64,000 nucleotides of DNA, taken from the NCBI GenBank assembly GCA_965209035.1, contig OZ242372.1, positions 1,824,001 through 1,888,000 of the forward strand, in the 5' to 3' direction. The notes under the pieces are model-generated. The model made no database searches and was not told the DNA's origin. It was given only the letters and a program-made list of their open reading frames with translations. Source of the stretch: Gammaproteobacteria bacterium (GTDB lineage Bacteria; Pseudomonadota; Gammaproteobacteria; CBDBNL01; JAAOII01). Position numbers and translations under genes: made by a program. Shown in pieces: positions 1-64,000 of the stretch; the stretch's first letter is position 1, and each line of letters begins with the position of its first letter.

Positions 1-486
1 GAAAAACTACCCAATCATCCCTTGTATGTGATGCTGGATTCGGTGACCGACCCACAAAACTTTGGCGCCTGTTTGCGTTGCGCGGTTGCCTTTGGCAGCA
101 GGGGGGTAATTTTCGCGCGAGATAATTCTGCTCCAATTAATCCCGTTTGTTGTAAGGCCTCCGCAGGGATGATTGAATGGGTGCGATTGATCCGGGTGCC
201 GAATCTGGCGCGCGCTATGACAGAACTGCAACAAAAAAACTATTGGGCGATTGCCGCGGACAGCACGGAGGGGCAAACGCCGGAAAGCTTGGATCTTGTC
301 GGTCCCTTGTTGCTTATTTTAGGATCCGAGGACAAGGGGGTTCGCAGTGGCCTGATCAAGCGGGCGGATTTTCAACTCCGCATCCCGCTCTGTTCGCCCG
401 CGGAAAGTTTAAATGTTGCCACAGCGTCTGCCGTTTGCATGTCCGCCATTCGCTCCCGGCAACGACTGAGCAAGATGCCCGACTAA
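1..486 (+). CDS. rlmB: TrmH/SpoU family rRNA methyltransferase (23S rRNA Gm2251, RlmB-like), 5'-truncated by window edge
   Basis: Frame open from base 1; motifs LDSVTDPQNFGACLR, LILGSEDKG, ESLNVATA typical of SPOUT/TrmH family. Confidence 0.85.
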   Translation, partial: EKLPNHPLYVMLDSVTDPQNFGACLRCAVAFGSRGVIFARDNSAPINPVCCKASAGMIEWVRLIRVPNLARAMTELQQKNYWAIAADSTEGQTPESLDLVGPLLLILGSEDKGVRSGLIKRADFQLRIPLCSPAESLNVATASAVCMSAIRSRQRLSKMPD

Positions 487-649
487 GAACTTGCGTTCTC
501 ATTTTCCGTTCGGACCCGTTTCGTGCAGATCACACAAGCATTGTTTGTTTGAGCGCGATATTTTTAAGACCGAGACGGTAAACGGCTCATAGCGGAAAGT
601 GGTGTTCATTAATGAAGTAAAATTAATCTCTGTGGATCATCATTTAAGT

Positions 650-678
650 TTGACCCGCTTTTATTCCGGTTGTATAAT
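650..678 (+). promoter_or_regulatory. sigma70-type promoter for tRNA-Ser
   Basis: TTGACC (650-655), 17-bp spacer, TATAAT (673-678), 10 bp before tRNA 5' end. Confidence 0.7.
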
Positions 679-688
679 TTTTCAAAAG

Positions 689-776
689 GGAGAGGTGCCT
701 GAGCGGTTGAAAGGGCACGCCTGGAAAGCGTGTATATGGGTTTACTGTATCGAGGGTTCGAATCCCTCCCTCTCCG
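689..776 (+). tRNA. tRNA-Ser(GGA)
   Basis: GGAGAGG/CCTCTCC acceptor stem, anticodon arm CACGC-CT-GGA-AA-GCGTG, long variable arm, GTTCGAATC T-loop; no encoded CCA. Confidence 0.96.
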
Positions 777-1018
777 TTGTTTTTGCGTATCACCAAGGTC
801 GGATGTTCGGGCAATGTTGGAATGGTCTTGGCTTAGTTGCGCGTTCTGCCGGATAGTTACCGGAGGGTATGGGCAGTGTCTCATCTCACAAAGGTTTTGG
901 ACTCGGGGGGCATTGACATTATTGAGATTGGGCATTGATTGTGCGTCCTCAGATCCAAGAGCCGGTGCGAAAAACAGAAAAAACCGAAGCCGGGCGGGAT
1001 GATACAACCGATTTTATC

Positions 1019-1105
1019 GGAGAGTTGCCGGAGCGGTTGAACGGGACGGTCTCGAAAACCGTTATGCTCGCAAGAGCATCGAGGGTTCGAATCCCTCACT
1101 CTCCG
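1019..1105 (+). tRNA. tRNA-Ser(CGA)
   Basis: GGAGAGT/ACTCTCC acceptor stem, ACGGT-CT-CGA-AA-ACCGT anticodon arm, variable arm ATGCTC-GCAA-GAGCAT, T-loop GTTCGAATC. Confidence 0.96.
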
Positions 1106-1283
1106 TCGAGTTTGGGTCGCCCGGTAAGCGGTGATTCCGGATGGCAGATATTCCTTTTTACTCTATGCGATTGACGCGGTTGCAAATTGTTGGGACATTC
1201 CGCTTAATTAACTTAAAAGAACTAAAATATCGCTGATTTTTGGTGTTCCTGAGCACCCTTATTTATAAAATTTTGAAAGTATA

Positions 1284-3254
1284 ATGCATTTAAGTATGAA
1301 AAATGAAAAGAGAAAAGATATTGCGTTGTTTAATTTTTTATTAGAACAAAGAGCTTTTTTCAATGAATGGGAAGTTAATAAAACAGAAAATAAACAAGTC
1401 CAAGCGATCTTAGACAAGGCAAGTAAAAGGAATACGGGTAACAGAGGAGAACCGGATTTGATTTATGTTAATGAGCACAAAAGATTATTAATTTTAATTG
1501 AAAATAAAGATTCAGTAACCGCACATGTTACAAAGAATAGACCGGACCCAACTATCTATGCCGTAGACGGAGCAAAGCATTATTTAAAATTCTTTACACA
1601 AAAAGAGTTAGAAAAATTGGAAGAGACTCAAAAAAACTATTTTAAGAATTGGAAAATTTTGGGGTTGGCTGTTTCAGGAGATATTGATGATGTTTATATG
1701 CATAGAATAGATACTTTTTTTATAAAAGAGGGTGAGGTTTTAAGTTTAAATAATAATTCAATTTTGAATGAAGACGAGTATATAGCATTATTTGAAAACA
1801 TAGATGTTGAAAAAATAATTGAAAGAATTTCCAAATCATCAAACAACATAAATCAATTATTGCGAAACATAGACAGCCAAAAAAGGCCAATAGTTTTAAG
1901 TTCGCTAATGATTTGTTTATTTGATAATAAAGATTTTCAAAATGATTTTAAAGACAATTTTATGAGTTACAGACCTGCAACAATTATTACCAACATACCA
2001 AACACAGTAGACGTTGTTTTAGAAGCCGAGAATTTGCCAAAAGACAAGATTCAAGTTTTAAAAAATCAATTTGCATCTGCTATTCAAGATGATGCAGATA
2101 TTAAAAATACTGATCTATTAAAAGATATTTTAATAGAATTACAAAATAATGTTATTCCGTTATTTAAAACAAATACAAACTATGATATTATTGGAAAATT
2201 TTATGAAGAATTTCTTAAATATGCGGGTGTTACAAACATAAAGAATGGAATTGTCCTAACGCCGAGACATATAACCGAATTATTTACCGAACTGACCGAT
2301 ATTAAATTGGATGATGTCATTTTTGACCCAACTTGCGGAACAGGTGCTTTTCTTGTAAGCGGAATGAACAAAATATTGGAAGCGATAAACACTTCAAAAA
2401 TAAAAGACAAGCAAAAATTAAGAGATTCAGTAAAGGAAAAACAGCTCTTGGGAATTGAAAAGAACCCAACAATGTTTGCTTTGTCGGTATCAAATATGTT
2501 GTTTAGGGGTGATGGAAAATCTCGCATACATAACATAGACTTCTTTTCCGATGAAGCGGATCGTATTATTAATAAAATAAAACCAACAATAGGTTTTATG
2601 AACCCGCCTTACGGGGGGTTAGATAGTAAGAAGAAAAACCCCACAAAAAAAGAAATACAATTTTTGTGTAAATTATTAGATTCTTGTAGTCGGTATGTTG
2701 TTATCATTTCTCCGTTGTCGGTGTATTTTAAAGAAGCGGGTATAAGGAATTCTATTTTAGAAAAGCACACTTTGAAATGTGTAATCAACATGCCAAAAGA
2801 ATTGTTTCAACCAAACGCCTCTACTCATACGGCAATAGCGGTTTTTGAGACAAACAAACCACACAAGGGTAAAGAAGTTTTACTGTATGATTTAAAAGAT
2901 GACGGTTTTGTTTTGTCCAAACACAAAGGAAGGACCGATGTTTTAAACAAATGGAACTCAATAAAGAAAAAACTTTTCAAGGAGTTAGAAGAACCGGATA
3001 AATATACGGATACTCATCATTTTGTTAAAACAAAAATTCACAATGAAGATGAATGGATTATTCAGGCTCATTCCAAAACAGATTATTCAAGGTTAGACGA
3101 AAAAAATTTTTTAGATTCCATAAAAGAGTATATTATTTTTAAAACTAAAAAAGATATGAATTTATTGGATAAAGATTTAAATGAATTGGATATTATAGAG
3201 ATATTAAATAATTCCGGAATAGATGGCGAAACATTTTTTGAAAACGGAGACTAG
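1284..3254 (+). CDS. BcgI-like (Type IIB/IIG) fused restriction endonuclease-N6 adenine methyltransferase subunit
   Basis: N-terminal PD-x-E-x-K motif (EPDLIY...LIENK), MTase motifs LTPRHI, FDPTCGTGAF, MNPPY; AT-rich; followed by an S subunit. Confidence 0.85.
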   Translation: MHLSMKNEKRKDIALFNFLLEQRAFFNEWEVNKTENKQVQAILDKASKRNTGNRGEPDLIYVNEHKRLLILIENKDSVTAHVTKNRPDPTIYAVDGAKHYLKFFTQKELEKLEETQKNYFKNWKILGLAVSGDIDDVYMHRIDTFFIKEGEVLSLNNNSILNEDEYIALFENIDVEKIIERISKSSNNINQLLRNIDSQKRPIVLSSLMICLFDNKDFQNDFKDNFMSYRPATIITNIPNTVDVVLEAENLPKDKIQVLKNQFASAIQDDADIKNTDLLKDILIELQNNVIPLFKTNTNYDIIGKFYEEFLKYAGVTNIKNGIVLTPRHITELFTELTDIKLDDVIFDPTCGTGAFLVSGMNKILEAINTSKIKDKQKLRDSVKEKQLLGIEKNPTMFALSVSNMLFRGDGKSRIHNIDFFSDEADRIINKIKPTIGFMNPPYGGLDSKKKNPTKKEIQFLCKLLDSCSRYVVIISPLSVYFKEAGIRNSILEKHTLKCVINMPKELFQPNASTHTAIAVFETNKPHKGKEVLLYDLKDDGFVLSKHKGRTDVLNKWNSIKKKLFKELEEPDKYTDTHHFVKTKIHNEDEWIIQAHSKTDYSRLDEKNFLDSIKEYIIFKTKKDMNLLDKDLNELDIIEILNNSGIDGETFFENGD

Positions 3255-3263
3255 GGTACTAGT

Positions 3264-4205
3264 ATGAAAAATTTAAATTTAGAAAATTGGATGGCTTTTG
3301 AGATTCATGAAATTTTTGATATTAGGAAAGGAGAAAGATTGATTAAACAAGAAAGAATATCCGGCACAACTCCTTTGGTTGTTGCGAGTTCAAAAAATAA
3401 TGGTATTGTAGAATTTGTAGATTTTGATGTTTATAAAGAAAAGAAACAAATTTTTGAAAATGTGATTAGCATTGACATGTTTTTTAATGTTTTTTATCAA
3501 AAAGAGCCATTTTTCTGTGATGATAACGTTCATTGCCTAACTCTAAAATGTAATCAGAAATTAAATGAAAAATTGGCATTATTTTTGATATCTGTTTTAA
3601 AAGTTAATGCGAGTAAGTATGATTTTGGAAGACAATTGAGATTAAAAAGGTTGAATGAAGAATATATAAAATTACCAACAGATGAAAAAGGAAACCCGGA
3701 TTTGGATTTTATGGAAAATTGTATTAAAGATTTTTCAGTGAAAATAAAATATGGTAGGAGTTTAAATTTTATAGATACGGGACTATTAAAAAAATTAAAA
3801 TATGGGGGAGATACATGTGTCCATCCGAGGATTCCGGGCGTAAAAAAAGATGTTTACGCAATATACGCAAGAGCAAAATTAATTGAAACCTTGGCACCGG
3901 ACGCTTCTGCTGTCCTCGCTCGAAAATGCTTGGAATCCATGATCCTGGATTTTCATAAGATAGAAAGATTAAAAACTACAGCCGATGGTAAAACTAAAAA
4001 TAAAACTCTTGCTGATATGATAAAAGAAATAGAATCTCGTATTGATATTCAAATAAAAGATGCTTTCGAAAATTTATGCAAAGTGGGTAATATGAGCGTG
4101 CATATGGAAGAACCATCAAATATCATCCAAGACGACATTAATCCGGAAGAAGCAAAAACCTTGCTGGACTTAATTGAAGTTCTCTTCCAAGAGTGGTATC
4201 AATAA
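3264..4205 (+). CDS. R-M specificity (S) subunit with single TRD fused to C-terminal DUF4145 (HEPN-like) domain
   Basis: N-half WMAFEIHEIFDIRKGERL...GTTPLVVASSKNNG...IKLPTDEKGNPDLDFMENCIK (TRD plus conserved region); C-half ASAVLARKCLESMILDF...GNMSVHME...EAKTLLDLIEVLFQEWY resembles DUF4145. Confidence 0.7.
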   Translation: MKNLNLENWMAFEIHEIFDIRKGERLIKQERISGTTPLVVASSKNNGIVEFVDFDVYKEKKQIFENVISIDMFFNVFYQKEPFFCDDNVHCLTLKCNQKLNEKLALFLISVLKVNASKYDFGRQLRLKRLNEEYIKLPTDEKGNPDLDFMENCIKDFSVKIKYGRSLNFIDTGLLKKLKYGGDTCVHPRIPGVKKDVYAIYARAKLIETLAPDASAVLARKCLESMILDFHKIERLKTTADGKTKNKTLADMIKEIESRIDIQIKDAFENLCKVGNMSVHMEEPSNIIQDDINPEEAKTLLDLIEVLFQEWYQ

Positions 4206-4837
4206 AAACATAACAAAAAAGAACGCTTAAAAAACCGGGTAATATCTTGAATAAGAAAAACCAATAAACATCACTATCACTTAATTACTCAACGCAAACT
4301 AATTAAGAATCACAAAAAGAAAGCGGCCATCATGACTCCTATTTTTTACCGTTGTTATTCTCTCAATATAAACTATCGTTGCTACTTGGAGAACATCCTA
4401 CTTCTAAGACATCCGCATCCTCAATCTTCCCGGTAATCCGTTTTCTCTGAACAACATACCGGTGCTTGAGGAACGAGAACCCCGTTCCATTTTTATGAAC
4501 TTTTTATCCGGTGTTCCCGGATTTCGGAAATACTTGACAGATACTTGCCGGATATCTAGAATATGTTTGACCGATACTTGAACGACTTAATGTTAATTCG
4601 TGCGGGTAATCGGAACAAGAACATACTTTGTTTTCTTTGATGCCGTCCCGATGTTTGGGGGCAGAAATGCCAGGCCTTGGCGGGCATGCCCAAAATGCCA
4701 CAAACACCGTAAATATCACAAACGCCAAAATAATGTAAAATAATATGATGTGTGTGGTTCCGTTCGTTCATTAATAATGATGCTGCTACTTGAACCTCCG
4801 CAAACGCTATTTTTATTTGATAAGAAAGGACAGATAT

Positions 4838-5851
4838 ATGAGTGAACAACAATTTGGTTGGGGGCTAATTGGGGCAAGTACCATCGCTTCCGAATGGATG
4901 ATCGGTGCAATCAACGCCCAAAAAGGGAATCGGTGTGTCGGCGTTTTTAGCTCGAATCCGCAACGCGGACGGGATTATGCCGCCAAAAACGGCATGGCAA
5001 AACATTATGAGAACTTGGATGCTCTCTTGGCGGACGAAGAAGTCCGGGCGGTTTACATTTCCACGACCAACGAACTGCACAAAGAACAATGTCTGCGGGC
5101 GGCGGCGGCCGGCAAGCATGTTTTGTGTGAAAAACCCTTGGCAATGTCCGTGGCGGATGCGACGGACATGGTGAGAGCCTGCGAGAAGGCCGAGGTGGTC
5201 ATGGCAACCAACCACCATTTGCGTAACGCCGCTTCGCATTTGAAGATTAAAGAACTGACGGATGCGGGTGAAATCGGCGAGGTGATTGCCGCACGTGTTT
5301 TTCATGCGGCTTACTTGCCGGTACATTTGCAAGGATGGCGGTTGGAACGGCCGGATGCCGGCGGCGGTGTCATCCCGGATATTACGGTGCATGATGCGGA
5401 TACGCTAAGGTTTCACTTGGACGAGGACCCGGAGGAGGTGGTTGCCTTGGAACAGAATACGGGCATGGGTAAAAACAAATTGGAGGACGGCGCGATGAGC
5501 GTGATGCGTTTTCCTTCCGGTGTCATCGCCCAGACACACGAATCGTTTGCCGTGCGTTATGCCGGCAGCGGTTTTGAATTGCACGGGACGCGCGGCAGTA
5601 TTATGGCAACAGGCGTGATGACTCAGCAACCCAAAGGTAAAATTCGCCTCATTAATGAACAGGGCGAGCGGCCGGTTGAATATGCCCCGCACAATCTTTA
5701 CGAGAGATCCTTGCGTTTGTTTGCGGCTGCGATGTGCGGCCAAGGCCGGCCGGCCGCGGACGGCACGGACGGCGTTAAGTCGCTTGCGGTGGCGTTGGCC
5801 GTCAAAGAGTCTTGCCAAACTGGCAAGGCTGTTCGGGTTCGTTATTCGTGA
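4838..5851 (+). CDS. Gfo/Idh/MocA oxidoreductase, 1,5-anhydro-D-fructose reductase-like
   Basis: WGLIGASTIA, GKHVLCEKPLA, DITVHDAD; AAGGA RBS before ATG 4838. Confidence 0.85.
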   Translation: MSEQQFGWGLIGASTIASEWMIGAINAQKGNRCVGVFSSNPQRGRDYAAKNGMAKHYENLDALLADEEVRAVYISTTNELHKEQCLRAAAAGKHVLCEKPLAMSVADATDMVRACEKAEVVMATNHHLRNAASHLKIKELTDAGEIGEVIAARVFHAAYLPVHLQGWRLERPDAGGGVIPDITVHDADTLRFHLDEDPEEVVALEQNTGMGKNKLEDGAMSVMRFPSGVIAQTHESFAVRYAGSGFELHGTRGSIMATGVMTQQPKGKIRLINEQGERPVEYAPHNLYERSLRLFAAAMCGQGRPAADGTDGVKSLAVALAVKESCQTGKAVRVRYS

Positions 5852-7443
5852 AGAAACTCGTTTCCGCGGGACAAGCGGCTTCTTTTATTAAAGACCGGGC
5901 GGTTTTAACCGTCTCTTCGTCTTCCGGCCTGGGATGCCCGGATGCTTTGCTAAGCGCACTGGGAAACAGGTACCGAAAGGAAAATGCTCCAAACGCGCTC
6001 ACCTCGATCCATCCTATTGCGGCCGGCGACATGTATGGTATTAAAGGCATAGACCATATCGCACAGCCGGGGCTATTGGAACGAGCCATTGCCGGCTCCT
6101 ATCCCAGCGGCCCTTCGTCCTTGCCGATGCCGGCAATTTGGCGGATGATTACCGAGGATCGATTAGCGGGATACAATTTGCCATCCGGGATTCTCTTTGA
6201 TATGCATCGGGAGGCGGCGCGCGGCGGCCCCGGTGTTTTAACTCGGGTGGGTCTCGATACCTATGTGGATCCAAAACTCGAAGGCGGGGCGATGAATGCC
6301 AAGGCGGCCGCGGCTCCTTTAATGCGGCGCGTGACATTTGAAGGCGAGGAATGGTTATTCTTGCCGGTGATTCGTCCCAATGTGGCATTTATCCGGGCGA
6401 CCACGGCGGATACGCACGGCAACCTAACCTATGAACACGAGGGGGCTGTTCTTGGCGCTTTGGATCAGGCAATTGCGGTTCGCAACAACGGGGGAGTGGT
6501 TATCGCGCAGGTCAAACGCCTGGCCGAGCGCGGCAGTTTGAATACCCGGGATGTGCATGTCCCCGGCCATCTGGTGGATCATGTCGTGTTGGACGGGGAG
6601 CAGCGTCAAACAACGCAGACCGATTACAACCCCGCGATTTCGGGCGAAGTGCGTGTCCCCTGGGAGAAACTGGAAACACATTTGCCTTATGGTGTGGAAA
6701 AGGTGATTGCCCGCCGTGCGGCGACGGAGTTGAGCGTGGGAGATGTAGCCAACCTCGGTTTTGGCATTTCGGCGACAGTTCCTTATATCCTTGCCGAGGA
6801 GGGGATGCCTCTGGCGGTCACCTGGGTGATTGAACAGGGGGCGGTCGGCGGTTTGCCGGCATTGGATTTTGCTTTCGGTTGTGCTTCCAATGCGGATGCG
6901 ATTATCCCAAGTCCCAGTCAGTTTAATTTCTTCCAAGGCGGCGGGTTTGATTTTTCGTTTCTGTCTTTCTTGGAAGTGGATACGCACGGCAATGTGAATG
7001 TTTCCAAACTGGCAAAGCGCCCTTACCTGACTGCCGGCTGTGGCGGGTTTGTGGATATCACGAGTAATGCGCGCAACCTGGTGTTTGGCGGTCTTTTTGC
7101 CGCGGGGGCGGATCTCACCGTGAGTCCCAAAGGGGTCCGCGTCAACAAACAGGGCAAGTTCGCAAAATTTGTTGAAAAAGTAGAGCAGGTTTCTTTTTCC
7201 GGGAAACGGGCTGCGGAACTCGGGCAGAATGTTCTCTATGTTACCGAGCGTTGTGTGATGAAACTCACTCCGGCGGGATTGGTGATTATCGAGAAGGCGC
7301 CGGGTATCGATCTAAAGAAAGATGTTTTGGAACAGATGCGTGCCGATGTTAAGGTGGCGGACGAGATCAAAGATATGCCTCTTTCACTTTTTGGCGAGGG
7401 GCGAGTTGGTCTTTCTCTTGCGTCCTCGTCCGGTTCAAAATAA
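5848..7443 (+). CDS. acyl-CoA:acetate/3-ketoacid CoA-transferase (YdiF-like, fused alpha/beta)
   Basis: GVLTRVGLDTYVDP, NLGFGI, WVIEQG, GCGGFVDIT, YVTERCV; GTG start overlaps upstream stop (GTGA). Confidence 0.85.
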   Translation: MKKLVSAGQAASFIKDRAVLTVSSSSGLGCPDALLSALGNRYRKENAPNALTSIHPIAAGDMYGIKGIDHIAQPGLLERAIAGSYPSGPSSLPMPAIWRMITEDRLAGYNLPSGILFDMHREAARGGPGVLTRVGLDTYVDPKLEGGAMNAKAAAAPLMRRVTFEGEEWLFLPVIRPNVAFIRATTADTHGNLTYEHEGAVLGALDQAIAVRNNGGVVIAQVKRLAERGSLNTRDVHVPGHLVDHVVLDGEQRQTTQTDYNPAISGEVRVPWEKLETHLPYGVEKVIARRAATELSVGDVANLGFGISATVPYILAEEGMPLAVTWVIEQGAVGGLPALDFAFGCASNADAIIPSPSQFNFFQGGGFDFSFLSFLEVDTHGNVNVSKLAKRPYLTAGCGGFVDITSNARNLVFGGLFAAGADLTVSPKGVRVNKQGKFAKFVEKVEQVSFSGKRAAELGQNVLYVTERCVMKLTPAGLVIIEKAPGIDLKKDVLEQMRADVKVADEIKDMPLSLFGEGRVGLSLASSSGSK

Positions 7444-7463
7444 GTTTAAACCGGTACACAGAC

Positions 7464-8249
7464 ATGCCCGCCCAATCTTCCGTTTTACGTACCGAGAGAA
7501 AAGAAAACGCCTTGGTGGCGGTTATTGATAACCCGAAGCGAGCCAATGTCTTAACGAGAGAGGCATTGCAAAGGTTGGAGGAATTGACAGATGAGTTGGA
7601 TGCGGACAAAGATCTGCGTGCGATGATCATTACGGGTAGCGGCGACAAGGTCTTTTGTGCCGGTGCGGATATCGGTGAGTGGTCATCCATGTCGCCGCGT
7701 GACTATGCGAACGAGTGGATTGGTTTGGGACATCGCGTTTTTGGCAGGCTGGCACATGCCGCCAAGCCGGTGATCGCGGCGATTAATGGCCATACTTTTG
7801 GCGGCGGTCTGGAACTTGCGGCCGCGTGTGATTTGCGAGTTGCGGTACGCGATAAGTTGTTCGGCTTGCCCGAACTCTCTCTGGGGATCATCCCCGGCTG
7901 GTCCGGCACACAGCGTCTGGCACGCGAACTGCCGCCGGCTCTGTTGCGGGAGATGCTTTTTACCGGCTTTCGTCCGAATACCGCCAGGATGCGCCAACAC
8001 GGGTTTGTCAATACGGAGACGGAAGCCGGTCAGGCACTCGAAGTGGCACTGGCGATGGTTCGCAATATTGCCGAACTTGCCCCCGTAGCGGTGGAAACCG
8101 CAAAGAAGGCTGTCGGGCTTGCAATGGGTGAAAATAAGGAGATGTTGGCGGAGATGCTTGCCGGCGGCTTGGTTGCCGCGACCTATGATGCAAAGCACGG
8201 CACGGAATCTTTTAAGAATAAACAGACGCCGGCTTGGAAGGGTGAATAG
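7464..8249 (+). CDS. enoyl-CoA hydratase/isomerase family protein
   Basis: FCAGADI, AAINGHTFGGGLELAAACDLR, FGLPE, PGWSGTQRL. Confidence 0.88.
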   Translation: MPAQSSVLRTERKENALVAVIDNPKRANVLTREALQRLEELTDELDADKDLRAMIITGSGDKVFCAGADIGEWSSMSPRDYANEWIGLGHRVFGRLAHAAKPVIAAINGHTFGGGLELAAACDLRVAVRDKLFGLPELSLGIIPGWSGTQRLARELPPALLREMLFTGFRPNTARMRQHGFVNTETEAGQALEVALAMVRNIAELAPVAVETAKKAVGLAMGENKEMLAEMLAGGLVAATYDAKHGTESFKNKQTPAWKGE

Positions 8250-8290
8250 GCAAGGCGAATAAGCAAGTAGAATAAACGAAAGACATATAT

Positions 8291-9823
8291 ATGCCGGAAA
8301 GCTCTTTTAAGGATTGGAATATCTGCCATGGCGAAAGAATTCGCCCTCTGCCCGAAAAAATATTTACGGGCAAACTGTTAATCAACGGCGTCCGACAAAA
8401 CGCAAAGTCCGGCAAGATGTTTGAAACCCGAAGCCCCGCCCACGGCATTCCCGTTGGCAACTATGCGGAAGCGGGCACGGAAGATACGGATTTGGCAATG
8501 GCGGCTGCGCGCCATGCTTTTGACGAAGGACCCTGGCCGAAGATGTCGGGCAAGGACAGATCTGCTATTCTAAAAAGGGTTGCAGTTTTGATTTTAGAGA
8601 GAATCGAGGAGATTGCGTTTTACGAATCTTTGGAGAGCGGCAAGCCCATAGTGCAGGCAAGAGATGAGATTCAAATCGCCGCGGATCTGTGGGAATATGC
8701 GGCGGCACTTGCGCGGAGCGATCAAGGTGGCAGTCACAATAACCTGGGCGAAAATGTCCTGGGGTTAACAATCCGAGAGCCGGTCGGGGTGGTGGCAATG
8801 ATCATGCCTTGGAATTTTCCGCTTCTCATCGCCTGCCAAAAACTTCCGTTTGCTTTGGCGGCGGGATCTTGTTGTGTGCTAAAGCCATCCGAGTTAACTT
8901 CCGCCAGCACGGTAATGCTTGGTGATATTCTTCTTGCCGCCGACCTGCCGCCGGGTGTTGTGAATATATTGTTAGGCAAAGGAGACCCGGTCGGACAGGC
9001 AATGATTTCACATCCGCAGACGGATATGACCTCGTTCACCGGTTCCACCCAAGTGGGCAAGGCGGTATTGCGTGCATCCGCGGAGCGTATTAATCGCACC
9101 TCGTTGGAACTTGGTGGCAAAAACCCACAGGTCATTTTCCCGGACTGCGACTGGCAGGCCATGACAGATGCGGTCGTTTTTGGTATGTGTTTTAATGCGG
9201 GCGAGTGTTGTAACAGCGGTTCGCGTGCTCTTGTGCATCGGGATATAGCGGAGAGGTTTATTGAGGATGTGGTGAGTCTGGCGTGCAAGGTTCCTTTGGG
9301 GGATCCGTTGCATCCGTCTGTCAAGATGGGAGCCATCATTTCCAAGCAGCATTATGCCAAAATTACGGGCTATGTAAAGGAGGCAACTGAGAAGGGGGCG
9401 AGGGTTTGTCTGGGTGGAGACAGTATTCGGATTACGGGGGCGGACGGATTGTTTTATCCGCCGACGGTTCTCGCGGATCTTTCCGCGGACATGCCGGCGG
9501 TGCGCGAAGAAATTTTTGGTCCCGTTCTTTCGGTGATCCCTTTTGCCGATACGGAGGAGGCAATCCGTTTGGCAAATGACAGTCCTTACGGGCTTTCCGC
9601 GGGAGTTTGGAGTCGCGATATAGAAACCTGCATGCGGTTCGCCCGACAGGTAAAAGCCGGAACCGTCTGGGTGAACGGCTGGATGGATGGCTTTGCCGAG
9701 TTGCCTTTCGGCGGCTTTAAGACCAGCGGCTTGGGGCGCGAACTCGGCCATGCCGGACTGCACGAATTTCAAGAAACCAAGACCATTCAACTTCACGGAC
9801 CGGAGCGCGGACGCTGGTTATAA
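8291..9823 (+). CDS. NAD(P)-dependent aldehyde dehydrogenase
   Basis: PWNFP, FTGST, LELGGKNP, NAGECC catalytic Cys, EEIFGPV, PFGGFK. Confidence 0.92.
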   Translation: MPESSFKDWNICHGERIRPLPEKIFTGKLLINGVRQNAKSGKMFETRSPAHGIPVGNYAEAGTEDTDLAMAAARHAFDEGPWPKMSGKDRSAILKRVAVLILERIEEIAFYESLESGKPIVQARDEIQIAADLWEYAAALARSDQGGSHNNLGENVLGLTIREPVGVVAMIMPWNFPLLIACQKLPFALAAGSCCVLKPSELTSASTVMLGDILLAADLPPGVVNILLGKGDPVGQAMISHPQTDMTSFTGSTQVGKAVLRASAERINRTSLELGGKNPQVIFPDCDWQAMTDAVVFGMCFNAGECCNSGSRALVHRDIAERFIEDVVSLACKVPLGDPLHPSVKMGAIISKQHYAKITGYVKEATEKGARVCLGGDSIRITGADGLFYPPTVLADLSADMPAVREEIFGPVLSVIPFADTEEAIRLANDSPYGLSAGVWSRDIETCMRFARQVKAGTVWVNGWMDGFAELPFGGFKTSGLGRELGHAGLHEFQETKTIQLHGPERGRWL

Positions 9824-10027
9824 CCCGACTCCGCTCCGCGTCTATTCACTTTATTGAGTGTTGAGCGTCAGTTTTATTCAAAGCAAGTAAGGATGCGGCT
9901 TTTATACGGATGATGCCTGTGGGCGGCCGAATCAAGCAAGGCGAGTGCAAGTTGGTGACCGCATCCGGCATCACTCAACTTCAGAAATAGCTTCGGAAGA
10001 TTCTTTATCCTTTATAATAAAAAAAAT

Positions 10028-10915
10028 ATGAGAGAAAGATTACAAACAATGCTTCCCAAACTGGTGCTATCGCCCAGTTTGGTGTTGATGTTGGTATTCG
10101 TTTACTTTTTCATTCTTTGGACGGGTTATCTTTCGTTCACCGATTCCAAATTTTTGCCTTCTTACGGCTGGGTCGGCGATGCCAATTATGAGAGACTGTG
10201 GGGTCTGCGTCATTGGAAAACCGCTTTAACCAACCTGGCTATTTTTGGCTTTCTTTACATCTTCATATGCACTGTGATTGGCCTCCTGTTGGCAATTCTT
10301 TTGGACCAGCAGATTCGCGGCGAGGGCGTTTTGCGTCCTTTGTATCTTTATCCGATGGCATTGTCTTTTATTGTTACGGGGACGGCATGGAAGTGGTTTC
10401 TGGATCCGGGCATAGGTGTTGAACACATCATTCAAAGTTGGGGATTTGAAGACTTTGGTTTTAGATGGATTAAGAGCCGCAGTATGGCGATTTATTGTGT
10501 GGTTTTGGCGGCGGTTTGGCAAACATCCGGTTTTGTGATGGCGATGTTTCTTGCGGGGCTCAGAGGGATTGATGGTGAAATTCTTAAGGCGGCTCAGGTA
10601 GATGGCGCACGCAGTTGGCGACTTTACCTGCGAGTTGTGTTGCCATTGCTTAAGCCAATCTTTCTTTCCGTATTCGTCATTCTGGGGCATTTGGCTATTA
10701 AGTCCTACGATCTTGTGATTGCTCTTACCAACGGCGGCCCCGGGCGGGCAACCGAATTGCCGGCAACATTCATGTATTCTTACACATTTACCCGCAATCA
10801 AATGGGTGTGGGTGCGGCATCGTCTATTGTGATGCTGCTCATGATTGCCTCAATTATCGTTCCCTATCTTTACGCGGAAATCAAATCGCAAAGCAGGAAA
10901 GAAGAACAAAAATGA
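10028..10915 (+). CDS. carbohydrate ABC transporter permease 1
   Basis: multi-TM; EAA-like loop EILKAAQVDGA. Confidence 0.9.
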   Translation: MRERLQTMLPKLVLSPSLVLMLVFVYFFILWTGYLSFTDSKFLPSYGWVGDANYERLWGLRHWKTALTNLAIFGFLYIFICTVIGLLLAILLDQQIRGEGVLRPLYLYPMALSFIVTGTAWKWFLDPGIGVEHIIQSWGFEDFGFRWIKSRSMAIYCVVLAAVWQTSGFVMAMFLAGLRGIDGEILKAAQVDGARSWRLYLRVVLPLLKPIFLSVFVILGHLAIKSYDLVIALTNGGPGRATELPATFMYSYTFTRNQMGVGAASSIVMLLMIASIIVPYLYAEIKSQSRKEEQK

Positions 10916-11778
10916 ATACAAACAGACTACCGGAACTATTGGGCAGAGTTCTTATTTACGCGGTCCTGCTATTTTTTGTGATCTTTTATAGTTTGCCCTT
11001 ATATGTCATGCTGACGAATTCGTTCAAACCGCTTAGCGAGATACGCTCCGGCGGGATGCTTTACTTGCCGGATGTTTTTACCGTGGCGCCGTGGCTTAAG
11101 GCATGGTCCACCGCACAGATTGGCGTGGAAGCAACCGGGTTGCGTATTTACTTTTGGAATTCCATCAAAATGGTTGTACCTGCCGTTATCATTTCCACAA
11201 TCATTGGCGCGCTCAACGGTTATGTTCTTACCAAATGGAGATTTCGCGGTCATAACCTGATATTCGGGATGCTGTTGTTTTCCTGTTTTATTCCTTTTCA
11301 AGCCATTCTCATTCCGACCGCTCGCTTGCTCGGGCTTCTGGGGTTGGCAGGCACCACATCCGGCCTGGTTCTCGTGCATGTTGCCTATGGCATTGGTTTT
11401 ACCACCTTGTTTTTTCGCAACTACTATATGGCATTCCCGGATGAATTGATGAAGGCCGCCCAGGTAGATGGCGCGGGTTTCTTTACGATTTTTACCCGTA
11501 TTTTGTTACCGACATCCTTGCCGATTATCGTCGTTAGCGTTATCTGGCAGTTCACCAATGTTTGGAACGACTTCTTATTCGGCGCTTCTTATTCAAGTGC
11601 CTTATCGCAACCCATGACCGTGGCACTTAATAATCTGGTCAGTTCCTCCACAGGCGTAAAAGAATATAATGTCCATTTTGCCGGAGCCATCATGGCGGCT
11701 CTGCCGACTCTGGTGGTGTATGTCGTGGCGGGCAAGTATTTTCTGCGCGGGCTGATGGCCGGCTCGGTCAAAGGTTGA
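10912..11778 (+). CDS. carbohydrate ABC transporter permease 2
   Basis: DELMKAAQVDGA loop, WNDFLFG, C-terminal GLMAGSVKG. Confidence 0.9.
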   Translation: MNTNRLPELLGRVLIYAVLLFFVIFYSLPLYVMLTNSFKPLSEIRSGGMLYLPDVFTVAPWLKAWSTAQIGVEATGLRIYFWNSIKMVVPAVIISTIIGALNGYVLTKWRFRGHNLIFGMLLFSCFIPFQAILIPTARLLGLLGLAGTTSGLVLVHVAYGIGFTTLFFRNYYMAFPDELMKAAQVDGAGFFTIFTRILLPTSLPIIVVSVIWQFTNVWNDFLFGASYSSALSQPMTVALNNLVSSSTGVKEYNVHFAGAIMAALPTLVVYVVAGKYFLRGLMAGSVKG

Positions 11779-11818
11779 GCGGCCGGGTTTTTGGAAGGTC
11801 TGCCCGTTTGGATTAGGT

Positions 11819-11996
11819 CGATTTTATTTTTATCATTTTTCTATAGATAGTTTGCTACTATGAGTTTTTTACAAATTAATCATTTATACAAGAGTTTTGG
11901 CAGTGCCAAGATTCTGGATAACATTGATCTTGCCGCGAAAGAAGGCGAGTTTCTTGTCTTGGTCGGCCCTTCGGGCTGCGGTAAATCAACGCTACT
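11819..11996 (+). repeat. ~178-bp direct repeat, copy 1 (copy 2 at 13574-13751)
   Basis: manual alignment: same length, 2 mismatches upstream of ATG plus third-codon-position differences only. Confidence 0.95.
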
Positions 11997-12006
11997 TTTA
12001 TTATGA
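11860..12006 (+). pseudogene. duplicated 5' stub (48 codons) of the ABC ATPase gene at 13615
   Basis: MSFLQ...GPSGCGKSTLL identical in amino acids to 13615..; stop TGA 12004-12006 overlaps ATG 12003 of next gene. Confidence 0.9.
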
Positions 12007-13511
12007 TGAAAACTTTGCGTTTGTTCGGTTATATTACTTTATTCAGTATTGGCGTCATCATCGTCTTGTCGGGTATTCTAACGGCAGTTTCTTTTTTGGA
12101 TAAAGGAAACAGCAGATGGTCGTTGCTTTTTGAAAATGTCAGAGAATCAGTGGAACTGATTTATGAGGGTGATATTAATCAGCTCATAGCAAGAGGAAAC
12201 AGAAAACTGCATTCTTTTTATCCGGCATCACATTCGGTTGTGACAAAATCGACAAAAATAGCAATGCTATATCACCCGTGGGGGATGGATTTCGCTCCTA
12301 TTAATGGAATAGATCAATTATTGGTAACTGAAAGATTTCGGAAGAATATTGCGGTTATTGAGAATGACGAACTGTGGGGAAAATTGAATGTAGATATTGT
12401 GGAAAACATTACTGCGGAAAAAGAAGATTCTGAATTGACAAAGAAAAAAGTATATACTTTCCAGCTCTACGATGTTGCTTTTGATCCGGATTATGATAAT
12501 CAAGATAATCAATATATTTATGTTTCGGCTATTATCAAGACAAAAGGCCCGGGGGAATTAGGTTGCGAGAATCATGCGATCCTTAAGATCCGCTATGATT
12601 ATGAGAAAAAGAAAATCTTAAATAAGCCGATTACACAAGATGACATTATTTTTGAAACAAATGATACAAAAGCCGGAGGTACGGATTGCCGGGCAAGAGA
12701 AAGAGGTGTTGTTGTAGGAAACCGTATTCATTTTTTGCGGGACAAAACACTTTTATTTTCCATCGGTTATAGTAATAATGATCATCTTGCCGAGCATTCT
12801 GCCGAGGTTCCTGCGGCCCAAGACATGGGATACTTTGAGAGCAAGTTACTGCGTATGACCCGCAATGGCATAGCAGTTTGTGATCGGCATCCTTTGGCTT
12901 CCAATCCTTTTTGCGATAGGTCGGAGAAGGCGGCAAAATACATTCACACTTTAGGTCACAAAGATATTCAAGGAATTACGGAAGATGCGGACGGTAATAT
13001 CTGGACTTCCGAACACGGGCCCCATCGTGGCGATGAAATTAATCGCATAGTTGCGGGGAATAATTACGGTTTTCCTTATTTGTGTGTTAGGTGTCGTCCC
13101 TATGTTCCTCCTTTCCCGATCAGTTACTCCGAATATGAAAAGTCTCCCGCACTTTTATCTGCAAGGTTGATTGCGGATGGCCATTCCAATCCGTCGAATT
13201 TTGTGCAAACTTTGATAAAACCTGTGTACTCTTGGGAAGACTATGCTTGGAATTTTTCTATAGCCCCATCTGGCATAGATTATTACAGCTATGAAGGGGA
13301 GTTTCATAACAATTTGTTCATTGCAACTCTGGCTAACGAAAAATTGGAGAGGCTAAAAATTCAAAATGACGGAAAAATTTTAAGAGAGGATCCTCTTTAT
13401 CAAGGAATTCGCATCAGAGATGTTCAAGTACGGGATGCAGAAAATATTTATGTTTTGATAGACCATGGCGAAGGAGATACCGTGTTGAAGTTTACCTTAA
13501 GAACCAAATGA
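12003..13511 (+). CDS. PQQ-dependent glucose/sorbosone dehydrogenase family (beta-propeller) with N-terminal membrane anchor
   Basis: LYHPWGMDF, TLGHKDIQG, WTSEHGPHRGDEINRIVAGNNYGFP, IAPSG, RIRDV; more AT-rich than flanks. Confidence 0.8.
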   Translation: MMKTLRLFGYITLFSIGVIIVLSGILTAVSFLDKGNSRWSLLFENVRESVELIYEGDINQLIARGNRKLHSFYPASHSVVTKSTKIAMLYHPWGMDFAPINGIDQLLVTERFRKNIAVIENDELWGKLNVDIVENITAEKEDSELTKKKVYTFQLYDVAFDPDYDNQDNQYIYVSAIIKTKGPGELGCENHAILKIRYDYEKKKILNKPITQDDIIFETNDTKAGGTDCRARERGVVVGNRIHFLRDKTLLFSIGYSNNDHLAEHSAEVPAAQDMGYFESKLLRMTRNGIAVCDRHPLASNPFCDRSEKAAKYIHTLGHKDIQGITEDADGNIWTSEHGPHRGDEINRIVAGNNYGFPYLCVRCRPYVPPFPISYSEYEKSPALLSARLIADGHSNPSNFVQTLIKPVYSWEDYAWNFSIAPSGIDYYSYEGEFHNNLFIATLANEKLERLKIQNDGKILREDPLYQGIRIRDVQVRDAENIYVLIDHGEGDTVLKFTLRTK

Positions 13512-13573
13512 TGAATTTTATTTGGAACAGAAAAGTGGATCTCATATACACGAGGGGCAACAAGAATAACTAA

Positions 13574-13751
13574 CGATTTTATTTTTATCATTTTTCTATA
13601 GATAGCTTGTTACTATGAGTTTTTTACAAATTAATCATTTATACAAGAGTTTTGGCAGTGCCAAGATTCTGGATAACATCGATCTCGCCGCCAAAGAAGG
13701 CGAGTTTCTTGTCTTGGTCGGCCCTTCGGGCTGCGGTAAGTCAACGCTCCT
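13574..13751 (+). repeat. ~178-bp direct repeat, copy 2
   Basis: matches 11819-11996. Confidence 0.95.
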
Positions 13752-14724
13752 CAATATCATTGCCGGCCTGATACCGCACGATAGCGGCGATATTGTCATA
13801 GGCGGTAAGAATGTTGTGGGTCTGCATCCTTCCAAACGCAATATTGCGATGGTGTTTCAGTCCTATGCCCTTTATCCGAATATGACGGTGGAACAGAACA
13901 TCTGTTTTGGAATGGAGATGAACCGAGTCCCCAAAGACAAGCGACGCAAAAAAGCCATGGATGTGGCAAAGATATTGCAATTGGAGAACTTGCTGCGTCG
14001 CAAGCCGAGCCAGTTATCCGGCGGGCAAAGGCAGCGCGTCGCCATGGGCAGGGCAATGGCAAGGTCGCCGCAGGTTTTTCTGTTTGATGAGCCTCTCTCC
14101 AATCTGGATGCCAAGTTGCGTTTGGAGATGCGTGCCGAAATAAAGAAACTCCATTTTGTCACCGGAACAACCATGGTTTATGTTACCCACGATCAGATAG
14201 AAGCGATGACGCTGGCAAGTCGCATTGCGGTGATGAATCAAGGAGTTATTCAACAATTCGGGACGCCGCGCGAAATTTATCATTCGCCGAATAACACATT
14301 TGTGGCGGGTTTTATGGGATCTCCGGCTATGAACCTGTTTGAGGTTTCTCTGAAATCAAAGGGGAGCAACCTTGCTGCCATTGGGCGGGATGCGAAAAAT
14401 AAGGATGTAACTTTCGTTGTTTCAAAACCTTCCGCGGCATTGAAAAAATACGCTAAATCCAAAGTGATTATGGGGATCCGTCCGGAGGGTATTTCCAACT
14501 CGGGCAGCGGTCCCGTGGCAAAAATGCAAAAAGTGAACTGCCAGGTGGATCTGGTAGACCCTATCGGCTCCGATACCCTGGTGACATTTATTCTAAGCGG
14601 TGTCAATGTTACCGCCAAGTTACCCGGCGACATCGCCGTGGAAATTAAAAAGAAGATCACGCTCTTTTTTAATATGGAGCGTGTCTGTTTCTTTGACAAG
14701 AAAACCGGCGAGAGAATCAATTAG
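13615..14724 (+). CDS. carbohydrate ABC transporter ATP-binding protein (MalK/UgpC family)
   Basis: Walker A GPSGCGKS, LSGGQRQR, FLFDEPLSNLD, YVTHDQ, C-terminal TOBE-like region. Confidence 0.93.
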   Translation: MSFLQINHLYKSFGSAKILDNIDLAAKEGEFLVLVGPSGCGKSTLLNIIAGLIPHDSGDIVIGGKNVVGLHPSKRNIAMVFQSYALYPNMTVEQNICFGMEMNRVPKDKRRKKAMDVAKILQLENLLRRKPSQLSGGQRQRVAMGRAMARSPQVFLFDEPLSNLDAKLRLEMRAEIKKLHFVTGTTMVYVTHDQIEAMTLASRIAVMNQGVIQQFGTPREIYHSPNNTFVAGFMGSPAMNLFEVSLKSKGSNLAAIGRDAKNKDVTFVVSKPSAALKKYAKSKVIMGIRPEGISNSGSGPVAKMQKVNCQVDLVDPIGSDTLVTFILSGVNVTAKLPGDIAVEIKKKITLFFNMERVCFFDKKTGERIN

Positions 14725-14732
14725 CATAAAAA

Positions 14733-15662
14733 ATGGAAATGTTCTTCGGTGGTATCGAAACTTTTTGTCATTTTGTTATTTTTGTAGCAAGTGTTTGGGC
14801 TATTGCGCTCGTTGTTTACATCTTTCTTTTTGCTTATCACTTCTATAATGCTACGGACAAGCGGGGAATCTGTTTTTTGAAACATTGGGCGTGCGGCATC
14901 GTTTGCTATAAGCCGTGTGGCATCTCGCCGGTTATTTTGAAAGCATTGCCGTTGAGGGATAAGAGTAAGAAGTCGGATGCGGATAAGAATGAGGGAGAAA
15001 AAACTGATAGTGTGCTTGCGGGAAAACGTAACTGGGTTGTCCAAGAAGATATTTTGATTACAATTAACGATTCATATACCGCGGCCTTGCTTGAGATTAA
15101 AAAAGGCGATAAAGTCTTAATTCCGCGGTGTTTTAGAACAGACGGGGCTTCTGTTCCGCGATCTTTTTGGTTTATCTCTTCTCCGACGGGCATGTTATTT
15201 CGTGCGGCTCTTTTACATGATTATGCTTGTCGTAAGGGTGAAATCATAATTGCTGGGAAATCGGCCCCTCTAAAAAAATCGATGTTATTTTGGGAACTTC
15301 TTTTTCTGCGCATCGCGATTGAGACCAACGGCCGGATTTCCTTGATTATTCATTTGATCCCATTTCTCGCTTTGGTTTGCTTTCGCCGCTTTGTCATATT
15401 GGTCACAAAATATTTGGTCCCATTTCTTGGGTTGGTCTGCTTTGGCTGGTTCTCCTGGTTCGGTAGAAAAAAAACTGCGGATGACGCAAATGACGAACCG
15501 GACAAAATATCCAAAAAGATATGGCAGTATGTCTACTTGGCGTTTAATCTTTTTATGGGCACTCTGATTCTTTATCTGCTTTTTCTATTTTTCCGTGAAT
15601 TCTTATGTCGTTTTTCATTTATTAAACCCCTATGTGAATTCCTCTCCTGCCTGATAGGGTAA
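14733..15662 (+). CDS. DUF1353-domain membrane protein
   Basis: FRTDGASVPR...RAALLHDY motif; hydrophobic N- and C-terminal segments; internal ~60-bp duplication (HLIPFLALVCF / YLVPFLGLVCF). Confidence 0.7.
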   Translation: MEMFFGGIETFCHFVIFVASVWAIALVVYIFLFAYHFYNATDKRGICFLKHWACGIVCYKPCGISPVILKALPLRDKSKKSDADKNEGEKTDSVLAGKRNWVVQEDILITINDSYTAALLEIKKGDKVLIPRCFRTDGASVPRSFWFISSPTGMLFRAALLHDYACRKGEIIIAGKSAPLKKSMLFWELLFLRIAIETNGRISLIIHLIPFLALVCFRRFVILVTKYLVPFLGLVCFGWFSWFGRKKTADDANDEPDKISKKIWQYVYLAFNLFMGTLILYLLFLFFREFLCRFSFIKPLCEFLSCLIG

Positions 15663-15749
15663 TAGCAGAAAATAAGAGACCTCAAAACCCGACGGACTTA
15701 CCTTGGAATTTAAATATTATCCTAAAAAATCTGCCGAAACTGAGACTAC
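15309..15749 (+). repeat. diverged direct repeat, copy 1 (copy 2 at ~20644-20995) bracketing the R-M gene
   Basis: shared blocks TTGAGACCAACGG, ATTATTCATTTGAT, AAAAAAACTGCGGATGA, ACCTCAAAA.CCGACGGA, TTGGAATTTAAATATTATCC.AAAAAATCTGCCG. Confidence 0.85.
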
Positions 15750-16031
15750 CGCATCATCCCGGAAAGGTTTTAGACTCTGAGTTTGGTGTTGTGCGTCTTT
15801 AGAATCGGGAATCGGAGGCACCCGGTGATCTATGCGGAGGCAATGTTCACAATTTAAATTGTTGAAGTAAAAATACATAAATAAAGAGAGGAAAATTAGA
15901 ACTATGTCAAAGCAAGAGAGCAGCCGGAGAATGATCGCTATGCAAACAAGCGGGGTCCAAACAATCTGTCCGCAGGTTTGGCCGAAATGTGCCGAGCCGG
16001 CTGAAGTCGCAAAAGAGAAACCTGATCCCGT

Positions 16032-19000
16032 ATGAAAGCATTTGAGGCCTTAGAACAGATTCGCCGGGAAAGTGCCTCCACCTCAGATTTAGGGCGATCA
16101 TTTGAAAAATTGTTTTGTCAAGTGGCTATCAAGAGTCCCGAACTGGAAATTGAGTCCATATATCCGATAGCCCAATGGCCGGATGCACACAAACACGCAC
16201 TTGACGGAAGAGACATAGGCGTCGATCTGGTGGCAGTGCTCACTTCCGGTGATACGGTGGCAATACAATGCAAAGCATATTCTTCGAATACGCCGGTCAG
16301 TCGGGACGATGTTAGGAATTTTTTGGCGGGTTCTCAAAACTCGGTATTTACTTTGAGGTGGCTTGTGACAACCTCCGGCATAAATGATAATGTTCGGCAA
16401 ATGCTGGTGAACACAAATGTCAAAGTCCTGTACTTTACAGATTTTCATTCGGTTGAATTGGATACCGCGCAACAACCACCGCGCGAACTCTGGCCATTAC
16501 AACAAGAATCTTTGGAAAAAGTCGTACAAGGATTTAGTGAGCAGCCGAAGGAACAGGGGCGCGGCCGCTTGATAATGGCTTGCGGGACAGGTAAAACATT
16601 CACCGCACTACGCATTACGGAAAAACTGGTAGATTCTAACGGAACTATTTTGTTTCTGGCTCCCAGTATTGCCTTGGTGGCACAGGCACGGCGGGAATGG
16701 TTAACTCACAGTCGGCGGCCTCTGCAATGCACCGTGATTTGCTCGGATGCCACTGCCGGTTCCTCGGATACCCGGCAGAATGTGGAGGCTCTGCTTATGG
16801 AATTATCCTGCTCGGTCACTACGGAACCCGGGAAAATTGCTCGCTCTATTCTTAACAACCAAGAAAAGTTATCAAAATCCGGCGGCGTTTCGGTGGTATT
16901 CTGCACTTATCATTCACTGGATAAACTGATTACAGCACAAAAAGAATATCAACTCAAACCGTTTGACTTGGCAATAGTGGATGAGGCACATCGGACAGCG
17001 GGAACGCAATTAGAAGACACTGCCGATAGACGTCTGTTTAAGAAAATTCATTATGATGACGAAATTCGATGCCATAAACGCTTATATATGACAGCAACGC
17101 CCAAAATATATTCCGATAAATCCAAGTTTAAGATGCAAAGCCGTTATCCGGATTTACAAATCATAGATATGAATGACGAGGAAATCTATGGTCCTCTATT
17201 TTCACGACTTTCGTTTAAGGAGGCGGTCAAAAAAGATATGTTGACTAATGTCCGGGTTATCGCTCTTGGCTTGTCAGAAGATGAATTGGATACCGATATG
17301 CGCGAACAGTTTGAGCAGATCAGCAATGAGATAGAAGGGGTTGGAGGGCCACCGGAAATGCAAGAGTATTTGGCGGCAACTCTTATCTATATGGCTGTCA
17401 TGGGCTTGGGTAGAAAAGGGGATAGCAATCTCCCCGATAATTTGCCGAGCACAATCGTGTATGCTAACACGATTCGTAAGTCCAAATGGTTTACGCAAGT
17501 TCTTGAAGAGTTTAACTCCGGCTCCTTAAAACCGTTTGCTGATCTTCTTCACGGTAAACTAAAAGAAGTCACCGCCACTACCCCCCCCCCCCCCCCCCCC
17601 CCCCCACACACACACTGCCTCTCGTAAAAAAATAGAGGCTGTTCATTTGGATGCAAAGAGTAATGCATTCCAAAGAAAACAAGCATTGGATGCACTCAAT
17701 AGTGCCGAGGCAACCGGCACGAACAGGGTGATTAGTAATGTCCGATTATTTTCCGAAGGAGTGGATGTGCCGGCACTTAGCAGCATTGCTTTTCTAAACG
17801 CACGAGACAGCATCACTGATATTATTCAAGCCATCGGTCGGGTCATGCGTAAACCCGCCGGTGAATCTGCCAAGAAATATGGCTACATCATCGCCCCGTT
17901 TTACTTGGCGAGAGGAGAGAGTGTGGCAGAGGCACTGGAAAAGAAGTCGCCGCGCTTCGCAACTCTTGGCAAAGTATTGAGAGCACTCCTGTCCCATGAT
18001 GAAACCCTTAAAGATAATCTACAAGAGGCATTGCAGGTGGGGGTGGTAGCCCTAAAGAAAAAGGGGCCGAACGATGCCCAAGAAGAAGAGGGCGATTACG
18101 ATAGCACAAAACAGTTATCACTTTATTGGCATCAATTAGAGGGTATCCATCCGGAGATAGCCAATTACTGTGGGCTCGGTCATCGCGGTAAGTGGCTGGC
18201 GGAACGCATTATTAGTGCGGTTCAACGCGCAGCAAAGATTTTTGAAGAAGAGGGCGTTGCCAAGACATTGGCAATCTCATTGGGCAAGTCGGAGTCCTTA
18301 CTGGAAAGTCTTAATTCAGATGAGGCGGAGGGTGCCAAGTGGAAGCAAGACGCATGTAGCACATCTTCCCTGTTACTGATCAATGCTTGTTTGATGCATA
18401 AACGCCTTGAAGCAACCGGTAAATGTGAGGGCGAGGGCATAGCCAACTTGGATAAACTCACCGGCAAACAAGAAGTTCTCCCTGTTTTAATAGACAGTTG
18501 GCAAGTTATTTTGAAGCGAGATTACAAGCCCATTTTTGAGCAGGCAGTCCGGATATTGAATGATTTGCAGAAAGAACATAGCGATATTAAGAATTTGAAC
18601 AGGGCCTTGCGTCATCTGATCAATTGTGCCTATGAGATGGCAGAGGATTTGAACGAACTGGGCTATGATCATGCGGGCCCTTTGTATCATAAAATTCTGG
18701 AACACGCGGCAAGCCAAGGAGCCTTTTATACCAAAAACATATCCGCTCTCCTATTATCCAAACTGGCATTTAACAAAACATTTACCGACTGGAAAGATGC
18801 CGACAAAGTCCAAGAACTAAAAGTGTTGGACCCAAGTTGTGGAACGGGAACCTTGCTAATGGCAACGCTAAATACATTTAAACAAAGAGTCATAGCAGCC
18901 GGAAGTTTGAGCCGGGCAGAACCGGGAAACCTGCATAAGAACCTGGTAGAAAATTGTATTCATGGGTTTGATATTACACCCTATGCGGTTCAACTTGCTG

Positions 19001-20625
19001 CCTGCAATATGACACTTGGCGATCCAAATGTTTCCTATAAAAAAATGTGGCTATACACTCTGCCTTATGGACAGAAAAGTGGCAGGGATGAGGTTAAGGC
19101 GCATAATGTGCGTCAAGGCTCTTTGGAATTGCTTCTGCAAGAAGGCAGTGCTTCTGATAACGGGCAACACAATATGCAAGAGTTTTTACAGAAGTCGGCG
19201 CAAGGTTCCGGCTTGGAAGGGGGGACTGCTTCTTTGGGAGAGATAAGCAACTCCTATGATGCGGTCATTATGAATCCGCCCTATACGGATACCTCAAAGC
19301 AGAAGGGTCAATTCCCACTTGCGGTTGGTGAAGCAATGAGTGAGAGGCTGCAAATAATTGCCGGCCATCTTACCAAGAATGCGCCGGAAGAGGCTGCCGC
19401 TCTGGCAAAAATGTCTATAAGACCTTTCTTTAGTCCTCTTGCCGATCGCTTGGTGCATCCGGCCCGAGGCACCTTGGCAAAATTCATGCCTGCTACTGCA
19501 TGCACTGCTATGGGGGGAATTAAGGAAAGGCAGTTTTTGGCAAAGAGATTTCATATTGAAACCATTATTACCACGCATGATCCAAAGGATATTGCTTTTT
19601 CGGCTTCAACAAGCATTCACGAAAGCATACTCATCGCTCGCAGAGATACCGACAAGAACAAGCCGACAAGGTTTGTGCAGTTGGCGCATATGCCGCAAAC
19701 AGTGGAAGAAGTAGAGGTCCTGACAAACGCCATTGAAAAGTCTGAGATGGGAGACTGGGGCAATATCATTCACTGGCCCGCCCCAAAAGTTCAAGCAGGT
19801 GATTGGTCGCCGGTTCTTTGGTATTCGACTGATCTTTTAAATGCTATTCAGCAGATTCAACAACTGAAAGGACTCGCCCCATACAGGAGCGAAACATATT
19901 ATCCCGTCCTGGGGCAGAGTTTTAGAGGTATGTTTGATTATTTGGCAACATCGGAAAACGAAGCTAATCATAACAAAGCAATGCTTCAAGGGTTTGGAGC
20001 ATACTGTTCTATCAAAGAAGAATATCGCAAAACCATGCATTCGTCACCGGATAGCCTAGCAGTTCCCAAACAAGGGAAGGAAGAACAAGCAAAAAGATTA
20101 CTAAGTAAGGGCGGTCACGTGCTCATCCCGGGGCGGTTTAGCACCACAAGCGGGAGAGTGATGGCACTATATACGGAAGAACCGAGCATAGGAAGTGCAT
20201 ACCTGCCCATGGATAGCAGTGATGCAATGGATCGAAATACGGCAAAGGCCTTCACGGTTTTTCTTAACTCGTCCTTTGGTCTGTTACAATTCCTAAACAT
20301 TAGAACGAAAAAGCTGACTTATCCTCAGTTTGAGATGGGTAGTTTGAAAACATTGAGATTTCCGGTGGAAAGCCCGGATCTTTCACCTTTGGTTAAAGTT
20401 TTTAACAAAACAGCACAAGAGGAACTCTTAAGATTAAACAAAGCGAATGAAGACCCCGTTCGTAAAAAATTAGATTATGTGGTTGCCAAACTTTTGGGCG
20501 TAGAACCAGCCGAAACCGATAAATGGCGGACACTACTTGCACTAGAACCCACCATATCCAACAAACCTGCCACCAACAGGCCGAAAATAAAACAAGCCGA
20601 AGAGGATTCTCGCCGTTCCGCATAA
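16032..20625 (+). CDS. Type ISP-like single-polypeptide R-M enzyme (Mrr-type nuclease + SF2 helicase + N6-MTase + TRD), frameshifted at a poly-C tract
   Basis: DIGVDLVA...AIQCK; MACGTGKT; IVDEAH; MTATP; after the shift IEAVHLDA, FSEGVDVPAL, QAIGRVMRK; LDPSCGTGT; MNPPY. Removing one base joins ORFs 16032-17627 and 17647-20625 into 1530 aa. Confidence 0.85.
17581..17615 (+). repeat. C25 homopolymer followed by (AC)5
   Basis: read directly from sequence. Confidence 0.95.
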
Positions 20626-20643
20626 GTCGGACAGGGTCTCGAA

Positions 20644-20995
20644 CGCTTCGCTTGAGACCAACGGACCGATCTCCTTTATTATTCATTTGATTCCATTTCT
20701 TGTTTTGGCCTGCTTTGACATGATGTCCGGGTTCGGCTGGAAAAAAACTGCGGATGAAGCAAACCGTGTAAACCACCCGACGAAGATAACCTCCAAAAAA
20801 TTCTTGCGGTATTTCTACCCGGCATTTAACTTTATTATGGGGATCTTCATTCTTTATCTGTTTTATGTATTCTTTCTTGAATTGTTCTTCTTGGTGATAC
20901 GTTAAATAGTGACAGGAAATGAGAAACCTCAAAATCCGACGGATTGCTTTGGAATTTAAATATTATCCCAAAAAATCTGCCGGAACAAGGATTAC
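20644..20995 (+). pseudogene. diverged duplicate of 3' end of DUF1353 gene plus downstream intergenic DNA (direct repeat copy 2)
   Basis: ORF 20687-20905 IPFLVLACF...KKTADEAN...YFYPAFNFIMG parallels C-terminus of 14733-15662. Confidence 0.8.
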
Positions 20996-21221
20996 TCTTT
21001 CTCATTGAATTAAAATAGTTTTATGCGAAATATTTTTGCCCGTGCAGTATTTACGAAAAACGCTGGAAACACGCCGGAAAAACATCGGCCGAACAAATAT
21101 CAAAGGAGACAGCCTGGTTTTATGTGTTACTGCCTTGAGAATTCCAAAATGTTGTTTCGGACCCGGTCAGGACGAACGACTACCGGCAATATCTTAACAA
21201 GACTGCTTTGCGGACGATAGC

Positions 21222-22073
21222 ATGACAACCTCTTCGCAAATCGTTTATCTTAATGGCGAATATCTCCCTTTGGAGTCGGCGCATATTAGCCCCTTGGACC
21301 GGGGGTTTTTGTTCGGGGACGGTGTCTATGAAGTTGCCAAGTATTGCCGGGGAAACCCGTTTTACTATGCGGCACATTTGGCACGCCTGCACAAGAGTCT
21401 TGCGGGGCTGCGTATTCCCGCTCCCGCGGAAACCGATTTTCTGACACTTGGTCAAAAACTTCTAAAAGAAAACGGTTTATTGGAAACAGATGCTCTGGTC
21501 TACTTGCAGATTACGCGCGGCACCTATGCAAAACGCAGCCATGAATTTCCGGTGGGGGAGTGCAAACCCACAGTATTTGCGATGGCATCGCCGGCCCCGC
21601 CGCGGGACGAAAAGGGCATTAAGTTGACCAGTGCCGATGATCTGCGATGGGATCTGTGTCGTTTTAAGACAGTGAATCTGCTGGGCAATGTTCTTGCCCG
21701 TCAGGATGCGGCGGAAGCCGGCGCACAGGAAGTTGTTTTAATTCGGGACGGAAAAGTGACCGAGTGTTCGTCTTCCGCTTTGGCGATTGTCCGAGACGGC
21801 GAGGTGATCACCCACCCGCCGGCCGATTACATTCTCCCCAGTGTTAGCATCCTTGCCTTACGGGACATCTGCGGTCAAGAAAAGGTCCCCTATGCGGAGC
21901 GTCCTTTCGGGCCGGAAGAAATATTCTCGGCGGACGAGGTTTTGGTTCTTAGCAGTGCTTTTGATATTCGCCATGCGGTGATGCTGGACGGGAAGTCGGT
22001 CGGCAAGGGTGAGGCAGTATGCTACCGGAAGTTCAGAAAGGCGTTTGACGATCTGCTGGCAGTTACGAATTAA
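21222..22073 (+). CDS. dat: class IV aminotransferase, D-amino-acid transaminase-like
   Basis: DRGFLFGDGVYEV, VYLQITRG, RW...FKTVNLLGNVL, VTECSSS. Confidence 0.8.
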   Translation: MTTSSQIVYLNGEYLPLESAHISPLDRGFLFGDGVYEVAKYCRGNPFYYAAHLARLHKSLAGLRIPAPAETDFLTLGQKLLKENGLLETDALVYLQITRGTYAKRSHEFPVGECKPTVFAMASPAPPRDEKGIKLTSADDLRWDLCRFKTVNLLGNVLARQDAAEAGAQEVVLIRDGKVTECSSSALAIVRDGEVITHPPADYILPSVSILALRDICGQEKVPYAERPFGPEEIFSADEVLVLSSAFDIRHAVMLDGKSVGKGEAVCYRKFRKAFDDLLAVTN

Positions 22074-22080
22074 CGAAAAA

Positions 22081-22154
22081 TGGGTCGTATAGGACTTGAA
22101 CCTATAACCAACTGGTTAAGAGCCAGCTGCTCTGCCAAATTGAGCTAACGACCC
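22081..22154 (-). tRNA. tRNA-Lys(CTT)
   Basis: reverse complement GGGTCGTTAGCTCAATTTGGCAGAGCAGCTGG-CT-CTT-AA-CCAGTTGGTTATAGGTTCAAGTCCTATACGACCCA. Confidence 0.95.
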
Positions 22155-22197
22155 TCGCATCCGTAAAACTTGTAAAAACAATAAAAGATTTCAAATA

Positions 22198-22270
22198 TGG
22201 GTCGTGCAGGATTCGAACCTGCGACCAATTGGTTAAAAGCCAACTGCTCTACCGGCTGAGCTAACGACCC
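22198..22270 (-). tRNA. tRNA-Lys(TTT)
   Basis: reverse complement GGGTCGTTAGCTCAGCCGGTAGAGCAGTTGG-CT-TTT-AA-CCAATTGGTCGCAGGTTCGAATCCTGCACGACCCA. Confidence 0.96.
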
Positions 22271-22517
22271 GCAACCGTTTCTTTTTTCCTTTTTCTTTTT
22301 ATTGTATGACAAAAGGATTGCTCCGTGCGGGTGTTGTGTGAGTTATATTTTGTTTGGCGGATCTTTTAACGCGCTTGCGACTAACCCGGACCAACCCGGA
22401 CAAAATCCAAGCACAAAATAGTTTTTCATTATTCCGGATTCCGGTCAAGCACGGGAATACCGGGAATATTGGAATGCCGCCTAGACTATTACGGGATTGT
22501 TAAGGTTGCCCGGGATG

Positions 22518-22979
22518 CTAAGAACTTGCTCTTGTTTCCAAAATAAAAGTTACCGGCCCGCTATTAACCGAAGAAACCTCCATCATAGCCCCGAACTTAC
22601 CGCAGGCTACCCTTGCCCCGCTTGCCCCGTGCTTCTTTTGTGCCAGGTTCACAAGATGGTCAAACAACGGCTCGGCTTTTGAGTGAGATGCCACATTTGA
22701 AAAATCGCCTTTATTGCCTTTGCGTGTGTTGGCCGCCAAAGTAAACTGCGGGACCAACAATAATTCTCCTTTGGTATCCTTCAATCCGTATTCCATTCGC
22801 TGTTCCTGATCCGGGAAAATACGGTAACCGAGTATGCGCTCAAGCAATCGCTCCGCCTCAACCGCCGTATCTTCTTTTTCTATCCCGATCAGGGCAAGAA
22901 CACCCTCGCCGATCTGCGCGCAAAGAGAACCGTTGATATGAACCTGTGCCTGCGAGACGCGTGTGATGACGCACTTCAT
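22518..22979 (-). CDS. dtd: D-aminoacyl-tRNA deacylase
   Basis: MKCVITRVSQAQV, LLVPQFTL, GKFGAMMEV..NSGPVT. Confidence 0.92.
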   Translation of the reverse strand: MKCVITRVSQAQVHINGSLCAQIGEGVLALIGIEKEDTAVEAERLLERILGYRIFPDQEQRMEYGLKDTKGELLLVPQFTLAANTRKGNKGDFSNVASHSKAEPLFDHLVNLAQKKHGASGARVACGKFGAMMEVSSVNSGPVTFILETRASS

Positions 22980-22983
22980 ATGA

Positions 22984-23826
22984 TCATTTTTTGCGGGCAA
23001 AGAAACGCGCTTCCAGACCGCGCGCTCTGCCGGCAAGATCGCGAATCACCGAAAGACGAGTGTAACCGAGTGCCTGCGCGATACTGCGTACTCGCTCCGC
23101 TTGATTGTACCCGTGTTCCAAAATCACTCTGCCGTCTCGGACCAAGTAAGCAGGCGCCGATTGCAGAATCTGCCGAATGCATTCCAGCCCGTCACCTCCC
23201 CCAAATAATGCTCGGCGCGGCTCGTGTCTGAGATAGGGACGGGTAAGGTACGCATCGGCGGCAACATAGGGAGGGTTTGAGAGAATCACATGATACTTGG
23301 CGGAAGAATAGGGCGGAACGCATTCAAACAGGTCGCCGTGCAGAAACCGGACAGACGACAGTCCCAGCCTGTTTGCATTGCGTTTGGCAAGGCACAACGC
23401 CGACCTGCTAATATCCGTTGCGGTGATACGCCAGTCTTTGCGCGCCCGGGCAATACTCAACGCGAGAACGCCGCTGCCTGTGCCGATTTCCAACAACTTA
23501 CGGTGATGTCCCGTATCCTCCAACACTCGGTCAATCAGGCATTCGCTGTCGTTGCGGGGTGCCAACACATTTGTATCGCAGATATAATCATCCCGATAAA
23601 ACTGCCAACTTCCCAGAATATATGCCAGTGGTTCGCCGCGACTGCGGCGAGCGAGGGCATCTTGCAGTTTTCGGTCTTCCCCGGGTGTCAAAGTGTGTTC
23701 GCCGCGGGTGATTAACTGAGCGATGCTCATTTTGCGAATGAATGCGGTCAACAGCAAGGTTTCCCTTTTTTGTTCGGCGGGCGATAAAAAATCCGGGTTA
23801 TTTTTCAATATGTTCAATATGTTCAA
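22984..23826 (-). CDS. prmC: release factor glutamine methyltransferase (HemK)
   Basis: RGEPLAYILG, VLAPRNDSE, EIGTGSG, SNPPY, EHGYNQ. Confidence 0.92.
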   Translation of the reverse strand: MNILNILKNNPDFLSPAEQKRETLLLTAFIRKMSIAQLITRGEHTLTPGEDRKLQDALARRSRGEPLAYILGSWQFYRDDYICDTNVLAPRNDSECLIDRVLEDTGHHRKLLEIGTGSGVLALSIARARKDWRITATDISRSALCLAKRNANRLGLSSVRFLHGDLFECVPPYSSAKYHVILSNPPYVAADAYLTRPYLRHEPRRALFGGGDGLECIRQILQSAPAYLVRDGRVILEHGYNQAERVRSIAQALGYTRLSVIRDLAGRARGLEARFFARKK

Positions 23827-23930
23827 TGTGTAAACGCCCGTTCTTTTGGCAAGATCGGGGAACGAGTTGGGTCGGGGTGCCGGCGAGACGGCCTACCGTG
23901 CCTCCCGCGCTTGGCGTCACCTGGGTGCAA

Positions 23931-24680
23931 TCAGAGTCCGTCGCTCTCCGCGGTTATTTTGTGTAACCCAATACCTTGTTGGTTCATTTTGATGTAAGAA
24001 AACGCGCCGTTGGGTTGACGGCAGCCGGCGTTTAAGATCTCCCTTTGCCGGTCCCGAACAAGAACTTGTTTGTGTTCCGCAATATGGGTATGCCCGTAAA
24101 TTAAAACATCACAATTGGTTTTGGCAAGATAACGCAGAAGCTCGTCTGCGGAAGCCCGCATGGATTCCTCGCTCTGTTCCGACTTGTGCTTCTTACTTTC
24201 CGCAAAAAACTGCTCCCCAAGTGCTATGCGTTGTTCCGGCGGAAGTTTTAAGATTTCTTTTTGAAAATCGGGATTTCTGGATTTTGCCCGCGCGGACAAA
24301 CTGCCCGGATCATTGATGCAAAAGATTTCACCGTGATCCAAGAATACTTTTTTACCGTGCAGGCTGACAATCGTTTCTTCCTTTAACAGAGAACAGCCGG
24401 TTTGTGCTGCAAACTCTTTGCCGACAAGAAAATCACGGTTCCCGTGTTGAAAGAACAATTTGCATCCCAGATCGCTCATTCTTTTGAGAGACTGAATCGT
24501 TTTTGTCCACTTAAAAAGGAAGTCGTCCCCCAACCAGGCATCAAAAAGGTCGCCAAGAATAAAGAGCCGTACCTTTTTTGATTCCAAGGAAGCACAGAAA
24601 CGGAAAAAAGGGCGGTTGACAGGATCCGCATCCTCTCGCAGATGCAGGTCCGATATAAAGTAAGCGGTTGCCCCGTTCAT
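23931..24680 (-). CDS. lpxH: UDP-2,3-diacylglucosamine diphosphatase
   Basis: FISDLHL, ILGDLFDAWLGDD, HGNRDFL, YGHTH. Confidence 0.88.
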   Translation of the reverse strand: MNGATAYFISDLHLREDADPVNRPFFRFCASLESKKVRLFILGDLFDAWLGDDFLFKWTKTIQSLKRMSDLGCKLFFQHGNRDFLVGKEFAAQTGCSLLKEETIVSLHGKKVFLDHGEIFCINDPGSLSARAKSRNPDFQKEILKLPPEQRIALGEQFFAESKKHKSEQSEESMRASADELLRYLAKTNCDVLIYGHTHIAEHKQVLVRDRQREILNAGCRQPNGAFSYIKMNQQGIGLHKITAESDGL

Positions 24681-24681
24681 T

Positions 24682-25398
24682 CTAGCGCATCCCGGTTCTT
24701 TCCAGTTCTTCCATAAACTGAGCGTGAAGTTTTTGTTCTTCGGCATCGGGAGGCGTCGTCTTAAACGGCCCCAAGGATGCGATATCTTGCATAGAGACGG
24801 TCGGACTACTTTTGGAGGCGCTGCTGCTTTTGTTATCCCGAATTAAATCTCCCTGACGGGTCATTAAGTGGATGTAAACATAGGCGAGAAGTTTGGCGTC
24901 AATTAAGGCACCGTGCCGTTCTTCTCGCACTTTGGTATCAATGCCGAAGCGTTCAATCAATGCATCCAGACTATTGGATTGGCCGGGAAATCGCCGCCGT
25001 GCCAACTCCAGCGTGTCCTCAATTTCGGCACACAATTTTTTGACGGGGGTGAACTCCGTCCCGTCTTTTGCTCCTCTTCTTTGCATCGCCAGGGCAAATT
25101 CGTAGTTCAAATAGTAAGTATCAAAAGGGGCATTATGAATGATTGCCTTGCTCCCGCCCAAAAAATCGCGAATCTCTTTGGCCTTATCGGCAAACAAGGG
25201 CTTGTCGCGCAAGAACTCGTTGCTGAGTTTATGCACCCGCAGCGCGCCCGCATGCACGGCCTGTTGCGGATTGAAGAAATAATGCAGTTCGTTCACCTCG
25301 TTACCGCGGTCATCAATTTCAACCAGACCGATCTCTACGATGCGATCGCCTTTTTCTTTGCCGGTCGTTTCCGTATCCAAAACAACTTTGCGCATCAT
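24682..25398 (-). CDS. dnaQ: DNA polymerase III epsilon subunit
   Basis: VLDTETTG, HNAPFD, NSLDAL, HGALIDA. Confidence 0.93.
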   Translation of the reverse strand: MMRKVVLDTETTGKEKGDRIVEIGLVEIDDRGNEVNELHYFFNPQQAVHAGALRVHKLSNEFLRDKPLFADKAKEIRDFLGGSKAIIHNAPFDTYYLNYEFALAMQRRGAKDGTEFTPVKKLCAEIEDTLELARRRFPGQSNSLDALIERFGIDTKVREERHGALIDAKLLAYVYIHLMTRQGDLIRDNKSSSASKSSPTVSMQDIASLGPFKTTPPDAEEQKLHAQFMEELERTGMR

Positions 25399-25489
25399 CT
25401 GTTAATTGTGTCGGGTTAACCCGGATTGCGGAGCATACAAGTGATGCGTGGCTCGCATGATCCGGATTCTCGGACAGAAATGGCAAGTA

Positions 25490-25918
25490 TTATTTGTAAT
25501 CTTCCAAGGCAAGGCGTGCCAGGCGATCTGCCTCCGTATTGTGCGGATGGCCGCTATGTCCTTTGACCCACCGCCAACGCACTATGCGTTTCTTGCTTGC
25601 TTCAAGCAGGGCTTCCCAAAGTTCCCGGTTTTTAACTTCTTTTTTGCCGGCGGTCTGCCAATTCCTTTTTTGCCATGCGGCAAGCCATTTGCTCATACCA
25701 AGTTGGACATATTGCGAGTCGGTAAAGACAGTCGTTTCTTGTCCTTCGTGCAAACAGCGTAACGCATTGATAACCGCCAGTAATTCCATTCGGTTGTTTG
25801 TGGTCTGTCGCTCTCCGCCGGAAATACTTCTTTGTTGACCGGCTTCTATGATGACAGCCGCCCAGCCGCCGGGACCCGGATTGCCCGAACAGGCACCGTC
25901 CGTATAAATACTAATCAT
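25490..25918 (-). CDS. rnhA: ribonuclease HI
   Basis: YTDGACSGNPGPGG, TTNNRMEL, TDSQYV, WVKGHSGHPHN. Confidence 0.96.
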   Translation of the reverse strand: MISIYTDGACSGNPGPGGWAAVIIEAGQQRSISGGERQTTNNRMELLAVINALRCLHEGQETTVFTDSQYVQLGMSKWLAAWQKRNWQTAGKKEVKNRELWEALLEASKKRIVRWRWVKGHSGHPHNTEADRLARLALEDYK

Positions 25919-26215
25919 GTTTTTATTATATCTTTTATTATATTAATGTTCCGACAGAGGCGGGGTGACTTTACCGCCTTTAAGGGAAGGGTATGATTCC
26001 GGCGGGAGCTCGGCGGTGTGCCAACTGCAAGACAACGCGAATTACCCGGCAGTGCGTGCCGATGCGGAAGACATCATGTATTTGTTTATAAAAAAATTAC
26101 AACAAAACGTGCCGGTGAATATGCTTTTGGTGAAACTTCAAAAATGGATTGGGTATGATCCCGGCCAAGAAAAAATTCTTCGTCACAAGAATCGCGGACC
26201 TATCGCGATCCTGTC

Positions 26216-27034
26216 TCAAAACATCTTGCGGATCATTTCCATATAAGCGGCATCGTCCGTGCTTGCCCTTGCCGATAGCATTTTCTCCGCATCCTTGCCC
26301 GAAACATATCTCAGTTGGTCGGTCCCGTCCGTCGCCGCCGTATGGATGACTTCGGCAACCTCTTCGGGTGTGCCTCTTCCTTTCGCATGCTCCGGGTTTG
26401 TCCAAAATTGTTGCATCTTCTCAACCAAAGCATCGTATTCGGCTGCCAACCCGGGCTGGTATTGGAAGTCCAAGGAGCGTGTCCCAAAATCCGTTGAAAC
26501 GCCGCCCGGTTCCACAATCTTTAACTTCACCCCAAACGGTGCCAGTTCGTAAGAGAGCGATTCCGAAAATCCTTCCACGGCAAACTTGGTCGCGTGATAC
26601 AAAGGCAACAGAGGAAAAGTGACCTTGCCGCCCATGGACGAAATATTGACAAAGACACCGCTCCTGTTTTTTCTAAAGTGCGGGAGAACTGCTTGAGTGA
26701 CATCTATGAGCCCGGTAACATTGACCGCAAACTGACGCTCGATGCTCTCTTTGGATGCGGATTCAAAAACACCGGCAACCGCATAGCCGGCATTGTTCAC
26801 CACCACATCCATCTTCCCGAACTTCTCAATCGCCAGATTAACACTCCTTCTGATAGAATCCGCATCGGTGACATCCAAGCGGAGGACAAGAACATTTTCC
26901 AAGGAATTAAGTTCGTCCTCTTTTTCGGGGTTGCGCATAGTGGCGACAACATTCCACCCCTTGTTGTGAAAGAACTTCGCCGTGGCTTTGCCAATGCCGC
27001 TGCTTGTTCCCGTAATTAATACTGTTTGTTTCAT
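26216..27034 (-). CDS. short-chain dehydrogenase/reductase
   Basis: ITGTSSGIG, NNAG, YHATK. Confidence 0.9.
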   Translation of the reverse strand: MKQTVLITGTSSGIGKATAKFFHNKGWNVVATMRNPEKEDELNSLENVLVLRLDVTDADSIRRSVNLAIEKFGKMDVVVNNAGYAVAGVFESASKESIERQFAVNVTGLIDVTQAVLPHFRKNRSGVFVNISSMGGKVTFPLLPLYHATKFAVEGFSESLSYELAPFGVKLKIVEPGGVSTDFGTRSLDFQYQPGLAAEYDALVEKMQQFWTNPEHAKGRGTPEEVAEVIHTAATDGTDQLRYVSGKDAEKMLSARASTDDAAYMEMIRKMF

Positions 27035-27263
27035 AATGCTTCTATTGTAAGACCCCGCATAAAACCTTCCAAAACTGTAAAAACCTTGTTTTTCATCTCA
27101 TCGCTAATTTTTAAATTAATGAAATGATGCCAAAATTTAAGAAAACCGGAGTTATTTGTAAGTATAATTTTACAAATGATTTCTATCGGTAAAGAAAACT
27201 TCGCTTCTTTCAGTTTCGGCTTTGGCTTTTTTATAGCCGAATGGTTGCGACTAATTTCCATTA

Positions 27264-27294
27264 CCCCCCCCCCCCCCCTCACACACAGACACTT
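27264..27294 (+). repeat. C15 homopolymer followed by TCACACACAGACAC in divergent intergenic region
   Basis: read directly; context resembles the tract at 17581. Confidence 0.9.
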
Positions 27295-27749
27295 CTTAGA
27301 AGTTCTCAATATAATCTATTAGCACAATTTTTGCCGCTCACTTTTGGCGGCTCTTTGTGTTTATCTTTTTATTCGTCTTGGTTGCGGATATCCGCAACGG
27401 ATAAAAAATTCTGTTTTTACTTTATTAGAGACAGATTTCCGCAATCACATGACTTGCCAGTTTCTAGTCTTGAAACGGGGGAGAACAAAAACAATCGGTT
27501 TATTCATTTTTTATTGTGTGCCGGGGAAACCCCGGTGCGGCGTAATTTTCTTTTGTAACTCCAACTTACTTGAAAATATCTTGTCAATAAAAAACAAAAT
27601 TAAATTTTAAGAGCATTATCCGGCGAATCGAAGTCTAAATCGAAGTCTATTAAATCTATGTCTGAAGGTCGTTACGGATATGCGGGTTACTCTATTACCC
27701 ATGCTCGCATAAATATACTATTAAAATAAAAAAATAAAAAAATAAAATT

Positions 27750-28385
27750 ATGAAAAAAATATTAATACTTGTTACAGTCTGGCTCGGTTTGAGCTTTGGC
27801 TTGATATTCAACGCCCATGCGGCCGGTCGGATCAATGTGATGCTTTCCGGCGGTCCTTTGCAGTCTTTTGAATACAAAGATAAAGAGACGGAGCCGGATA
27901 GTGAGAGCGGCTTTGGCCTTGTTTTTGATTACATCTTTCCGGGAGGGCATGCCATCGCTGTGGATTATTATAGTTTTACTGAAGTCCAAGAAATAAATGA
28001 TAGTGATGTGACCGATGAATACTCGGGGGTGTTTTTAGGCTACCGCCATCATTTCCCATTCGGGTTTTACTTGGGAGGAGGTGTTATCTTACTTGACTCT
28101 ACCAGGACCAGATCTGATTTTCCTTTATATGATGAAGACGGTAACATAATAGGTGCAGACGATTTGGTAGGCAAATTTGAACGAGCATCGCCGATTACCG
28201 TAACCTTGGGCTATCAACATGCCTTTTCTTCCGGTTTTGCATTGGGAGCCCATTTACTCAATACATTGCCAACGACCTTGAAACTTGATACGTTAAGACA
28301 CGGAGGAGAAACAAGTGACGCCGAAGGAGAATTAGAAGATTTCAGTATCCGATCCGTCGGTTTTCTAGTGGGGTATGCCTGGTAA
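27750..28385 (+). CDS. putative outer-membrane beta-barrel protein
   Basis: signal peptide ending AHA-A, amphipathic strands (VFLGYRHHF, TLGYQHAF), C-terminal aromatic motif FLVGYAW. Confidence 0.7.
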   Translation: MKKILILVTVWLGLSFGLIFNAHAAGRINVMLSGGPLQSFEYKDKETEPDSESGFGLVFDYIFPGGHAIAVDYYSFTEVQEINDSDVTDEYSGVFLGYRHHFPFGFYLGGGVILLDSTRTRSDFPLYDEDGNIIGADDLVGKFERASPITVTLGYQHAFSSGFALGAHLLNTLPTTLKLDTLRHGGETSDAEGELEDFSIRSVGFLVGYAW

Positions 28386-28432
28386 AATTGGATGTTTAGC
28401 CGATTGATGAAAGCAAAACAGAAGCCCAAGTA

Positions 28433-28631
28433 AACCCACACATTAATTCATATTGAAGGACAGGGTACAGCAACGCCTTCTACAGGTTAGTTCAATGACA
28501 ACTGAAACAAACTGCGTTGTTTAATAACAAACGCTAAGCACAAAAAAGCAAAGTTGTAAGGGCGGCAGGGTATAAAAATTGCCGGCAAGCCCTTATAAAA
28601 TAAGGATTTAAAAGAAGTTTCCGAAGTCAAG
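28433..28631 (+). mobile_element. solo right end of an IS1634-family element
   Basis: aligns with 60642-60824 and ends in the identical terminal repeat TTTCCGAAGTCAAG (28618-28631). Confidence 0.8.
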
Positions 28632-28919
28632 AGCCTAAATCCCAAACCTTGTTTTTGCTTCGGCCATCGAGCGTTCACCATACGACCGACACTGATGAGA
28701 TTCTAAAACATTGTTTTCGCTTCGGTTATCCGGAGGTAAGAATATTGTTCCGAGATATTGTCGATATTTTTTCGGGTTTTTTCGATCTTTTCCCGCATAT
28801 GTTTTTCTTTGTTTTTTTAATTTCCCCCAATTTTTTCCTCTGTTTTTTTGCGGAGTCGTAAATTGGGTCATTCATTGATTGGATAATTTTTGGCAAAGCC
28901 CTATAATAATATTCTTGGA

Positions 28920-28992
28920 GGGGCCATAGCTCAGTTGGGAGAGCATCTGTTTTGCATACAGAAGGTCGTCGGTTCGATCCCGTCTGGCTCCA
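28920..28992 (+). tRNA. tRNA-Ala(TGC)
   Basis: GGGGCCA/TGGCTCC stem with G3.U70, anticodon arm TCTGT-TT-TGC-AT-ACAGA, GTTCGATCC. Confidence 0.96.
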
Positions 28993-29061
28993 GTCATATA
29001 GGACGGACATACCATACAATGCGTTAAATACACTTGAAATATTAAAACAAGAAAAATAAAA

Positions 29062-29283
29062 ATGAAAAAAGAAGGACATCCCGCCTACCATAAGATTACA
29101 GCCACCTGTGCTTGCGGTCCCGGTAGCAAGTATGAAATTTACTCCACATTAAAAGAGGACATCAGTTTGGAAGTTTGTGCCAAATGCCATCCTTTTTATA
29201 CGGGCAAACAAAAGATTCTTGACAAAGGAGGACGGGTGGAAAAATTCCGTCAGAGATTTGGCAAGGGACTGCTGACAAAATAA
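29062..29283 (+). CDS. rpmE: 50S ribosomal protein L31 (Zn-binding type)
   Basis: [24 protein letters not shown]. Confidence 0.96.
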
Positions 29284-29469
29284 CAACATAACAATATAAC
29301 AATATAACAACCGGATATTTTTGCATCTTTGCCGACAATCGCCGTAACAACGATTATTGGTCGTTAACGCAGGCGGTGTTTGCGGGGTATTTGGGGAGTA
29401 TTCTTGAACTGCTTTTTAGTATTGCGGCTCGTCTGCCGGGTTTGAAATAAGAACATTGGCGGCTTTCCC

Positions 29470-30222
29470 TTGCTGAAAAACATCCGACTACTCGCTTTTT
29501 GCGGTGGGATCAGTTTTATACTGTTTGCCCCGCATGCGTTTGCTGCTTGCACCGCGGCCGGGATAGATTTTTCGGCAAAAGTTCAACGGGTGATTGACGG
29601 TGATTCCATTCGTTTGGAAGGGGGCAGAGAACTGCGAATTATTGGCATCAATGCGCCGGAATATAAGATGCCTCGGGGCACTGAAGCCCGAAAGCGTTTA
29701 AGAAACCTCATAGAAAACCGTCGTGTGTACTTGCAGATAGGCGAAGCCACTGCGGACAGGTACGGCAGAACGCTTGTCCATGTGTTTGATAAGGCGGGGA
29801 ATAATTTGGCGGAGACCCTGCTAAGAGAAGGTTACGCCTTTTATGCTTTTATCTCGCCGAATGACTATAACGCCGCTTGCTATGTGGCGGCGGAAAAGAA
29901 AGCCCGGAACGACAATCGGGGTGTTTGGAAGTTGCCATTTTATCAATTTTGGGAGGCTTCCGCCTCTAACTTGGGCACCGGATTCATGCGTCTGGCGGGA
30001 GATGTGGAAAGAGTGGAGATAGGCAAATCGGGCGGTCGGATTTTCTTGCGGGACAGCCGGGTGCAACTTTTTGTTCCTCAACAGCACTTGTCCGCATTGG
30101 GCGGCGCTCAAAAACTTCTAAACGCGAAGCGAATCGGGGTCAGAGGGTGGCTGTCCTCGCGCAACAAAGAAGTTTATTCTATGTTGATAGGGCATCCTTT
30201 AATGGTAGAATATATTTTGTAG
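29470..30222 (+). CDS. secreted thermonuclease (SNase-like)
   Basis: signal peptide; VIDGDSI, RIIGINAPE, DRYGRTL, RGVW. Confidence 0.85.
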   Translation: MLKNIRLLAFCGGISFILFAPHAFAACTAAGIDFSAKVQRVIDGDSIRLEGGRELRIIGINAPEYKMPRGTEARKRLRNLIENRRVYLQIGEATADRYGRTLVHVFDKAGNNLAETLLREGYAFYAFISPNDYNAACYVAAEKKARNDNRGVWKLPFYQFWEASASNLGTGFMRLAGDVERVEIGKSGGRIFLRDSRVQLFVPQQHLSALGGAQKLLNAKRIGVRGWLSSRNKEVYSMLIGHPLMVEYIL

Positions 30223-30349
30223 GAGGCGGATGGAGCGGTCCCGGGAGGCCCGTTCTTAGGTTCTGTTTGACTTGATTGGAACCGGGCTGAATCGGGCTGA
30301 ATCGAGGTTGGATCAGCCAAAGAGAACCGGAAAGAATTTTATTTATTAA

Positions 30350-31852
<1,503 letters not shown>

Positions 31853-31895
31853 AACAATAAAAGATTATTGAGGGAGTAAGGAAGAAGAAAGAATA

Positions 31896-33596
31896 ATGTA
31901 TCGCTATAACGATTTTGACAAACAAATGGTTACCGAAAGAGTGGAGCAATTTCGTTTGCAGACCAAGCGTTACCTGGAGGGGAAACTGACCGACGATGAG
32001 TTTAAGACCCTGCGTCTGATGAACGGCTTATATCTGCAAACTCATGCGCCGATGTTACGGGTTGCCATTCCTTACGGTCTTTTGTCTGCCGAACAACTGC
32101 GTAAACTGGCATATATTGCCCGCAAGTTTGATAAAGGATTTGGTCACTTCACCACGCGCCAGAACATTCAGTACAATTGGCCGAAACTGGAGGAGGTGCC
32201 GGATATTCTTGCGGAATTGGCCGAAGTGGAGATGCACGCCATTCAGACCAGCGGGAACTGCATCCGAAATGTGACCAGCGATCATTTGGCGGGAGTCGCC
32301 CCGGATGAGACGGATGACCCGCGCATTTATTGCGAACTGATTCGTCAGTGGTCAAGTTTTCATCCGGAATTTTCTTTTTTGCCGCGCAAGTTCAAGATAG
32401 CCGTATCCGGTGCCGAGTATGATCGGGCGGCGACTCAACTTCACGACATAGGACTTTACATGCGCCGAGACGATGCGGGGGAAATTGGGTTTCAGGTGCT
32501 GGTCGGCGGCGGGCTGGGGCGCACGCCTGTTATCGGCAAGACGCTGCGCGAGTTTTTACCACAAAAGCATCTGTATTCTTATCTGCACGCGATCATGCGT
32601 ATTTACAACGAACAAGGGCGAAGAGACAACAAGTATAAGGCGCGTATTAAGATCCTGGTCAACGCGTTGGGCATCAATAAGTTTCGCAGTCTGGTGGAAG
32701 ACGAATGGCGCAGAATGCTGGCGGATGACTCAAAACTGGAATTAAAAGAGGAAGATGTGCAACGGGTGCGGGAATTCTTTGCGCCGCCCCCCTATCGCGC
32801 CGAGGCCGCTCTGGCGGAGTCCTCGAAAACCCCGAAAACCCCGGAAGCCCCGGAAACAGATGAGCGGGGCGATGCGGCCTATCTTGCCTGGTTTCGCAAC
32901 AATACGGCGACACATAAGGTGGCGGGTTATCGGGCTGTTTATCTGTCACTTAAGCATCCGCAGGCCGTGCCGGGCGATCTGAACGCGGCCCAAATGGATG
33001 CGGTAGCCGATCTTGCCGATGCATATTCTTTTGGCGAGCTGCGTGTGACTCACACTCAGAATTTGGTTTTTGCCGATGTGGAGAAGAGGCACTTGACCGA
33101 ATTGTATTCAAAGTTGGAGAAACTAAACTTGGCGACGCCAAATATCGGCGGTCTCACGGATGTCATCTGCTGCCCCGGTCTGGATTACTGCAGTCTTGCC
33201 AATGCCGGCACCATTGAAATAGCGGACCGCATCAACCGACTTTTTGATGATATGGACTACATTCACGATCTGGGCGACCTGCGAGTTAACATGTCCGGTT
33301 GCATGAATGCTTGCGGTCATCACCATGTTGCGGCCATAGGCATTCTGGGTGTGGAAAAGAAGGGAGTAGAATGGTATCAGATTCAGTTAGGCGGGAACGC
33401 TTCCAATGCGGCGGCTCTCGGCAAGGTTCTTGGTCCGTCCGTGCCGAAGGAGCGGGTCGCCGATATGATTGGCGAAATTCTTGAGGTATTCAAAGAGAAG
33501 CGAGAAGGGGAGGAAACTTTTTTGGATACATTCGGCCGCATCGGAATTGAACCGTTTAAGCAAAAGGTATACCACACCAACCCGGCCGCTCCCTGA
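31896..33596 (+). CDS. cysI: siroheme nitrite/sulfite reductase (Pseudomonas-type CysI)
   Basis: RLMNGLYLQ, HFTTRQNIQ, LPRKFKIA, CCPGLDYC, SGCMNACGHH. Confidence 0.9.
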   Translation: MYRYNDFDKQMVTERVEQFRLQTKRYLEGKLTDDEFKTLRLMNGLYLQTHAPMLRVAIPYGLLSAEQLRKLAYIARKFDKGFGHFTTRQNIQYNWPKLEEVPDILAELAEVEMHAIQTSGNCIRNVTSDHLAGVAPDETDDPRIYCELIRQWSSFHPEFSFLPRKFKIAVSGAEYDRAATQLHDIGLYMRRDDAGEIGFQVLVGGGLGRTPVIGKTLREFLPQKHLYSYLHAIMRIYNEQGRRDNKYKARIKILVNALGINKFRSLVEDEWRRMLADDSKLELKEEDVQRVREFFAPPPYRAEAALAESSKTPKTPEAPETDERGDAAYLAWFRNNTATHKVAGYRAVYLSLKHPQAVPGDLNAAQMDAVADLADAYSFGELRVTHTQNLVFADVEKRHLTELYSKLEKLNLATPNIGGLTDVICCPGLDYCSLANAGTIEIADRINRLFDDMDYIHDLGDLRVNMSGCMNACGHHHVAAIGILGVEKKGVEWYQIQLGGNASNAAALGKVLGPSVPKERVADMIGEILEVFKEKREGEETFLDTFGRIGIEPFKQKVYHTNPAAP

Positions 33597-33627
33597 CCCG
33601 ACCAGCCGGAAAAACTAATATTGCTTT

Positions 33628-34188
33628 ATGCTCATTGACGGAAACGGGGATCCCATATCGGCGGATCCTTGGCATTTATTGCCGCTGCCGACAGAAGAAA
33701 AACCCGCGAGTACCACAAAGGTTCCGGGGGCGGGTGCCACACCGGCATCTGCGGCATCAGTTAAGGCATCCCATCTCACCGAACACACAGTCCTTCCCCT
33801 TGCTGTTTGGAAGGATTGGGATGTGGCAGAGCGAAAAACTTTTTTGAAATTACGGCATCCGGGACTTTTAATTCCCGGCGAACTTACCCGCGAAGAATTC
33901 TTGGAAGAACTGGGAGATGCCTCCGTTATTAAGCGTTTCGGTCTTCTCGCGGTGAGAATCCCCGGATTTGCCGATGGTCGGGCGTTTAGTTTGATCAGAC
34001 GCATTCGCGAACAGGACAAGTATGCCGGCGAATTGCGTGTGATGGGCGAATACTTGACAGATCAATTATATTTTTTGCGGAGATGCGGTGCGGACAGCTA
34101 TGTCCTGGGCGAAAAAGATAATTTAACCGACATCAAAAGACTGCTGTCTCCGTTCAGTAACAATTATCAGAATCTTCCGTCCTCGTAA
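33628..34188 (+). CDS. DUF934 protein (CysI-associated)
   Basis: PGFADGRAFSL, GELRVMG, DQLYFLRRCG; canonical position after cysI. Confidence 0.85.
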   Translation: MLIDGNGDPISADPWHLLPLPTEEKPASTTKVPGAGATPASAASVKASHLTEHTVLPLAVWKDWDVAERKTFLKLRHPGLLIPGELTREEFLEELGDASVIKRFGLLAVRIPGFADGRAFSLIRRIREQDKYAGELRVMGEYLTDQLYFLRRCGADSYVLGEKDNLTDIKRLLSPFSNNYQNLPSS

Positions 34189-34228
34189 TAAAACGATGCC
34201 GGGCAAAGCGGGCTGCTTGTTTTCGTAA

Positions 34229-35605
34229 ATGAGATACTTTCCCGCTTTTTTGGATATTCGGGGCAAGAGCGTCCTGATTGTCGGCGGCGGAACAATTGCC
34301 GGCCGAAAAATTAAACTCGTACTCGCTGCCGGTGGCATCCCCAAAGTAGTCGCGCCGGAAATTCATACGGACATTGCCGTCCGGGTGCGTGATGCCGCCG
34401 GCAGTTTGCACCAACGCAAGTTTTGTGACGAGGATCTGGACGGAATGTTTATGGTATTTTCCGCAACATCGGATAAAAAACTCAGCCGGCATATTTATCG
34501 TCTGGCATCCGCCCGCCAGATCCCCGTTAACTCGGTTGATAATAAAGAGATGTGCAGTTTTATTGTGCCGGCATTGGTTGACAGAGACCCTTTGGTTGTC
34601 GCCTTTTCCAGCGGAGGCGAGGCGCCCGTTCTTGCCAGGCGTCTGCGCGCCAATACCGAAGCCGAGTTGCCATCCAACTACGGTAACCTGCCGGTGTTCT
34701 TGGGCGGTTTGCGGGCGCGTGTTATGAAAGCCCTGCCCGAAGAACAACGCCGTGAATTCTACGAAAAATTGCTGGACAGCCCTGTTCCTCATCTTGTTCT
34801 GGAAGATCGCCGGAAAGAGGCAAGTCAAATGGCAACAAGGCTTCTTAAAAAACACTCAAAAAAGTTATCGGGCGAAGTCTGGTTGGCGGGTGCGGGGCCC
34901 GGCGGTGCGGAGTTGCTCACCTTAAAAACCTTGCGTTTGATGCATCTTGCGGATGTCATTCTCTATGACCGCCTGGTTAGCCAAGACATTTTGGAGATGG
35001 CTCGCCGAGATGCCGATATGATTCCGGTCGGCAAGCCGGGCATGACCCAATCGGAGATTAACCGATTGCTCGTCGCGGAGGCGAGAAAAGGCAGGACAGT
35101 GTTACGTCTCAAAGGAGGAGATCCCGGCATCTATGGCAGACTAACCGAAGAAACGGATGCCCTAAAAAAGGCGGGCATTACTTTTCATATTGCTCCGGGA
35201 TTGACCGCCGCCTTAGCCTGTGCCGCTTACGGTGGTATCCCCCTGACGGATCGCCGATTTGCACATGGCGTCAGTTTTATTACTCTGCAGACCGCGGGCA
35301 CTGAATCCAAAAGTGAAGGCAAACCGATGTTGAGCGAGCAGACCCTGCAATCATTGCGGGCATTGTCCGGCGGCGAACAGACGCTGGTGATTTACATGGG
35401 AGTGGAATTGATAGAACCGGGTATTCGGGAGCTCCTGAAATGCGGCATGCCTGTTTCCATGCCGGCAATGATTGTGGAGTCCGTTGGGTTTGGCAACCAG
35501 CGGGTGATTAAGTGCCGTCTGAGCCGCTTGCCAAAATTGGTCCGAGAAAAGAAGATCAAATCGCCCGCTACTTTTGTCATTGGACATGTATGTGGCGCTG
35601 ATTAA
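34229..35605 (+). CDS. cysG: siroheme synthase
   Basis: VGGGTIAGRK, GAGPGG.ELLTLK, YDRLVS, RLKGGDP. Confidence 0.93.
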   Translation: MRYFPAFLDIRGKSVLIVGGGTIAGRKIKLVLAAGGIPKVVAPEIHTDIAVRVRDAAGSLHQRKFCDEDLDGMFMVFSATSDKKLSRHIYRLASARQIPVNSVDNKEMCSFIVPALVDRDPLVVAFSSGGEAPVLARRLRANTEAELPSNYGNLPVFLGGLRARVMKALPEEQRREFYEKLLDSPVPHLVLEDRRKEASQMATRLLKKHSKKLSGEVWLAGAGPGGAELLTLKTLRLMHLADVILYDRLVSQDILEMARRDADMIPVGKPGMTQSEINRLLVAEARKGRTVLRLKGGDPGIYGRLTEETDALKKAGITFHIAPGLTAALACAAYGGIPLTDRRFAHGVSFITLQTAGTESKSEGKPMLSEQTLQSLRALSGGEQTLVIYMGVELIEPGIRELLKCGMPVSMPAMIVESVGFGNQRVIKCRLSRLPKLVREKKIKSPATFVIGHVCGAD

Positions 35606-35634
35606 AGTCAGGTATTTTTAAGTAAGATATCGGT

Positions 35635-36888
35635 ATGCTTTTTGTTCAAAAATACGGCGGAACTTCTTTGGCGGGAATCGAACGCCTGCGTGCCGTAACT
35701 GAGCAGATTTGTCGCGATCACGCAGCCGGGCATTCCGTCATAGTGATCGTATCCGCAATGGGAGAGGAAACGGATCACCTGCTTGAACAGTCTGCGGCAT
35801 TTGGTGTGCCGCCGCCGCGCGAGTTGGATCACCTGCTCGCATGCGGCGAGCAAAAAAGTGCGGCACTGCTCAGTATGTCATTGAACGAGAAGGGCGTCTC
35901 GGCGCGTGCCTATGCCGGCTGGCAAGTGCCGTTGCAAACCGACGACCATCACGGTCGGGCGCGTATTCGTAAAATAGACACCAAAAGGTTGCGTCGGGAC
36001 ATCCGAGATAAAACAGTCCCCATAGTCACCGGGTTTCAGGGGGTGAATGAAAACGGAGATATCACCACTCTCGGCCGTGGCGGCTCGGACACCAGTGCGG
36101 TTGCCATAGCGGCGGCATTCGGTGCGGACGAATGTCAAATTTATACGGATGTTGACGGAATCTATACGGCGGATCCTCGCTTGGTACGAGATGCGCGACT
36201 GCTCGGTCAGATTTTCATGGAGGAGATGTTGGAATTGGCGGCTCTGGGTTCGCGGGTGTTGGAACCGCGCTCCGTGGCATTGGCGGCAAAGAATAATGTG
36301 AACCTGCGAGTTCTCTCGGCATTTGGAAAGCCGGGAGAATCGTCGGGGACCTTAATAATGAAACGACAAGTTAGACAAGTTAAAGTTAAAAGAGGAGATA
36401 AAAATATGGAAGAAAGTATAGTATCCGGTATCGCGCACAATAAAAGCGAAGCCAAGATTACGGTCAATCATGTTCCGGACAAACCGGGCGTGGCGTCGCG
36501 TATCCTTGATAGGATTAGCGAAGAAAAAATAGAGGTGGACATGATTGTTCAAAATGTGGGCAGTCACGGATCCACCGATTTTACCTTCACCCTGCATCGC
36601 AATCATTACAGACGGGCTTGCAATGCCCTCAAAGAACTCCGGGAGGAATTGTCTTTTAAGAGTATATCCGGTGATACCAAGATTGCCAAGATTTCTTTGG
36701 TCGGTCTGGGGATGCGCTCGCATTCGGGAGTGGCTGCGCGTATGTTCGCCGCTCTTGCCAAAGAAGGGATTAATATTCAGGTAATTTCCACATCCGAAAT
36801 TCGGGTTTCGGTGATTATTGAAGAGAAGTACACCGAGTTGGCGGTGCGTTGCCTGCACGAAGAGTTTGGCCTGAACAAAAAGCCTTAA
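35635..36888 (+). CDS. lysC: aspartate kinase
   Basis: VQKYGGTS, TTLGRGGSDTSA, YTDVDGIYTADP, two ACT domains, ISTSEIRVS. Confidence 0.95.
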   Translation: MLFVQKYGGTSLAGIERLRAVTEQICRDHAAGHSVIVIVSAMGEETDHLLEQSAAFGVPPPRELDHLLACGEQKSAALLSMSLNEKGVSARAYAGWQVPLQTDDHHGRARIRKIDTKRLRRDIRDKTVPIVTGFQGVNENGDITTLGRGGSDTSAVAIAAAFGADECQIYTDVDGIYTADPRLVRDARLLGQIFMEEMLELAALGSRVLEPRSVALAAKNNVNLRVLSAFGKPGESSGTLIMKRQVRQVKVKRGDKNMEESIVSGIAHNKSEAKITVNHVPDKPGVASRILDRISEEKIEVDMIVQNVGSHGSTDFTFTLHRNHYRRACNALKELREELSFKSISGDTKIAKISLVGLGMRSHSGVAARMFAALAKEGINIQVISTSEIRVSVIIEEKYTELAVRCLHEEFGLNKKP

Positions 36889-36999
36889 ATTTGGCGAACT
36901 TGCCGAACTCGGAGAACTTTTTAAGAACTTTGGGATCTCACGATTAACGACAAACCGGGTAACCGGGGCAACCCCGGCAATTTTGGAAGTTTTCTTTAA

Positions 37000-37365
37000 T
37001 TAGCCAAAAAGAAAGGTATGCAGAATCCGCCCCGGCATGGCAGTCGCCAGTACGCCCGCAATGACCAGGCCGGCATAGGTCCCCTGCATGAAACGACGGT
37101 GGCTGCCGATGCGTTTTTTTCGAATGGCAAGCAAAGCCAAGACAATACAGATAAATGTCCAGGCGGTCAGAATATGGATGGGCGTGAAGTTGCCGTTCTC
37201 GTCGCGAATTGCCAAGGAGGTAATACAGGCAAGTAGTATGAGACCGCAGTAGGTTTTGCCAACGGCCTTGTGCAAAGCGTCTCCTTTGGTGCGCATCAGG
37301 CTATAGCCACCTAACAACATTGCTGCAAGAGCCGAGAACAGGTGTAATCCGATAAAGAGGTTCAT
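37000..37365 (-). CDS. DUF2306 membrane protein
   Basis: HLFSA...KGDALHKAVGKTY...IHIL...HRRFM...PGR; likely start ATG 37365. Confidence 0.75.
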   Translation of the reverse strand: MNLFIGLHLFSALAAMLLGGYSLMRTKGDALHKAVGKTYCGLILLACITSLAIRDENGNFTPIHILTAWTFICIVLALLAIRKKRIGSHRRFMQGTYAGLVIAGVLATAMPGRILHTFLFG

Positions 37366-37579
37366 ATGAGTTTGTATTTTAGCACGGGATTTTAGAGCAT
37401 CCCGTTTGTGCCTAATCTCAAAAGGATGAGGCACTCAGCGTATGGGGTTCTATTCCGACGACTTGAACGGATGACTTATAATTACCGAATATATTGCATA
37501 AAGCACTTTCGGCAGAGAGCAGACTCTACTCGCCGTATTTATATTTAGATTTAATGGATGTATTCAATTTGGACAATTT

Positions 37580-39277
37580 ATGAAAGATCAGTCTAACATT
37601 AGTAAGGTTTCTCGAATGATGCCTTGGATTAAGAACTTAGTGGGTTTTAATCTTCTATATTTTGTATTTATCGCAGTCTGTATTGCAGTAATGGGGTATT
37701 GGTTATCTTTATCCTTGCTTGGAGAAATATTTTCCGGGTTGATTGGTCCGGCACTAAAATTTTTGATTAAGAAAAATGTGGCTCCGGGTTTGGCTGTGAT
37801 GATAGGGGTATTTGGCTTTCTTATTTTGTTGTATTTACTAATAAGATGGCTTTATATCGGTAGGACAGTGATTAAACCGTTAAAGAAGGCGATAGTCGGA
37901 ATTACGAATGAAAAAAAACTTGCCGGGCAGTTTGAAACCATAGACCAGGACTTATTAAAGTCCAATGAAACAGTCGCGCATGTATGGAAAGAATTTAAAG
38001 AAACTCTGATTAAGTCGCAAACTGGCGAGGATGATGAAGCGAGTATTTATCAAAATACGGTGAATCCCGCCGAATATTTTTACCCGGCCGCTTTTGGGGC
38101 GGAACTTAACTTTTTTCGTATCTGGCCCAATGTTTTTGTTGGTATTGGTTTGGTTATTACTTTTGCCGGCATTATTTCCGCTCTCACGGCCGCATTGGGT
38201 GGAATTGCTTCCGACACTGCAACAATTAACGAATCTCAAGAAGCCTTGCGTACTCTTCTCAACGCAACATCCGCAAAATTTTATGCTTCTATGGTAGGTT
38301 TGTTCTTTTCTATTGTTATAGCCATTTCAATCAGATGGTATAGTCGTTGGGTTCGCGGTGCATTTAATAGCATTTGTCTGGCATTGGAAAAGGGGCTGCG
38401 TAGTATCAGTCCGGAGGATTTGGCCGCCAAACAACTGAAAGAACTTCGTAACCAAACAAGGCAACTGGAAACTTTTGGTACCGATCTCGCGATGCAGGTG
38501 GGCAAAGAGGTAAGAGAGGCAATTGGCGGTGGCGCTCAACAGGTGGTTGAAAATGTTGCAGGAGAATCTTTTACTGCCATGGCAACAGAACTTAGTGAGG
38601 TAGTTAAAGCATTGGGCACCCTGCCGCAAAATATTAGTAAGGGAGGTGAAAAATTTGAAGAGAAAATGCAAGATTTTTTAAACAACTTTACCAAAACACT
38701 TGATGATATGAAAGAAAGATTGGATAAGAATTCTGAGGAACGTGATAGGGCTTATGCAAAACAAATGTCCAACTTCTCGGAAGGAATGACTAAAGTGGTT
38801 GATGAAAGGATTGGCAGTATCGGGCAGGCGATAGGAGAACTGAATGGACCGATTGACAGGTTAAAAGAAAACTTGGAAAGCAGTGCCAAAGAAATTGGTG
38901 ACGCAACCCAACAGACAAGAGAAGTAACCGAGGAACTAAACCAAGCCTTGACTAAGATGAGCTCAATTTTGGAAGTGACACGAGAAGCCGCTTTTAATGC
39001 CGCAAAAGGAGTGGAGAACATTAAGGACCCTCTTGAAGAAGTTGTTGAGTTCTGGAAGACACACCATTCTCGAATAGAAGAAACGGATAAAAAACTGGGA
39101 GACTATTTAAAACAAATTAATGATAATACTGCGAAGGTCACTACGAAATTGAATGATTTTGTAGCAAAACTGGACAACAAGTTTGGTTCTTCCATAAGTT
39201 CTTTGGAGACGGTCATAGAAGATTTACAGGAAACATTGGAAAAAAAGCAAAAAAAGGACAAAAGAATAAAAAAATAA
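37580..39277 (+). CDS. zorA: Zorya anti-phage protein ZorA (MotA/ExbB-like TM domain plus helical tail)
   Basis: PNVFVGIGLVITFAGI, KFYASMVGLFFSI TM helices then ~310-aa helical tail; operon context. Confidence 0.85.
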   Translation: MKDQSNISKVSRMMPWIKNLVGFNLLYFVFIAVCIAVMGYWLSLSLLGEIFSGLIGPALKFLIKKNVAPGLAVMIGVFGFLILLYLLIRWLYIGRTVIKPLKKAIVGITNEKKLAGQFETIDQDLLKSNETVAHVWKEFKETLIKSQTGEDDEASIYQNTVNPAEYFYPAAFGAELNFFRIWPNVFVGIGLVITFAGIISALTAALGGIASDTATINESQEALRTLLNATSAKFYASMVGLFFSIVIAISIRWYSRWVRGAFNSICLALEKGLRSISPEDLAAKQLKELRNQTRQLETFGTDLAMQVGKEVREAIGGGAQQVVENVAGESFTAMATELSEVVKALGTLPQNISKGGEKFEEKMQDFLNNFTKTLDDMKERLDKNSEERDRAYAKQMSNFSEGMTKVVDERIGSIGQAIGELNGPIDRLKENLESSAKEIGDATQQTREVTEELNQALTKMSSILEVTREAAFNAAKGVENIKDPLEEVVEFWKTHHSRIEETDKKLGDYLKQINDNTAKVTTKLNDFVAKLDNKFGSSISSLETVIEDLQETLEKKQKKDKRIKK

Positions 39278-39350
39278 AAAAAGATAAGAAAGATGAACAG
39301 ACGGGTGAATAGGTGACCTGCTCCGGAACTTTGGGAGCATCTGAAACACA

Positions 39351-40169
39351 GTGAACAGCAGCCATACACAGCGTGAAGAATCTGAAGATTCTTATTTCGT
39401 TTCCATGACCGATATTATGGTCGGTTTGTTGTTTGTGTTTATTTTGATGATGACTCTTTTTATTTATCAGGTGCGGGACGATCTGAATCAACGCACCAAT
39501 GAGTCCGAAGCCGCCGAGCATCGTAAAGTGATTCTTGATGAACTGCAAAAATTCTTGCGAGAGAATAACATAACACAGGTATCAATAGACGAGGAACACG
39601 GTATATTGCGCTTGCCGGAAGGCGTTCTGTTTGATTCGGGGGAGGCGGACATAAAGCCCGGCACGGATGCAAACAGAGTTGCCCGAGTTCTGTCCCGGGC
39701 GTTTTATGAAGTTTTGGATTGCTCTGTTTTTGCAAGGCTGGAAATTCCGTTTAATGCTTCCCAAGAATGCTTGTCCCGGAACGAGAATAGAATTTTTGTG
39801 GAGGCTATATTTGTGGAAGGGCATACGGATAATGTGCCGATCCATTCGGGAGGCTTGTCGGGCTACAAGAATATAGATACTAATTTGAAACTTTCAGTTT
39901 TTCGTGCCGCACATACTTATGAAATCATGGTCAATGAATCTCCCCGACTCGTTGACTTTTTTAGCCCAAGCGGTTATCCTATTTTTGCTTCCACGGGTTA
40001 TGGGGAAACTCGCCCTCTGGGTGATAATTTGTCCAAAGAATCCAGAAAGCGCAATCGGCGGATAGACATCCGAATTTTGATGCATGTGCCCAAGTCAGGG
40101 AAAGAGTTTAGACAATTTCAACAACGCTTACAAAAAGATTACACGAATAAGATAAATGAAACTAACTGA
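39351..40169 (+). CDS. zorB: Zorya protein ZorB (MotB/OmpA-like)
   Basis: YFVSMTDIMVGLLFVFIL with conserved Asp, LFDSG, VEGHTD, NRRIDIR. Confidence 0.9.
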   Translation: MNSSHTQREESEDSYFVSMTDIMVGLLFVFILMMTLFIYQVRDDLNQRTNESEAAEHRKVILDELQKFLRENNITQVSIDEEHGILRLPEGVLFDSGEADIKPGTDANRVARVLSRAFYEVLDCSVFARLEIPFNASQECLSRNENRIFVEAIFVEGHTDNVPIHSGGLSGYKNIDTNLKLSVFRAAHTYEIMVNESPRLVDFFSPSGYPIFASTGYGETRPLGDNLSKESRKRNRRIDIRILMHVPKSGKEFRQFQQRLQKDYTNKINETN

Positions 40170-41523
40170 TTTTTTCTCTCGCCGCCACTTGCCGGAACCG
40201 GCACTTCCGCAACCGCCGACAAGTCCGGTAAAAATGAACAAAACACATGCAAGAATCTTGCAGAAATGGGGCGAGGGTACAATTCAAACGAATGGTAACC
40301 TTGCAGAAGAAGTGTGGGTTTACTGGCAAGAGAAGCGTTTGGCGGAACTTGGTGGGCGAAAGATCCGAAAAATTGCCAACTTGATGTTTGGTGCGGATGC
40401 CGCGGCGGAGAGACTGCGTCAGGACCGAGAGTTCATTAGAGAGTACTTAAAAATGATCGAACAGCAAGACAGTCGCACCATCTGGCGGGCTTTGATCATT
40501 TCCTACCTCACAAACTACAAACCTGAAAGCAAGCCGATCGCGATGATTGCCAAGTGTTTGAGTGAGAATCGGACGCTGTTGCCGAATGGATGGCCGAAGG
40601 TTATTGACGAGGTAAATCTGTTTGATGTTCGGCAAGCACCGCAACATGTTGCCGATTTTATTTTTTCACGGGATGACAAAATTGCATCATTGCTGGATGG
40701 CATCGCTTTGGATGATAGGTCGGCCGGTATGATGGAATATGTAAGAAGACAAATTGCCGAGAAAATAAGAGATGAAGTGATAAAAAGAGGACAAAGTAAG
40801 TTTGAGAATATGAGCCGATTTCACAAATGGATCACAAACGAGAGTAACAAAATTGGAGATGCCTTTCGCGAAGCCTCCATGATAGGCTTAATAGGTCCAA
40901 TGGTAAAAGGCGAGAGTCATTCTTTGATGTCTAAAAAAAGTGAAAAGTTACTTTTGGAAACCTACGGTGATCCTCGCATTCCCGAAGAAAGAGTGGGCTG
41001 GCCGGGACCCGAAGAATATATTCGGATGTTTATTCGCAGACTGAATTCGGGTATTTTGGAACGATTCTTAAGGATTATTCAACGGACGGTTCATGAGAGT
41101 TCGGCTGTGGGCATGTGGACAGCCAGAGAAGAATTTTGGCGGGCAAAGTATCTGGATAAGATAGATGATGCACTGATTATTTGTGGAAGAGCAGCAAGAG
41201 AACTGTTGGAACAAGAACGAATGATGGACCCTGACGATTACGACTTACCTTACAGTCGTTTACAGGGAGGTGAAAGAGAGCAATCCGTATTGTTGATGAA
41301 AATTGGTGATATGACAGTGGCGGAATGGAGTCATAACGGCAGCTGCAGGATATGGAAAAAAGGAAATAGATCTGCCCCGGAATTTACCAGGGATGAGGAA
41401 TTATCACACGATACTCTTTCTTCGAGAAGAAGTAACAGCGATTGTAGGATTCCACATCTGGGAGGAACTTGGAAATATAAGATTCAGTCCTGTTTGGATA
41501 ACACAGATTACAAATGTTCGTGA
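40156..41523 (+). CDS. zorC: Zorya protein ZorC (EH-signature domain)
   Basis: YGDPR, REEFW, TVAEWSHNGSCRIW, IPHLGGTW. Confidence 0.85.
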   Translation: MKLTDFFSRRHLPEPALPQPPTSPVKMNKTHARILQKWGEGTIQTNGNLAEEVWVYWQEKRLAELGGRKIRKIANLMFGADAAAERLRQDREFIREYLKMIEQQDSRTIWRALIISYLTNYKPESKPIAMIAKCLSENRTLLPNGWPKVIDEVNLFDVRQAPQHVADFIFSRDDKIASLLDGIALDDRSAGMMEYVRRQIAEKIRDEVIKRGQSKFENMSRFHKWITNESNKIGDAFREASMIGLIGPMVKGESHSLMSKKSEKLLLETYGDPRIPEERVGWPGPEEYIRMFIRRLNSGILERFLRIIQRTVHESSAVGMWTAREEFWRAKYLDKIDDALIICGRAARELLEQERMMDPDDYDLPYSRLQGGEREQSVLLMKIGDMTVAEWSHNGSCRIWKKGNRSAPEFTRDEELSHDTLSSRRSNSDCRIPHLGGTWKYKIQSCLDNTDYKCS

Positions 41524-41564
41524 TGCCTAATGGGAATAAAGGTTATTCCAAGTTTTAATTAGCG

Positions 41565-44500
41565 ATGCAGATGTTAAAGAAATTGACGAAATTGATTAGG
41601 TATCGTTTTAGTTGGAAATTTTCGGATTCGGCACCCGGCATAGAAGTTTATCTGCACAAAGATACTCGTACTTTGTTGAGTAGATTTCGCAATGACGATT
41701 CTACCAAAAAAGAAAAACTTCGAGACTGGCCGTCTTTTAGTGAAAACATTACACGGGCGGGTGCTCTGGCTTTGATCAGACAGTTGGCGTTGGAAGACGA
41801 ACAACAGGTGCAAGAATTACTATCGCAAGACGGATACTACCTCTCGCACCAAACTGTGGCAAACCTGAATGAAATGATGGCACGGAGTTTGGGGCTCCCG
41901 CCTGCTATTCCTTATATGCTTCGGATTAATACTGAGGACATTATTCCATATTCTCGTTTTAAGATATGGTTCTCCTTGAGAAACAGAGGAGAAGAGCGAG
42001 ACATCGATTTTCAAAGAAGGGGGGCAATAATAGAAATAAACGGAATTGGGGACTACCGACTCCCGGATCCTTTTTACCGTATTGCCGAAAAGATTTCCGA
42101 GTTACGCGATCTGCGTAACTCGACTGGTGATACTTATGATACCCGTTTGGCACTGGTATCCGAATTACAAGATATTCTGTCGGAGATGACAGGAGAAGAA
42201 AATAGAAGTTTTCAAAACAGCCAAACTTTGAATAATACCGAATTGCTACATGCCACTGCTTTTTCTTTGGATGTGAAGAAAATACAAACCGAGCAAGGTG
42301 ACGAGGATTATGAGATGAACCCAATTCTTTTTGGTCGCTCCGTAACGGATAACATTAATCTGAATGGGCAAGCTTTAGATCAAGATGAACAGATGTTGGA
42401 TGACCTGGAAGGGGCAAGGTTTATCGAGCAATTTTCGGGTGTTCCCGAAGCACGCCGCACCTATGTGTTGGAAGGAGGCAGATATGTGGTGATAGACAAA
42501 TCTCTGAAACCCGCACTTGATCTGGTGCGGCAAAAGCAGCGGGGAAGCCCGGCCGAACGCAAAGCGTTTATTCAAAATCCTCGCGAATCTCTGTGCGAAC
42601 ACTATCACTTGGATAACGAAGAGACTGAAAGATTGGAAAAGTTATTTATAGAAACGAAACAGTATTCGGAACGAGTGATCTCCTTCGGTGTTTGGCAACC
42701 GCCGAATTTACCTTGGCTGCATATCCCCCCGTCTGACTGGTTGCCGGATCATTATCAGTTTTTGATTCAGAAAAAAATTCTCAATATTCCGACAGATCAA
42801 TTGGAGTATGCCGTAAAGCAAGTTAAGGATGCTCTGAATGAAGGAAAACAACAAATTGAACTGTTTGGTGTCAGCGTTACACCAACACCTAAGTTACTCA
42901 GTTCACTACAGGCTCCCCTACCTGCCAGGCCGGAGGTTCAACAGCCAAACGGCAATGGTGATCACACCGGGGGCGGACAACCCGAGAAACCCCTTTATGT
43001 GCCGTTGATAAAAGAGAATTTTGAAGTTCTGGATTATGTCTCGCGTTTTCAACCTCGCCAGCCGTTGGATCAAAATTATACTCTTAAAGGAGACTTTGTA
43101 CTTAAAGAACATCAACAACAGGGCTTGAATTGGTTGGAGTCAGTTCACCGAATGGGTCTGCCCGGTTGTTTGTTGGCGGATGATATGGGGCTTGGAAAGA
43201 CACTGCAAGTGTTGGTTTTTTTACAAAAGTGGGTTGCCGCCGAGAGGAAGCCACATTTGATAGTAGCACCTGTGGGAGTGTTAAAAAATTGGCACGAGGA
43301 ACACGATAAGTATCTGGCAAATGAAGGACTCGGCCCGGTATTTCGTGCTTACGGACGACATCTGCAAGGAATACGCGTTACCCCGGGCAATAACATCAAC
43401 CCGGTACAACAAACTTCGGATTGGATACAAGAGGCTCAAAATTCTTCTTGGATATTAACAGGTTATCCAACCCTTAGAAATTATCAGAGCGTCTTTGCGG
43501 CTATCCGGTTTTCATGTGTAGTGTTTGATGAGATACAGACTGTAAAGAATCCGCGCAGTTTGAATTGCCATGCTACGAAGACACTGAACAGTGAATTTCG
43601 TCTTGGATTATCCGGCACCCCGATTGAAAATTCTTTGTGTGATCTGTGGACGATTATGGATATTGTTGCTCCGGGATTTCTAAAAGATTTACGCTCTTTT
43701 ATGCGGGCTTATCCTCCCAAGGATCTTGCGGGTTTGGAAAAGTTGACGCGTATTCTTACGAAACCCCAAAAAATTAACACCGATGTACAGATACCACCTT
43801 TTGTATTGAGAAGGCTGAAAAAAGATGTCTTGAACCCACAAGTGATTCCGCGCAAAACGATTTGCCCTATCAACGAGACTACGGAAGTCATGCCGGCAGT
43901 TCAGGCACAAGAATTTACAAATGCTTTTGAACGATATCGGACAAAAGAAATTAATATGTTGCAGGCCCTGTGGGCGTTTAAAAATATTTCATTGCATCCG
44001 ACTTCTGTTACACGAGAAGAAATAACCAATCATAAAAAATATATTGCACAATCTGCCAGATTAAAAAAGATGATATCCATATTGGATAGAATTAAGGAGC
44101 AAAATGAGAAGGCCTTGATATTTTTACAATCGCGCGAGATGCAACCTATTTTGGCGGCTATCATTAAGACGCGTTACGAAATGCAAAGAGAACCATTAAT
44201 TATCAATGGCTCTGTTAGCGGAGACAGAAGGATGGAAATGGTTCACAGGTTTCAATCAGAAAACGGATTTAATGTTCTCATCATTTCGACTCGGGCGGGC
44301 GGTGTTGGCATTAATTTGACCGCAGCCAATCATGTACTGCATTTGGAAAGATGGTGGAATCCGGCCGTAGAGGATCAATGCACAGGACGGGCATATCGTT
44401 TGGGGCAAACAAGAGAAGTATTTGTTTATCTTCTTTTGGCGCAGCATGCCAAATATGGCCCGCGTTCTTTTGATTTTATTCTGGATGATCTATTCAGGCG

Positions 44501-45002
44501 AAAGAGAGAACTGGCGGAGTCTGTTTTTGTGCCTGTTCAAATTAGTAAAATTGACCTTGCCGGTGCCATGGATTTGGAAGAGATTAGCATGGATGACATT
44601 GCCATAATGGACTCGTTAGAATTTGAGAAGTTGATTATGCGGAAAATTAAACAGGATAATGAGCAACTCACTGCACAACTAACTGTGTCAAGCGGCGACA
44701 AGGGAGCGGATATTATTGTGAGTACTTCGGACGATAGTCAGGGGATTATCATTCAATGTAAGCATACAAGTAATCCGAACAAGAAGGCAAGCCCAAATGC
44801 GGTGATGGATTTGATGAGGGCCCGCGATTATTATTTGACGGGTTGCTCTCAAAAGCATTTATTTGCCGTGACCAATGCCAAAGGATTTAATGACAAGGCA
44901 ATAAATATGGCACGAGAAGAAAAAGTCAGATTAATCTGTGGAGATGATATTCTCAATATAGGGACGATAGTAAAAGAAACATTGGAATCCCCGGAAATCT
45001 AG
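41565..45002 (+). CDS. zorD: Zorya protein ZorD (SNF2 helicase plus C-terminal Mrr-like nuclease)
   Basis: LADDMGLGKT, FDEIQ, SGTPIEN, GVGINLTAANHV, WWNPAVEDQ; C-terminal GDKGADI...IIQCKH. Confidence 0.88.
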   Translation: MQMLKKLTKLIRYRFSWKFSDSAPGIEVYLHKDTRTLLSRFRNDDSTKKEKLRDWPSFSENITRAGALALIRQLALEDEQQVQELLSQDGYYLSHQTVANLNEMMARSLGLPPAIPYMLRINTEDIIPYSRFKIWFSLRNRGEERDIDFQRRGAIIEINGIGDYRLPDPFYRIAEKISELRDLRNSTGDTYDTRLALVSELQDILSEMTGEENRSFQNSQTLNNTELLHATAFSLDVKKIQTEQGDEDYEMNPILFGRSVTDNINLNGQALDQDEQMLDDLEGARFIEQFSGVPEARRTYVLEGGRYVVIDKSLKPALDLVRQKQRGSPAERKAFIQNPRESLCEHYHLDNEETERLEKLFIETKQYSERVISFGVWQPPNLPWLHIPPSDWLPDHYQFLIQKKILNIPTDQLEYAVKQVKDALNEGKQQIELFGVSVTPTPKLLSSLQAPLPARPEVQQPNGNGDHTGGGQPEKPLYVPLIKENFEVLDYVSRFQPRQPLDQNYTLKGDFVLKEHQQQGLNWLESVHRMGLPGCLLADDMGLGKTLQVLVFLQKWVAAERKPHLIVAPVGVLKNWHEEHDKYLANEGLGPVFRAYGRHLQGIRVTPGNNINPVQQTSDWIQEAQNSSWILTGYPTLRNYQSVFAAIRFSCVVFDEIQTVKNPRSLNCHATKTLNSEFRLGLSGTPIENSLCDLWTIMDIVAPGFLKDLRSFMRAYPPKDLAGLEKLTRILTKPQKINTDVQIPPFVLRRLKKDVLNPQVIPRKTICPINETTEVMPAVQAQEFTNAFERYRTKEINMLQALWAFKNISLHPTSVTREEITNHKKYIAQSARLKKMISILDRIKEQNEKALIFLQSREMQPILAAIIKTRYEMQREPLIINGSVSGDRRMEMVHRFQSENGFNVLIISTRAGGVGINLTAANHVLHLERWWNPAVEDQCTGRAYRLGQTREVFVYLLLAQHAKYGPRSFDFILDDLFRRKRELAESVFVPVQISKIDLAGAMDLEEISMDDIAIMDSLEFEKLIMRKIKQDNEQLTAQLTVSSGDKGADIIVSTSDDSQGIIIQCKHTSNPNKKASPNAVMDLMRARDYYLTGCSQKHLFAVTNAKGFNDKAINMAREEKVRLICGDDILNIGTIVKETLESPEI

Positions 45003-45186
45003 GCAGTCCCGGAATACTAAAAACAGGAAGGTTCATATGGTTCCTTGTCAAGAAACGATATGTTGGTAATGACTTTGTAATTATTCTCACCGAATATATA
45101 AATATATCAAGTACCGAACCGGATGTAATGATACAGAGCGGTGGCTGTGGAAAGTGCATTTCATAAAATAACATTAAATACATTAA

Positions 45187-46383
45187 ATGATGCAAAAAAT
45201 TCAAGATATCGGTTTGACCGGTGAGATGCGTGTTCTGTTGCGTGCGGACTTCAATACGCCGATGCAAGCCGGCAAAATTACGGATGATACGCGTATTCGG
45301 GCGGCATTGCCGGGAATCCGCCGGATCCTGGAAACAGGCGCGTCTTTGATCATGGTATCCCATTTGGGGAGACCGGATGCAAACAAGCCGCCGGCTGAAC
45401 AGCCGCAGTTTTCGCTGGCACCGATTGCCGGCTATCTGGAGCAAGCATTGGGACGACCCGTGGAGTTGCTACCCACTCCCGCATCTGTTCCGCCCAAAGG
45501 CGCGACAGCCGGATCGCAAAAATGCTGTCTGTTGGAAAACATTCGTTTCTTTCCGGGTGAGACCGCGAACAGCCCCGAATTGTCCAAAGAATTGGGGGGG
45601 CTATGCGATGTGTTTGTGATGGATGCTTTTGGCAGCGCCCATCGCGCCCATGCTTCTACGGTGGGTATTGTTCGCTTCGCACCGCAAAGTTGTGTCGGGA
45701 TTTTGGTGCAACGGGAAACGGAAGCCCTGGACAAGGTCCTGCGTAATCCGCCGCGTCCGTTGGTGTCCGTTTTGGGCGGTGCCAAGGTGGGGGATAAATT
45801 GAAAGTTCTCGGCCCTTTGGCGGAGATTTCAGATTTCTTGATTGTCGGCGGGGGCATTGCCAATACCTTTATGGCGGCTGCGGGCCGGGAGGTTGGCAAT
45901 TCCCTTTATGAACCCGAGTTACTGGAAGAAGCCCGTCAATTGATGAAACTCACCAAGATCCCTTTGCCGACAGATGTTGTAGTGGCATCTTCTCCGAATG
46001 ATGCCGAGGGAACACACAAGCACTTGGCGGAAGTTGACAAAAACGAAATGATTTTGGATATTGGCGGCGACACTTTGGTGGCATACGCAAAGATTATTGA
46101 GCGTGCCAAGACCATTCTTTGGAACGGTCCTGTGGGTGTGTTTGAAAAAGAGGCATTTGCCGCGGGGACACAAGAATTGGCGCGGATGATTGCCGGCAGT
46201 TCCGCATATACTCTTGCGGGCGGCGGCGATACGATTGCCGCCATTAATGCGTTTGTGGGCGAGAAGGCTATGGATTATATTTCCACCGGGGGCGGGGCAT
46301 TCTTGGAATACATCGAAAAAAGAGGAAAACTACCCGCGTTGGAAATGCTCCGAAATTCGCGCCCCGGTAGCTCAGCAGGATAG
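45187..46383 (+). CDS. pgk: phosphoglycerate kinase
   Basis: RADFNTP, SHLGRP, DAFGSAHRAHAS, WNGPVGVFE, GGGDT, YISTGGGA. Confidence 0.96.
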   Translation: MMQKIQDIGLTGEMRVLLRADFNTPMQAGKITDDTRIRAALPGIRRILETGASLIMVSHLGRPDANKPPAEQPQFSLAPIAGYLEQALGRPVELLPTPASVPPKGATAGSQKCCLLENIRFFPGETANSPELSKELGGLCDVFVMDAFGSAHRAHASTVGIVRFAPQSCVGILVQRETEALDKVLRNPPRPLVSVLGGAKVGDKLKVLGPLAEISDFLIVGGGIANTFMAAAGREVGNSLYEPELLEEARQLMKLTKIPLPTDVVVASSPNDAEGTHKHLAEVDKNEMILDIGGDTLVAYAKIIERAKTILWNGPVGVFEKEAFAAGTQELARMIAGSSAYTLAGGGDTIAAINAFVGEKAMDYISTGGGAFLEYIEKRGKLPALEMLRNSRPGSSAG

Positions 46384-46434
46384 AGCGACTCCCTCCTAAG
46401 GAGTAGGTCGGGTGTTCGAGTCATCCCCGGGGCA
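46361..46434 (+). tRNA. tRNA-Arg(CCT), overlapping pgk 3' end by 23 nt
   Basis: GCCCCGG/CCGGGGC acceptor stem, TAGCTCAGCAGGATAGAGC D-arm, ACTCC-CT-CCT-AA-GGAGT, GTTCGAGTC. Confidence 0.93.
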
Positions 46435-46467
46435 GTTTTTATTACGCTTGTAACAGGTTTTTCGGTT

Positions 46468-47727
46468 ATGCGGCGTTTTCTTATTTTGTTACCGCTTGTT
46501 GCGGCATCCGCTCTTTTGGCTTTTGAGCGCGTGCCGACACCCGAAACGAGTCAGCCGGTAAAAGAAATCCTGTGGGAAAGGGTATCCGGTGATAACAGTT
46601 CCGTGGAAGGGGCGGCGGCGGACAGAGTTCTTTACGGGTTTGATAAGTCACCCGGCGTGCGTGTCACACCGGATATCAGTTCTCCTTCTTATATGGTGGC
46701 GGACCCGCATACGGGGTTTGAAATTCTTGCGCACAACGCGGATGCGCCGCGACCTCCGGCAAGTTTGACAAAAATTATGACCGCCTTTGTGGTGGCAAAG
46801 AAACTGGCGGCCAAGGAAGTTGAACTTACCGAAGAAGCGGAGGTTTCGCCCAAGGTTCTCGCGGTGCCGGGGTCCCGTATGTTCATTCAACCGGGATTGC
46901 CCGTGACCCTGGATCAACTGCTGTTTGGTCTTATCGTATCCTCCGGTAATGATGCCGCTCTTGCCATCGCGGAGCATATCAGTGGCAGCGAAGAAGAATT
47001 TGTCAATCTGATGAATCAGGAGGCGCAGTTACTTGGCATGAGCGATTGTCGTTTTTTGAATAGCAACGGTTTGCCGCATCCGCTGATGCGCTGCTCTTTG
47101 CGCAGTTTGATGATCCTCTGTAAGGAATTAATTGTGCGTTATCCGGCATTTTACAAACGCTATTTTGATGTCCGCAGGTTTACTTATAACGGTATCACGC
47201 AACGCAGCCGCAATCAATTGTTGTTTTGGGCGAGCGATGAGGTGGATGGCATTAAGACCGGTAACACGGAAGAAGCCGGATACAATGTCATCGTTTCGGG
47301 TGTCCGGGAATATCGGTTGATTGTGGGGGTCATGGGGGCGAAAAGTACATACTTGCGTGCCAGCGATGCCGCCAAACTTCTAAACCATGTTTATATTTAC
47401 TACAAGCGTTATATCCATTATCACGGTCACGAGCCAATCTCCCGGGTGCGTGTTTGGAAAGGAGACAAATCTTCTGTCCCGGTGGGTTTGGAGCAACATC
47501 TTTATACGACCCTTCCTTATCGTAAGCGCGAGGACTTCACAACTGCGATCATATTACCGGGCAGATTGCGCGCGCCCGTGGCGAAAAACCAAGTTGTCGG
47601 TGAGTTGATCTTGACCTTTCAGGGAGGAGAAATTCTCGCGCGGCCGTTGATTGCTTTGGAGTCTGTCAAACCGGCGGGGCTATTAAAAAATTTCTGGCAT
47701 GAAATACTGATTTCTTTCGGCGGATGA
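46468..47727 (+). CDS. dacA: D-alanyl-D-alanine carboxypeptidase (PBP5/6, peptidase S11)
   Basis: PASLTK (SxxK), SGNDA (SxN), GIKTG. Confidence 0.88.
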   Translation: MRRFLILLPLVAASALLAFERVPTPETSQPVKEILWERVSGDNSSVEGAAADRVLYGFDKSPGVRVTPDISSPSYMVADPHTGFEILAHNADAPRPPASLTKIMTAFVVAKKLAAKEVELTEEAEVSPKVLAVPGSRMFIQPGLPVTLDQLLFGLIVSSGNDAALAIAEHISGSEEEFVNLMNQEAQLLGMSDCRFLNSNGLPHPLMRCSLRSLMILCKELIVRYPAFYKRYFDVRRFTYNGITQRSRNQLLFWASDEVDGIKTGNTEEAGYNVIVSGVREYRLIVGVMGAKSTYLRASDAAKLLNHVYIYYKRYIHYHGHEPISRVRVWKGDKSSVPVGLEQHLYTTLPYRKREDFTTAIILPGRLRAPVAKNQVVGELILTFQGGEILARPLIALESVKPAGLLKNFWHEILISFGG

Positions 47728-48389
47728 ATTGCGGGGGGTCTCTTGCCGACAATTTACAAGTCACCGACAAAGGCGTGACCGATTACGCCGATCTGTGTCG
47801 TCGGATGGATCATCGGACGAGCGAGCGTCTGCAAAACAGATATGCCGCAACGGACGAATGCTGGATTACCCGACACCATTCGGTTTATACGCTCGGGCGC
47901 CGGGCGGATGCCCGGCATCTCAAAGAAAATCCGGAACATATCCCGGTGCTTCGGACAGACAGAGGCGGTGGCATCACCTGGCATGGTCCGGGACAAATCA
48001 TTTTTTATCTGCTGCTGGATATCAGGCGAAAGGGGTGGAGTGTGAAACACCTGGTGTCCTTGACCGAAGAGGCAATCATTTCGTTTTTATCCCGACTTGG
48101 CATCAGCGGGCACAGACGACCGTCTATGCCGGGGGTCTATGTTTGTGAAGAGAAAATAGCATCTCTCGGATTTCGCATTAGGCAGGGTTGCTGCTATCAC
48201 GGTCTTAGTTTTAATCTCTGCCCGAACTTGAAGTATTTTGCCCGGATGGACACTTGCGGTTACGCGGGCCTGCGAGTGACTTCGCTTGCAAAACTCGGTG
48301 CCGACCTCTCGCAAGCGGAATGCGAAAGGGGGATCCTTGCCGGGATATCCTCTGTGATGTGCTACAATATTCGTTATGAAACCGATTGA
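47724..48389 (+). CDS. lipB: lipoyl(octanoyl) transferase
   Basis: HHSVYTLG, DRGGGITWHGPGQ, KIASLG, YHGLSFN, CGY. Confidence 0.93.
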   Translation: MNCGGSLADNLQVTDKGVTDYADLCRRMDHRTSERLQNRYAATDECWITRHHSVYTLGRRADARHLKENPEHIPVLRTDRGGGITWHGPGQIIFYLLLDIRRKGWSVKHLVSLTEEAIISFLSRLGISGHRRPSMPGVYVCEEKIASLGFRIRQGCCYHGLSFNLCPNLKYFARMDTCGYAGLRVTSLAKLGADLSQAECERGILAGISSVMCYNIRYETD

Positions 48390-48430
48390 AGATCCGTTTG
48401 AATAAGCCTTAATTAATTCTTGAATAATCC

Positions 48431-49471
48431 TTGAATAATAGAAGCCGAACCGAGCAGTACATCACAGTGCATCAAAAAAAAGAAATAACCCAAGCAGCCA
48501 AACCAACCGAGAAATCGCATTTTGGTATCCCAACTTCCGCGGGCAAGAAACTGCGCGGAGCCGAAAAGGTGGCGCGCATTCCCATTAAGATTCTTCCGAC
48601 TGTGAATCCCTTGCGTAAACCGGATTGGATCCGGGTGCGAGTTAGTTTGAGTCCCAATGTGATGCGCATTAAAAAACTCTTGAGGCAGAAAAAATTGCAT
48701 ACTGTGTGCGAAGAAGCGGCATGCCCCAATTTGAACGAATGTTTCGGCGGCGGAACGGCGACCTTTATGATTATGGGTGATATCTGCACTCGGCGTTGCC
48801 CTTTTTGTGATGTGGCACACGGCAGGCCGCTCCCGTTGGATGCCGAGGAACCGCGCCATCTTGCGGAAGCAATTGCGGACCTGGGCTTGAAATATGTGGT
48901 CATCACTTCCGTGGACAGAGACGATCTGCGCGACGGCGGGGCGGGGCATTTTGCGGAATGTATTACCGAGATTCGCCGCACCTGCCCGGGCACCGTCATA
49001 GAAGTGTTGGTGCCGGATTTTCGCGGGCGAATGGAAGTTGCTTTGAACCTCATGGAAACCGGTCTGCCGGATGTGTTTAATCATAATCTCGAGTCAGTCC
49101 CGCGTCTGTATAAGCGGGTTCGGCCGGGTTCGGATTACATTGGGTCCCTAAAACTGTTGCATTTGTTCAAGCAAAGAATGCCGCATGTTCAAACCAAATC
49201 CGGTATTATGTTGGGCTTGGGCGAAACCGCGCAAGAAGTGGAGCGGGTACTTTTGGACCTGCGCCGGCATTCGGTTAATATGGTAACTCTGGGGCAATAT
49301 TTGCAACCGAGTCTTTCGCACTTGCCTGTTTCCCGTTATGTTAGACCCGCAGAATTTGACTATTACGCACTTTTGGGCAAAAAGATGGGGTTTGACAATG
49401 TCGCCAGTGGGCCGATGGTGCGATCGTCTTATCACGCTGACAAGCAACATCTCAAGCAAGAGGTGGCTTAG
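48431..49471 (+). CDS. lipA: lipoyl synthase
   Basis: [28 protein letters not shown]; exact start uncertain. Confidence 0.95.
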
Positions 49472-49486
49472 AACCGGCTCCTCTAT

Positions 49487-49540
49487 GAGTGAGGGGGAGT
49501 GAGGGGGAGTGAGAGGGAGTGCGGGGGAGTGCGGGCGGGA
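49487..49540 (+). repeat. G-rich 10-bp tandem repeat (GAGTGMGRGG x5)
   Basis: read directly, 15 bp after lipA stop. Confidence 0.85.
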
Positions 49541-49751
49541 ACGAAAAAGAGTTTAAGAGTTTGGCATGTGTGATTTTGAACGGCAAGAACTTCCGGCAGT
49601 CAATTTTTTAGCGGGCATAAACGAATGAACGAATGAACGAACAAAATAAGTACTTAATTTTCTCCAAACCAATACAAGGAATGATCGGTTTCCGGTTAGA
49701 ATTCTGTGCGGGCGGTGCGGGCTATGCTATCTAAGGCGGAGCGGATGATAA

Positions 49752-50545
49752 ATGATTAATTGGTGTGATTTCTCGGCCGCCGTTTGGCAAACCGAAGAAA
49801 AGACCTTGCGACCGGTGCGTCGCCCGGACAGAGTCAATCTTGCCGACCTCATCGGTGTGAAGGAACAGGCACAGCAACTGTTGGAAAATACGCAAGATCT
49901 TCTTGCCGACCGGTCCGCGGAAAATGCCTTGTTGTGTGGGGCGCGCGGCAGCGGCAAGTCGGCACTCATTAAGGGGGTCTTTACCGCACTGGCGGATCAC
50001 TATCCCTTGCGTCTGATTCAGTTGGCACGCGAAGATATGGCATCCTTGCCCGTTATTGCCGAAATGATAGAAGACGGACCTTACAAGTTTATTATCTTTT
50101 GCGATGATCTGGTGTTTGGCGATGACAGCGACGAATATCGGGCATTGCGTGTCTTTTTGCCAGGCTCCATTAGGGCTCCATAGAATTGCCGCCGTCAAAT
50201 ATGGTGGTTTATGCCACTTCCAATCTGCGTTACATCTTGCCGCAAGACCCGGAGGAAAACCGAAAGGTCATTCTGCGCGATATGGAGCCGCAATACAGTC
50301 AACAAACGGAAGACAGACTGGCTCTTGCCGACCGATTTGGTATTTGGTTAAGTTTTTACGCACCCGGCATGCAAGATTACCTTGCTAAGATAAAAAAGGA
50401 ACTCGGCACTTCGTCGCGCATCTCGGATGCCGCCGAAGCGTTTGCCCGGCGACGGGCGCTTCATAATTACCGCACCGCCGAGCAGTTCATTCGTCAATAT
50501 AGACGCGGGGATCTCCGTCGAAACCGACTGCGGGAAAAAGGATAA
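49752..50545 (+). pseudogene. DUF815 family AAA+ ATPase interrupted by an 11-bp duplication
   Basis: GARGSGKS, FCDDL, YATSN, LADRFG; GGCTCCATTAG-GGCTCCATAG at 50163-50183 gives stop and frameshift. Confidence 0.85.
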
Positions 50546-50549
50546 TCGC

Positions 50550-51869
50550 TTACTTGTTCGGGCGGATGTCTGCGGGTAACTTGCGGTAACATCCGTTCTC
50601 ATTTGAAATCAAACCGTGAAGTTCCAATTCCGTCAAACAACTGTCAAGTTGCGCGATGTCCGTGCCGTCCGGTTGTGCCAGTTCGTCCGGATGTGTGGGG
50701 CGGTAGTTGAGCGTTTCCAACAACTTGTATGCGGCATCCGACAACAAAGAGCGATTCACAATTTTTGTTGAATGTGCGGCGGAAACCTGAGTGGCTTCCG
50801 GTGTTTTTTGTTTGTTTGTTTCCGCCCCCCGGTCACTTTCCCTTTTTCTTTCCCTTTCCCTTTCAGTGCCGGTCCCCGCTTTGTTGTGAATACGATGTGT
50901 CGCCTGTTTTTGTTTTTTAGGATCCGCGTTTTCCGCGAAGCCAAGCGGGAGATTCCGGGGATTTAAGGTATTCGGGGCATCCGGGCTATCCCGACTATCC
51001 AGGCTATTCGCATGACTTCTGTAGATTGCCGGCAGATGCGCGGTGATATCTTCGGTAGTTTCGGTTAGCAGAGCCCCGTCCTTAATTAATTTGTTACACC
51101 CTTTTGACAAGGGTGCATGAATTGAACCCGGAATAGCAAAAACATCCCGTCCCTGTTCGCCGGCAAGCCGGGCGGTGATCATGGCACCGCTGCGAAGTCC
51201 CGCTTCTATGACCAGGGTTGCCATGCTAATTCCGCTGATAATCCGGTTGCGTCTGGGGAAGTTACCGGGAAGGGGGCTTGTTCCGCGCCGAAAGATGGAA
51301 ACAATCGCACCGCGACCGCTGCCGATCATTTTTTCGGTGAGTGATATGTGCCGGTGCGGATAAACGCGGTCTATGCCGGTGCCGATAACGGCAAGCGTTC
51401 TGCCGTCTTTATCCAAGGCACTGCGGTGTGCAACGCCGTCCACTCCTTCGGCGAGTCCGCTGGTGATACACAAACCGTGCACGGCAAGTTCGGCGGAAAA
51501 TATGCGCGCATTATAGATCCCTTCACCGCTGGGTTTGCGCGGTCCGACGATTGCAAGAGAAGGAAATTTTAGGAGTGTGGGATCGCCCAGGACAAAGAGA
51601 GCACAGGGGGCGTCCTGTATTTTTCCAAGAAGCGGGGGGTAGTATTCGCTGTCATAAGCAACAAGATGATGACCGCTTTTTTGAGACCACTCCAAATCCT
51701 CTTCAATAGATTGACGCAAGACACCGTCCCCCCGGGAACCAGACAGGTAGGCATCCAATTGTTTTGGCAGACGCCCGGACCTTCCCTTGTTGGCATTATT
51801 TTGAATTTGTAATGCCTGTCGGGCGGATAGGTTAGAGTGAAAACAAGCCAGCCACTGCTCCAACCGCAT
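50550..51869 (-). CDS. dprA: DNA-processing protein DprA
   Basis: YPPLL, AIVGPR, ITSGLAEGVD, FPRRNRIISG, GRDVFAIPGSI, C-terminal LTELELHG; low-complexity linker. Confidence 0.93.
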   Translation of the reverse strand: MRLEQWLACFHSNLSARQALQIQNNANKGRSGRLPKQLDAYLSGSRGDGVLRQSIEEDLEWSQKSGHHLVAYDSEYYPPLLGKIQDAPCALFVLGDPTLLKFPSLAIVGPRKPSGEGIYNARIFSAELAVHGLCITSGLAEGVDGVAHRSALDKDGRTLAVIGTGIDRVYPHRHISLTEKMIGSGRGAIVSIFRRGTSPLPGNFPRRNRIISGISMATLVIEAGLRSGAMITARLAGEQGRDVFAIPGSIHAPLSKGCNKLIKDGALLTETTEDITAHLPAIYRSHANSLDSRDSPDAPNTLNPRNLPLGFAENADPKKQKQATHRIHNKAGTGTERERERKRESDRGAETNKQKTPEATQVSAAHSTKIVNRSLLSDAAYKLLETLNYRPTHPDELAQPDGTDIAQLDSCLTELELHGLISNENGCYRKLPADIRPNK

Positions 51870-51908
51870 GTCAGTTAAAAACCGTTAGAAGCCATTAGAA
51901 ACCGGGCA

Positions 51909-52490
51909 TTACTTCATTCTTTGGGCAACGTACTCCCAGTTCACCAGGTTCCAAATATGTTGCAGGTATTCCGGCCGCCGATTGCGGTAGTCCACATAAT
52001 AGGCATGCTCCCAAACATCGACGCCAAACAAGGCGTTTTTGCCGTTACGCAAAGGGTTATCGGCGTTGGAGCAACTCATTAACTCCAACTTGCCATCCGT
52101 GTTTTGTGCCAGCCATGCCCAGCCGGCACCAAAAGTATTCGCACCGCAGGCTTCAAACGCTTCTTTGAATTGATCCAAACCGCCAAAATCGCGGGCAATG
52201 GCGTCCGCAAGATTCCCCTGAGGTTCGCCACCGCCGTTTGGGGCGAGCATTTTCCAAAATTCACAGTGATTCCAGTGTTGGCCGCCGTTATTGAAAATAG
52301 GCCCCGCAGGTGCCTTTTGAACGAGTTCTTCGAGACCCATATTCTCATACTCCGTCCCTTTGATGAGAGCGTTGAGTTTGGTTACATAGGTTTGATGATG
52401 TTTGGTATGATGCAGCTGCATTGTTTCCTCCGAAATATGAGGAGCAAGAGCCGAATGTGCATAGCCAAGTTCGGGTAATTTGTGTTCCAT
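51909..52490 (-). CDS. sodB: Fe/Mn superoxide dismutase (Fe-type signature residues)
   Basis: HHTKHH, FNNGGQHWNH, SNADNP, DVWEHAYY. Confidence 0.9.
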   Translation of the reverse strand: MEHKLPELGYAHSALAPHISEETMQLHHTKHHQTYVTKLNALIKGTEYENMGLEELVQKAPAGPIFNNGGQHWNHCEFWKMLAPNGGGEPQGNLADAIARDFGGLDQFKEAFEACGANTFGAGWAWLAQNTDGKLELMSCSNADNPLRNGKNALFGVDVWEHAYYVDYRNRRPEYLQHIWNLVNWEYVAQRMK

Positions 52491-52731
52491 AATAATAAGT
52501 TTCTCTTGTAGTTGATAAAAATAATTAAATAAGTAGTATTATTATAACCGAATGTATTGGCAATTCGAGTAATCTTGCCCATTCTTTGAAGGGGATTCAT
52601 CGGGTTTTGTATTTGCTCCAATATTTATTTTGTTTGTTTTAAGGTTTGTTTGCCGCACCAAAAGTTCAAATTTAATCGCAGCATAATAAAATAACAAAGA
52701 TGTTCGTTACATTCTTAAAAAATATGGAAAT

Positions 52732-54015
52732 ATGAAACGATTGATCATCACTATATTAGTTCCGGTTACATCTGTTATAGTACTCGCTTCCCTTGTATTG
52801 TTTTATTCTATCTTGGAGAGCAATAGGATTTTTGTCGGGCAGTATTTGGGCAACAAACTCAAGCATACGGAAGTTCGGAAAATATTTGACGAATTTGAAA
52901 CACAGAGCAATGTCCGATTACAATACAAGTTCTTTTCAAGTAAGGGGGGTGTTCAAAAAGATATTTCAAAAAAGAGGTTGCGGGATGTTTTAATTTACTC
53001 GGCGGGGGTGCGAACAGAGGAACTTGCGGCCGCCGAACGCCTGCTGCCGACAGAGGCTCTGTGGGAAAAATATAAGTTGGACGCTCTTGTCCCCCGGCCG
53101 CTTGCTGCCGTCGGTTTCTATCAAGGCAAACGTTATATGATCCCGTTTGGTTATCATTATTCGGGTATTTTCTACAACATCAAGTTAATGCAAGAAACCG
53201 GTCGGAGCGGACTGCGGGGTACCCGGAATACTCCGGATACTTGGACCCAATTTTTGAATGCCTGCGCCGGATTAAAGTCCAAGGGGATTACGCCGTTTTT
53301 AATTGATGTCCGGGACACGCATTCCGCCCAACTCTGGTTTGACTACATCATTGCCCGCACAGTCGGCGCCGAATTCAGAGAAAGACTAATGAACGGAAAG
53401 ATTTCCTATGCGAACAGGCGGGTGCGCGAAGCGATGTTTTTTTGGCGTGATTTAATAGATTATGATTGTTTTGAGTTGCACCGCGGTTCCGGTGATTTCA
53501 CCGAGGTTGCCGCAAAGGTCGCTCGGGGCAAGGTGGCAATGATCCTGACCGATAGCCGGGTGATTAACTATTGGGATGGCATTGAATTTAAGCAAGGCAC
53601 CGATTACAAATTTTTCCCGTTTCCGTCCATGAGCAGGCATGGGTCGCGTGCGACTGTGGGCTCGGTCGGCGGCTGGCTTGTTTCCGCGGATGTCCGTAAT
53701 AAGAAAAGAATGGAAGACTTCTTATCTTATGTTGCGGCCGATGCCGATACGCAACTGCAATGGAGTCGGGCTGTGGGCATGACCCTGGCGGTTCACCCGC
53801 TGGCAGGCGAAACAGCTTATTCGGATATGAACAAACGAGCCAAAAGAATAGTCGCAAGATCCGATGTTTTTTTACTTAATTATGAACAATCCACACCGTC
53901 TGCGGTTGCCGAGATCGGTCTTTCAATGTTCGGAGAATTCTTGGAAGAACCAAGTGAGTTACATTCTATTTTGGACGAAGCCGCCAAAAAGATTGAAGCG
54001 GAGTTTAAAAAATGA
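52732..54015 (+). CDS. ABC transporter sugar-binding protein (SBP family 1), stand-alone
   Basis: N-terminal hydrophobic anchor; GIFYNIKL, PDTWTQFLNAC..LKSKGITPF, GKVAMIL, FFPFP. Confidence 0.78.
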   Translation: MKRLIITILVPVTSVIVLASLVLFYSILESNRIFVGQYLGNKLKHTEVRKIFDEFETQSNVRLQYKFFSSKGGVQKDISKKRLRDVLIYSAGVRTEELAAAERLLPTEALWEKYKLDALVPRPLAAVGFYQGKRYMIPFGYHYSGIFYNIKLMQETGRSGLRGTRNTPDTWTQFLNACAGLKSKGITPFLIDVRDTHSAQLWFDYIIARTVGAEFRERLMNGKISYANRRVREAMFFWRDLIDYDCFELHRGSGDFTEVAAKVARGKVAMILTDSRVINYWDGIEFKQGTDYKFFPFPSMSRHGSRATVGSVGGWLVSADVRNKKRMEDFLSYVAADADTQLQWSRAVGMTLAVHPLAGETAYSDMNKRAKRIVARSDVFLLNYEQSTPSAVAEIGLSMFGEFLEEPSELHSILDEAAKKIEAEFKK

Positions 54016-54023
54016 CAGGGTGT

Positions 54024-54103
54024 ACAATCTGTCCGCAACTGTCCCGGGTAAAGACCGAATATGTCCGCCAGAGGAATGGCAGTATCTTCCAATGGTGTTA
54101 TAA
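54024..54103 (+). repeat. 80-bp target-site duplication, left copy (right copy 60825-60904)
   Basis: 72/80 identical by manual alignment; abuts inverted repeat. Confidence 0.92.
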
Positions 54104-54143
54104 CTTGACTTCGGAAAGAATTTTTTAGATTTTTAAAAACTCT

Positions 54144-54220
54144 TGTATGATCCCACCGATTTTCGGACTTTTGTTGTTTTTGTAAAAACCGGATCGGCGA
54201 GAGTTGTTAAGGGAAAAACG
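54144..54220 (-). mobile_element. right-end stub of IS481-family element
   Basis: 62/65 identical to 59853-59917; begins with TGT terminus; minus strand encodes QLSPIRFLQK tail. Confidence 0.75.
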
Positions 54221-54422
54221 CGTATCAGCCGGCATAAAAGACCCGGGTGCCTGCCCATAGATTTCGAATAACAGAGATGAGAGGCAGAGACTAAGAATAA
54301 GTTGGAAGTTGGGCCGGCAGCCGTCTTATTTGTCGTGCTCTGCCTTGCCTCGTCCTGTCCCGCCCCGATCTGCCGGTCCGTTCCGGGGCTTCCCGCTTGC
54401 CGGCCTCTCTTACCGGCCCCTC

Positions 54423-57400
54423 TTACCGGCCTTGAGCCGAAAGGCCGCCCGGCAGGCAGTTCAGAGCCGGGTATTGGCTGCTCGTGCCGAGATCCCAGAC
54501 GCGGATGAAACCGAGTGGTTGGGAAGAACTTGTCATTTCCTCGCCCGTGTTCGGGTTGCACCAAGCATTGCCCCAGTCGGCATAGATGCTCCCGGCAAAG
54601 TCGGTCGGCGATTGCAATGCTGTCGTGTTATGACCCTCACCGAAATTACCGTCACTCATAGACTGCATGGTGGTTTGATTGTCCCAATAGGTGGCAATGA
54701 CATTGGTCTCAATATTGGCGCTGCCGATCAATCCGCCGACAGTACCCTCACCTGAAACAAGCCGGGGGCGGCATAAGAATAATTAATTTGAGCTTTTTCT
54801 CCATACCCAACCAGGCCGCCAGCAGCACCATAAGTCTCGCCGCCGCTCCCGGAAACAATTCCGCCGCGCACATAGGCATAGCGAATATCCGCATTCCTAC
54901 CAAACCCAACCAGGCCGCCAACATGAACAAGCCCGGAAACATTTCCGCCGGACACGGACGCATAGCGAATATCCGCACCCTCACCACGCCCAACCAGGCC
55001 GCCAACATAATCCCCGGAAATATCCACACCGGACACGAACGCATAGCGAATATCCGCATTTAGACCATACCCAACCAGGCCGCCAGCTCTATTCTCGAAA
55101 GCATTCCCGGCAACACTTCCGCCGGACACGGACGCATAGCGAATATCCGCATTCTCACCATACCCAACCAGGCCGCCCACACCCACATTAGTGGCATTGC
55201 CTCTGACATCCGCATTCAAGAGATGCAGATTTTGGATATCGCCGGTTAAGGCACCAAACAACCCCACTCCATAGGCAGTATTGTTCGCAGAGATGAACAG
55301 ATCGGCAATACGATAACCCCCGCCGTCAAAGATTCCGGTATAAGAGGTGCAAACATCCACAGCGGAACAAGAGCCGATCGGCTGCCAACCGCTGTCGCTG
55401 AGATTCGTCCAAACAACTTGATTGCCACTGCCCGCGGCATAGGAAGCATCATCACTAAAATTGAACGAGCGAGTTAATTCATAACCCACACAGCCGCCGT
55501 CATCGTCATCCGGGCAGCCCATAGAGCCCACAGAGGTGATCTCGGGGATACGGTCATCATCCTCACCATCGCCGTTCAGATCATCGCGCAGCCGCGCCAA
55601 GTCATCCAAAGTGTGGATCTCTATCAAGCCATTATTATTGTCATCCACATCCTCATCGTTATCCCGACAACCGTCACGGTCATCGTCCGTCCCCGCCGAA
55701 GAAGTCCAGCCGGTAACACCGGTCGGACAAGTATCCGCAAGATCCTCCACACCGTCATTGTCATCGTCATCATCACAGGCATCACCGCCGTCAGCCGCAT
55801 TGTCCGTGTTGGCTTGGTCCGCATTGGCAACCAACGGACAATTATCGTTATCATCATCCCTATCGTCATTGTCATCGTCATCATCACAGGCATCACCGCC
55901 GTCATCCACATTATCCGTGTTGGCTTGGCCCGCATTGGCAACCAACGGACAATTATCGATCGGATCCAGCACGCCATCATTGTCATCGTCCGGATCTTCA
56001 TCTGTGTCGCGACAGCCGTCACCGTCATGGTCCGCGGACGCATTGGAAGTCCAGCCGGTAACACCGGTTGGGCAAGTATCCGCAAGATCCTCCACACCGT
56101 CATTGTCATCGTCCGGATCTTCTATTAAGGTGGTATTCACATCGGTCGTGCAGGCGGCAGATAATCTGTCCGGCATGCCGTCCTCATCCGTGTCGGCACT
56201 CGCACAGGCATCCGTCGGAAACGCATCTACGTCATTCAAGGTATCATCATCGTCAATATCTGTGCCTACACCCGCATCCGCTCCCGTTGTGCCAGACACA
56301 GGAGGTGAGGTCACGATAGTGCCGCTCTCATAACGCACCGCAATCGTGATGTTGTAGGCGGTGTTATTGGTTAAGCCCGTAATGTTGTAGATGACCCGAA
56401 CAAGAGGCGCAACATCCGCCACGGTAGAATTAAGTTCTTTTCTGCCGCCATCGCTCGCATCGTCACTGCGTGTGGTAATAACGAACCTGTCGATATTATC
56501 CGCAGCCGGATTAGTCCAACCCACGAGAATATAATCCGCACCGGCCAGAGTCTGGATATTGGAAACAGCCGGGGAATTCTGAGGAGCGGGAAGGCCTCCC
56601 GGCAGGCAGTTCAGGGTCGGGTATTGGCTGCTCGTGCCGAGATCCCAGACGCGGATGAAACCGAGCGGTTGGGAAGAACTTGTCATTTCCTCGCCGGTGT
56701 TCGGGTTGCACCAGAAGTTGCCCCAGTCGGCATAGATTCCCGTGAAGTCGGTCGGCGATTGTAAGGCTGTCGTGTTATGACCCTCGCCCAAATTACCGGC
56801 ACTCATAGACTGCATGGTGGTTTGATTGTCCCAATAAGTGGCAATGACATCGGTGCCACTATTGGTGATGCCGATCAATCCACCGACAGCACCGGAACCT
56901 GAAACAAGCCCGGGGGCGGCATAAGAATAATTAATTTGAGCTTCTTCCCCATACCCAACCAGGCCGCCAACAGAATTACCCGCATTGTCCTCGCCAACAA
57001 AACTCCCGGAAACACTTCCGCCGGACACGGACGCATAGCGAATATCCGCCCTTCCACCAAACCCAACCAGCCCGCCAGCATAAAAACCTGCCCCGGAAAC
57101 ATTCACACCGGACACGGACGCATAGCGAATATCCGCATTCTCACCATACCCAACCAGGCCGCCAACAAAACTCCCGGCAACACTTCCGCCGGACACGGAC
57201 GCATAGCGAATATCCGCATTTGCACCATTCCCAGCTAGGCCGCCGGCAACATTCCCGGCAACACTTCCGCCGGACACGGACGCATAGCGAATATCCGCAT
57301 CCTGACCATTCCCAACCAGGCCGCCGGCAATACTCCCGGAAACACTTCCGCCGGACACGGACGCATTGTGAATATCCGCATTCTCACCAAACCCAACCAG

Positions 57401-59740
57401 ACCACCGGCAACATTTAGGCGAAATATATTCACGCCGCTAACAAGACGACTCGCCCCGGAAACATTCACACCGTACACGGACGCATAGCGAATATCCGCA
57501 TCCTGACCATTCCCAACCAGGCCGCCGGCAGCAATAATCCCGGCAACACTTCCGCCGGACACGGACGCATAGCGAATATCTGCCCTTCCACCATTCCCAA
57601 CCAGGCCGCCGGCAACAAACCCGGAAACACTTCCGCCGGACATGGACGCATTGCGAATATCCGCATCCTCACCATACCCAACCAGGCCGCCAACAGCATC
57701 ACTCCCGGAAACACTTCCGCCGGACACGGACGCATTGTGAATAGACGCATTCCTGCCATTCCCAACCAGGCCGCCCACATCAGCGGCACCACCACTGACA
57801 TCTGCATTCCGGAGATGCAGATTTTGAATATCGCCGGTTAAGGCACCAAACAACCCCACTCCATAGGCAGTATCGCTCGCAGAGATGAACAGATCTGCAA
57901 TACGATAACCCCTGCCGTCAAAGATTCCGGTATAAGAGGTGCAAACATCCACAGCGGAACAAGAGCCGATCGGCTGCCAACCGCTGCCGGTTGTCCAGAC
58001 AGTCGGGTTGCCACTGCCCGCGGCATAGGAATCATCATCACTAAAATTGAACGAGCGAGTTAATTCATAACCCATACAGCCGCCGTCATCGCCATCCGGG
58101 CAGCCCATAGAACCCACAGAGGTGATCTCGGGGATACGGCCATCATCCGTCCCATCGCCGTTCAGATCATCGCGCAGCCGCGCCAAGTCATCCAAAGTAT
58201 GGATCTCGATCAAGCCATTATTATTGTCATCCACATCCTCATCGTTATCCCGACAACCGTCACGGTCATCGTCCGTCCCCGCCAAAGAAGTCCAGCCGGT
58301 AACACCGGTTGGGCAAGTATCCGCAAGATCCCCCACACCGTCATTGTCATCGTCATCATCACAGGCATCACCGCCGTCAGCCGCATTGTCCGTGTTGGCT
58401 TGGTCCGCATTGGCAACCAACGGACAATTATCGTTCGGATCCGCCTCGCCGTCATTGTCATCGTCCGAATCTTCATCTGTGTCGCGACAGCCGTCACCGT
58501 CATGGTCCGCGGACGCATTGGAAGTCCAGCCGGTAACACCGGTTGGGCAAGTATCCGCAAGATCCTCCACACCGTCATTGTCATCGTCATCATCACAGGC
58601 ATCACCGCCGTCAGCCGCATTGTCCGTGTTGGCTTGGTCCGCATTGGCAACCAACGGACAATTATCGTTCGGATCCGCCTCGCCGTCATTGTCATCGTCC
58701 GGATCTTCTATTAAGGTGGTATTCACATCGGTCCTGCAGCCGGCAGATAAGCTGTCCGGATTGCCGTCCTCATCCGTATCGGTGCTCGCACAGGCATCCG
58801 TCGGAAACGCATCGTCCGTATCCGCCACGCCATCATTGTCATCGTCCGGATCTTCTGTTAAGTTGATATTCACACCGGTCGTGCAGGTGGCAGATAAGCT
58901 GTCCGGATTGCCGTCCTCATCCGTATCGGTACTCGCACAGGCATCTGTCCGGAACGCATCGACCGTATCCGCCACGCCATCATTGTCATCGTCCGGATCT
59001 TCTGTTAAGGTAGTATTCACACCGGTCGTGCAACCGGCAGATAAGCTGTCCGGCTTGCCGTCATTATCCGTGTCGGCACTCGCACAGGCATCCGTCGGAA
59101 ACGCATCTACGTCATTCAAGGTATCATCATCGTCAATATCTGTGCCTACACCCGCATCCGCTCCCGTTGTGCCAGACACAGGAGGTGAGGCCCTCCCGAT
59201 AATGCCGTTCTTATAACGCACCGCAATCGTGATGTGATAGGTGATGTCATTGGTTAAGCCCGTAATGTTGTAGATGACCCGAGCAAGCGGCGCAACATCC
59301 GCCGCGGTAGAATTAAGTTCTTTTGTTATGCCACCATCGCTCGCATCGTCACGGCGTATGGTAATAACGAACCCGTCGATATTATCCGGATCCGGATTAG
59401 TCCAACCCACGAGAATATGATCCTCACCGACCAGAGTCTGGGTATTGGAAACAGCCGGGGAATTCTGAGGAGCGGGATCGCCCGGGGAATTCTGAGGAGC
59501 GGGATCGCCGCCGCCACCGCCGCCACAACCTGTCAGGACCAAACCGAACATACCCGCCAGCAGCACACCGTAAAAACGAGCCGGTATGCGCATCCGTCGT
59601 GCCCTATTGGGTTCGGGAAAAGCCTTAAAGACATTAAAGGCATTAAAAGTATTATTAAGGAGACGCACAGATACCGTGCCTCTTTGTTCGCGGCGCATTG
59701 CTTTCACCGACCGCACAGGAAAAAAATTTAACTGATTCAT
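54423..59740 (-). CDS. giant surface lipoprotein/adhesin: 2x [FN3-like + thrombospondin type-3 Ca-binding repeats + GLUG repeats], 1-bp frameshift near 3' end
   Basis: lipobox LVLTGC; YNITGLTN; DDDNDG/DNCPLVAN.Q repeats; GGLVG..ADIRYASVSGG repeats; module 2 has GCCGGGGG at 54761 where module 1 has GCCCGGGGG at 56908. Confidence 0.85.
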
Positions 59741-59852
59741 TATTTTCTATTGTTTATTATTGTTTTCTGTTATGATTAATGGGAATTAGATACTTTGTGA
59801 CCCATAAAAAAGTAAGTGCCATTATTATTACATTAAAAAGGAGAGTTAGAAG

Positions 59853-60206
59853 TGTATGATCCCACCTATTTTCGGACTTTTTTTATTTTTGTAAAAACCG
59901 GATCGGCGAGAGTTGTTTGAGAGCATAGTGGGGACGTCCGAGATGATACCAAGCCAGCCATGCGATGAACTTGGCGTTGAATGCCGGCATATCCTTTAAA
60001 CAGGAGATGCCGCACATGACAATCGAACTCTTCCCCCAAGGTTATTTTTTAAGGAGCGCGATTGAATCGTTCACAGCGTGCATTCATTTGCGGTTTCCCC
60101 AAAAACAACATAGTATGGGTATACCAGTGGGTGCTGCCGTTTGCTGTCACGACCCGGTGAAAGTCTTTGGCGAACTCACTGCCATTATCGGTGAGGACTT
60201 TCACTG
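59853..60206 (-). mobile_element. IS481-family transposase 3' remnant (integrase core) with right end
   Basis: minus strand reads VKVLTDNGSEFAKDF...PQMNARCERFNR* then, frameshifted, WLAWYHLGRPHYALKQLSP; terminus ...CATACA. Confidence 0.82.
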
Positions 60207-60740
60207 AGCACCGCAGCAATCAACCGGGCGATGCAAGAAATCGGTCTCTATGGCGTGCAGGCCTCGGCAAATATTGACTACCAAGCCGCCCGCATTTACT
60301 ACAAACAACTGTATGCGATTGAACACGGCTTTCGGGATCTCAAAAGCGATCTGCAGATCCGACCGACCTTCCATTGGAAACCCGAGCACATTTCGCCCTC
60401 TGCTATCTGGCGTTTGCCGCCATCCGCCGCTTGCGGTATGTCTCCTCCGCCAACAAAAGCCGGCACCCACCACCGTGTGGACCACCGAAATGCTGCCGTT
60501 CACTGAGCTGGCGGACCGACCGAAGCCGCAGCAAAAAACAAGACCGAGGAAATCGTCACCACCAAGAAGATCCTCAAAGAACTGCGCAACTTCAAAGCAA
60601 CTATCCAACGCAATCCCGTCGGCAACTATTACAGCAGCCCACACCCACTCACATTAGTTTACCTTGGGGGACAGCAGTGCATTCTACAGGCCGTTCAACT
60701 AAAACCCAAACAACTTGCTCTGTTGGATCACAAACACTAA
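60207..60740 (+). pseudogene. IS1634-family DDE transposase C-terminal remnant
   Basis: YKQLYAIEHGFRDLKSDLQIRPTFHWKP, frameshift, RAHFALCYLAF. Confidence 0.85.
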
Positions 60741-60824
60741 GCGCAAGCCAGGGCTGGCAAGGTATAAAAACGGCCCGCAAGCCCTTATAAGATCAAGATT
60801 TTTTAAGAAGTTTCCGAAGTCAAG

Positions 60825-60904
60825 ACAATCTGCCCGCAACTGTCCCGGGTAAAGACCGAATATGTCCGCCGGAGGAATGGCGATATCTTTCGGCGGTGTT
60901 ATAA
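60825..60904 (+). repeat. 80-bp target-site duplication, right copy
   Basis: matches 54024-54103; runs into TGTTATAAT (extended -10-like) upstream of the next gene. Confidence 0.92.
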
Positions 60905-60953
60905 TGAAGCTTATTAAACTTATTTTTTATTTTTATATTTTGTAAAGGAAATT

Positions 60954-61376
60954 ATGAAACTATCTTCTGTTAACTATGTGTCCGCGCTTGTTGCGGCTGT
61001 TGTGGGCTTTGTCTTTGGCTTTATATGGTATAGCCCGTTTTTGTTTGGTGATGTTTGGATGCAAGGGATGAATCTCAATCCGGAATCATTTGCTACCGAC
61101 GGGTTCGTCATTGCCATGGGCGCGAGCCTTGTTCTTAACTTAATTGTCGCGGTGGTGACGGCGGTTTTTGCAAATGCCTTGGGTTGCCGCGGCCTTGGCG
61201 GTGCTGTCTCGCTGAGTTTGTGGCTTGGCGGTGGGATCATTATCGCCAATATGATTGGCGGCTATATTTTTGTCCCCTTTGGTTGGCAAGTTGCCGCGAT
61301 AGACATTGTTTATGTCTTTTTAAGAACGGTTATTTTTTGCCTGTTTGCCTGCCTCTGGACCAAGAAGACCGCATAA
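60954..61376 (+). CDS. DUF1761 family membrane protein
   Basis: VNYVSALVAAVVGFVFGFIWYSPFLFGDVW; four hydrophobic segments; AAGGA RBS. Confidence 0.8.
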   Translation: MKLSSVNYVSALVAAVVGFVFGFIWYSPFLFGDVWMQGMNLNPESFATDGFVIAMGASLVLNLIVAVVTAVFANALGCRGLGGAVSLSLWLGGGIIIANMIGGYIFVPFGWQVAAIDIVYVFLRTVIFCLFACLWTKKTA

Positions 61377-61431
61377 CTTAACTTTCCGCCTTTCCCGTTC
61401 CGGGGTGCGGAGACATCGGCGAACTCCGGAT

Positions 61432-61461
61432 AAAAAGCCGTGAACTTTTCACGGCTTTTTT
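61432..61461. terminator. bidirectional rho-independent terminator
   Basis: AAAAAGCCGTGAA-CTT-TTCACGGCTTTTTT perfect hairpin with A/T tails. Confidence 0.85.
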
Positions 61462-61511
61462 GTTACCGATGTTTTCGGTTGTAAAAGATCCTTGATAAGA
61501 GTTCATACATC

Positions 61512-61929
61512 ATGCAAAAGATTTCTCCCGACCATTCCGACGGGCTGATTCCTCCGTACGGAGGCGCATTAAAAGAGCCCTCACTTTTTTCAAAGGAAGA
61601 GGCAAAAGATACTCTGCACCGGGCATCGCGGGATAAATGGCCGCGTCTGCTACTATGACCCTTTTGCGGCACAGCAGATATTCACTTAAATTCCGCCGGA
61701 TACTTTACGGATTAAGCCGCTCAATATGGATTGGACTTTTTGGTGCTATGCTTGTGAAGGCATGGCGTCCGCCCGGAGTTGTCCGCATTCGGACAAAGAA
61801 AAACTGTTACTGTCCGGGACAAAATTGCGCGAACGACTGAGTGCGGGGGCTGAGGTGCCGCCGCAGTTTAGTCGGCCGGAGGTGTTGGATATTTTGCGTT
61901 CCTATTATGCCGGTTGTAAAAAAGCATAA
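61512..61929 (+). pseudogene. sat: sulfate adenylyltransferase (Sat/ATP sulfurylase) remnant with large internal deletion
   Basis: N-terminal GLIPPYGGALKE joined out of frame to C-terminal [69 protein letters not shown]. Confidence 0.85.
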
Positions 61930-61987
61930 TTTCTTGGATAACGACAACCTCTTTATTTAAAGGAGAGACCGGTCTTTGTTCCGGCTT

Positions 61988-63487
61988 TCATTCCTTACCC
62001 TTGTACTCCTTTGCTCTTTTTCCCCGAAACAATAAGTTACAAAGCAAAGCAACCATACCGGCTGCGAGGGGAGCGCAAATAAAACTCAACAGCAGTAAGG
62101 TGTTGGGATTTGAGGCGATATCCGCACAACCGGCATTTTCGGGCGAGGGCGTCCAAAAGGAAAAGGAAAAGCAGATGATGTTTTGACTCAATTCGGGGAA
62201 CAGAGGACCGAATGAGGGAGAGATCATAAAAACAAGACCGCAAAGGATGCCGCATACCGCACTCACAAGCATGTGAGTTTGACTAAAACTCTTCTTATAT
62301 AAGCCGTAAAAGAGCGGAATCACCGTGCCGGCACAGATTAGATCCGCCAGTAAAAACAAATACAGGACGCTGTAACCGCGCATTGCGACCAATGCCGCAA
62401 GTAAGGCCAGAACGGATGTGACGGCGTATCGGATATATGCGGATGATTTGCCGGCCGCCGCGGCCGCGCGGCCGGAAACAAACTCGGTCGCGCACTCGGC
62501 AAGTGCGTTGAGGAGACTGTCCAAACTGCTCATCACCAGTAAGATAGCAACGAGCAACAGAAGGACGAGTAACCACTCCGGGGCGAGTTGTGCCATTACC
62601 AAAAACAACTCGGTCTCAGCCGTATCCGCAAGAATGTTAAGACGCAGGGCGAATATCCCGAAAGAGCCGGCTATTAAAATAATCGGTATGATCAGAAGAC
62701 CCGCCGAGAAAAAAGACCAACGCATCACCCGTTCATTGCGACAAGCATAGGCTCGTTGCCACAAGGTCTGGTTAAAAACTTGTGCCGCCAAAATGGCAAT
62801 AAACAAAGTCACGCCGAAACCCGCGCCAAATTGGGGGAATAGGGTTTCTGTCAGAACGAAATCTTGATCCGATTGAATATGTTCCGGCAGAGAGACAAGA
62901 ACGAAAACGAACATCAAAATTAGCAGAGGCACCAACATAGCAAACTGAATTTTATCGGTCCATACGACACTCCCGAAACCGCCTCGGTTGGTATATAACC
63001 AGGTACCAAATGCGACAGCTCCGACAGTGAGCCATCTCGGAATGTCTGAGATCAGTACTGCTGCCGTCCCTATGGCGGTTAGTTCGGCAGCCAGAAAAAT
63101 ACCCATATAAAAGAAACTGACGACAAGTGCGAACAGGGCCGCACCGCGTCCGTAGCGAATGTTCGCCCAGGTTGGCAGGCTGTAACCTTGCGGCAGCATT
63201 TTAAGCAATCGGGTTCCAAGGATGGCGATCACAAAGAAGGGGGCGGCTTGCCCTAACGCATAGCCGGATAACCCTTTCAGCCCCGCCCAACCCGCTGCTT
63301 GAGGAGGACTAAACAAAATCCATACGCCGGCGGCCGAGGCAACCAGAGTTGCCACCGAAGAGAAGAAGCCAAGTGAGCCGGCCGCAGCGGTTGTTTCGCC
63401 TTGTGTGTTTGGCACAAGGCGCAAACGAAATAAGGCCAGAGCCGCAAAAATCAGCGGAACCAGAATAATGACAAGAGAGAATTGCAT
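61988..63487 (-). CDS. sodium:solute symporter family protein
   Basis: many TM helices; YTNRGGFGSVVWTDKIQ, QTLWQRAYA, MSSLDSLLNA. Confidence 0.85.
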   Translation of the reverse strand: MQFSLVIILVPLIFAALALFRLRLVPNTQGETTAAAGSLGFFSSVATLVASAAGVWILFSPPQAAGWAGLKGLSGYALGQAAPFFVIAILGTRLLKMLPQGYSLPTWANIRYGRGAALFALVVSFFYMGIFLAAELTAIGTAAVLISDIPRWLTVGAVAFGTWLYTNRGGFGSVVWTDKIQFAMLVPLLILMFVFVLVSLPEHIQSDQDFVLTETLFPQFGAGFGVTLFIAILAAQVFNQTLWQRAYACRNERVMRWSFFSAGLLIIPIILIAGSFGIFALRLNILADTAETELFLVMAQLAPEWLLVLLLLVAILLVMSSLDSLLNALAECATEFVSGRAAAAAGKSSAYIRYAVTSVLALLAALVAMRGYSVLYLFLLADLICAGTVIPLFYGLYKKSFSQTHMLVSAVCGILCGLVFMISPSFGPLFPELSQNIICFSFSFWTPSPENAGCADIASNPNTLLLLSFICAPLAAGMVALLCNLLFRGKRAKEYKGKE

Positions 63488-64000
63488 TTGAGTCGCTTAA
63501 GAAATTAAGTGATGACAATCCCGGGCGGACTGCATATCTTTTTTTAATGAGAGCGGGACGCTCACTATTCCAAATATTTTTTGCGGAGGTTTTATTGCCA
63601 TGTTTTTATTTTAGGAATAATTAAACTACTGTGAGCCGGTTGGTTATTTCTATTACTGTCGCCGACAATATTTTTATTAAAGTGTTTGCGGTTTCGGTAT
63701 GTCTCTTTTTAATGTCTCTTATATATGCCTATTTGAGACACTTTCAAGCATACTCTATTTGCTATTCAACGATTTTCTTTGTCGATGCTTGCAAAAAAGA
63801 GGTTAAAAGAAACCGGAAGGAATTGGCAAAAAAGTACCAATATCTTATGAAGAGTGGTATAATACGATTTATGGTTTTGGTGATTATGTGTGTTCAGCCG
63901 AATACTCGAATATCGGGTCGTGCCAATATGATGATGCGACTTTCCAAATCACAGAGAAGAATCTTTTCACAGATAATTTTCTCCTCGATCAACTATTTAC

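Follow-up and report, generated by a model that had tools for sequence, protein, structure and literature searches.

We consider it likely that a foreign gene of the GSDH family was inserted, with a long target duplication, into a sugar ABC-importer operon within the window (the whole 64,000-nt stretch of DNA that was analysed). This explanation brings together the anatomy of the locus, its two junctions, the foreign composition of the insert, the one relative whose operon is uninterrupted, and the lack of IS ends; the mechanism by which the gene was joined to the operon is one that we infer. The gene, here called the cargo, would have entered between the permease 2 and ATPase genes, so that 178 bp of the target would now flank both sides of a 1,577-bp insert without transposon ends. 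Because the duplicated piece takes in both the leader and the start of the ATPase gene, that gene remains whole with its own initiation region, and the upstream copy has become a 48-codon stub whose TGA overlaps the cargo ATG. The features of the locus are as follows.

10028–10915, + strand: ABC permease 1 gene (BPD_transp_1), whose stop overlaps the permease 2 start by ATGA
10912–11778, + strand: ABC permease 2 gene (BPD_transp_1), the last gene upstream of the insertion site
11779–11818, + strand: unduplicated part of the permease–ATPase spacer
11819–11996, + strand: upstream repeat copy (41-nt leader, then the first 45 ATPase codons and two bases of the 46th)
11860–12006, + strand: stub open reading frame of 48 codons (N-terminal part of the ATPase, including Walker A, followed by Leu-Leu-stop)
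11997–13573, + strand: insert of 1,577 nt, GC 0.391 versus 0.476 in the 3 kb on each side
12003–13511, + strand: cargo gene, 502 aa, with an N-terminal hydrophobic anchor and a GSDH-family domain
13512–13573, + strand: cargo 3′ flank of 62 nt, without a predicted terminator-like site
13574–13751, + strand: downstream repeat copy, with which the intact ATPase gene begins (leader and 5′ end)
13615–14724, + strand: intact ABC ATPase gene, 369 aa, UgpC/MalK type (CUT1 sugar importers)

A repeat search places the two direct copies, 178 nt long and 96% identical, at 11819–11996 and 13574–13751 with a spacing of 1,755; there are exactly two copies in the whole 2.24-Mb genome, and a match of this length and identity cannot have arisen by chance. 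The repeat contains 41 nt of leader and the first 46 codons of the ABC ATPase gene, and its edges are sharp, with ungapped identity of 0.20 and 0.13 in the 60 nt outside. Alignment of the copies (171 of 178 positions identical) gives seven mismatches, two in the 41-nt leader (at 11851 and 11855) and the remaining five at third codon positions (11925, 11931, 11937, 11985 and 11994), so that the 92 first and second codon positions of the repeat are all free of differences. The codon pairs that differ are ATT/ATC, CTT/CTC, GCG/GCC, AAA/AAG and CTA/CTC, all five synonymous. The original prediction had described the coding differences as entirely synonymous, which holds, and had listed six pairs, of which five lie inside the repeat; the sixth, CTT/CTC at codon 46, is a boundary call, as its third base (11997) already lies one position beyond the repeat. 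The stub retains a Pfam ABC_tran match over residues 19–46 (E 7.6e-8), and at 12003–12006 its stop and the cargo start form an ATGA in which TGA and ATG share two bases. Three further claims made from the sequence, that a gene had been inserted into the operon, that the stub stays in frame and overlaps the inserted gene by ATGA, and that the ATPase is kept intact, are all sustained.

The downstream ATPase matches the Pfam models ABC_tran and OB_MalK and scores 433.3 bits on the NCBIfam UgpC subfamily model (cut-off 432), and its named matches at 55–58% identity are alphaproteobacterial. We searched 40 relatives with DNA for the locus; the operon was found in one alone (G001), which is also the only one to have it among five other genomes of the order. 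There the genes run binding protein, permease 1, permease 2 and ATPase, without the cargo and with a single ATPase start. Identities to the G001 orthologs are 80% aa for permease 1, 84% aa for permease 2 and 60% over the full length of the ATPase. The permease 2–ATPase spacer is 6 nt in G001 versus 81 nt here and is not alignable with the repeat leader; G001 belongs to a different genus, and the exact target site is therefore inferred rather than read from an empty site. A degenerate pattern for the ATPase N-terminus matched 0 stretches in metagenome contigs. DNA divergence between this genome (G000) and G001 in the permease gene is ~25%, and the insertion is evidently much younger than the split between them, because the repeat copies differ by only 4%.

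The insert consists almost wholly of one intact gene. Its product matches Pfam PF07995 (GSDH, PQQ-dependent glucose/sorbosone dehydrogenase) with 161.3 bits (E 4.8e-47; gathering threshold 25) and falls far under the cut-off of TIGR03606, an NCBIfam PQQ-dehydrogenase subfamily (75.6 versus 434.55 bits). The domain is of the soluble quinoprotein glucose/aldose dehydrogenase-like type, with sequence matches in the PDB to 7cdy, 2g8s and 1c9u. As in these soluble sugar dehydrogenases the PF07995 domain is matched over residues 90–360 and beyond, and a HGP-x-GDE-x-N stretch of 7cdy aligns with the cargo; unlike them, the cargo has ~85 extra N-terminal residues with the hydrophobic anchor, and its identity to named members of the GSDH family does not exceed 30%. 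Its GC content is 0.394 and its GC3 0.36, versus 0.492 and 0.54 for the genome. Among 617 matches the closest homologs are 46, 41 and 41% identical and the next 30%; these 41–46% relatives sit on ENA contigs. In the 40 related genomes (41 searched, including G000) non-self matches reach 46% identity at best and extend over 127 residues at most, and a search of the genome and metagenome contigs for a native context of the cargo found only relatives at 24% identity. The cargo is, to all appearance, a foreign gene that was horizontally acquired, and its product would be membrane-anchored. An activity as a PQQ-type sugar dehydrogenase is putative, and a putative function fitting a sugar-importer operon is plausible. 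Activity would need PQQ from outside because pqqE was not found in the genome; a search for pqqC gave no match but was equally silent in all 14 controls.

An assembly artefact, in which two haplotypes were wrongly connected through the repeat or an empty site coexists with a free circle of 1,755 bp, is very improbable. Contigs built from k-mers do collapse the repeat into one 166-nt contig (depth 13.6, 28.2 and 41.1 in sequencing runs X1, X2 and X3, respectively), which in X1 and X3 mixes variants of both copies, and all three runs with the cargo come from one sample, probably the one behind the assembly. The contig graph alone is thus ambiguous, and the collapsed contigs by themselves would be compatible with an empty site plus circle; depth parity and an assembly of the genome in two contigs argue otherwise. 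A 1,649-nt contig over 11955–13603, with 0 differences in all three runs, carries both novel junctions and has the stub-specific variants beside the cargo, and the depth of the cargo contig equals that of its flanks in each run (9 versus 10.9/8.86, 20.8 versus 20.7/19.2 and 22.4 versus 29.5/25.7). A repeat of 178 nt is, moreover, spanned by ordinary read pairs. The original prediction had proposed read mapping as a check, and on the contigs of X1–X3 both junctions are present at single-copy depth. It seems just as improbable that the operon had the dehydrogenase gene from the outset and that G001 has lost it. Repeats of this kind would permit a scar-free loss, and just one comparator genome has the operon; however, the copies are 96% identical when the genomes share ~75% DNA identity at the locus, the GC3 of 0.36 stands against 0.54, and no cargo relative above 46% identity occurs in the 40 other genomes searched.

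A fourth run (X4, from another sample with the same coded label) placed 118 reads on the locus, 99 of them only partly and 86 at less than 90% likeness. Depth was obtained in 15 of 30 bins, with parts of both flanks at 1–4x and zero in all 11 bins of 12033–13539. We considered this as a possible empty-site allele and rejected it, as many of the reads are probably from paralogs or other organisms.

The cargo would be transcribed from the operon and translated either by ribosomes finishing the stub or by fresh initiation at its start, an AU-rich region for which little structure is predicted. The + strand has no predicted terminator-like site from 11143 to 14796, and promoter and terminator scans were both at shuffle level (15 versus 12.5, and 7 versus 7.0). 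ATGA stop/start overlaps commonly mediate translational coupling between operon genes, and the stub resembles such pairs, including permeases 1 and 2 of this operon, in that its stop shares two bases with the next start; it is unlike them in that the frame upstream is only the truncated copy of a gene. There is no Shine-Dalgarno motif upstream of the cargo start, which is not evidence for coupling because most sampled genes lack one (12 of 14 starts, read by eye, have no clear motif). Coupling of the putative leader to the cargo is plausible and is not required a priori.

The absence of non-synonymous differences between the copies is informative as to their origin, with the proviso that the argument rests on five sites. 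Under neutrality, five synonymous changes of five have a probability of 0.0005–0.001 if both copies are free to vary and of 0.006–0.04 if only the stub is free and the ATPase takes only synonymous changes. Compared with three other truncated repeat copies in the genome (20 synonymous and 29 non-synonymous differences together) P is 0.017. The pattern is modestly significant, and it favours an allelic origin rather than a decaying stub. When a circle or insertion vector carrying a fragment of its target integrates by a single crossover (Campbell-type, ends-in), the insert comes to be flanked by direct repeats, and where the alleles have diverged the copies differ at every polymorphic site. Such an event at a conserved gene would give synonymous-only differences like those seen here, although it leaves the original cargo–repeat junctions unexplained. 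We attach about even weight to the view that the seven differences are allelic and were brought in by recombination with a diverged strain, either at integration through the repeat or afterwards, when an ATPase allele was imported. For the polarity of the five variant codons, G001 is too distant a comparator.

It is rather unlikely that the duplication was instead made in place with identical copies, the differences being later mutations in a decaying stub and the lack of missense changes a matter of luck. In its favour, left and right repeats of the published class usually resemble one another more than they resemble the empty site (for example 417/423 versus 345/370 in Table 3 of PMC2853133). 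The three other truncated copies of this genome show neutral-looking mixes (5/5, 14/13 and 1/11 synonymous/non-synonymous), and four of the five variant sites have A or T in the stub where the ATPase has G or C, as AT-biased mutation in a relaxed stub would give; the sites concerned also number only five. Against it stand the probability of 0.006–0.04 even with an ATPase copy that takes synonymous changes alone, the P of 0.017 relative to the genome's own controls, and the confinement of all seven differences to positions other than the 92 first and second codon positions. Purifying selection on the stub itself, as a translated leader for the cargo or a small peptide, appears improbable. The 48-codon frame is open and ends in the ATGA overlap, which the adjacent permease genes also use, and the stub leader is nearly identical to the ATPase leader. 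But selection on a leader fails to explain the pattern because it acts against stops and frameshifts and not against missense changes, a 48-residue piece of an ABC ATPase ending just past Walker A is, we presume, unlikely to fold, the insertion could have ended in any of three frames with equal likelihood, ATGA being one of these outcomes, and initiation without a Shine-Dalgarno motif is common here. The earlier claim that the stub is not simply decaying thus finds qualified support, in that the absence of missense changes exceeds neutral decay at these probabilities (from 0.006–0.04 to 0.0005–0.001). Of the two causes offered for it, a diverged allele accounts for the pattern, whereas selection as a translational leader, which would spare missense changes, does not.

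The copies match without a difference over stretches of 69 and 47 nt, and homologous recombination between them could therefore excise the cargo cleanly and leave the ATPase gene intact. One possibility, which we raise tentatively, is that the unit moves between strains as a circle excised via the repeats and re-enters by single crossover, in which case the synonymous-only differences may be the footprint of re-entry. This would correspond to the release and reinvasion envisaged in the Kobayashi life cycle, a step for which PMC2853133 states that there is no evidence.

In its sequence features the locus appears to match a known class, insertion with long target duplication, which the original prediction did not name. 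The first report of such insertions is said to be that of Nobusato et al. in 2000. In the account given by Furuta, Abe and Kobayashi (2010, PMC2853133), restriction-modification genes are inserted with a long, variable target duplication and no other mobile element, and the repeat pairs tabulated include 417/423 and 384/412. The criteria set out there are repeats of >30 bp, a single uninterrupted copy in a relative, no mobile element, an insert of <20 kb, and the presence of restriction and modification genes. Here the repeats are longer than 30 bp, there is no mobile element and the insert is well within 20 kb, with the uninterrupted site compared only with G001, of a different genus. As in the cases described in PMC2853133, a small, foreign, low-GC insert lies between long direct repeats of the target (>30 bp, up to ~420 bp there) that are slightly diverged, and transposase, integrase and inverted repeats are lacking. 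There are three departures from that description: the cargo is metabolic rather than a restriction-modification or defence gene, that content being a criterion of the published screen and not of the mechanism; the duplicated piece is a gene start within an operon and produces a putatively translated stub overlapping the cargo start; and the copies differ synonymously only.

The locus illustrates how a metabolic gene can join an operon in its middle by a long target duplication, with the next gene unbroken because the duplicated piece carries its start. The newcomer would also receive a putatively translated leader ready for use, and through the repeats the gain would be reversible. The synonymous-only repeat pair provides a lead of its own, as such pairs could trace transfer between strains through the repeat.

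Scans for mobile-element marks agree with the original prediction that neither IS ends nor an integrase is present. The ends of the genome's own IS1634-family element do not occur at the cargo ends, where there are only chance-level matches with three mismatches, and the 14-nt family end has no match within two mismatches between 11.8 and 13.8 kb. An inverted repeat between the two cargo ends is absent (local score 12 versus a shuffle mean of 14.2), and no integrase or transposase domain is present in the open reading frames scanned between 7464 and 20625. That the duplication was nonetheless made by the IS1634-family transposase of this genome, acting in trans or on cryptic ends, is a reading to which we give little credence. 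The transposase scores 301.9 bits on the family model (cut-off 100), and all six full copies of the element in the genome have perfect target duplications (170, 190, 212, 248, 162 and 564 nt), as does a 429-nt derivative (295 nt); the 178 nt found here lie within that range. De Palmenaer et al. (2008, PMC2266710), where they treat IS1634 and IS1549 of this family, report long variable direct repeats of 8–514 bp on insertion. The likeness thus extends to duplications of the same size and to active copies in the same genome, but the insert has no transposase and neither of the element's 14-nt inverted ends, lacks a terminal inverted repeat of any kind, and has its cargo start 6 nt from the junction, which leaves no room for an end. 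The common size range is itself partly an artefact, as the repeat search is blind to repeats under about 90 nt. To our knowledge, IS1634-family elements are not known in Helicobacter. It is from that genus that insertion with long target duplication is best known, as portrayed in PMC2853133.

The same genome contains several other low-GC genes, mostly for defence, between sharp repeats of 105–443 nt, and these include a Bpu10I-like endonuclease, GmrSD and DNA methylases. No common termini or sequence were found among these non-IS inserts, which also counts against the IS1634-family transposase as the maker of the duplication. A 16-mer scan for shorter bracketing repeats gave 767 pairs, mostly paralog families, and was not interpretable. 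We regard it as a long shot that the process behind the 162–564-bp target duplications of the IS1634-family element, either widely staggered cuts by its transposase or a host pathway on which that enzyme relies, also inserts end-less foreign DNA in this genome; the dehydrogenase gene here, like the endonuclease, GmrSD and methylase genes elsewhere, may then owe its insertion to that process. If so, insertion with long target duplication would be a side product of such transposases. The active IS1634-family copies with equally long duplications, lying beside end-less gene insertions, provide a lead on the mechanism, which has been sought since 2000.

The dehydrogenase-like gene (hereafter the cargo) sits inside an operon for a CUT1-type sugar ABC importer, as judged from the domain assignments of its neighbors; both permeases have BPD_transp_1 domains, and the ATPase has ABC_tran and MalK OB fold domains and scores 433.3 bits against the UgpC subfamily model (cut-off 432). 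The reading frames, in window positions, are:

10028-10915, permease 1
10912-11778, permease 2, with an ATGA overlap with permease 1
11860-12006, stub, 48 aa
12003-13511, cargo, 502 aa
13615-14724, ATPase, 369 aa

A repeat search returned the long direct repeat that the original prediction had placed around the cargo, with copies at 11819-11996 and 13574-13751 (178 nt, 96% identical, spacing 1,755); the pair is unique within G000, the genome under study (2.24 Mb in two contigs; the window is C1:1824001-1888000), and identity over 60 nt on either side drops to the random level (0.20 and 0.13). The stub is in frame, as had also been proposed, and contains ATPase codons 1–46 followed by Leu-Leu-stop, with its TGA overlapping the cargo ATG. 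Alignment of the copies shows seven mismatches, two in the 41-nt leader (11851 and 11855) and five at third codon positions, all five synonymous. Six synonymous pairs had been claimed, and the five within the repeat stand; the third base of the sixth (codon 46, CTT/CTC) is at 11997, the first base outside the repeat, and its inclusion is a boundary call.

This repeat-bracketed arrangement is real. Three runs, all from one sample, contain 98% of sampled words, and in each a 1,649-nt contig spans 11955-13603 with no differences, linking the stub-specific variants to the second repeat across the entire cargo. The assembly was probably made from these runs, which are not independent of it. The two repeat copies merge into a single 166-nt contig with elevated depth, which in two of the three runs shows the upstream-copy leader variants, and the contig graph alone is therefore ambiguous as to whether an empty site plus a circle is present instead of integrated cargo. 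Depth parity between the 1,649-nt contig and its flanks (9 versus 10.9/8.86, 20.8 versus 20.7/19.2, and 22.4 versus 29.5/25.7) and assembly of the genome in two contigs argue for the cargo being integrated at this site.

The cargo matches Pfam GSDH (161.3 bits, cut-off 25) and, at the sequence level, soluble quinoprotein glucose/aldose dehydrogenases of solved structure (7cdy, 2g8s and 1c9u); its N-terminus is longer by about 85 residues, starting with a hydrophobic stretch. It is an outlier, its closest relatives reaching 46, 41 and 41% identity, followed by 30% (617 hits from 7,999 scored candidates). It also falls far under the NCBIfam subfamily cut-off. G000 has a canonical GSDH paralog at another locus, and a search of the genome for pqqE found none. 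The cargo is low in GC (0.394 versus 0.492 for the genome) and in GC3 (0.36 versus 0.54).

Among five other genomes of the order, only G001, a relative in another genus of the same family, has the operon, in the order binding protein, permease 1, permease 2, ATPase, with a 6-nt gap between the last two and no dehydrogenase gene. The repeat copies differ by 4%, whereas permease DNA differs by ~25% between G000 and G001, and the event is therefore much younger than the split of the two genomes; together these observations argue for acquisition of the cargo by insertion and against a cargo ancestral to the operon. The loci differ in other ways: the intact G000 substrate-binding protein gene (C1:2164620-2165882) is separated by 330 kb from those of the permeases and ATPase rather than directly before permease 1, and a block of aldehyde dehydrogenase, enoyl-CoA hydratase and CoA-transferase genes lies on opposite sides and strands of the operon in the two genomes. 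We note that the permeases (10028-11778) have 80 and 84% protein identity to G001, and their neighbors (5812-9823 and 13615-14724, including the ATPase) 51-67%, reflecting either unusual conservation or exchange.

The synonymous-only pattern bears on how the differences between the copies arose. Of the 414 single-base changes possible in the 46 codons, 90 are synonymous, and the probability of five out of five is 0.0005-0.001 if both copies are free, and 0.006-0.04 if the stub is free and the ATPase copy is restricted to synonymous changes. Three other truncated repeat copies in G000 have synonymous/non-synonymous counts of 5/5, 14/13 and 1/11, and drawing five synonymous changes from these controls pooled with the present five has P = 0.017 (hand calculation). 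In agreement with the original prediction, the stub has therefore not simply decayed, although the evidence consists of five sites. The original prediction offered either a diverged allele joined by single-crossover integration or selection of the stub as a translated leader; the latter would remove stops and frameshifts but spare missense changes and does not explain their absence, while an allelic origin is the simplest explanation. We give even odds to the variants, all seven, having arisen in working ATPase genes of different strains that were then joined by recombination. The differences would have accumulated while both copies belonged to functional ATPase genes in separate strains; either a circle of repeat plus cargo, or an ends-in fragment, would then integrate via the repeat, leaving the copies different at all polymorphic sites, or an ATPase allele would be imported later, as far as the homology edge. 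Counting against an allelic origin, the stub has A/T at four of the five sites, which AT-biased mutation of a relaxed copy would also produce.

Insertions of restriction-modification genes with long target duplications are described, in the available text of PMC2853133, from several mainly naturally competent bacterial groups, with repeat pairs including 417/423 and 384/412. The life cycle proposed there has a unit invading with a long duplication, amplifying via the repeats and being released, although the authors state that evidence for release or re-infection is lacking. The GSDH insertion belongs to this class, sharing its long flanking direct repeats and lack of mobile-element marks and differing in the type of cargo; the uninterrupted operon of G001, from a different genus, offers an approximate empty site. 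To this class the case adds three things: a metabolic cargo that lies within an operon, preceded by a duplicate of a gene's start; statistical evidence, modest in strength, hinting at transfer via the repeat; and co-occurrence with active IS1634-family elements whose duplications are equally long.

Self-comparison of G000 revealed further two-copy, sharp-edged direct repeats around unique, mostly low-GC inserts, which from their sequence look like additional insertions of this type.

Repeat-bracketed inserts in G000 (at least five; not the full set)
Bpu10I-like endonuclease gene, repeat 179 nt, 94.4% identity
GmrSD gene, repeat 121/127 nt, 92% identity
Methylase gene within S49 peptidase gene, repeat 443 nt, 93.9% identity
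Methylase-T5orf172 gene, repeat 149 nt, 89.9% identity
Family-11 glycosyltransferase gene, repeat 251 nt, 87% identity

With an unknown 611-aa ORF included, such inserts are at G000:C1:63280-64493, 418001-420124, 807768-810573, 1342068-1344462, 2124205-2125975 and 1305290-1308625 (repeats 121-443 nt, 87-95%), and they have no termini in common. Some other repeat-bracketed candidates are tandem paralogs and were left out of the count.

A domain scan found no transposase or integrase in the GSDH insert, and it has no terminal inverted repeat, in agreement with the original prediction. Genome self-comparison did identify a 1,985-bp element whose inverted ends measure 14 nt and which encodes a 598-aa transposase (301.9 bits against the IS1634-family model, cut-off 100), located as follows:

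G000:C1:97125-99109, 139400-141384, 802347-804331 and 2175608-2177592, identical copies
G000:C1:735887-737856 and 1613439-1615408, ~90% copies
Window 28464-28630, 54104-54148 and 60202-60823, fragments

All six full copies are flanked by perfect target direct repeats (170, 190, 212, 248, 162 and 564 nt), and a 429-nt derivative (C1:1620742-1621170) lies between 295-nt repeats. In these long, variable duplications the element resembles IS1634 and IS1549, for which the available text of PMC2266710 gives 8-514 bp and no mechanistic model. Its ends were searched for at the cargo boundaries and are absent; transposase involvement in the cargo insertion is a low-probability lead, with no end sequence supporting the link.

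No terminator-like site is predicted across 11143-14796 of the + strand, and a single transcript through the insert is therefore likely. The ATGA overlap allows termination-reinitiation, but two other frame outcomes, an in-frame fusion and a long overlap, would have been equally likely. Most gene starts sampled in G000 lack a Shine-Dalgarno motif, and the AU-rich start of the cargo is predicted to have little structure. Translational coupling of stub and cargo is plausible. Two stretches, of 69 nt (11856-11924) and 47 nt (11938-11984), are identical between the repeat copies, and both are presumably longer than the minimum for RecA recombination. Were the cargo lost, the ATPase gene would remain intact, with synonymous changes only.

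Immediately 3' of the ATPase gene is a low-GC ORF (14733-15662) with a DUF1353 match and 40-nt imperfect direct repeats (15352-15391 and 15412-15451). Beyond it, adjacent ORFs at 16032-17627 and 17647-20625 jointly contain Mrr-type nuclease, helicase N and C lobe, N6 methylase and Eco57I-type domains, and look like a restriction-modification enzyme of the single-polypeptide kind that has been divided in two between its helicase lobes. Elsewhere, a k-mer scan of G000:C1:1956423-1962971 shows many perfect, irregularly spaced 38-44-nt repeat pairs, which may be a short-repeat array, either CRISPR-like or encoding a repeat protein.
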